Shown piece after piece: positions 1 to 35,850 of a stretch of DNA of 35,850 nt (position 1 is the first letter of the stretch; each line of letters opens with the position of its first letter). Origin of the DNA: Candidatus Pelagibacterales bacterium (GTDB taxonomy: Bacteria > Pseudomonadota > Alphaproteobacteria > Rickettsiales > UBA1997); contig VHBV01000001.1 in the NCBI GenBank assembly GCA_016882165.1, forward strand, positions 1 through 35,850. The letters are read 5' to 3'. The notes under the pieces are model-generated. The model was given only the letters and a program-made list of their open reading frames with translations. It ran no database searches and was not told where the DNA came from. The position numbers and the translations under genes are program-made.

Positions 1-140
1 CATTCTGAGCGAAGCCCAAGAGTTTTGTCATTCTGAGCGAAGCCCAAGAGTTTTGTCATTCTGAGCGAAGCCCAAGAGTTTTGTCATTCTGAGCGAAGCC
101 CAAGAGTTTTGTCATTCTGAGCGAAGCCCAAGAGTTTTGT
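1..140. repeat. Tandem array of five exact head-to-tail copies of a 28-bp unit (cattctgagcgaagcccaagagttttgt); the array is cut by the window edge
   Basis: Copies at 1-28, 29-56, 57-84, 85-112 and 113-140 are identical by direct reading. The unit begins with the 5' arm of the family A palindromic element. A period of 28 is not a multiple of 3 and there are no spacers. Confidence 0.95.
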
Positions 141-219
141 CATTCTGAGCGAAGCGAAGAATCTCAGACTATAAGCTCGGAGTAAATCTCCCGAGATCCT
201 TCGTTTCAATCAGGGTGAC
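139..219. repeat. Family A palindromic element (gtcattctgagcgaagcgaaga ... tccttcgtttcaatcagggtgac) with an inner hairpin ctcggag/ctcccgag
   Basis: The imperfect inverted arms at both ends are readable directly. Related copies lie at 32786-32867, 35305-35335 and 10204-10214. Confidence 0.8.
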
Positions 220-291
220 AATAGTGGTTAAGGCAAATTGCCTAAAAATATATCAAAATCTGAAGCTACCTTTATTAAAAATAACTAAAAT

Positions 292-1269
292 ATGGAAAAA
301 TTTGAATTCATCGTTTGCGAAACAGAAGAGAATATAAGACTTGATAAATTTCTTACGTTAAAGTTTTTGGCGATAAAACCAGAAATCACGCGCAGCAAAA
401 TTCAAAATCTTATTGATGAAAAATTAATCTGTGATGAAAATAATCAAGCAATTAAAAATTCTGCCCAAAAAACAAAATTAAATCAAAAAATTACAGTTTT
501 GGTTCCCGATGCAAAACCAATGAACTTGTCAGCTAAGAAAATTGATTTTGAAATTGTCTTTGAAGACGAAGATCTTCTGGTAATTAATAAACCCGCAGGA
601 CTCACTGTTCATCCAGGTGCTGGCAATTCTGATGATACTTTAGTTAACGCTCTTTTATTTACACATCAAAACAAACTTTCTTCTATTAATGGCGAATTTC
701 GTCCAGGAATTGTTCACCGACTTGATAAAGATACTTCCGGACTTATGTTGGTTGCCAAAAATGACTTTACTCATCAAATTTTAAGTCAAAGATTAAAAGA
801 TCGAGAAATTAAAAGAAGTTATTTGGCTTTTATTTACGGCGTTATAACTCCAAATGTTGGAATAATTGATAAAAATATTGTCCGTTCACGCTTAAATCGC
901 TTGAAGATGGTTGTTGCAAAAACTTTAGGTCGAAATGCAGTAACTAATTATGAAACAAAAAAGATTTTTGCCGATGGTTTTGCAAGCCTTGTTGAATGCA
1001 GATTGCAAACAGGAAGAACACATCAAATAAGAGTCCATTTTGAAGCAGTAAAACACTCTCTTATAGGAGATCAACTATATAACTCAGCCAAAAAAAATCC
1101 AAAAAAAGAACTTGATGAAAAATTAAAAGAGTTTGTAAAAACTTTTCCAAGACAAGCTCTTCACTCTTATAAAATAGGCTTTCTTCACCCAAGAAGTAAT
1201 AAAGAAATGAATTTTGAAATTGGGTTACCTAATGATTTAAAAGAATTGGAAAAAGTTTTGAGCATGTAA
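292..1269 (+). CDS. rluD: RluA-family 23S rRNA pseudouridine synthase (RluD-like, with an N-terminal S4-like domain)
   Basis: The 325-aa ORF has the catalytic HRLDKDTSGL motif, then GRTHQIRVH, and an N-terminal RLDKFL S4-type segment. Confidence 0.85.
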   Translation: MEKFEFIVCETEENIRLDKFLTLKFLAIKPEITRSKIQNLIDEKLICDENNQAIKNSAQKTKLNQKITVLVPDAKPMNLSAKKIDFEIVFEDEDLLVINKPAGLTVHPGAGNSDDTLVNALLFTHQNKLSSINGEFRPGIVHRLDKDTSGLMLVAKNDFTHQILSQRLKDREIKRSYLAFIYGVITPNVGIIDKNIVRSRLNRLKMVVAKTLGRNAVTNYETKKIFADGFASLVECRLQTGRTHQIRVHFEAVKHSLIGDQLYNSAKKNPKKELDEKLKEFVKTFPRQALHSYKIGFLHPRSNKEMNFEIGLPNDLKELEKVLSM

Positions 1270-1301
1270 AGTTATTGTTCATTGCACAGCTATCTTTCAC
1301 C

Positions 1302-1339
1302 CGTCATTGCGAGAAGTGCGAAGCATGACTTGGCAATCC
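1302..1339. repeat. Family B palindromic element half-copy (cgtcattgcgag...cttggcaatcc)
   Basis: It shares the cgtcattgcgag and ggcaatcc modules with the copies at 9881-10098, 12082-12115 and 14865-14969. Confidence 0.75.
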
Positions 1340-1411
1340 AGAAAATGCATCAAACTGGATTTCCTCCTCCCTTCAATTGTCGCAATGATGATGTTAATAA
1401 TAAAAACCATC

Positions 1412-2317
1412 ATGTCAGAAAAAATTTTTGTAATATCTGGACCAACAGCTTCTGGAAAATCAGGACTTGCGCTTCAATTTGCTGATTACAAAGATATTAC
1501 AATTATTAATGCCGATTCTTTACAAATTTATCAGGGCTTAGCAATTCTTTCTTCACAGCCAACAATTTCTGAACAGAATCAAGTTTCCCATAAACTATAT
1601 TCAATCTTGGAAACGCATGAATCTTCTTCTGTGGCTTTATGGCTTAAACTTGCTAATCAAGAAATTAAGAACTGTTGGCAAAATAATAAAATACCAGTAA
1701 TTGTTGGCGGCACTGGTATGTATATTTCAAAATTGATTGAAGGAATTAATGAAATTCCAGAAATTCAGCACTCTATAAAAAGTCAGGCAAAAGAAGAATT
1801 TGAATCTTTAGGAATTGAAAATTTCAGAAAAAAATTAATTTCCTTAGGGGAAGAAAAAGAAAAAATAGAAAAGCTTGATAAACAACGCCTGATAAGAATT
1901 TATGAGGTTTTTAATCAAACTGGAAAATCTCTTTCTTGGTGGCAAAATCAATCACTAAAAACTTTTTTTTCACCACAAATTTTCACTCATATCAACTTAA
2001 ATCCAGATCGTAATTTACTGTATAAAAATTGTAATTTGCGTTTTGAAAAAATGATGGAAAATGGAGCAATTAACGAGGTAAATAATTTACTCAAACAAGG
2101 AATTAAAGAAGATTCTCAAGTTACTAAAACACTTGGTTTTTTAGAAATAAAACAATTTCTTTCAAAAGAAATTTCTGAAAAAGAAGCAATTGAAATTGCC
2201 TCACAAAAAACAAGAAATTATGCTAAAAGACAACTAACTTGGTTTCGCAATCAATTGCCAAACAAAATTATTTTTGAAGAAAATCAACAAGCTTTGAATT
2301 ATCTAAAATCTTTATGA
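1412..2317 (+). CDS. miaA: tRNA dimethylallyltransferase MiaA
   Basis: A P-loop ISGPTASGKS follows MSEKIF, and the C-terminus has the QLTWFRN motif. The longer ORF starting at 1307 runs through a repeat element, so the ATG at 1412 is preferred. Confidence 0.88.
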   Translation: MSEKIFVISGPTASGKSGLALQFADYKDITIINADSLQIYQGLAILSSQPTISEQNQVSHKLYSILETHESSSVALWLKLANQEIKNCWQNNKIPVIVGGTGMYISKLIEGINEIPEIQHSIKSQAKEEFESLGIENFRKKLISLGEEKEKIEKLDKQRLIRIYEVFNQTGKSLSWWQNQSLKTFFSPQIFTHINLNPDRNLLYKNCNLRFEKMMENGAINEVNNLLKQGIKEDSQVTKTLGFLEIKQFLSKEISEKEAIEIASQKTRNYAKRQLTWFRNQLPNKIIFEENQQALNYLKSL

Positions 2318-3066
2318 AATTTGTTGATCAAGGAATTATAATTAGCATAAAAAAATATAGTGAAAATTCACTAATTGTTAAGGTTCTCTCTCAGAATCAC
2401 GGAATTTACAGCAGTTTTGTTAAGTCTGCAAAATCAAGTAAAGATCGTCTAAATTTCCAGATCGGAAATTTAATTTCCTTTGAATATCGAGCAAGACTTG
2501 AAGAAAACTTAGGACAGTTTTATGCCATTGACTTGGTTGCCTGTTATTGCTCAAAAATTATGTTTGATCGATTAAAATTAGATTGTGTTAAATCTTTATT
2601 CGCAATTGTTGAAGGCTGCTTTCTGGAACGAGAAGAACATATATTACTTTTTGATGAACTAAACAATTTTTTACAAAGAATTACTGAAGAAAATATCGAT
2701 AAAAAAGATTTCTTAGCTTCTTACATCAAGCTAGAACTAAAAATATTAGAAACCTTGGGATATGGAATTGACTTATCTTCTTGCGTTGTAACAAACTCAA
2801 ATGAGAATTTATCTTTTGTTTCTCCAAAATCGGCTCATGCTGTTTCTTTAGAAGCCGGAAAAGCTTACGAAAGAAAGTTACTAAAACTGCCAGCATTTTT
2901 AATTGCTGAAGCCGATTATGATGAAAATCACTTATTTGATGGCTTAAAACTTAGTGGCTATTTTTTAGAGAAGTTTATTTTTGATGACAAAAGAGAATCT
3001 GAAAAAAAACAACATTCTTTTTATCGAGAAAATATTATAAAAAGTCTTAATTTGAGAAGCGAGTAA
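2314..3066 (+). CDS. recO: DNA repair protein RecO
   Basis: The 250-aa protein has an N-terminal OB-fold-like segment (GIIISIKKYSENSLIVKVLSQNHGIYSSFVKSAK) typical of RecO. Its start overlaps the miaA stop by 4 nt. Confidence 0.8.
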   Translation: MKFVDQGIIISIKKYSENSLIVKVLSQNHGIYSSFVKSAKSSKDRLNFQIGNLISFEYRARLEENLGQFYAIDLVACYCSKIMFDRLKLDCVKSLFAIVEGCFLEREEHILLFDELNNFLQRITEENIDKKDFLASYIKLELKILETLGYGIDLSSCVVTNSNENLSFVSPKSAHAVSLEAGKAYERKLLKLPAFLIAEADYDENHLFDGLKLSGYFLEKFIFDDKRESEKKQHSFYRENIIKSLNLRSE

Positions 3067-3111
3067 TTGCAATGATTACTAAACCAAATTTGATTAAAAA
3101 ACTTTTTGCTG

Positions 3112-3284
3112 TATACCAAATAAAATATTTGTTGATCATAGTAACGAAGTATTTTTGAGATAAAAATTGTAAAAAATGAAAGCTGTATGAACATACAGCT
3201 TGAGGTTTTTTGTAATTATTTAGCCAAAAAGACGAAGTTAATATGATCAATTACTTAACTATCAAGAAATGGTTTATTGGTATA
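3112..3284. repeat. MITE-like unit bounded by family C inverted repeats (tataccaaataaaatatttgttgatca at 3112-3138; cttaactatcaagaaatggtttattggtata at 3254-3284)
   Basis: The two ends are inverted relative to each other and closely match the arms of the element at 18945-19006. Confidence 0.6.
3180..3211 (+). terminator. Rho-independent terminator after recO
   Basis: A perfect stem aagctgtat/atacagctt is followed by gaggtttttt. Confidence 0.65.
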
Positions 3285-3288
3285 GGTA

Positions 3289-4098
3289 TTAAAAAATCAA
3301 AGAACCTAACATCTCAACCAAATTTACATTTCTTTCACACAGCAAAGCAACAAAAAAAGAAGTGCAGATTGCTGGAGCGAATGGAAAAGTTTTATCTTTT
3401 CTAAGATATTGCCAAATTGGTCCAAAAACCACACCCAAAATACCACTCACTAACATAAAAAATAGAAATCCTTTTGTTCCAAAAGCAAGTCCTGCAATAA
3501 AAAAGAACTTCACATCATCAATTCCAAGAGCTTCCGTTTTAGTTGTAACATAAAAAAATGCTATCAATGCCAAACCGAATGCCACGTACAAAAATGCCGA
3601 TTTTATATTGGCAAAAACAGCTGGGTTTCCGCCTTCATTTACAAGCCAAATTGTCACCAAAACTGCTAAAAAATATTGGGTGATATCTGGAATAAAATAG
3701 CGTTCTAAATCAACCACAATCATCACAACTAAAGTTGCAAAAATTAAGCAGGCCAAGATAAGTTTTAGATCAATTTTTTGTCCAAAAACAAAATAACAAG
3801 TTAAAAAACCAAGAACAAAACTTGTTTCAATTAAAGGATAGCGAGCTGATATTTTATCACCGCAATTACTGCATTTTCCTCTCTGAAAAAGCCATGAGAA
3901 AAGAGGAATAAGATTTTTTACCTTTAAAACAACACCACATTTCACACATTTAGAACGAGCAATAACAATTGGCTCTTTTGTTGCTAAACGATACGAAATT
4001 AAACTAGCAAATGAACCAAAAATTAAAGCAAAGCAGCTTATCAATAAAACTTGCCCAGCAACTCCAATTTGCAAGTTTAGTAAAGAAAAAAAGTCCAT
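3289..4098 (-). CDS. Prepilin peptidase / N-methyltransferase (A24 family, PilD/GspO-like)
   Basis: A 269-aa polytopic membrane protein. It has two Cys pairs (CVKCG ... CSNCG) followed by ISARYPLIE, and C-terminal GIDDVKFF and FAPAIC segments typical of A24 peptidases. Confidence 0.85.
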   Translation of the reverse strand: MDFFSLLNLQIGVAGQVLLISCFALIFGSFASLISYRLATKEPIVIARSKCVKCGVVLKVKNLIPLFSWLFQRGKCSNCGDKISARYPLIETSFVLGFLTCYFVFGQKIDLKLILACLIFATLVVMIVVDLERYFIPDITQYFLAVLVTIWLVNEGGNPAVFANIKSAFLYVAFGLALIAFFYVTTKTEALGIDDVKFFFIAGLAFGTKGFLFFMLVSGILGVVFGPIWQYLRKDKTFPFAPAICTSFFVALLCERNVNLVEMLGSLIF

Positions 4099-4236
4099 TT
4101 TTAGAAAATATAAAAAACGAGTGAATAATTATAACTCAATTTAAGATAATTGAATTGACATAAGAACTTCTAAATTAATTGCTAATTTTTATAGATGTAA
4201 ATAAATTCTATAGTATTTGAAAAAATTAAATAACTA

Positions 4237-5298
4237 ATGAAACACTTTTTCCTAAAACTAACAATTACATTTTTTGTTCTGCTTTGCTTTTCTTGCAGTC
4301 AAAAGCCTGCACAAATCGTAAATCGCAGCGGTAATTTTTATGGAAAAAACAACTTCTTCAATAAAAGCAAATATAGTAACCCTAAATTTTCCGCAGATAA
4401 CAGCTTTAAAATTAACCAAGTTGAAATTTCAGAAGGTGACACTCTTTATGCCATTTCAAAAAGATATCAAATTCCACTTCGAGACCTAATACAAGAAAAT
4501 AATTTAAAACCACCCTACATACTTAAGAATGGAAGAACTCTTATTATTCCCGCTCCTTCTTATCATATTGTGCAAAAAGGCGATACAATCTATAACATAT
4601 CGCGTTCTTACAATATGAATATTGATAATCTTGTTGAATTAAACGATTTAAAATCTCCTTATACTTTGCATGAAGGACAAAAAATTCGCACCACTAAATC
4701 ATCAAAAAGCACTGAAATTACCACTAATAACTTAAATTCTGATATTGTAGAAAAACCACTAAATCCACTTGAATCTGGCACTAATTCTATAGCTCCTGTT
4801 ACAACTTCGGTTGCGGCTGTAACTCCTCCAGTTGCAAACGCAATTCCAAACGTTGCCGAACAAAATAAAGAAGTTGCACCAAAGAAAATTGCAATTCCAA
4901 ATATCTCAGAAGCAAACCTAAGTAAATCTAATCAATTTGCTTGGCCAGTTAAAGGAGAAGTTATTTCAAAATTTGGTCCTAAAAAAGGCGGACTATATAA
5001 TGATGGTATAAATATAAAAGCTGCAAATGGTTCAAAAGTAGTTGCATCAGAAGATGGAATTGTTGCCTATGTTGGTAATGAACTAAAGGGATATGGAAAT
5101 TTAATCATCATAAAACACTCTAGTGGTTGGATTACAGCTTATGCACATCTTTCTAAAACTATCGCCAAAAGAGGACAGAAAGTTAAAAAACTTGATCTAA
5201 TTGGTGAAGTGGGAGCAACTGGTAATGTTGAGTTTCCACAACTTTACTTTGGTTTAAGAAAGGGTCGCGACTCAGTTAACCCTGAAAATTACTTATAA
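4237..5298 (+). CDS. LysM-domain / M23 metallopeptidase lipoprotein (NlpD-like)
   Basis: It has a signal peptide with Cys, two LysM repeats (GDTLYAISKRY..., GDTIYNISRSY...), a low-complexity linker, and a C-terminal M23 domain (GINIKA..., GNLIIIKH, AYAHL, GATGNV). Confidence 0.85.
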   Translation: MKHFFLKLTITFFVLLCFSCSQKPAQIVNRSGNFYGKNNFFNKSKYSNPKFSADNSFKINQVEISEGDTLYAISKRYQIPLRDLIQENNLKPPYILKNGRTLIIPAPSYHIVQKGDTIYNISRSYNMNIDNLVELNDLKSPYTLHEGQKIRTTKSSKSTEITTNNLNSDIVEKPLNPLESGTNSIAPVTTSVAAVTPPVANAIPNVAEQNKEVAPKKIAIPNISEANLSKSNQFAWPVKGEVISKFGPKKGGLYNDGINIKAANGSKVVASEDGIVAYVGNELKGYGNLIIIKHSSGWITAYAHLSKTIAKRGQKVKKLDLIGEVGATGNVEFPQLYFGLRKGRDSVNPENYL

Positions 5299-5302
5299 AA
5301 AT

Positions 5303-6229
5303 ATGGCTCTTCTAAATTTTTTCTCTAAATCAAAAGTTAATAGTGAAATTGGTAAATCAAACAAAATTGCCTCTTCTATCACACAAATTTTCACTCATAA
5401 AAAACTTGATAGTGATATTTTGGAGGAACTTGAAGAGTTACTAATTTTAAGCGATGTTGGTGCTGAAACTTCGATTAGAATTATTAAGAATTTTAAAGAC
5501 AAAAAATTTCATAAAAATATTACAGCTGAAGAAGTAAAACAATTCTTCAGTGAAGAACTGACTAGAATTCTTGAACCTTGTCAGAAAGCTTTGGAAATTC
5601 ACCATGAAACTAAACCTTACGTAATTATTTTTAATGGCGTAAATGGAGCAGGTAAAACAACCACAATTGGTAAGGTTGCTTTTAATCTTAAAAACCAAAA
5701 CAAAAAAGTAACAATAGCAGCTTGTGACACTTTCAGAGCTGCTGCATCAAAGCAATTAGAAGTTTGGGCACAAAGATCTGAAAGTGAAATTGTTGCGGCT
5801 ATAAAAAACGGAGAAGACCCAGCAGCAGTTGCTTATCGCGCTTTAGAAATTGCTAAGAAAAATAATTCTGATTTTCTTTTAATTGATACAGCGGGCAGAC
5901 TTCAGAATAAACAAAATCTAATGGATGAATTGAAAAAAATTGGCTCAATTCTAAAAAAACACGATATTAATGCTCCTCATGAAAATTTGCTAATTTTAGA
6001 TGCCACAACTGGCCAAAATGCTAAGAATCAATTAGAAGTATTTAACCAAATCGTAGGAATTACTGGTCTTGTTATAACAAAACTCGATGGCACAGCAAAA
6101 GGAGGAATTGTAGTAGCTTTATCTGACTTATTTAAAAAACCAATTTATGCAATTGGCATTGGAGAAAAAATTGAAGATTTACAAGAATTTAATGCCAAAA
6201 ATTTTGTTGATGGCTTACTAGAGATTTAA
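5303..6229 (+). CDS. ftsY: Signal recognition particle receptor FtsY
   Basis: All SRP GTPase motifs are present: GVNGAGKTTTIGK, DTFRAAA, DTAGRL, TKLDGTAKGG. Confidence 0.92.
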   Translation: MALLNFFSKSKVNSEIGKSNKIASSITQIFTHKKLDSDILEELEELLILSDVGAETSIRIIKNFKDKKFHKNITAEEVKQFFSEELTRILEPCQKALEIHHETKPYVIIFNGVNGAGKTTTIGKVAFNLKNQNKKVTIAACDTFRAAASKQLEVWAQRSESEIVAAIKNGEDPAAVAYRALEIAKKNNSDFLLIDTAGRLQNKQNLMDELKKIGSILKKHDINAPHENLLILDATTGQNAKNQLEVFNQIVGITGLVITKLDGTAKGGIVVALSDLFKKPIYAIGIGEKIEDLQEFNAKNFVDGLLEI

Positions 6230-6246
6230 AAATAACAATCAAAATT

Positions 6247-7809
6247 TTACAAAAAATCTTTAATCGCTTCACAAGCTTTAACCAAAGCCTGAGACTTGTT
6301 AATACATTCCTGATATTCTGATTTAGCATCAGAATCAAAAACAACTCCAGCACCAGCCTGCAGATAAATTTTACCATCTTTTATTAATGAAGAACGCAAA
6401 GTTATACAAGTTTCCATATCACCATTTGCTGAAAAATATCCAACACAACCCGCATAAAAACCTCTTCTGGTTTTCTCGATTTCTTCAATAATTTCCATAG
6501 CTCTGATTTTTGGCGCACCACTTACTGTACCAGCTGGAAATCCAGATATTAAAGCATCTAGAGCATCTAAATCTTCGCGCAAAATACCTTCAACATTTGA
6601 AGAAATATGCATTACGTGAGAATAGTTTTCTATCACCATTTTCTCAGTAACCTTTACCGAACCATCAACACAAACTCTTCCAACATCATGTCTTCCTAAA
6701 TCAATTAGCATAAGATGTTCTGCAACTTCTTTTTCATCAGATAACAATCCTTCAGCAATTTTTTTATCTTCCTCTATAGTTTTACCTCTTTTTCTTGTTC
6801 CAGCTAAAGGACGAATTGTAATTTTCTTAGATTTTGCAGAAACCATAATTTCAGGACTTGAGCCAATCAAGGTAAAATCTGGTAATTTCAGGTAAAATAA
6901 AAATGGCGAAGGATTGATTGCTCTAAGCGCGCGATAAAAAGAAAATTCAGAAATTTTAGAATCAAAGTTTGAAACAAATCTCTGCGAAGGCAATACTTGA
7001 AAAATATCACCATCCACTATGTATTTTTTTGCTTTTTCAACCGCCAAAACATATTCCGATTCAGTATAATTTGAACTAAAATCGAATTTTGGATCAAAAC
7101 TTGCTGCTGTTTTTTCATAACTTTCAGATAAAATTTCTTCAATTAACTTGATTCTATCTATAGCTAAATCAAAAATCTCAGCACTATTTTTATTAATATG
7201 AGAGGAAAAAATTGGCGCACAAATTAAAGCGCAATCAAACAGATTATCAAAAATTATCAAGATTTGTGGACGCATAAAAATACTATCCGGAATCTTTAAA
7301 TCATCTGGCAAATTATTATCTTTTATTTTTTCCATCAGACGCACCATATCGTAAGACATATAGCCAAAAATTCCACCACAAATTCCTGGCAGCTCTCCGT
7401 TTGCATAGCTCAAAGAACTCCATTCAATTTGCGACTTATTGATCAACTGTCTTAAATTCTGAATTGGATTACCCTGTTCTTTAACAAAGCTATTTTTATC
7501 ATTTGCAAAATTATCATTTAAAAACGACTCTTCCGAGGAGCATTTCCAAACTAAGTCTGGCATTAATCCAATAACAGAAAAACGTCCTTTGTTATTTCCC
7601 TTTTCAGCTGATTCAAAAAGAAAATTATAATCAGGATATTTTTTTGAGATTTTCAGCGAAGCTAAAACAGGAGTAATGGTGTCGGTTGGGATTTTCTTGT
7701 AAAGAACAGCAGAATTTGATTTTGACAAAAGGTCGCAAAATTCTGCTTTAGTGAAGTTGTACATTTGATATTTTTTAGAAAAATCACCCGTCATTTGGGC
7801 AAATCCCAA
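6247..7809 (-). CDS. trpE: Chorismate-utilising enzyme, anthranilate synthase component I (TrpE) or aminodeoxychorismate synthase PabB
   Basis: The 520-aa protein has the Chorismate_bind signature (GAPKIRAMEIIEEIE, RGFYAGCVGY, AGAGVVFDSD) and an N-terminal DTITPV segment as in TrpE. No trpG/D/C genes are nearby, so TrpE cannot be separated from PabB by eye. Confidence 0.75.
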   Translation of the reverse strand: MGFAQMTGDFSKKYQMYNFTKAEFCDLLSKSNSAVLYKKIPTDTITPVLASLKISKKYPDYNFLFESAEKGNNKGRFSVIGLMPDLVWKCSSEESFLNDNFANDKNSFVKEQGNPIQNLRQLINKSQIEWSSLSYANGELPGICGGIFGYMSYDMVRLMEKIKDNNLPDDLKIPDSIFMRPQILIIFDNLFDCALICAPIFSSHINKNSAEIFDLAIDRIKLIEEILSESYEKTAASFDPKFDFSSNYTESEYVLAVEKAKKYIVDGDIFQVLPSQRFVSNFDSKISEFSFYRALRAINPSPFLFYLKLPDFTLIGSSPEIMVSAKSKKITIRPLAGTRKRGKTIEEDKKIAEGLLSDEKEVAEHLMLIDLGRHDVGRVCVDGSVKVTEKMVIENYSHVMHISSNVEGILREDLDALDALISGFPAGTVSGAPKIRAMEIIEEIEKTRRGFYAGCVGYFSANGDMETCITLRSSLIKDGKIYLQAGAGVVFDSDAKSEYQECINKSQALVKACEAIKDFL

Positions 7810-7850
7810 ATGCCACCCTCTTTTGCAAAGAGGGCTTTAAAATTTATTTT

Positions 7851-9767
7851 TTACTCTTGTTTTCCTGCCAATAGTTTTTCATTCACTTTTACTGGATATT
7901 TTTTCATCATAGACATGTTATATCCTTGTAAAACTTCATTTCTGAAAGAACTTTCAGCTTCCATTTTAGCACGTTGCACTTGAACTGGATCAGCTTTAGA
8001 TGATTTAACTGAAGTTAAAACTCCAACCATAAATTCTTCTCCTTGTGCAGAAGCTTCAGTTGCTTGTCCAACAGCAACCGAAAACAAACTCTCTAAGAAT
8101 TTACTTGCATAAGGGATTTGTCTACCTTGATAGTTCAAGAAATAGAATCTTGGAAATTCTTTATTCTTCTCCACAGTAAGGTTATGTTTTGCAGCAATTT
8201 TAGCTAAATCTTGCGGATTTTTCTTAAGTTCTTCCGCAACTTCTTTTGCTAGTTTCTCCATTTTCTCAATTTGCATATCTTTTTGCAAATCAGCCATAAC
8301 AAGAGATTTTACTTCTTCTAACTTTTTATCGTGAGCAACTTCCACTTCTTCAACTTTCAATGCATAAAATTGATCATTTGCTTTAGAATAGAAAAGTTTT
8401 GAAGCTTGTCCTTGAGTTGCAGAAAAAGCGTTTGCTAAGAAACCATCTAAAGCAGAAAGTGACTTTAACTCAGAACCATCTTTATCTAAACCTTTTTGGT
8501 TAGTAACCACAACACTTGCTGGTTTTAAAGAAAATTTTTGCACTGCACTATCAAAAGAATTAGAAGCCAAAATTGAGTCATCTATTTCTGAAATTTTTTG
8601 CTGCAACAAATTTTCTTTTTTCTCTGTCAAAAGTTTTTTCTTAATTTGGTCTTTAACTTCTGCCAAAGGAACAGCAACACTTTCGTTAATTTTATTTAAT
8701 AAGAGCACATGATATCCAAGAGGACTTTTCACTGCTTGACTATATTCATTTAAAGACAATTTGAAAATTGCACTTGATAATTCTGGCAATAAGTTTTTCT
8801 GTTCAACGTTATTTAAAGTGATCTCTTTTTGAGATTTATTTTGAAGAGACTTTGCCAATTTTACAAACTCAGCAGAAATTTTACTTTTATCTGAAACTTC
8901 CGACAACTTTGCTATAAAATTCTTCGCATCAATTTCATTCTCAAAAACTAAGTGTAATAAGTTTCTGGTCTCTGGTTTTTTCAAGGTTTCTTTACTTTTC
9001 TCATATTCAGCGGCAATATCTTCATCTGTCACTGTTAAAGTTTTTGCAAAATCTTGAGCACTGAAAGCAATGAATGAAACTTTACGAACTTCAGGAGCAG
9101 CATAGTTTTTCTTATTTTCTTCGTAAAACTTTTTAAGTTCTTCTTCAGATGGATCTGCTGCTTTTCCAATTGTTTTAAAGTTAATTTTCACAACGTCGGC
9201 AACACGTTTTTCTTGCTTAAATTCCGCACTTAAAACTGCAAAATTTTCATTAACTGGAGCTACCAAAGAAAGACTTTGCAAAACTGTTGAGGCAACAACT
9301 TCATCTTGCAAAATTTTTACATATCTTTCTTCATTTAAACCATTTTTTGCCAAAAAGTTTTTAAACTTGCTTGAATCAAATTTTCCGTCTTCTCCTTGAA
9401 AGTTAGGATCTTTTGCAACTTCTTGTAAGATTAATTTTTGGCTTACTGTAATTCCCAAATCATCGCTTAGTTTACTCACAATAACACTATTCACCATTCT
9501 ACCCAAGATATCAGATTTAAACTGGTCAGAATCAAGATATTTTACAACCTCTTCATTATTATTTCTTTGCAAGATCATTTCGCGATTTTTTTGCATTTCT
9601 TGCAAAAAAGCAGCTTGAGTAATTGTTTTATTTCCAATTTTTGCAACCCAAGAACCAGAACCATTTAGAAGAAATCCGCTAACCCCAAAAAAAACGAAAG
9701 TAACTGCTATGAAAGCCAGAATAATTTTGAAAAAGATATTTCCCGCAAGTTTTCTAAATATTTGCAT
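7851..9767 (-). CDS. ppiD: PpiD-like periplasmic chaperone / peptidyl-prolyl isomerase (SurA N-terminal domain family)
   Basis: A 638-aa protein with a single N-terminal TM anchor, a long helical chaperone region and a parvulin-like segment (SPLGYHVLLL). Confidence 0.7.
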   Translation of the reverse strand: MQIFRKLAGNIFFKIILAFIAVTFVFFGVSGFLLNGSGSWVAKIGNKTITQAAFLQEMQKNREMILQRNNNEEVVKYLDSDQFKSDILGRMVNSVIVSKLSDDLGITVSQKLILQEVAKDPNFQGEDGKFDSSKFKNFLAKNGLNEERYVKILQDEVVASTVLQSLSLVAPVNENFAVLSAEFKQEKRVADVVKINFKTIGKAADPSEEELKKFYEENKKNYAAPEVRKVSFIAFSAQDFAKTLTVTDEDIAAEYEKSKETLKKPETRNLLHLVFENEIDAKNFIAKLSEVSDKSKISAEFVKLAKSLQNKSQKEITLNNVEQKNLLPELSSAIFKLSLNEYSQAVKSPLGYHVLLLNKINESVAVPLAEVKDQIKKKLLTEKKENLLQQKISEIDDSILASNSFDSAVQKFSLKPASVVVTNQKGLDKDGSELKSLSALDGFLANAFSATQGQASKLFYSKANDQFYALKVEEVEVAHDKKLEEVKSLVMADLQKDMQIEKMEKLAKEVAEELKKNPQDLAKIAAKHNLTVEKNKEFPRFYFLNYQGRQIPYASKFLESLFSVAVGQATEASAQGEEFMVGVLTSVKSSKADPVQVQRAKMEAESSFRNEVLQGYNMSMMKKYPVKVNEKLLAGKQE

Positions 9768-9880
9768 TTTTCTGTGAAAAATTAATTTTGAAGATAAGTC
9801 ATTAAAATAAAACTAACTTCTGTTTATCAGTAAATCAATTTTTTTGTTACTTTCAAAAGATAATTTTTGGTGATTATCCG

Positions 9881-10098
9881 TTGAAGGATTAATTTTCTCG
9901 CGTCGGGCGTTGCGATTGAGCCATCAGGCGAAACGTGGCAATCCACGCTTAATAATCTTCATTAAAAAGAGATTGCCACGCTTTTCTTACGAAAAGCTCG
10001 CAATGACGGAGACTTAAAGGAGATTGCCACGTCGGGCGTTGCCGTCCTCGCAATGACGGACGCGAGTTTTTAAAGAGGTGAAAAAATTAATCCTTCAA
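9881..10098. repeat. Composite nested palindrome made of family B modules
   Basis: Outer arms ttgaaggattaattttctcgcgtc / gacgcgag...aaaattaatccttcaa enclose two cgtggcaatc/gattgccacg and ctcgcaatgacg modules. The 70-nt segment 9911-9980 recurs at 14871-14940 with 3 mismatches. Confidence 0.85.
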
Positions 10099-10125
10099 AG
10101 GATATTTGCCTAATTTTTAGATATG

Positions 10126-10152
10126 AAAAAAGTCGGGTTTTTAAAACCCGAC
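10126..10152 (-). terminator. Rho-independent terminator downstream of the histidine kinase gene
   Basis: On the minus strand, the stem gtcgggtt/aacccgac is followed by tttttt. Confidence 0.55.
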
Positions 10153-10253
10153 CTGCGCATTGGTTTGCGGGTGGTGGAAAATTATTCACATCAAAACGTC
10201 AGTTGTCATTCTGAGATTTACAATCAATTTAGTTCGGACAACATTAAATAAAA

Positions 10254-11015
10254 TCAATAAGGAAATTTAATTACAATTGTTGTGCCCTTATTAATTTCTG
10301 AAGTCACTTCAATTGCTCCTTTTTGCAGTTCAACAAGATGTTTTACTATTGGCAATCCAAAACCAAAAGAATCAACTTTACCAGAATTAGGGTTTTCAAT
10401 AGTTCCATATTTTTCAAAAGCAGTTTTAACTTGATCTGGCGTCATGCCAAAACCTTGATCGCAAATTTTTATTTCAAGAAATTTTTCACAAACCACCAAC
10501 ACAACTCTAACCTCACTATTGACCGGACTATATTTCACCGCATTTGAAATAAGATTGGTTAAAATTTGTTTAGTTCTTTTAGCATCAAGTTTTATTGGTG
10601 GAATATCTGAATCAATAATCATCTTAAAATTTACATGACGCAGCAAAGCGTAATCATGATTTAATCTAAGTGACCTTTTAATCAGATCAATAATATCAAC
10701 TTCTTTAGTTAAATTTACTGAAAAATTTCCTGAAGCAGCAGCCTTAACATCAAGCAAATCATGCACCAGTTCATTCATTTCTTGCGCTGCGTGATTTATT
10801 TCTTTCACATAATCAATCAATGCTTTGATATCAATAATTGAGGCATGATTATCAAAAACTTTTACCAATTCTTCTTGCAACGCATCAGAAAAACCAATTA
10901 TGGCATTTAGTGGAGTTTTTAACTCATGCGTAATTGCTGAAATATATTCAAAAGAAGAGAATGCTTCTGGCTTTTTTGAAAATTCTACAACTTCGTTTTT
11001 TGCATTTTGTTCCAT
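10254..11015 (-). CDS. Sensor-less histidine kinase (HisKA + HATPase_c only)
   Basis: It has the H-box ITHELKTPLNAIIGFS, the N-box LTNLISNAVKYS, DQGFGM, and the G2 box GFGLPIVK. There is no TM or sensor domain and no adjacent response regulator. Confidence 0.85.
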   Translation of the reverse strand: MEQNAKNEVVEFSKKPEAFSSFEYISAITHELKTPLNAIIGFSDALQEELVKVFDNHASIIDIKALIDYVKEINHAAQEMNELVHDLLDVKAAASGNFSVNLTKEVDIIDLIKRSLRLNHDYALLRHVNFKMIIDSDIPPIKLDAKRTKQILTNLISNAVKYSPVNSEVRVVLVVCEKFLEIKICDQGFGMTPDQVKTAFEKYGTIENPNSGKVDSFGFGLPIVKHLVELQKGAIEVTSEINKGTTIVIKFPY

Positions 11016-11137
11016 GTGTTAAAATGAGTCGTTAACAAGAAAAATAAAATAGGAACAAATAAGAAAGTTGATTTGGAACAAGAAAGCAAATTAGTAATAT
11101 AAAAGATTTCAATATATATATTAATAAAATCAATTTT

Positions 11138-12073
11138 ATGGAAAAACTTCACAACTTTAGCTATAAAAAGAACAGAATGCAGCAAATTAAAGGATTTTAC
11201 TATGCAGCAAGATTTAGAAGTATATCAGAAGCAGCAAAAATAATGAATCTTACTCAATCAACAGTAACTTTACAAATTCAATCACTAGAAAGAGATTTAA
11301 ATTTGCAGCTTTTTAATAGAAACTCAAAACCACTATCACTAACAGATGATGGAGTGGACTTTTACAAAATAGCTTGTCCTTTAATGCAAGAATTTGAGTC
11401 AGTTGTAGATAAGTTTTTGAAAGAAAGAAATCACATAGAAGAAAAAACCATCAATATCGCTGTTCACCACATCGCAATTTCTTATCTTATGCCCAAAATT
11501 GTTGCTTCTTTTAAAAAACTTTACCCTGAAAGTAAAATAGTAATAAAAAATATTTCACTTGATGACGCCACCCAAAGAATTAAAGACAATCAAATTGATT
11601 TGGCCTTTTACCCAGAATCAAAACACGATCCAGAAATTAAATATGTTGATGCAATTTCTTATGATCCAATTTTAATAATGAGCAAAAGTCATTATTTTGC
11701 CAAAAGAGAAATTGAGTCATTAAGTGACTTAAAAAAACTTGATTTAATCAGAATTGACCGCAATTTAATTACACTACCTTTATTTGAAGAAGTTGTAAAA
11801 AAATACAATTTAAAAGGCAGTGTTGAATTTGAAAATGGCAATTGGGAAATGCTAAAGCATTTTGTAAAAGAAAATGACTTTGTAGCTTTGGTTTCAACAA
11901 TTTGTTTGGATGAAAGTGACAAAAATTTGGCAGTAAAGAATTTGTCAAACTTTTTTCCTAAGATGAATTATTCTATGATGCATAAAAATGGCATGATTTT
12001 GAAAAAAATTACTCAAGATTTTATAGCTACAATCGATGAATTTGCAAAAAAATCAAAATATTCCACAAGTTAG
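11138..12073 (+). CDS. LysR-family transcriptional regulator
   Basis: The N-terminal wHTH reads FYYAARFRSISEAAKIMNLTQSTVTLQIQSLERDLNLQLFNR and is followed by a substrate-binding-like domain. An alternative start at 11177 (MQQIKGF) fits the family better. Confidence 0.88.
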   Translation: MEKLHNFSYKKNRMQQIKGFYYAARFRSISEAAKIMNLTQSTVTLQIQSLERDLNLQLFNRNSKPLSLTDDGVDFYKIACPLMQEFESVVDKFLKERNHIEEKTINIAVHHIAISYLMPKIVASFKKLYPESKIVIKNISLDDATQRIKDNQIDLAFYPESKHDPEIKYVDAISYDPILIMSKSHYFAKREIESLSDLKKLDLIRIDRNLITLPLFEEVVKKYNLKGSVEFENGNWEMLKHFVKENDFVALVSTICLDESDKNLAVKNLSNFFPKMNYSMMHKNGMILKKITQDFIATIDEFAKKSKYSTS

Positions 12074-12081
12074 GAAAAATG

Positions 12082-12115
12082 GATTGCCACGTCGCTAAAG
12101 CTCCTCGCAATGACG
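12082..12115. repeat. Family B element fragment (gattgccacg...ctcgcaatgacg)
   Basis: Direct match to the right-arm modules of the 14865-14969 element. Confidence 0.8.
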
Positions 12116-12228
12116 AAAGAAGAAAAAGCTTCTCCGGAGTGACAGTTAAACTAAAGTGAACATTAAATAATATCTAAAAGATAAGACTTGCAGTGATATT
12201 CTATCAAGAAATCTGAACAATATTATAA

Positions 12229-13545
12229 TCAAATTGTTTTTTCTTTATTAGCGGAAAGCCCATCAGCAGTAGGTGAAACTATAGCACTTTTTGGTTGATT
12301 TGTTATTTTTACAGCAGCATCAATTACCGAATCAAAAGCTTTATCAAGAGTTTCAGAACTTTCACTGGTGGTAATTCTTACCAACATATCTTTTGGTGAA
12401 AACATAAAGCACTCACCGGGAACTGATCCTAAAGAAGCTTCTTTTAATAACCATTTTGCAATATCAAGACCTGTATCAAATTTTTTACCATTATAAACTT
12501 TGTCTCTTAAGCCTGAAAAATCAATTAAATACACACCCCCAGTTTCTGGATTGCTTACCAAAGGCTTCACATAAGCTTCATTTTCATTTCTTTCTTCACC
12601 AAAAATTTCACCAAATTTTTTATTTAATTGAGAAATTTTATTTTTAATTAAATCTATATTTGCCAAATATTTTCTTTTACTTTCAACAAGAAATTCTCTG
12701 TTTTCCTGACTATCTTCAAGAGCTTCTCTTGTTACTTGCTCATTATAATATCCACCAACTTTCGAAAAATTTCTAATCAAATCTCCGTTGCCAAAACAAA
12801 AATTTGATGCCGCTCCAGAAGGCAAACCCATCATCTTTGATATGCTAAAAAATGTAATAGATCTGTCCAACATTCCCGGAACTCTAGCAATAGAAAAGTT
12901 TCTTTCTGGCGCAATAACATTACCCAAAAAAGCTTCATCTGAAATTACGAATAAATCATGTCTTTTTGCTATTTCAGATATTGCTTCAGCAGTTTCTTGG
13001 TTCATTAATTTTCCAGTTGGATTGTTTGGATAACAAAGCAATAAAACTTTAGAATTTCCTTTTTTTACAGCAGTTTCTAAAATATCAGGATTAGGAAGAA
13101 AACTTTCTTCTTTTGTGGTTGCAACTGTTTCAAAATCTATTCCCTTCTCTCTTAACTGTTGAAAATAATATCCAAAAGTTGGTGTTGGTAAAATGATTTT
13201 ATCACTACCGCCAATTCTTAAAGTTTCATAAACCTTAGATATTCCTGACAAAACTCCATCAGACAATGAAATATTTCTAGTTTCACAATTTATATTATTA
13301 GATCTTAAGAAATTTGAACAACTTTGAAGAACAGCAAGAGATCCAGTGGAAACCCCTTTAAATCTTTTGTAATCAACTTCAGTATTTCTAATTTGCTGCA
13401 ATACTTTTTCTGGTGCTTTAGCAATTGCTTCAACTGACGTTAAATCAAACCTAGCTTGTGAACAAGAAGGCAAAAAATCAAATGCTTCTTGATTTGGCAG
13501 CAATTTAGCAGATGGTATTGTATATCTTCGTAAAAGTGACTTCAT
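12229..13545 (-). CDS. Class I/II (AspC-like fold) PLP-dependent aminotransferase, divergent
   Basis: The LLLCYPNNPTGKLM motif, the VISDEAF segment and the FFSISKMMG lysine motif occur with the spacing typical of Aminotran_1_2. The usual Arg after the SxSK motif is not evident. Confidence 0.75.
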   Translation of the reverse strand: MKSLLRRYTIPSAKLLPNQEAFDFLPSCSQARFDLTSVEAIAKAPEKVLQQIRNTEVDYKRFKGVSTGSLAVLQSCSNFLRSNNINCETRNISLSDGVLSGISKVYETLRIGGSDKIILPTPTFGYYFQQLREKGIDFETVATTKEESFLPNPDILETAVKKGNSKVLLLCYPNNPTGKLMNQETAEAISEIAKRHDLFVISDEAFLGNVIAPERNFSIARVPGMLDRSITFFSISKMMGLPSGAASNFCFGNGDLIRNFSKVGGYYNEQVTREALEDSQENREFLVESKRKYLANIDLIKNKISQLNKKFGEIFGEERNENEAYVKPLVSNPETGGVYLIDFSGLRDKVYNGKKFDTGLDIAKWLLKEASLGSVPGECFMFSPKDMLVRITTSESSETLDKAFDSVIDAAVKITNQPKSAIVSPTADGLSANKEKTI

Positions 13546-13965
13546 TTAATTAAATTTTTTAGCTAAAATTGACAATCTCTTTTCTTTAAAAATTGCGATA
13601 TCTTCATCATTACCTTCTATAAATATAGGGCTTTTGTGGTTTATTAGATTATTAAAAAAACTTTCCAAATCTTTTAAATCGGACAAAAACAAATCAAAAT
13701 TTTTTATTTGTTGTTTAAAAAAAGAATTATCAAAAATTTTTAGGGCTAAAGTAATGTTATTGGTGTTTTTTTCATCAAATAATAAATTGCGATCAACATC
13801 AACCTTTGATATATAATCCATCAAAAATTGATTTAACAACTTTTTAGCGGTAGTAATTTTTTTGTTACTTTCAACATCTTCACTAAATTTTATCTCAATT
13901 ATTGAAATAAAATCATTAATACAATCTAACTTTATCAAATTATCTAAAATAAGTGAGATATGCAT
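13546..13965 (-). CDS. Hypothetical protein (139 aa), apparently co-transcribed with the aminotransferase
   Basis: The open frame abuts the downstream ATG with no gap (stop at 13546-13548, next ATG at 13543-13545). I recognise no motif. Confidence 0.45.
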   Translation of the reverse strand: MHISLILDNLIKLDCINDFISIIEIKFSEDVESNKKITTAKKLLNQFLMDYISKVDVDRNLLFDEKNTNNITLALKIFDNSFFKQQIKNFDLFLSDLKDLESFFNNLINHKSPIFIEGNDEDIAIFKEKRLSILAKKFN

Positions 13966-14031
13966 ATTACAATTAAAAATTTTAATATTAAGAACTATAA
14001 CATTGAAGAAATTTATAATGAATAAAACAAC

Positions 14032-14730
14032 ATGAAAATTCTGTTATTTTTAAATCAAGATATTCACGCTAAAAAAGCTTTTGAAATTTTGCAAAGCCAT
14101 CTACAAAAACATGAAGTTCAGTTGGTTTTGTCAAGTCAAGTTGGCAAAACACAAAATCTTTCATCAAAACTAATTCAACTTAAAAGCATTGAACAAGAAG
14201 GCGTTCAAAGTTTTTTTGATGCTTTAAAATTGCCAATTCTGCAATATCAAAACATCAATTCTGAAGAAGCTTTAAAAGATTTTAAAGAATTTGCACCAAA
14301 TTTAGCAATTTCAATTCGTTTTGGACAAATTTTTAAACAAGAATTTATAAATCTTCCTAAATTTGGTGTTTTAAATTTGCATTCTGGAATTTTGCCCCAT
14401 TATCGTGGCGTTATGGCAAGCTTTTGGGCAATTTTAAATGGTGAAAAAAATCTTGGAACAACATTGCATTATATTCAAAATGAAGGGATTGATAATGGTG
14501 ATATTATTGATTTTTCTCACAGTGAAATTGATTGGAATGAAAATTTTATTAGTAATGTAAATAACCTTTACAAAGGTGGCTGTAAATTAATAATAGAAGC
14601 TTTAGACCAAATTGAAAAAGATGAAAAAATTGCAATTACCAAACAACAAAGTTTGGGCGAAGGAAATTATTTTTCTTACCCAAAAGAAGAAGATTTAGAA
14701 AAATTCGCTAAATTGATGAGATTGTTTTAG
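14032..14730 (+). CDS. Formyltransferase-family protein (Fmt/PurN-like catalytic domain only)
   Basis: It has the LNLHSGILPHYRGV motif (the HxSLLPxxRG type) and a downstream GIDNGDII Asp segment. At 232 aa it lacks the Fmt C-terminal tRNA-binding domain. Confidence 0.75.
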   Translation: MKILLFLNQDIHAKKAFEILQSHLQKHEVQLVLSSQVGKTQNLSSKLIQLKSIEQEGVQSFFDALKLPILQYQNINSEEALKDFKEFAPNLAISIRFGQIFKQEFINLPKFGVLNLHSGILPHYRGVMASFWAILNGEKNLGTTLHYIQNEGIDNGDIIDFSHSEIDWNENFISNVNNLYKGGCKLIIEALDQIEKDEKIAITKQQSLGEGNYFSYPKEEDLEKFAKLMRLF

Positions 14731-14864
14731 ATGGTATCAAAATTGCGTAAAAACACTTGTTACAAACAAAACCATAATTGCAGAAAATTAATAATTAACC
14801 CAAGCAGGAATGGACTGCAAGTTCAGCCCTGCTAAGGAGTATTTTCTATTATGTCGTCATTGCG

Positions 14865-14969
14865 AGTAAGCCATCAGGCGAAACGTGGCAATCCACACTT
14901 AATAATCTTCATTAAAAAGAGATTGCCACGTTTCGCCTGATGGCTTACTCGCAATGACGGGGAAGGAAT
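14865..14969. repeat. Family B element with perfect 39-bp inverted arms and a 27-nt loop
   Basis: The left arm 14865-14903 (cgtcattgcgagtaagccatcaggcgaaacgtggcaatc) is the exact reverse complement of 14931-14969. Confidence 0.95.
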
Positions 14970-15095
14970 AGTGAATTACCAATTTTATCACAAATTAGCC
15001 ACTTGCAATTAAGCAGCTGTCACTTAAAATTGCGCGCTTTGTAAAATTCATTTTGTTCTAAACTCAAAAAATTTGTAGAAAGGTTTTAAAAATTC

Positions 15096-17957
15096 ATGGA
15101 AGAAAAGTTCATTAAAGTTGTTGGCGCTAAAGAGCATAATTTAAAAAACGTTAATATTGAAATTCCCAAAAATCAGTTGGTTGTTGTAACTGGTCTGAGC
15201 GGATCTGGAAAATCATCTTTGGTTTTTGACACAATCTATGCTGAAGGACAGAGAAGATTCATTGAAAGTTTATCTTCCTACGCACGTCAGTTTCTTGATA
15301 TGCAAGATAAACCAGATGTTGAATCAATTACAGGTCTTTCTCCTTCAATTGCAATTGATCAAAAAACAACTTCTCGCAATCCAAGATCTACAGTTGGAAC
15401 GGTTACGGAAATTTATGATCATTTCCGACTTTTATTTGCAAGAATTGGAGTTCCTTACTCTCCTGCGACAGGAAAACCAATTGAAAGCCAATCTTCATCT
15501 TTAATGGTTGATAAAATTTTGGACTTACCAAAAAAATCTAAAATTTATATCATGGCGCCAATAATTCGCGGCCAAAAAGGTGAACATCGCAAAGAGATGA
15601 TGTCAGCAAGAAAACAAGGTTTTCAAAGAATTAGAGTTAATGGTAAAGTTCATGATTTAAACGAAATTTTACCAGCTTTAGACAAGAATAAAAAACATGA
15701 TATTGAAATTATTGTAGATCGCGTTGTTGTATCTGATGATTTAGGAAATCGTTTGGCAGATTCTGTGGAAACTGCTTTAAAAATTTCCGGAGGTTTGCTT
15801 TTTGTTGAAATTGTTGGTTTGCCAGAAAGTCCAAAATCAAAACATAAAGTTGGTGAAGTTTTAATTTTCAGCGAAAAGTTTTCTTGTCCAGAATCAGGCT
15901 TTACAATTTCAGAAATTGAACCACGACTTTTTTCTTTCAATAGCCCATATGGCGCTTGTAAATCATGTGATGGACTTGGAACAGAACTTTACTTCAGTGA
16001 AGATTTGGTTATAGAAGATGAAAATTTATCCTTACGTCAAGGAGCTATCGCCGTTTGGCAAGGAGTTCAAGCGCGTTTTTATCAACAGGTTATGCAAGCT
16101 TTATCAGAAAAATATAAATTTTCTTTAGACGTACCTTTCAAAACTCTTGCTGAAGAAATAAAAAATAAAATTTTCTATGGCACAGGAGAAGAAGAAATAG
16201 AAATTAAGCATGAAGATGGGCTTAAATCTTTCAAAGTTAAAAAGCCTTTTGATGGTATAATAAACGGACTTAAAAAGAAATTCTCTGAAAGCGAAAGCGA
16301 ATGGGTCAGAGAAGAATTGGTGAAATTTCAAACTCTTAAAACCTGTTCTTCTTGTAGTGGAAACAGATTAAATGAACAAGCTTTATCAATCAAAATTGAT
16401 GGTTTAAATATTGGCGAAGTTAGCAGAATGTCTGTTGACAAAGCAAGTGAATGGTTCTTAGCACTTGATAAAAAGCTGAATACAACTCACCAAAAAATTG
16501 CCGAAAGAGTTTTAAAAGAAATAAATCGTCGCTTGGGATTCCTTAAAAATGTTGGTTTGGAATATTTAACAATTAATCGTGAAGCTGGTACTTTATCAGG
16601 TGGTGAGGCGCAAAGAATTCGTCTTGCTTCACAAATTGGCTCAGGACTTTCCGGTGTACTTTATGTACTAGATGAGCCTTCAATTGGACTTCACCAATCA
16701 GACAATGACAAGCTGATTTGCACATTGAAAAACTTACGCGATCTAGGAAATTCTGTTATTGTTGTTGAACATGATGAAGAAATGATGCGCGAAGCTGATT
16801 ATTTAATTGACGTTGGTCCAGGAGCTGGGGTACATGGCGGCAATATAATTTCCGAAGGAATTCCACAAAAAGTATTTAAAGACCCAAACAGTATCACTGG
16901 TCAATATCTAAGCGGCAAGAAGGAAATTGAAATTCCAAGCAAAAGACGCAAAATTGATCCAAAAAAAATGATCACACTAAAAGGCGCAACTGCAAATAAC
17001 TTAAAAAATGTTACGCTAAACTTGCCTTTGAAGATTTTTGCTGCAGTTTCAGGAATTTCTGGAGGTGGAAAATCAAGCTTAATTATAAAAACTCTTTATC
17101 CAGCTTTGGACAAAATTGTTAATAAGGCAAAAGCAATTCCTGGACCCTACGAATCTATTTCTGGATCGCATTTAATTGATAAAATCATTGAAATTGACCA
17201 GTCTCCAATTGGCAGAACTCCAAGATCGAATCCTTGTACTTATATTGGAGCTTTTACTTTTATTCGTGAATTTTATACTAATTTACCTGAATCAAAAGCA
17301 AGAGGCTATAAAGTTGGAAGATTTTCTTTTAACGTGAAAGGTGGAAGATGCGAAACTTGTCAAGGTGATGGACTAATTAAAATTGAAATGCATTTTTTAC
17401 CTGACGTTTATGTAAAATGCGAAACCTGTCACGGCAAACGTTACAATCGCGAAACTTTAGAAGTTAAGTATAAAGATAAATCAATCTCTGAAATTTTGGA
17501 GATGACAGCAGAAGATGCAGCTAAGTTTTTCGCTTCAATGCCTCATATTTATGATAAATTCAAAGCATTATGTGACGTTGGATTAAGTTACATGAAAATT
17601 GGTCAAAGTGCAACAACGCTTTCTGGTGGTGAAGCGCAAAGAATTAAGTTAGCAAAAGAACTAAGCCGTAAAGCAACTGGCGATACTTTATATATTTTAG
17701 ATGAACCCACCACTGGTTTACACTTTGAAGATATAAACAAACTTTTAAAAGTTTTACATAAGTTAGTTGAAGGTGGAAATTCAATTTTAGTTATCGAACA
17801 CAATTTAGACGTTCTAAAAACTGCAGACTGGGTTATTGATATTGGACCTTACGGTGGTGAAAAAGGTGGCTATATAGTTGCTGAAGGAACACCAGAACAA
17901 ATTGCAAAGAATAAAAAATCTGTTACTGGAAAATATTTAGCGAAGAGTTTGAAGTAA
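15096..17957 (+). CDS. uvrA: Excinuclease ABC subunit UvrA
   Basis: The 953-aa protein has two ABC modules ([18 protein letters not shown]; LSGGEAQR twice) and zinc-finger Cys clusters ([16 protein letters not shown]...CETCHG). Confidence 0.97.
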
Positions 17958-18044
17958 TTTTTCTCTCTTCGTTATTTTGCAGTCATTACAAGTTGGTTTT
18001 TATCACTAAAATTAATCCCCTAAGTGGAGAAAAAATAAGTACTT

Positions 18045-18941
18045 ATGCTTGAGAAATCTTTAGAAGAAGCCCTTACATCTTGTGCTTCCTTAGTGCAAAA
18101 AGAAATGAAAAACCTTCTACCAAGAGACTTTGAAGATTCAAACTTGGCTGAAGCAATGCGTTATTCTATATTATCTGGCGGAAAAAGAATTCGTCCTTTC
18201 TTAACAATTATTTCAGCTCAACTATTTGGAGTTGATCCGAAAAATGCTCTTCGCACAGCTTCGGCAATTGAATTTGTTCACACTTACTCTTTGATTCACG
18301 ATGATTTACCAGCAATGGATAATGATGATTTTCGTCGTGGTAAATTGACATGCCACAAAAAATTCAATGAAGCAACAGCAATACTTGCTGGAGATGCTTT
18401 ACTTACTTATGCTTTTGAAGTTTTGGCCGATACTGAAACTCATAAAGACCCCTTTATCAGATGTGAATTAATAAAAACATTAGCAATTGCTTCTGGTTTT
18501 GGTGGTATGGTTGGCGGACAAATGATGGATTTAGAAAATGCAGCTCAAAAGATTAGTAAAGAACAATTAGCAAAATTACATCGTCTTAAAACAGGAGCCC
18601 TATTTGTTGCCTCTTGCGAGATGGGCGCAATTTTAGGTCATGCAAACACTCAGGAAAAGAATGCACTACGTTATTATGCTCGTGATCTTGGATTAGCTTT
18701 TCAGATCAAAGATGACATTTTGGATCATTGTGGATTAGATTTAGGAAAAACAGAAATTGATGAAAATATTCATAAAAAACCACAGGAAAATGCCAGTATA
18801 GTTGACATTGTTGGTTTAGATAACGCAGTAAAACAGCTAAATTTGCTTAAAGAACAAGCAATAGCTCATATCAGAGTTTTTGGTGGAAAAGCAGCTTTAC
18901 TTGAAAAACTAGCGGAATTTATTATCAACAGAAAAGACTAG
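18045..18941 (+). CDS. ispA: (2E,6E)-farnesyl diphosphate synthase / polyprenyl synthetase
   Basis: It has the first Asp-rich motif LIHDDLPAMDNDDFRRG and the second motif FQIKDDILD. Confidence 0.88.
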   Translation: MLEKSLEEALTSCASLVQKEMKNLLPRDFEDSNLAEAMRYSILSGGKRIRPFLTIISAQLFGVDPKNALRTASAIEFVHTYSLIHDDLPAMDNDDFRRGKLTCHKKFNEATAILAGDALLTYAFEVLADTETHKDPFIRCELIKTLAIASGFGGMVGGQMMDLENAAQKISKEQLAKLHRLKTGALFVASCEMGAILGHANTQEKNALRYYARDLGLAFQIKDDILDHCGLDLGKTEIDENIHKKPQENASIVDIVGLDNAVKQLNLLKEQAIAHIRVFGGKAALLEKLAEFIINRKD

Positions 18942-18944
18942 TTC

Positions 18945-19006
18945 TATACCAAATAAACTATTTCTTGATAGTTAAGTATACGATCAACAAATAGTTTATT
19001 TGGTAT
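18945..19006. repeat. Family C inverted-repeat element filling the ispA / pilin-like intergenic gap
   Basis: Arms tataccaaataaactatt... / ...aatagtttatttggtat. It is related to 3112-3284 and to the palindrome at 35443-35476, and may double as a bidirectional terminator hairpin. Confidence 0.75.
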
Positions 19007-19882
19007 CTAGTTTAAATCAATATTCCACTTTTTACTCAAATATTGCTCAACCGACTTTCTCTCTTCGCTTGTCAAAGCCTTCTTAAAAATAATAACTTCA
19101 CCAATATCACCTTCATAATAACTAGAAGTTCCCAATATAGTAATTCTACCTAAAGCAGCATCATCAAAAGCTTGAGTGGGTGAAGATTGACTTGGATAAG
19201 CTCCATATGGTATTAAAGTTAATTCTGCTCCATTTACATAATATTTTCTAGCAGAAAAATTAAAAACCACACTATGAATTCTTGGAATTATATTTGAATA
19301 TCCGCTTATATTTGCGTAATATCCATTATTTCTATAAGCCATCATAAGTTTAGTATCTGTGCTATAGCCAATGGTCAAATTTGTATTGTCCGGAGTATTA
19401 CTGCCAGCAATAATGAAATTATCACTATTACTTGCTCTTCTTTGTTCAACTATAAAAACAGTATAAGGTGAATTTGCCAAAGAAGTTCCATCAAATAATA
19501 AGTAATTCGAACTACTACTATTAAATCTAATTGCTGGTATACCATTGATAGCACTTTCAGTGTAAGTTGGTCTATTTATCGAAGTGCTTTGATTTGCATT
19601 ATTAGCAGTTGTAGTAATATTTGGATTAATATCATACCAAGTACTAATTTTATTACCATCAACACCTTCATCTTTTGTGAAACTTTTTTCTAAAGTTGGT
19701 TCAAACCAGGCCACTATATCATCTATTGATTTCACTGGGGAAGAAACCGTTAACGCTCTTGCATTATTTAATTTAGCTTTTTTGACAATATTTCTACTTT
19801 GTAAAACTCCAGCCATCAAAACAGCAATAACAACTGTAACAATTGAAATTTCAAATAAAGAAAAGGCTTTTGATTTTTTCAT
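19007..19882 (-). CDS. Prepilin-type N-terminal cleavage/methylation protein fused to a LamG/concanavalin-like domain
   Basis: The N-terminus MKKSKAFSLFEISIVTVVIAVLMAG has the class III signal (A|FSLFE with Glu at +5). The C-terminal GDIGEVIIFKKALTSEERKSVEQYLSKKW resembles the terminal strand/helix common in LamG-type jelly-roll proteins. Confidence 0.7.
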   Translation of the reverse strand: MKKSKAFSLFEISIVTVVIAVLMAGVLQSRNIVKKAKLNNARALTVSSPVKSIDDIVAWFEPTLEKSFTKDEGVDGNKISTWYDINPNITTTANNANQSTSINRPTYTESAINGIPAIRFNSSSSNYLLFDGTSLANSPYTVFIVEQRRASNSDNFIIAGSNTPDNTNLTIGYSTDTKLMMAYRNNGYYANISGYSNIIPRIHSVVFNFSARKYYVNGAELTLIPYGAYPSQSSPTQAFDDAALGRITILGTSSYYEGDIGEVIIFKKALTSEERKSVEQYLSKKWNIDLN

Positions 19883-19952
19883 TAATAATTCAAAATAATT
19901 TTGTAATTTTCTTACTTTTGATATTAAAAAGTAAAGCTATTGAATCTGACTT

Positions 19953-19987
19953 GTCATTGTGAATGTGAAAAATAGCAAGTCACAATC
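19953..19987. repeat. Decayed family B copy (gtcattgtgaatgtgaaaaatagcaagtcacaatcc)
   Basis: It aligns position by position with 1304-1339, and many of the differences are transitions. Confidence 0.5.
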
Positions 19988-20015
19988 CATATTGTGAAGC
20001 CAATATATTTTTAGT

Positions 20016-20045
20016 TTGGCATATAGATTTATAATTTGGTATAAT
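20016..20045 (+). promoter_or_regulatory. Possible sigma70-type promoter for the yqaA-like gene
   Basis: TTGGCA, an 18-nt spacer, then tggTATAAT, ending 24 nt upstream of the ATG at 20069. Such matches are common by chance in AT-rich DNA. Confidence 0.25.
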
Positions 20046-20068
20046 ACTAACATTTTTTAAAATCAAAC

Positions 20069-20509
20069 ATGCCTGCATTCGAAAGTTATTTCTTTCTTTT
20101 TTGTGACAGCTTCTTTTCAGCTTTAATTTTGCCACCAAGAGATGAGATGGCTGTGAAATTACTAACTATTTTTGGCAACCATAATAACTATTTTATATTC
20201 TCTTTGGCTTTTTTGGGAAGTGTTGGCGGATCTTTAGTAAATTACTTAATTGGAAAATATTTTTTATTTTTACGAAAAAGCGATTTTTTTATTAACAAAG
20301 AAAAGGAAATTGCTAATGCTGAAAATAAATGGAACAAATACTTTATTTATTTACTTCTAGTTTCGTGGATAAGTGCAATTGGAAATCCTTTTGCTGTTTT
20401 GTGCGGATTTTTCAGAAGCAATATCTACAAATTCTTGTCTTTAGTGATTATTAGCAAATTTTACTATTATTTTTTGTTGGTGTTCTTTGACTTTGATTTG
20501 AAGGTATAG
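20069..20509 (+). CDS. YqaA-family (DedA/SNARE-associated-like) small membrane protein
   Basis: Pattern match to E. coli YqaA as I recall it: FCDSFFSALILPPRDE, GSVGGSLVNYLIGK, LLVSWISAIGNPFAVLCG. Confidence 0.7.
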   Translation: MPAFESYFFLFCDSFFSALILPPRDEMAVKLLTIFGNHNNYFIFSLAFLGSVGGSLVNYLIGKYFLFLRKSDFFINKEKEIANAENKWNKYFIYLLLVSWISAIGNPFAVLCGFFRSNIYKFLSLVIISKFYYYFLLVFFDFDLKV

Positions 20510-20533
20510 TAAATAAATTTTCTCTTTATCTCA

Positions 20534-21153
20534 TTAGCTTATAGAAATTATACGAGTTTTGTTTTTATCAGCAATAATCGAAGTTGGAATTTCCCACCAA
20601 ACCTGCCAACTCATAGATGGACTAATACTACAATATACACCTTTTTCATTTATACATTCGTATTTAGATATTTTCCTAGAATTATTTTTTGAATATTTAA
20701 CTTTCCAATTAGAAGGCTTCAAGATTGAAGCATCCATATATACTAATTGATAGTTATGCTGCTTTCCTTTATCACACTCTTTTAGAATATATGGAACCGC
20801 TATCAATAAATAAGTATTACTACTTAAAAACTCCGATATCTTTTCTAAATCCCCTTCAAATCTTCCCAATCGATGTCCAGACAAAACAAGTCTTTCCTCT
20901 TTTGTTTTAGATTTTTCCTCAATCTTACCTGATTTAATAGAAATTTTATTGTTACCAACTTCTATATCTGCTTCAATTCGTGACCATTACCCTTCCAAAA
21001 AGCTTTGTCTTTGGCTTTAAAATCGCTATTGATTGATTTAGCAATTAACTCTTCTAATTGCCATGCTTGGCATCTTCCGCCTTGAAATAACTCATGGAAC
21101 TTTTTCAAATCTTTTTCAAGATTCTGCAGCATTACATCTGTTAATTTGTACAT
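20534..21153 (-). pseudogene. Type II restriction endonuclease gene disrupted by a frameshift
   Basis: The 63-aa ORF (21153-20962) starts 3 nt after the methylase stop and ends ...WKGNGHELKQI*. The -1 frame is open from 20985 and reads WSRIEADIEVGNNKISIKSGK...SGHRLG..., continuing into the 116-aa ORF. D...(S/E)xK resembles a PD-(D/E)XK core. Confidence 0.65.
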
Positions 21154-21156
21154 AAT

Positions 21157-22125
21157 TTATTTTATTAAATTTAACCACTTATTTGCATAATCAACATATT
21201 CTGGATTCAATTCAATTCCAAGGAATTCAATTCCAAGATTTTTTGCAACCACGCACTCTGAACCAGAACCAGCGAATGGTATAAGAGTTCTACCTTTGTT
21301 ACCATTTACACGAGAAAGAATTAATTTTTTCGTTAGCTCCATTGGCTTTTGAGTTGGATGCTGCAAAATATCATGACCTTCATGATTTTTTAACTCATTA
21401 GACTCGTATAAATTATTACATGTTTTACACATAAAATGTCTTTCAACTCTGCCCGCTCCCCCAGCAAGAGCTGGAATTTTTATAACATCTCTAGGTAAAG
21501 CTCCCTTTTGATTCACATTATAAACAGTTGTTTCCTTCCCAAGCCTTCCTTTGGTGTTCTTCCTCTCCTTACCAGCGCATTTTAAGTAACTATCGGTATA
21601 AGGTTCTCTTATTTGATCAATTTCAAGCTCTGGTCTTTTATTTTTCCACAAACACAAAATAGACTCATAAGAACGCTGCCAAAATGTTGAGGAAGGCGTT
21701 GTTTTATTGGTATAGTGCCACGCTAATATTCTTTGATTCTCTATAGGATATTGAACAGCTATTCTCGCTAAAATTTCTGGAAAACCATAAACATATATTA
21801 AACCATTTTCCGCCAAAAGGTCAAAACACAAATCAAGCCATTCTTTTGACCACTCAACATATTTTCCCAACTCCATATAATCATTATTATTTCCGAAGTT
21901 TTTTCCTATATTGTATGGAGGATCAGCAATTATAACATCAAATTTTAAGTTCTTATTTACAGTCTTTAGAGTCTCTGTAACATCTCCATTTATAATTTTA
22001 GACTGAAACTGTTTTTGTATCAATGTAATGGGCTCTCTTTTAATTTTTGCGAATTCTCCAAACACTTTTTCAAAAGTCATTTGTTTATCTTGAACTTCTG
22101 AAATTTTTACTAATCTTTGTTTCAT
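21157..22125 (-). CDS. Beta-class DNA methyltransferase (N6_N4_Mtase family, probably N6-adenine)
   Basis: Motif IV IIADPPYNIG comes before motif I IPFAGSGSE, which is the beta permutation. HPTQKP is present and the frame is intact over 322 aa. Confidence 0.88.
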   Translation of the reverse strand: MKQRLVKISEVQDKQMTFEKVFGEFAKIKREPITLIQKQFQSKIINGDVTETLKTVNKNLKFDVIIADPPYNIGKNFGNNNDYMELGKYVEWSKEWLDLCFDLLAENGLIYVYGFPEILARIAVQYPIENQRILAWHYTNKTTPSSTFWQRSYESILCLWKNKRPELEIDQIREPYTDSYLKCAGKERKNTKGRLGKETTVYNVNQKGALPRDVIKIPALAGGAGRVERHFMCKTCNNLYESNELKNHEGHDILQHPTQKPMELTKKLILSRVNGNKGRTLIPFAGSGSECVVAKNLGIEFLGIELNPEYVDYANKWLNLIK

Positions 22126-22206
22126 ATAAATATTTCTGGTGTTTGTTTAATATTTTGCTTCAAATTATTTACCTAGCAACTTTTCACTCAACATGAAAAA
22201 TGATTG

Positions 22207-22743
22207 CTACAAAATCGATTTCTGCAAAATATATTTTAAATCTGACAAATTTTTCTTAACATTTCTGAGCAAAATTTCAGCCTCTGCCATATCTTTTCTT
22301 AATAATTTGGAATCAGAATTCTGTTCAATAAAATCATCAATTTGATAGTTTTTAGAATTATCATCTTCTTGAATTGAATCATGAAGAAGCAATTTTTTTT
22401 CCTCTTCAGAAAATTCAGAATGCAAAATAATATCTAAATCTTCTTCCTTATAATTATCTTGCTTTCTCTTTTTTAGTAACTTTTGCAATCCAGCAATTGT
22501 ATAGCCTTCTTCATATAAAAACTTTTTTATTCTTTTTAAAGTTTTCAGCTGTTTATTGTAATAATATCTTCTTTTTCCATTGCCAATTTCAGGCTGAATT
22601 TGTGGAAATTTTTCTTCCCAAAATCTGATAATGTGGGTTGCAACTTTCAATTCTTTGGCAACTTCACCAATTGATCTTTTACGGTCAATACCAAGATCAT
22701 CCGCTAATTTTTCTATTTCTTTTGCAATATCGTGATGGCTCAT
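22207..22743 (-). CDS. MerR-family transcriptional regulator
   Basis: The HTH reads IGEVAKELKVATHIIRFWEEKFPQIQP...GKRRYY, followed by an acidic/helical tail. Confidence 0.85.
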   Translation of the reverse strand: MSHHDIAKEIEKLADDLGIDRKRSIGEVAKELKVATHIIRFWEEKFPQIQPEIGNGKRRYYYNKQLKTLKRIKKFLYEEGYTIAGLQKLLKKRKQDNYKEEDLDIILHSEFSEEEKKLLLHDSIQEDDNSKNYQIDDFIEQNSDSKLLRKDMAEAEILLRNVKKNLSDLKYILQKSIL

Positions 22744-23799
22744 TTATGTAAATCTCCTTTTATACTCAAGAGCAATATGCTTTATAATGACACCACAAAT
22801 TGCTGTTAGTGGTACAGCTATTAAAACTCCAACAAAACCGAACAAATCACCAAAGAAAAACAGACCAAAAATTAACCATGCTGGATGAATTCCTATTTTT
22901 GATCCAATTAATTTTGGTGTAAGAAAGTTTGACTCAATTATATTTCCTGTTAGGAAAATAAAAATAATTGCTAAAATTCCCGATACATCAAAACCCCACT
23001 GAAACAAACCAACAATTATTGCAACTACAAAGCCAATTGTCATTCCAACATAAGGAATAAAAGCCAACATACCAGTTAGAAAACCAATTATAAACCCAAA
23101 ATTTAAATCCGTAAAACTTAGTAAAACTGAATAAATTGTACCCAAAATAAAACAAACATTTAACTGTCCCCTTATATATCCAGAAAGCTTATCATCAATT
23201 TCTTTAAATATTCTTCTGATTAGAGAAGAACTAGTTCTTGGCAAATAATCGTTAATTTTAGCAATAATCACATTCCAATCTTTTAAAAGGTAAAAAATCA
23301 AAATTGGAGTTATAAAAATCAGAGAAAAAATGTTAATAATTACTACTGTAGAAGTGATAGCATTATTTATTATGTTTTTGGAAAAATTTATAACATCAGA
23401 ATTTGCAGCTGACTGTTGAGCAAAATGTGAGAAGTCGCTTTCCATAACAAATCCTGCTTTACCTAGCAAAGATGAGATTTTGGGATAAATATTGTTAGTA
23501 GCAATTTTGAAATATTCTGGAAGCACATCGATTAAATCAAGTGTTTGCGAATAAATCGTTGGTAAAACCATCAAAGAAACGCTGACAAAAATAGCAAAAA
23601 ACAATCCTAAAATAAGAGAGGTTGCGTAAAGGCGCGACATATTATGAATTCTATGGAAACGCTCTACAACAGGATTTAAAAGATAAGCAATTATAATTGA
23701 AAATACAAAAGGTGTAAGAATTGACTTTGCCAGATAGACCAGCCAACAAAAAAAAATTACACTTAAACCAGTAAAAATTACTTTTTCTTTTAACTGCAT
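22744..23799 (-). CDS. AI-2E family transporter (PerM/YhhT-like permease)
   Basis: A 351-aa protein with about 8 TM segments. The C-terminal segments NFLTPKLIGSKIGIHP and GVLIAVPL are typical of the family. Confidence 0.8.
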   Translation of the reverse strand: MQLKEKVIFTGLSVIFFCWLVYLAKSILTPFVFSIIIAYLLNPVVERFHRIHNMSRLYATSLILGLFFAIFVSVSLMVLPTIYSQTLDLIDVLPEYFKIATNNIYPKISSLLGKAGFVMESDFSHFAQQSAANSDVINFSKNIINNAITSTVVIINIFSLIFITPILIFYLLKDWNVIIAKINDYLPRTSSSLIRRIFKEIDDKLSGYIRGQLNVCFILGTIYSVLLSFTDLNFGFIIGFLTGMLAFIPYVGMTIGFVVAIIVGLFQWGFDVSGILAIIFIFLTGNIIESNFLTPKLIGSKIGIHPAWLIFGLFFFGDLFGFVGVLIAVPLTAICGVIIKHIALEYKRRFT

Positions 23800-23809
23800 A
23801 GCTTCAAAT

Positions 23810-24892
23810 TTATTTTGCTATTAATGAGTAAAAACTATCATTCTTTTTTTCTAAGAAGAGATTTAATTTTGAGAAAGCCTCAATAATTCCTTCTTTTTTG
23901 TTAATATAGTTAACTGAAATAGTTACGTAATCTTTTGAAATTGACTCAATATCTAATTGATTGACCAAGTTACTTCTTTCAATTTTATCTTTTATCATCA
24001 ACCAATTACCCAAGCCAGAAATTGGAATTTCAATCTTTACTATATTTTTCTCAGATTGAGATTCTTTAGTTTTGCTGTTAATCAAATACTCAATTACTTT
24101 TTCACAAACTTTATTTGCCAAGTCATCATAACTCAAACGATCCACATTAACAAAAGAAAGTTTAAACTTCTTTTTTTGCAACTTGGTAATATCTTGAATT
24201 AAAATTGTAACTTTATTATCAATTTTATCGTAAGAAAAAAACATCACAATTGCTTCAGAAGACTTATATTTAGACAACATCATCTCTAAATCATTAAAAC
24301 TAACATTTTCAATATTATCCTGATTTAAGATCGCAATATTAGAAATATCACCTTCTGGAATTATAAATTGTGATATTCGACGTTTCTTCACAAAAGAATT
24401 AATTACTTCCATCCACTCATTTTCTTGGCCCCATAAAGTAAATTTTGATAAGTTATTTTCAAATCCGTTAGAAGACCAAACTTTGACTGGAATCAACAAG
24501 TAATTCTCGCTCAACTCAAATTCAGCTTTTTTTACATTCTGATTTTGCAAAACTTTTTCAACAATGCTTTTTGAAAATAATATATTAAAATTTGCCACAT
24601 ATTCATTGGGCGAAATTTTTTCATCGCTAATCTGCTCAGAAAGAACTGTATCAAAAATATCTTCATCAGTAACTTTATAAATTAAAGCCGCATCCAAAGA
24701 AAGTTTAGCAAGCAACTCACTAAACGCTGTTCTTCTAGCATTTTTTGTCGCTAAAGTTTTTGCTTCTCCAGAAGAAGTTGCACTTGCTCTGCCCTCAATA
24801 TTTTCAATCAAGTAAATATTATTAACTTGAGCAAAACCGTTTTGAGAAATTATTGAAAATATAAAAATCGAAATAAAAAATAGCTTTTTCAT
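23810..24892 (-). CDS. Secreted hypothetical protein (possibly DUF2066-like)
   Basis: It has the signal peptide MKKLFFISIFIFSIISQNGFA. Its position between an AI-2E permease and a divergent purM matches a neighbourhood I recall for DUF2066 proteins, but the family assignment is not verified. Confidence 0.4.
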   Translation of the reverse strand: MKKLFFISIFIFSIISQNGFAQVNNIYLIENIEGRASATSSGEAKTLATKNARRTAFSELLAKLSLDAALIYKVTDEDIFDTVLSEQISDEKISPNEYVANFNILFSKSIVEKVLQNQNVKKAEFELSENYLLIPVKVWSSNGFENNLSKFTLWGQENEWMEVINSFVKKRRISQFIIPEGDISNIAILNQDNIENVSFNDLEMMLSKYKSSEAIVMFFSYDKIDNKVTILIQDITKLQKKKFKLSFVNVDRLSYDDLANKVCEKVIEYLINSKTKESQSEKNIVKIEIPISGLGNWLMIKDKIERSNLVNQLDIESISKDYVTISVNYINKKEGIIEAFSKLNLFLEKKNDSFYSLIAK

Positions 24893-25000
24893 CTGTAACC
24901 AGTAATTTTTAGCATTGTATTTTGTGGCGAATTATCTTAATTTTAACTACATTTGCCAAGCTTAAAATGCAGCAAAAAAAAATCCATTAAATTATCTATC

Positions 25001-25999
25001 ATGTCTTTAAATTATAAGCAAGCCGGTGTTGATATTGATGCTGGAAACGAATTAGTTAACCGTATAAAACCTTTTGCTAAAGCAACAAAAAGAATTGGGG
25101 CTGACTCTGATTTAGGTGGCTTTGGAGCTCTTTTTGATCTTAAAAAATGCAACTATAAAGATCCAATCTTAGTTTCCTCAACCGATGGAGTTGGAACTAA
25201 ATTAAAAGTTGCAATTGAACTTGGAAAACATGACACCATTGGAATTGACTTGGTTGCAATGTCAGTAAATGACCTTCTTGCTCAAGGTGCTGAGCCTCTT
25301 TTTTTCCTTGATTATTTTGCTTGCTCAAAACTTGAAGTTAACGTTGCAGCAGATGTAATAAAAGGAATTTCTGAAGGTTGCAAACAAGCAAATTGTGCTT
25401 TAATTGGCGGTGAAACTGCAGAAATGCCAGGAATGTATACATCTGGAGATTATGATTTGGCAGGTTTTGCAGTTGGTGCAGTTGAAAGAGATGCAATATT
25501 ACCAAAAGAAACTAAATCTGGAGATATTCTAATTGGTTTAAAATCAAGTGGAGTACACTCAAATGGTTACTCTTTAGCACGCTATATTTTGAAACAAAAT
25601 AACATAAAATTCGAAGATAAAATTGCTGAATTTGGCAATAAAACAATTGGAGAAGTTCTTTTAACTCCAACTAAAGTTTATGTTCGCAGCTGTTTAGAAG
25701 CCATTAAAACTGGCAAAGTAAAAGCATTGGCTCACATCACTGGTGGTGGTTTAGTTGAAAATTTACCACGAGTTTTAAAAGAAGGACTAACGCCAAAAAT
25801 TGACTATAATTCTTGGGAAAGACCACAAATTTTTCCTTACTTGCAAAAATTAGGAAATGTGACTGACAGCGAAATGCACCGCACCTTCAACTGCGGAATT
25901 GGCATGGTTTTGGTCGTTGATAAAAGCAATGTTGAAGAAATTAAACAAATCTTAACTAATGCTGGTGAAGAAGTTTTTGTTATCGGAAATTTAGAATAA
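25001..25999 (+). CDS. purM: Phosphoribosylformylglycinamidine cyclo-ligase PurM
   Basis: YKQAGVDIDAGN at the N-terminus, then DGVGTKL, GGETAEMPG and HITGGG. The ATG at 25001 is preferred over the TTG at 24953. Confidence 0.93.
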   Translation: MSLNYKQAGVDIDAGNELVNRIKPFAKATKRIGADSDLGGFGALFDLKKCNYKDPILVSSTDGVGTKLKVAIELGKHDTIGIDLVAMSVNDLLAQGAEPLFFLDYFACSKLEVNVAADVIKGISEGCKQANCALIGGETAEMPGMYTSGDYDLAGFAVGAVERDAILPKETKSGDILIGLKSSGVHSNGYSLARYILKQNNIKFEDKIAEFGNKTIGEVLLTPTKVYVRSCLEAIKTGKVKALAHITGGGLVENLPRVLKEGLTPKIDYNSWERPQIFPYLQKLGNVTDSEMHRTFNCGIGMVLVVDKSNVEEIKQILTNAGEEVFVIGNLE

Positions 26000-26005
26000 T
26001 TAAAT

Positions 26006-26824
26006 ATGATAAATCGTAAAATTTCAGTTCATTTACAAGATTTTCCTGATGTTTCTTTTATAGAAGAAGAGAAAAAGCTAGTGTCGGAAATGGATTTAGT
26101 AAGAGAAGTCTGTAGTACCGCACTTTCAATTCGCGACAATAAAAACTTACGAGTTCGTCTTCCTCTAAAATCACTAAAAGTTATCGGCAAAAATTCTTCT
26201 AAAATTAACGACTTTAAAGAAATTATTGCTGAAGAAGTTAATGTGAAGAATATCGAAATTGCAGAAGAAATTGAAGATTTAGCTGAACTAAAATTACAAA
26301 TTAATTTCAAGAAAATTGGCGTAAAATACGGTTCAAAAGTTAAAGAAATTACTAATGCTGTAAAAATTGGTGATTGGAAAAAAATCAATGATAAAGAAAT
26401 TTCAATTGCTGGTGTCTCATTGATTGATGATGAATTTGAAATTAAACTCACTCCTAAAAATCAAGATGACAAAAAGTTTGTGATTGCATCTCTTCCAAGT
26501 AACGATTGTCTTATTCAAATTGACATTGAAGTAACGAAAGATTTGGAAGAAGAAGGAATAGCAAGAGATATTGTGCGTGCAATTCAACAAAGCAGAAAAG
26601 AGTCTAATTTGAATCTTTCTGACAATATTGCTCTAAAAATTGTATCAACCAATTCAGAAATAACAAAAGTTGCTCTGAAATTTTCTGAATATATCAAAGA
26701 GCAAACTTTATCAACTTCTATAGAAACTTATGATAACAAAGAATTAGCACAAAAATCGGCTAAATTTTTCTTTGAGAACAAAATTGATGATGGCGATTTA
26801 TCAATTGGAATTTCGGTTATTTAA
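26006..26824 (+). CDS. Stand-alone C-terminal fragment of type-2 isoleucyl-tRNA synthetase (truncated gene, split gene or pseudogene remnant)
   Basis: The 272-aa ORF starts at the SVHLQDFP segment and contains RVRLPLKSL, EEVNVKNIE and EEGIARDIVRAIQQSRKESNL, which are hallmarks of the last ~270 residues of eukaryote-like IleRS. No catalytic HIGH/KMSKS part is present in the window. Confidence 0.65.
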   Translation: MINRKISVHLQDFPDVSFIEEEKKLVSEMDLVREVCSTALSIRDNKNLRVRLPLKSLKVIGKNSSKINDFKEIIAEEVNVKNIEIAEEIEDLAELKLQINFKKIGVKYGSKVKEITNAVKIGDWKKINDKEISIAGVSLIDDEFEIKLTPKNQDDKKFVIASLPSNDCLIQIDIEVTKDLEEEGIARDIVRAIQQSRKESNLNLSDNIALKIVSTNSEITKVALKFSEYIKEQTLSTSIETYDNKELAQKSAKFFFENKIDDGDLSIGISVI

Positions 26825-26934
26825 TGCTTTTATCAACTTTATGATACAAGCATTTGCTACAAACACTATTTTTAGGATCACTAAAATCTGTGTTCACATT
26901 AATGTAAGAAAAATTTTATAACTATTTTAAGTGT

Positions 26935-27492
26935 ATGAAAAAAATCTTCTCAGTTTCATTGTTTGTTTTAGCAATCTACTCAACAAATGCTTTCAGCTCT
27001 AGTGTTTTCAGCGCCAGCAGTGAAGAGATAAAAATGGGAACCAAAATTACCAATAAATATGTTTTTAATGGTTTTGGCTGCTCAGGAAAAAATATTTCTC
27101 CAGAAATTAGTTGGAAAAATGCTCCCGAGGGAACAAAAAGTTTTGCTATCACAGTTTATGATCCAGATGCTCCAACAGGAAGTGGTTGGTGGCATTATTT
27201 AGCTGTTAATATTCCAGTTAACTACAACTCTTTACCTTCAAATTTTGGTAAAAAAAATAGCTTCAAAACTACTGATAATATTTTACAAATCAGAAATGAT
27301 TTTGGAATTCGTAACTTTGGCGGACCTTGCCCACCTCAAGGTGACAAACCTCATAGATATATTTGGACAATTCACGCTTTATCTGTTGAGAAGCTAGAAA
27401 TTTCAGAAGATGCAACTGCTGCTCTTGCTGGATTTATGATAAATGCAAATTCAATTGCAAAAGCAAATCTTGAAGCTTTTTATTCAAGATAA
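26935..27492 (+). CDS. YbhB/YbcL-family (PEBP/Raf kinase inhibitor-like) periplasmic protein
   Basis: It has a signal peptide, the VYDPDAP motif, GPCPPQGDKPHRY and a WHYL segment. Confidence 0.85.
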   Translation: MKKIFSVSLFVLAIYSTNAFSSSVFSASSEEIKMGTKITNKYVFNGFGCSGKNISPEISWKNAPEGTKSFAITVYDPDAPTGSGWWHYLAVNIPVNYNSLPSNFGKKNSFKTTDNILQIRNDFGIRNFGGPCPPQGDKPHRYIWTIHALSVEKLEISEDATAALAGFMINANSIAKANLEAFYSR

Positions 27493-27493
27493 A

Positions 27494-27964
27494 TTATCTG
27501 GAAATAGATTCTACTTCTTGTTTTGATTTCTGCTGATAAGACCTAATTTTAATAACATTGAATGGCTCAAGTTTTGGGTTAGGAGTTGTCTCATAGCTTA
27601 TTCTTTGCCTTGGCAAAGCATCAATAGTTCCATCAAAATTCACATTAACTTTTGTTGGGTTATAACTCAAATTCGCTTCTTCCAAACTTTCAATTATGTA
27701 AGGAAAAACTACTTCAGGCAATTTATCCATGCCGTTAAATACTTGTTTTACCGATTCATCATAATTTGGCACATGAGTATTATTACCAATTAATCTTAAT
27801 TCTAGTACTGCCAAATCAGGGTTAATTCTTGCCAACCTAATCATTCCAGACTTTCCAGTATTATCACGATGTACTGGAAAAGCTGAAGCATCTTGAGTGT
27901 GAATTTCCGAATCATATTGTTTGTAGTAAGAAGTTTCTTTCAGATAACCATCAAAACCTTTTTT
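27494..27964 (-). CDS. C-terminal part (-1 frame) of the GS/GCL/amidoligase-like protein
   Basis: The frame is open from 27964 down to the stop at 27494-27496. It contains VHRDNTGKSGMIRLARI and AVLELRLIGNN. The 116-aa track ORF (Met at 27844) is only its distal portion. Confidence 0.55.
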   Translation of the reverse strand, partial: KKGFDGYLKETSYYKQYDSEIHTQDASAFPVHRDNTGKSGMIRLARINPDLAVLELRLIGNNTHVPNYDESVKQVFNGMDKLPEVVFPYIIESLEEANLSYNPTKVNVNFDGTIDALPRQRISYETTPNPKLEPFNVIKIRSYQQKSKQEVESISR

Positions 27965-29700
27965 CTATCAACTCCAACTGAAACAAATTCTTGTCCACCT
28001 CTTGCAATCCACGGATTTTCCTCAATTGCTTTGGTCAAACCATTTTGAATGGCTTTTATAACTTCAACAGAATCAGCATTTATAAAAACTGTTTTTTTAC
28101 CTTCTATTTCATCAGATTGAATTCTTAAAACACTTTCACCTTGTCTTTGAACACCAAGATTTATTTGCACATCACGATCTTTCATTCTTAGTTGATGTTC
28201 AGAAGAAACTTCTCTCATATAACTTATTGAATCATTCTTTGCAGACAAATCATCAATTGAAAATGGACCTATTGCAACTTCATGGGCTCTTATCATATCC
28301 AAAGTTTGTGAGTAAAATGATGCATTATTTGCTAAACGGGGCAGTATGTTACTTAGGTTTTGTTCTAAAGTTTTATCCCATTCAAACACACCATCAAGAG
28401 CTAATTTATTGAGTTGCGCTTTATCATGCCTTAAAAATAACAAATCAAAAAAATACATCTCTTCTCTACTAAGAAGAGGAACATTTGATATCGCTTTATC
28501 AATCATTTCAGAATTACTTGCATTTTTCTGACTTAACAAAAATTCTCCTATTTTCCCTCTAATTTCGTCTTTACCATAATCATTAGCAATGTTTCCTTCT
28601 TTTTCTTGTCTTATTTCATCTTCTGAAAAAAGTAATAATACATTTGGAGTATTAGCAAGCTCTTGACTAGGAAAACCATAATTATCACGCATTTTCTTTC
28701 TTGAACTTAGATCTGCTGAACCTTTTACTAATTTCTCAAATTCTGTTTTCTGACGTTCTTCTTCTGCTTTTGGTCCACCAAAAGGAAGCAATAAAAACTC
28801 CATTTCATAACCAACTGTAGTTTCTAAGCCTTGCGAAACTAAATTATCTTTATACTGCTTTTGCCAAGAATCTGTATCTTTGTATTTTTTTACCTCACTT
28901 TCCAAAAGATCAGTATCAACTTTAACACTTTTTAAACTAGATAATCCTGTAAAAAACTGTCTTGCTTTGGTTATTAAGTCTGATGAAGAAGATGAAGTAA
29001 CGTAAGATTCTATTTCTCTTATCTGCCTTGCAGCATCAACTCCAGCACGATAAAGAGTTCCTTGGTTTATTGCAGTATGTTCTTCAATTCCATCAACTCC
29101 ATGATTTTTCTTAATTACATCAAAATTGTCAGCTAAAGCCACTTCATTGTTAAGTCTAACTAAAGAGGAAAAAAATTGTTTTTCATCTTCAATTACAGAT
29201 AATTCTTGAGATCTTTGTTCCAAAGATTTTCCTTGGCTTTCCAGAATTGTACGAACAAATTTACCGTAGTTCCAAGAGATACGACTGTGAGCATGCTGAT
29301 ATTTATGATCTGACTCTTCAATTAATTTTCTTCGAAATTCTTTTACTGCTTCTGATACACCAAACAAATCTTCTACTTGGCATCTTTTCTCTTCTAACGT
29401 TATTTGCTGTTTTGAATCAATTTCATTTATCTGATTCAAAGTTCTCATCACCTCAGCAGAAAAATCTGATGATTTAAGGCTAGTAATATCTTTGCCAAAT
29501 ATTTGTTGATAATTAAAAGCAAAAGATTGCAGTTCTTGTTTTAATGCTTCGCTAGAAGTTAGTTCAGATATCAAGCTTGCACTTTCAATAAAAGGAATGA
29601 TTAAGTTTATAGATTTTCTCTTCACTTCTGCTTCCAGAGAGTTCCATCCAGCTATTATGTCTTTTAGCTGATCCTGACGATTTTTTAAAACAGAGACCAT
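27940..29700 (-). CDS. N-terminal part (zero frame) of a large protein with a GS/GCL/amidoligase-like domain and a ~290-aa uncharacterised N-terminal region
   Basis: A strong SD (AAGGAGGATTA) lies just before the ATG at 29700. VGYEMEFLLL (ExE strand) and AHEVAIGPF resemble glutamine synthetase superfamily motifs. The assignment is at motif level only. Confidence 0.55.
   Translation of the reverse strand: MVSVLKNRQDQLKDIIAGWNSLEAEVKRKSINLIIPFIESASLISELTSSEALKQELQSFAFNYQQIFGKDITSLKSSDFSAEVMRTLNQINEIDSKQQITLEEKRCQVEDLFGVSEAVKEFRRKLIEESDHKYQHAHSRISWNYGKFVRTILESQGKSLEQRSQELSVIEDEKQFFSSLVRLNNEVALADNFDVIKKNHGVDGIEEHTAINQGTLYRAGVDAARQIREIESYVTSSSSSDLITKARQFFTGLSSLKSVKVDTDLLESEVKKYKDTDSWQKQYKDNLVSQGLETTVGYEMEFLLLPFGGPKAEEERQKTEFEKLVKGSADLSSRKKMRDNYGFPSQELANTPNVLLLFSEDEIRQEKEGNIANDYGKDEIRGKIGEFLLSQKNASNSEMIDKAISNVPLLSREEMYFFDLLFLRHDKAQLNKLALDGVFEWDKTLEQNLSNILPRLANNASFYSQTLDMIRAHEVAIGPFSIDDLSAKNDSISYMREVSSEHQLRMKDRDVQINLGVQRQGESVLRIQSDEIEGKKTVFINADSVEVIKAIQNGLTKAIEENPWIARGGQEFVSVGVDRKKVLMVI
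27958..27964 (-). promoter_or_regulatory. A_AAA_AAG heptamer in the correct phase for -1 ribosomal frameshifting
   Basis: The minus strand reads GGAG TTGATAG A AAA AAG G, and the zero-frame codons are AGA AAA AAG. The zero frame stops 5 codons later, while the -1 frame continues for 154 codons. Confidence 0.4.
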
Positions 29701-29779
29701 TAATCCTCCTTAAGTTCATTATCTTAAAAATTAAGTTCTAATGGTCTTAGTTTCTAATTTTAATTAATTCAACTAATAA

Positions 29780-31018
29780 TTACTTAGCGTCAAGTCCGTA
29801 AGCAGTATGTAAAACTCTAACTGCTAATTCACCATATTCTTTTGCAATTAAAACTGAAATTTTAATTTCCGATGTTGAAATTAGAAGGATGTTAATTCCT
29901 TTTTCAGCAAGTGTTTTGAACATTGTATGCGCAACACCAGAGTGACTAATCATACCAACACCAATTACAGAAATTTTAGCAATATTTTCATCAATTAGAA
30001 CCGAATGATATTGAGCTTGTTCTTTTACAGAATCAATTGCAAGCTTAGCTCTTTCAAGCTCTTCTTTAGAAGTAGTAAATGTTACATCTGTAAAACCATC
30101 GGCTGAGATATTTTGCACAATCATGTCTACATTAACTTCTGCTTGTGCCAATGCGCCAAAAATAGATGAGGAAAGACCTGGACGATCTGGTACTTTTGTG
30201 ATTGTAATTCTTACGTCATTTTTACTGTAACTTATTCCTGTAATTAAACGTCTTTCCATAATTTCCTCGTCATTATTTACTAAAGTTGTTCCCGAATTTG
30301 GGGTTGTGTCAGTGAAAGTTGATAAAACGCGAACTCGAACATTGTGAGCCATTGCCATAGCAACTGAGCGAGTTTGCAAAACTTTTGATCCGCTGTAAGC
30401 CATTTCTAACATTTCTTCATAACTTACTTTTTGAAGCTTACGTGCTTTCTCAGTAATTCTTGGATCAGTTGTATAAACTCCATCAACATCTGTGTAAATA
30501 TCACAAATATCGGCTTTAATTGCCGCAGCAATTGCAACCGCAGAAGTATCAGAACCACCCCTACCAAGAGTTGTTACTCGATTTGATGAATCATTAATTC
30601 CTTGAAAACCAGCCACAACAATCACATCGTAATCCTCTAAAGATTTAAGCAAAATTGATCCATCAATTTCTTCAATTCTTGCTTTACTATGAACATTATC
30701 GGTTTTTACAGGAATTTGCCAGCCCAAGAAAGATCTTGCTTTATATCCCTGAGATTGAAGTTCTAAAGCCACTAACCCGCAAGTTATTTGTTCTCCTGTT
30801 GCAGTAACAGAATCATATTCACACAAAGCTTCTGGAGTTGTAAGACTTGAAACCTGACTACAATAATCGACCAGTTGATTTGTAACTCCTGACATAGCAG
30901 AAACAACAACTACAACCTTGTTTCCAAGGTCTAACTCTTGTTTGATTTTTTTAGAAACATTTTTAACTCTGGCAATATCACCAACAGAAGTGCCGCCAAA
31001 TTTCTGAACAACAAGCAT
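29780..31018 (-). CDS. lysC: Aspartate kinase
   Basis: VQKFGGTSVG at the N-terminus, LGRGGSDTSA, and two C-terminal ACT domains; 412 aa. Confidence 0.93.
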   Translation of the reverse strand: MLVVQKFGGTSVGDIARVKNVSKKIKQELDLGNKVVVVVSAMSGVTNQLVDYCSQVSSLTTPEALCEYDSVTATGEQITCGLVALELQSQGYKARSFLGWQIPVKTDNVHSKARIEEIDGSILLKSLEDYDVIVVAGFQGINDSSNRVTTLGRGGSDTSAVAIAAAIKADICDIYTDVDGVYTTDPRITEKARKLQKVSYEEMLEMAYSGSKVLQTRSVAMAMAHNVRVRVLSTFTDTTPNSGTTLVNNDEEIMERRLITGISYSKNDVRITITKVPDRPGLSSSIFGALAQAEVNVDMIVQNISADGFTDVTFTTSKEELERAKLAIDSVKEQAQYHSVLIDENIAKISVIGVGMISHSGVAHTMFKTLAEKGINILLISTSEIKISVLIAKEYGELAVRVLHTAYGLDAK

Positions 31019-31281
31019 AATTTTTTTCTGATTTATTGTATTTGATGAAATTTCAAGAGTAATATTTTCTAGTGTTTGAGAATATTTGCAAGAAGCTTTT
31101 TTTCTTATTCAATGCTGTCTTAATTCAAAAATTCAGTTATTTTGGCATTTACTAAAACAGAATTATATTAACACTAAGTCATCATCACAAACAGTTTGAA
31201 ATAGTGCATGGCAATCTTTTTTAACATCCGCAGATTTTTGCCTTACTATTTATTATCGCTATAAACCCAAAAATTCCTTAC

Positions 31282-31312
31282 AAAAAAACCCGCCGCAATT
31301 TTTTGCGACGGG
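31282..31312 (-). terminator. Rho-independent terminator about 270 nt downstream of pstS
   Basis: The minus strand reads cccgtcgcaa aaaa ttgcggcggg followed by ttttttt. Confidence 0.65.
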
Positions 31313-31582
31313 CCTGCTTTGTTAAATACTCAAAATTTGAATATTTATTAGAAGTTATCACTTGGATAAACTCCTCATCTTTCAAGACGAAAAAGCAATT
31401 ACGCTATCTTAGCTTAGAAAGTTACATAACTAAAGATAACGTAACAAATATAACCAACGGAATAAAGGCTATCATATAAGTTACGATAAGTTTTAGTTAA
31501 TAGATAAGGAATTTACCACAGATCTAACTTCTTTATAAAATTAGATAAGCGACAAACCACTAGGCAATGCGAAGAAAAAATT

Positions 31583-32641
31583 TTAGAAACTTTTCTTCAC
31601 CTCATCCTTTACTTTTTGGATTTCCAAATCAGTAAGAGGGATAAGTCCTTTTTGCAGCAAATATCCGTCTTTACCAACGGTATCAGTGCTTATAATTTCT
31701 GAAATAAACTCACGCATTTGTGGAATTAAGTTAAGATGTTCTTTCTTGAAATAGATAAAAAGCGGACGCGAAACAGGATAAGTTCCTAAAACAATATTAT
31801 CAAAACTTGGTTCAACATCATTAATTCTTGAGGCTTGAATTATTTCATGATTTTCTTCCAAAAATGAAAATCCGAAAATTCCTAAAGCATTTACATCATT
31901 TCTAAGCTTTTGAACAATTAGATTATCATTTTCTCCAGCTTCAATAAATTTACCATCACTTCTAATTACATGACATTTTTTCTGTCTCTTCTTTTTATCA
32001 GAATATTCTTTTTCAAAAACTTTTAACTTCACACAAGGTTCTTCCATGACCAATTCAACAAAAGCGTCTCTTGTACCAGAAGTAGAAGGAGGACCATAAA
32101 TTGCAATTGCAATATTTGGCAATTTGGCATCAATATCACTCCACTTTTGATAAGGATTTGGAACCAATTTTTCACCACTTGCATCAGGAACATTCTCGGC
32201 TAAAGCCAAAAATATTTGTTCTTTAGTTAAGTTATATTGCAAACCACCAAGAGAGTTGGCCAAAACAATACCATCATAACCAATTTTTATTTCCACAGGT
32301 TCAGAAATACCATTTTCCAAACATCTTGCAATCTCACTTTTTTCAATTCGACGTGAAGCATTTGAAAAATCAGGATAATGAACTCCAACACCTGAACAAA
32401 ATAACTTAAATCCACCTCCTGTACCCATTGCTTCTACAATAGGAGTTCTTGACTTTGGATTTTTAGATTTTGCATTACGCCCAAACTCTTCTGCAATTGT
32501 GGCAGCAAAAGGATAGACGGTAGAAGAACCAACTATTGTTAGGTAGTTTCTGGAAGAAGATTTTTGACTTTCTTTTGCACTAGACGCAAAAGACCAATTT
32601 GGAAAAGTAGCAAGGAAAATTATGACTAAAAATCGCAACAT
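31583..32641 (-). CDS. pstS: Phosphate ABC transporter substrate-binding protein (PstS family)
   Basis: It has GSSTVYPF and GTGGG segments and SGTRD. The start at 32641 (MLRFLVIIFLATF) gives a normal signal peptide, whereas the longer ORF from 32698 does not. Confidence 0.85.
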   Translation of the reverse strand: MLRFLVIIFLATFPNWSFASSAKESQKSSSRNYLTIVGSSTVYPFAATIAEEFGRNAKSKNPKSRTPIVEAMGTGGGFKLFCSGVGVHYPDFSNASRRIEKSEIARCLENGISEPVEIKIGYDGIVLANSLGGLQYNLTKEQIFLALAENVPDASGEKLVPNPYQKWSDIDAKLPNIAIAIYGPPSTSGTRDAFVELVMEEPCVKLKVFEKEYSDKKKRQKKCHVIRSDGKFIEAGENDNLIVQKLRNDVNALGIFGFSFLEENHEIIQASRINDVEPSFDNIVLGTYPVSRPLFIYFKKEHLNLIPQMREFISEIISTDTVGKDGYLLQKGLIPLTDLEIQKVKDEVKKSF

Positions 32642-32785
32642 AACCGCATTAAAATTAAGTAACCAAACGAAGCGGTAACATCGCCACCAAAAGAACAACT
32701 ATAAAATTATCAAAAAATTTTGCGAAGTCAATTTTTTTGTTAGGTAAATATTTTTTAGGATAATACTTTAAACATGAAGAAATTT

Positions 32786-32867
32786 TCATTCTGAGAAAAG
32801 CGAAGATTCTCAAGCGTTTGTGTTCCAAAGTAAAAATTCTAAAATTCTTCGCCTTGCTCAGAATGAC
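32786..32867. repeat. Family A palindromic element
   Basis: Arms tcattctgagaaaagcgaagattctc / gaattcttcgccttgctcagaatgac. The 71-aa ORF at 32655-32870 is only its translation. Confidence 0.85.
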
Positions 32868-32972
32868 CATTTTAGGATAATTAATTATTTTAACAAAAAG
32901 TAATATTGAAAATCAAAAAGCACTAAACTATCGTCGTCTTCTCTCTTTATTATCAATCTTCAAAAAAGCTTA

Positions 32973-35273
32973 ATGCAAATAAAAGCCATGAAAAAAATTA
33001 GCTCATCTTCAAAGCTATTGCTGTGCCTTTTTTCTTGCTTGTTTTTTAGTGCGAATGCTTTCTCTAGTAACATAATCATTAAAGGTAATGAAAGAGTTAC
33101 CAACAGCACAATAAAATCTTACATTTCGAATCTTAATCAAGAAGGAGTTTCACAAAAAGAAATTGACGAAGCTTTGAAAAAACTATACGAATCTGATCTT
33201 TTTTCTGAAGTCAAAATTTATCCAGAATCTGATTCAGTAATTGTTGAAGTAAAAGAAAATCCAATCATCAGTGAAGTTAAATTTATTGGAAACAAGAAAA
33301 TTGAAGACGAAGCTTTACAGAATGAAATTTCTTTGAAAAAACGCTCTGTTTTCACCAAATCAAAACTACAATCAGATATAAAAAGAATTAACGAAATTTA
33401 CCTAAAATCTGGCAGATTTCTTACAACAATTGATCCTAAAATAGTTCCAAAAGATCAAAACCGCGTTGAATTAATTTTTGAAATTTTTGAAGGAAAAACC
33501 ACCAAAATTTCTAACATCTATTTTATTGGTAATGAAAATTTTTCTGATCAAGACTTACTTGATGAAATTTCTACTAAAAAATCAAAATGGTGGCGCTTCT
33601 TCTCATCTTCAGACACTTACGATTCTGATCGCGTTGAGTTTGATAAAGAGAAATTACGTCGCTTCTACGGATCTAAAGGTTATGCCGACTTTAATGCAAT
33701 TTCTTCAATTGCACAAATTACGCCAAATAAAGATAAATTTTTCATAACTTTCTTAATTGAAGAAGGAATCAAATATAAACTGGGCAACATAAACATAATC
33801 AACCACATAAATAAATTTGATTCTTCCATCTTAGAGAAAGAAATTTTAGTAAAAAAAGGCAAAACTTATAATTCTGAATTAATTGACAAAACCGTTGATA
33901 GAATGGTGGAAGTTATGTCAGAAAAGTCTTATGCTTTTGCTCACATTGAACCAGTTTTAAAACGCAATAAAGAAACAAAAGTAATTGATGTTGATTTTGT
34001 CATCAATGAAACTTCAGCAATTTATATTGATCAAATTACAATCAGCGGTAACACAAGAACTAAAGACGAAGTAATAAGAAGAGAATTAAGAATTCAGGAA
34101 GGTGATGCTTACAATATCACTAAAATTAACCGCTCAAAGCAAAGAATAGAAAATTTAGGATTTTTTGATAAAGTTGAATTTAAAACCAAACGAGTTTCTG
34201 ATTCAGGTTTTAAGTCTGATAAAGTTAATATTGAGATTATAGTTAAAGAAAAGAAAACAGGCGAACTAAATTTAGGTATCGGATATTCCACAATTGGCAA
34301 AGCAACTGCAAACATTGGAATTAAAGAAAGAAACCTTTTTGGAACTGGACAAGAACTTGGAATAAACGTTCAAAGATCTTCGTTACGCAACACATCAGAA
34401 ATTAATTACACTAAACCTTATTTTATGGGTCGACCAATTGATGTGGGCTTTGACTTATCGAAATACGAATTAAATAAACTATCAACCCTAGTTTACGATC
34501 AAACCTACCAAGGGATTGTTTTTCGTGGAGATTACGCAATAACTGAATTCTTAAAACATCAAGTTCGCTATTCTTACAGCGACCAGACAGTTAGTAACGT
34601 CAGCTCAGGAGCTTCTCAAAATATCAAAAATTTGCAAGGCACTTTTAAAACTTCTGCTGTGGGTCAAAGCTTTTTATATGACAAAAGAGATAATATAATG
34701 AACCCAAAAGATGGTTATTATATTTCATTAAGCCAAGACTATGCTGGATTTGTTGGCGGCAACGTTGATAACATAAAATATGAAGGTTCAATTGGTTATT
34801 ACGCTCCAACATTTAATGATGATTATATTTTAAAATTCTTGATGCGTGGTGGTATGATTGACGGTATTGGACAAGATGTTAGAAGTAACTTTGGTTTCTT
34901 CTTGGGTGGAAATAACTTCAGAGGTTTTGAATATGCAGGTTTAGGACCAAGAGTTTTATCAACAGGAGACGTTGTGGGTGGTAATCAATATTACGTTGGA
35001 ACAGCAGAATTTATGTTTCCTTTAGGTTTGCCGAAAGAATTGGGAATTAATGGTATTTTATTCAGCGATAATGGAACTGTCAAAGGAGTGGATAACATCA
35101 ATAAAATTGGCGCAAACGTTACTGATACAGGTTCACTAAGATCGTCCTACGGCTTAAGTATTGCTTGGTCTTCGCCAATGGGTCCAATTCGTCTTGATTT
35201 TTCAAAAGTTGCAAAAAGAGAAACTTTTGATCGAACGCAGACTTTCAGATTCAGTTTTGGAACAAGCTTTTAA
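32973..35273 (+). CDS. bamA: Outer membrane protein assembly factor BamA (Omp85)
   Basis: A 766-aa protein with a signal peptide, five POTRA-like repeats, a C-terminal beta-barrel and a terminal ...FRFSFGTSF. An alternative start lies at 32988. Confidence 0.93.
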   Translation: MQIKAMKKISSSSKLLLCLFSCLFFSANAFSSNIIIKGNERVTNSTIKSYISNLNQEGVSQKEIDEALKKLYESDLFSEVKIYPESDSVIVEVKENPIISEVKFIGNKKIEDEALQNEISLKKRSVFTKSKLQSDIKRINEIYLKSGRFLTTIDPKIVPKDQNRVELIFEIFEGKTTKISNIYFIGNENFSDQDLLDEISTKKSKWWRFFSSSDTYDSDRVEFDKEKLRRFYGSKGYADFNAISSIAQITPNKDKFFITFLIEEGIKYKLGNINIINHINKFDSSILEKEILVKKGKTYNSELIDKTVDRMVEVMSEKSYAFAHIEPVLKRNKETKVIDVDFVINETSAIYIDQITISGNTRTKDEVIRRELRIQEGDAYNITKINRSKQRIENLGFFDKVEFKTKRVSDSGFKSDKVNIEIIVKEKKTGELNLGIGYSTIGKATANIGIKERNLFGTGQELGINVQRSSLRNTSEINYTKPYFMGRPIDVGFDLSKYELNKLSTLVYDQTYQGIVFRGDYAITEFLKHQVRYSYSDQTVSNVSSGASQNIKNLQGTFKTSAVGQSFLYDKRDNIMNPKDGYYISLSQDYAGFVGGNVDNIKYEGSIGYYAPTFNDDYILKFLMRGGMIDGIGQDVRSNFGFFLGGNNFRGFEYAGLGPRVLSTGDVVGGNQYYVGTAEFMFPLGLPKELGINGILFSDNGTVKGVDNINKIGANVTDTGSLRSSYGLSIAWSSPMGPIRLDFSKVAKRETFDRTQTFRFSFGTSF

Positions 35274-35433
35274 TATGTAACAACTTGTCATCCAACAATA
35301 ATTTGTCATCCTGAGCGAAAGCGAAGGATCTCAGGAGTTTGAATCCAAGACTCAATCCTTTCCAAAAGTTAAAAAGACATGAACAGCTGTACGGGGTTAG
35401 GAAACCCCGTACAGCGTAGAAACAAGCTTTTAA
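35274..35433. mobile_element. 160-bp non-coding insertion flanked by 13-bp direct repeats, immediately after the bamA stop
   Basis: aacaagcttttaa occurs at 35261-35273 and again at 35421-35433. The interior carries a family A motif (gtcatcctgagcgaaagcgaaggatctcagg, 35305-35335) and a perfect 13-bp-stem hairpin (35386-35415). Confidence 0.6.
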
Positions 35434-35442
35434 CAACAAGAA

Positions 35443-35476
35443 ATATACCAAAACATAAATTTATGTTTTGGTATAT
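35443..35476. repeat. Perfect 34-bp palindrome made of two abutting family C terminal repeats
   Basis: atataccaaaacataaa | tttatgttttggtatat. The same 17-mer recurs at 35686-35702. Confidence 0.9.
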
Positions 35477-35486
35477 CCCTTTAATT

Positions 35487-35699
35487 TTACTTACTCATCT
35501 CGTCTCGCTTCTCAACAGTAGGAAGAATACTGAAAGAACTGGCTCTACTTAAAGGCTTTGTTCTGTAACTTGTTGGCAATTGCTCAAATTCAGCTTCTCT
35601 TTCGTTTATTTTAATATTTACCAATCCACCTCCAACAACACCCTGATTAATGCTATGCCCATGACTATTATTCATAATCAAAGCAATATACCAAAACAT
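35487..35699 (-). CDS. Doubtful 70-aa ORF
   Basis: This rests on the open frame only. Its ATG lies inside the repeat copy at 35686-35702, and I see no recognisable motif or SD. Confidence 0.15.
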   Translation of the reverse strand: MFWYIALIMNNSHGHSINQGVVGGGLVNIKINEREAEFEQLPTSYRTKPLSRASSFSILPTVEKRDEMSK

Positions 35700-35850
35700 A
35701 AATCTATACTCTTAATTAATTCTAACTAAACTTTCCCACAATATCAACTAAATTTGTGGATTTATGGCGAAGGCTTATTCTTTGGATTTAAGGCAAAGAG
35801 TTTTTAATTTACTGGCTCAAGGGGAATCTAAATTATTTATTGAAGAAACT
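35686..35850 (+). mobile_element. Left end of an IS630-family insertion sequence (partial; transposase ORF starts at 35765 and runs off the window)
   Basis: The translation MAKAYSLDLRQRVFNLLAQGESKLFIEET matches my recollection of the conserved IS630/Tc1-mariner transposase N-terminus (..AYS.DLR.RV..). A candidate terminal repeat lies 63 nt upstream of the ATG. Confidence 0.55.

Follow-up and report, generated by a model that had tools for sequence, protein, structure and literature searches.

In Escherichia coli dnaX, −1 frameshifting at the heptamer A_AAA_AAG, assisted by an upstream Shine–Dalgarno-like element and a downstream stem–loop, yields a shorter product. This heptamer is the most slippery one in bacteria in which a single tRNA-Lys(UUU) decodes both Lys codons. 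In E. coli reporters, heptamers that lack stimulators shift 2- to 10-fold over a background of about 0.055% (PMC4066793). Correction of homopolymer indels, by frameshifting at a low level or by slippage in transcription, has been described for G-run mutants of herpesvirus thymidine kinase and for poly(A) tracts of endosymbionts (PMC5009743; PMC5574713), and transcriptional insertions grow exponentially with run length (PMC5574713). Here we describe a gene of freshwater Pelagibacterales that carries the dnaX heptamer at a frame break and that is probably split by a recent, genuine loss-of-function allele, one A having been lost from an A7 run, perhaps with slight leakiness.

The gene occupies positions 27494–29700 on the minus strand of the 35,850-nt stretch of DNA that we analysed (the window); all features below lie on that strand. 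Its zero-frame open reading frame (ORF; 27940–29700, 586 aa in the ORF list) runs from the ATG at 29700 to a TGA at 27942–27940 and is preceded, 4 nt 5′ of the ATG, by a Shine–Dalgarno sequence, AAGGAGG (29705–29711), read from the sequence. It encodes residues 1–581 of the family protein, comprising a helical N-terminal domain (around residues 1–290) and the first part of a glutamine synthetase (GS)-like core, followed by an out-of-frame tail of five codons (VLMVI) and the stop. The database contains the identical product as P0002 (FJ368_00140), named as a hypothetical protein and coming from a Pelagibacterales bacterium MAG. The frame breaks at the codons AGA AAA AAG (27966–27958), where an A6 run (27964–27959) followed by G forms A_AAA_AAG (27958–27964) in the X_XXY_YYZ phase. 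Just 5′ of the A run, a TGA TAG stop pair (27965–27970) closes the −1 frame, which is open from 27964 to 27494, so that any shift is confined to 27964–27943. The −1-frame continuation (27494–27958) consists of 154 codons (residues 582–735), free of stops and indels, and a TAA at 27496–27494; a −1 shift at the heptamer would give a product of 581 + 154 = 735 aa with the junction ...VDRKKGFDGYLK. The original prediction had described these ORFs, the Shine–Dalgarno sequence, the heptamer, the zero-frame stop, an upstream GGAG and the 735-aa fusion, all of which we reproduced.

The two frames belong to one gene, whose full protein would be about 735 aa long. This had been proposed for the locus, and it agrees with the orthologues, which are contiguous and align over the junction, and with the fused protein, which is predicted to fold as one confident unit (735-aa AlphaFold model, pLDDT 88.4 and pTM 0.89; pLDDT 84.5 in the other model). 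We rejected a split enzyme made of two polypeptides (586 aa and 116 aa). The first ATG of the downstream ORF is at 27844, and residues 582–618, which include six invariant positions, are encoded 5′ of it and are present in neither product. Only a shift of frame at the A run could bring these residues to expression, which makes an enzyme of two polypeptides implausible.

Orthologues that reach the site are contiguous proteins, 729–775 aa when full length, with an invariant DRKK at the junction. All 29 aligned homologues span it, even the three whose truncation lies beyond it, and D578, R579 and K580 do not vary among them. When the orthologues were searched for the heptamer or the two-frame layout, none of the 29 proved to be broken here, and every fetched locus covering the site kept a single reading frame across it. 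The nearest relative (78% amino-acid identity; four loci, L001, L002, L007 and L020) reads GAT AGA AAG AAA GGT, compared with GAT AGA AAA AAG G in the window, which is one base shorter. Most other lineages read GAT CGN AAA AAA GGN, so that the A6–A7 tract is ancestral and forms a hot spot for mutation. We infer that the intact form of the window site was AGA AAA AAA GGT, an A7 run encoding the Arg-Lys-Lys-Gly of a DRKKG motif. The JGI metagenome contigs and GTDB genomes scanned held no relative closer than 78% identity, and the intact A7 allele of the window's species has thus not been observed. Loss of one base from an A7 run, which the original prediction had named as a fallback, is the better explanation of the break, as the orthologues read straight through.

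The remainder of the gene seems undamaged. No further decay was found in it (extra stops, indels or relaxed dN/dS downstream): family-invariant residues are all retained on either side of the break, and dN/dS relative to the nearest orthologue is 0.23 in the N-terminal part, 0.22 in the middle and 0.21 downstream of the break. This evenness, together with the retained residues and the lack of additional stops or indels, points to a recent lesion, and the window gene, if a pseudogene, would be a very young one. A flawless stretch of 154 downstream codons would also be expected of a gene that is rescued and still functional.

The headline claim for this locus had been a selected, dnaX-type programmed −1 frameshift, in which A_AAA_AAG and the GGAG would fix the ratio of 586-aa to 735-aa products. 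The likeness to dnaX lies in the same heptamer in the same phase with a zero-frame stop close behind, five codons on, and the −1 frame begins to be open exactly at the heptamer. However, both the phase of the heptamer and the direction of the required shift are the automatic outcome of losing one base from A_AAA_AAA_G and are trivial once the deletion has occurred. The same heptamer is also not rare: the window, of 31.5% G+C, contains seven in-phase copies in its 30.7 kb of ORFs, six of them within intact genes, and its frequency is not above chance expectation. The GGAG (27972–27975) lies 7 nt 5′ of the heptamer, which is shorter than the spacing of about 10 nt that is optimal for the stimulatory element of dnaX, and it is weak and unconserved, the closest orthologue reading GGAA. 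Unlike in dnaX, there is no 3′ stem–loop. For the 100 nt downstream of the heptamer, the folding energy is −7.9 kcal/mol, whereas shuffled sequences average −13.3 (z = +1.95), and the first 50 nt likewise gave no RNA structure signal relative to shuffled sequences (z = +0.81), in keeping with the earlier remark that no strong downstream hairpin was visible. An Rfam scan of the window at gathering thresholds returned zero matches, and no tRNA-Lys gene turned up in tRNA scans that covered the window and 14 loci; a tRNA-Lys(CUU) would reduce slippage at AAG.

The downstream coding sequence is intact and carries family-invariant residues, as a programmed shift would demand, but the two-frame layout was found in no orthologue of the gene, the nearest (78% identity) included. 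The logic of the products also differs from that of dnaX: here the shift would be needed for the sole complete product rather than yielding a shorter one, and because the 586-aa product would be missing core strands of the predicted fold, no useful short isoform is evident. We therefore consider a programmed frameshift very improbable, and as a recoding candidate the locus matters little. What it illustrates is that, where a genome is AT-rich, deletion of one base from a Lys-Lys tract should be expected to leave an in-phase A_AAA_AAG as a scar at the frame break, and that this heptamer should carry no weight in favour of a programmed shift.

A one-base shortfall in a homopolymer is exactly a classic class of sequencing error, and the true genome might have an A7 run and a contiguous 735-aa ORF, one A having been lost in base-calling or assembly. 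The coverage of the source MAG is unknown, the gene is otherwise flawless on either side of the site, and two other breaks in the family are likewise one-base shortfalls in poly-A tracts. Against this, the same split (586 aa and 116 aa) with the same A6 is present in a Logan assembly of run SRR7985395 (L003), which differs from the window by two mismatches in 5,548 nt, neither of them within this gene. The repetition of the break in an independent assembly argues that it is not an assembler artefact, although the two assemblies may stem from the same reads, which would permit a systematic homopolymer miscall. We found nothing in the literature on the sequencing platform of SRR7985395 or SRP219642.

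Nor does the assembly appear to be generally prone to homopolymer errors, as the window contains 53 A/T runs of at least 7 bases and no other broken gene was noticed; seven comparable neighbouring genes have lengths equal or nearly equal to those of the relative. An apparently split ileS next door (26006–26824), which might have been taken as a sign of an error-prone assembly, is actually a stand-alone DUF5915 gene of equal length in the relative. An equivalent A8 lesion in another lineage (L011) lies on a contig whose name gives 138× coverage and recurs in a second assembly four SNPs away, and TGA substitutions that destroy the same gene in other members of the family cannot be homopolymer errors. 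The break thus looks like an ordinary recent mutation; a sequencing or consensus error is the less likely reading, to which we would still give roughly a one-in-five hearing.

Four other lineages carry separate lesions in the gene, two being one-base losses from poly-A tracts and two being CGA-to-TGA stops. An A9 tract at QKKS has contracted to A8 in two assemblies that are four SNPs apart (L005 and L011), and an A8 tract at EKKEE has contracted to A7 in L016, which is 96.2% identical in nucleotide sequence to the intact L012. Arg622 is changed from CGA to TGA in L004 and L006 (P0029 and P0030), and P0028 ends at the same residue; in this lineage, the differences downstream of the stop comprise five non-synonymous and no synonymous changes, compared with one change upstream. 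In L022 (P0035), the CGA-to-TGA change is at Arg579. We rejected recoding of UGA as an explanation of the two in-frame TGA alleles: in each, the codon lost is one for an invariant Arg, and non-synonymous change is in excess downstream of one of them. With the same break in a second assembly and separate lesions in four other lineages, a recent genuine loss-of-function allele is the best reading of the window gene. Counting the window gene, at least five recent knock-outs have arisen independently in natural populations, which hints at conditional dispensability or at selection for loss.

Such recurrence also raises the question of whether the gene is a contingency locus, the Lys-Lys poly-A tracts serving as reversible switches by slipped-strand mispairing and the window holding an ‘off’ or leaky allele. 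As in phase-variable contingency genes and in homopolymer frameshift pseudogenes, a coding poly-A tract has become one base shorter, and such contractions recur at other tracts of the family. There have been three, at three different tracts and independently, within one gene family; intact and contracted alleles occur together in one cluster at about 96% nucleotide identity; and five independent lesions in about 30 lineages are many for free-living bacteria. The tracts, however, are short (A7–A9) in comparison with those of phase-variable genes and are explained by conserved Lys-Lys pairs and an AT-rich codon usage (805 AAA against 145 AAG codons in the window). Two of the five lesions are nonsense substitutions of an irreversible type, a TGA lineage shows decay downstream, and no surface, restriction–modification or phage-related function is evident. 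A contingency locus is therefore improbable. Slightly more doubtful still is a version in which a GS-like gene undergoes recurrent, possibly reversible inactivation with the Lys-Lys tracts as switch points and ‘off’ alleles that leak. Each contraction leaves an in-phase A_AAA_AAG, so that ‘off’ alleles would remain leaky through −1 slippage, and this arrangement, if true, would give a free-living bacterium of streamlined genome a means of tuning expression much like a contingency locus.

In the loss-of-function reading that we prefer, the starting point would be a family protein of about 735 aa whose N-terminal domain is helical and novel and whose GS-like core, though very divergent, may act as a ligase. 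One base would have been lost from the A7 tract behind the invariant Lys-Lys of DRKKG (AGA AAA AAA GGT), shifting the last 154 codons into the −1 frame and leaving the in-phase A_AAA_AAG as an automatic scar of the deletion. The main product would then be 586 aa long and, being without the Arg-rich loop and the ExR strand, presumably inactive. At most, minor incidental −1 slippage, ribosomal or transcriptional, might restore some full-length protein. As in the systems with corrective slippage, a homopolymer indel has left a slippery run from which a small full-length fraction is possible, but the run here is just A6, and rescue, or selection for it, would be hypothetical. We infer that the break is real in the reads, that the truncated product is inactive and that any rescue is minor.

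The family to which the protein belongs is small, rare and unnamed, is not represented by a Pfam or NCBIfam model, and has a GS-like core and a novel helical N-terminal domain. At E ≤ 0.001 it has 64 representatives out of 1.84 billion; it is largely confined to freshwater MAGs of Pelagibacterales or ‘Rickettsiales’, and has about 70 invariant residues over the 30 closest sequences. Sequence similarity to GS is undetectable at profile level. The fused protein gave no match to Gln-synt_C, GCS2 or Amidoligase_2 in Pfam, even at E up to 10, and nothing in NCBIfam; PDB sequences searched with the fused protein (phmmer) and with the family profile (hmmsearch) gave no GS match; and hhalign detected no link between the domain alignment and E. 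coli GlnA (probability 0.35%). A PDB match to YtfQ (2vk2, E = 0.031) was discarded, as it reflects merely a common ‘DRKKG’ peptide.

The original prediction had placed the protein near GS, glutamate–cysteine ligase and the amidoligases; no profile match bears this out, but in a Foldseek search of the PDB all of the top 50 matches were GS-family enzymes (probability 0.97–1.00, E = 5.8e-5 to 8e-3), albeit with weak superposition (TM 0.31–0.37, and about 0.33 at E of about 6e-5; rmsd about 9–10 Å). GS and GS-like ligases (GlnA, GmaS and 1-naphthylamine GS; Gln-synt_C) are the sole families among these top matches, and the functional guess of a GS-like enzyme is thus partly supported by the model.

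The motifs named in the original prediction are invariant or nearly so across the family and follow the order of those in E. coli GlnA, on predicted β-strands; the pairing was made by inspection of motif order and not by alignment. On this basis, the ExE motif VGYEMEFLLL (residues 296–305, 28786–28815; E299 and E301 invariant), on a model strand of residues 292–306, stands opposite GlnA GPEPEFF, and AHEVAIGPF (residues 472–480, 28261–28287; E474, G478 and F480 invariant, H473 not) opposite HHEVATAGQ. The Arg-rich segment HRDNTGKSGMIRLARI (residues 611–626, 27824–27871; H611, R612, T615 and K617 invariant, R622 nearly so), with a model strand at 621–627, would correspond to NRSASIRIP, and the ExR motif ELRLIGNN (residues 634–641, 27779–27802; E634 and R636 nearly invariant), on a model strand of residues 630–637, to EVRFPD. 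By the same inspection, E299/E301, E474, R612/R622 and E634/R636 are in the order of GlnA E130/E132, E213, R340/R345 and E358/R360.

Departures from GS are as marked as the likeness. KDRDVQINLGV (residues 507–517, 28150–28182; K507, D508, R509, Q512, N514 and G516 invariant) occupies the place of the GS ATP-site signature GSGMHCH without its His residues, as had been noticed for DVQINLGV; an invariant Q..N thus stands where the ATP/metal signature would have its His ligands. The ExE and HE motifs are separated by about 90 aa of inserted helical sequence. In classical GS, the N-terminal β-grasp domain (Gln-synt_N) contributes to the neighbouring active site. This domain is absent here, and a domain of about 290 aa that is helical throughout takes its place: residues 1–255 are predicted to be entirely helical and the N-terminal residues have no Pfam match, which fits the earlier description of the first ~290 residues as helical and unlike anything recognised. 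With a GS-like core that lacks the usual His ligands, a new helical N-terminal domain and no existing family model, the family is a candidate new ATP-dependent ligase.

On the minus strand, a 586-aa zero-frame open reading frame (ORF) runs from an ATG at 29700 to a TGA at 27942–27940, with AAGGAGG located 4 nt 5′ of the ATG (29711–29705). Its 3′ end reads ...GTT GAT AGA AAA AAG GTT TTG ATG GTT ATC TGA and contains the heptamer A_AAA_AAG in X_XXY_YYZ phase (27964–27958), with GGAG 7 nt upstream (27975–27972). The −1 frame is closed directly upstream of the heptamer by TGA TAG (27970–27965) and is then open for 154 codons, up to a TAA at 27496–27494; reading base 27958 twice yields a 735-aa product with the junction VDRKK/GFDGYLK. 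The two-frame layout, heptamer, phase, GGAG and Shine–Dalgarno sequence of the original prediction were thus all reproduced. Its impression that a strong downstream hairpin is lacking was also confirmed: the 100 nt 3′ of the heptamer folded at −7.9 kcal/mol versus −13.3 kcal/mol for shuffled sequences (z = +1.95), and the first 50 nt contained no hairpin (z = +0.81 versus shuffled controls).

Homologues indicate that both frames are parts of one gene, as had been proposed. The fused protein matched 32 database clusters, one of which is the window's own 586-aa protein (hypothetical protein, Pelagibacterales bacterium MAG; FJ368_00140), and about 25 clusters contain full-length members of 729–775 aa. 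All 29 of the 29 aligned homologues span the junction without a break, with D578, R579 and K580 (fused-protein numbering) invariant, and tblastn of the loci fetched from relatives revealed one reading frame over the junction site in every covering locus except the window's duplicate; among these sequences, the heptamer break is found in the window and this duplicate only. At the junction, the closest relative (78% amino acid identity, 730 aa; loci L001, L002, L007 and L020) reads GAT AGA AAG AAA GGT TTT GAT, whereas the window reads GAT AGA AAA AAG GTT TTG AT, which is one base less. Most other lineages encode the DRKKG site as GAT CGN AAA AAA GGN, so an A6–A7 tract is the family norm here, owing to a pair of fully conserved lysines together with AT-biased codon choice (AAA 805 versus AAG 145 among Lys codons in the window).

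The presence of an in-phase heptamer at the frame overlap had suggested a dnaX-type programmed −1 frameshift. However, a 3′ stimulatory structure is absent, the layout is not conserved among orthologues and the GGAG position is GGAA in the nearest relative. This proposal is thus unsupported, and we regard selected recoding as highly improbable. Removal of one base from A_AAA_AAA_G leaves A_AAA_AAG in the original phase and the remaining gene in the −1 frame; motif, phase and shift direction therefore reflect a single event, not three coincidences, and the exact phase carries no evidential weight for a dnaX-type signal. In E. coli reporters, heptamers without stimulators reach only 2- to 10-fold over a background of about 0.055% (PMC4066793). 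Moreover, six more in-phase copies of A_AAA_AAG lie elsewhere in the 35.8-kb window in apparently intact genes, at 956–962 (plus strand, ORF 292–1269) and, on the minus strand, at 10971–10977 (ORF 10254–11015), 22468–22474 and 22522–22528 (both ORF 22207–22743), and 23843–23849 and 24170–24176 (both ORF 23810–24892). In this AT-rich genome, the motif seems not to be avoided.

The most likely explanation, and in our view a reasonably probable one, is instead a recent deletion, in which one base would have been dropped from an A7 tract, placing the last 154 codons in the −1 frame and truncating the main product at 586 aa. Given that the downstream part contributes strands 621–627 and 630–637 and helix 657–675 in the AlphaFold model, this product would very probably be inactive. 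An arrangement of two polypeptides was rejected: residues 582–618 are encoded after the zero-frame stop but ahead of the first ATG (27844) in the downstream ORF, so neither chain would include them or their six invariant positions (S606, F608, H611, R612, T615 and K617). For the split gene to function, the frame would have to change at the A run. Rescue is conceivable, through ribosomes slipping on A_AAA_AAG or through extra bases being added to the A6 run during transcription, and would be incidental at most; transcriptional insertions increase exponentially with run length (PMC5574713), and other systems are documented to exploit such leakiness for compensation (PMC5009743).

The main rival to such a deletion is a read-level homopolymer error, which we consider unlikely. 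A separate Logan assembly of run SRR7985395 (L003) has the identical split into 586 aa and 116 aa, and differs from the window by 2 mismatches in 5,548 positions, both outside the split gene. The break is therefore not assembler-specific, although both assemblies may be built on identical reads. The window also holds 53 A/T runs of at least 7 bases, yet no further broken genes were seen in it, and seven comparable neighbour genes have lengths equal or nearly equal to those in the 78% relative. An error would, by contrast, suit a gene that is flawless apart from the break: no extra stops or indels were found in it, the family-invariant residues in the alignment are all kept on both sides, and dN/dS versus the 78% relative is 0.23 in the N-terminal, 0.22 in the middle and 0.21 in the downstream part. 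With the gene otherwise undamaged, this leaves a very recent lesion, continued expression of the downstream part or an erroneous break. No strain nearer than 78% identity was found in the GTDB genomes and JGI metagenome contigs scanned.

Outside the window, we identified four independent lesions in the gene family. In L005 (2960–2990) and L011 (~6786–6800), A9 has contracted to A8 within CAA AAA AAA AGC (QKKS; invariant K257 and S258), at a site homologous to window residues ~255–260, which splits the gene into ORFs of 276 and 479 aa; these assemblies share the lesion and lie 4 SNPs apart in 6.3 kb, and one contig name gives 138× coverage. In L016 (~6465–6480), A8 has become A7 within GAA AAA AAA GAA compared with the same position in L012, a strain with an intact gene to which L016 is 96.2% identical in nucleotide sequence. 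All three frameshift alleles (window, L005/L011 and L016) contain an in-phase A_AAA_AAG, because one-base loss from such an A tract leaves it; phase variation of these poly-A tracts seems a quite improbable account. The other lesions are CGA-to-TGA substitutions, at the nearly invariant Arg622 in L004 and L006 (4885–4887; proteins P0029 and P0030, with P0028 ending at the same residue), from strains 96.4% identical to L012, and at the invariant Arg579 of DRKK in L022 (2536–2538; protein P0035), in which all motifs downstream of the TGA are still in frame; beyond Arg622 in L004 and L006, the motifs likewise keep their frame. L004 and L006 differ by five non-synonymous and no synonymous changes in the 94 codons after the TGA, versus a single change across the 628 preceding codons, a pattern that fits relaxed constraint beyond the stop. 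Homopolymer artefacts cannot produce such substitutions, so natural populations carry real knock-out alleles, which argues against an error in the window as well. With the window included, there are five independent recent lesions versus about 25 intact 90%-identity clusters, and this recurrent breakage in other lineages tips the balance toward genuine mutation. As a mutation, the break in the window is nothing unusual, and only the uncharacterised family and the repeated knock-outs within it merit follow-up.

Neither a single sequence nor the family profile matched Pfam, NCBIfam or PDB sequences, and searching the profile exhaustively against 1.84 billion representatives retrieved only 64 proteins. 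Family members come from freshwater Pelagibacterales or 'Rickettsiales'-labelled MAGs, apart from one distant copy in a marine actinobacterial Candidatus Actinomarina MAG. The latter (L019 5186–7138; 25% full-length identity) may have arrived by transfer between planktonic lineages or be a product of misbinning. Confident AlphaFold models of the full-length protein (pLDDT 88.4, pTM 0.89) and of residues 252–724 (pLDDT 84.5, pTM 0.87) both gave, as their top 50 Foldseek matches in the PDB, glutamine synthetase (GS)-family enzymes only, including M. mazei GS, GmaS and 1-naphthylamine GS, with best E values of 2.8e-4 (full length) and 5.8e-5 (domain) but TM scores of only 0.31–0.37 and rmsd of ~9–10 Å. 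Conserved motifs follow the order of E. coli GlnA, paired by inspection only: GYEMEF (E299, E301) with GPEPEFF (E130, E132), AHEVAIG (E474) with HHEVATAG (E213), HRDNTGKSGMIRLA (R612, R622) with NRSASIRIP (R340, R345), and ELRLIGNN (E634, R636) with EVRFPD (E358, R360). With hhalign, no relationship to GlnA was detected. The family may thus have a very divergent GS-like core and be a candidate ATP-dependent carboxylate–amine ligase, so the predicted resemblance stands in part; assignment to the GS, glutamate–cysteine ligase or amidoligase families is not warranted. The predicted change at the GS His position held, as an invariant KDRDVQIN stands where the ATP/metal signature of GS has its His pair. 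So did the helical N terminus without recognised relatives: whereas GS has an N-terminal β-grasp domain, the model has an all-helical domain of ~290 aa without a Pfam match. The family also differs from GS in an additional helical insert of ~90 aa between the ExE and HE motifs. Within this insert, the homologue P0018 carries an internal tandem duplication of ~22 aa (RLAMDDLFDWRD...; alignment columns ~522–543).

The surroundings of the gene offer no hint of its function: it is flanked by lysC and a PEBP-family gene in the window, by sucB and sucA in L004, and by glpX and secB in L005. Elsewhere in the window, a 360-aa ORF without a Pfam match (23810–24892, minus strand) has a counterpart of conserved length and position in the relative (L001 7776–8858). 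DUF5915 occurs at the C terminus of some isoleucyl-tRNA synthetases; in the window, a stand-alone 272-aa gene (26006–26824, plus strand) consists of DUF5915 only, and the 78% relative carries it at the same place and with the same length (L001 5842–6660).
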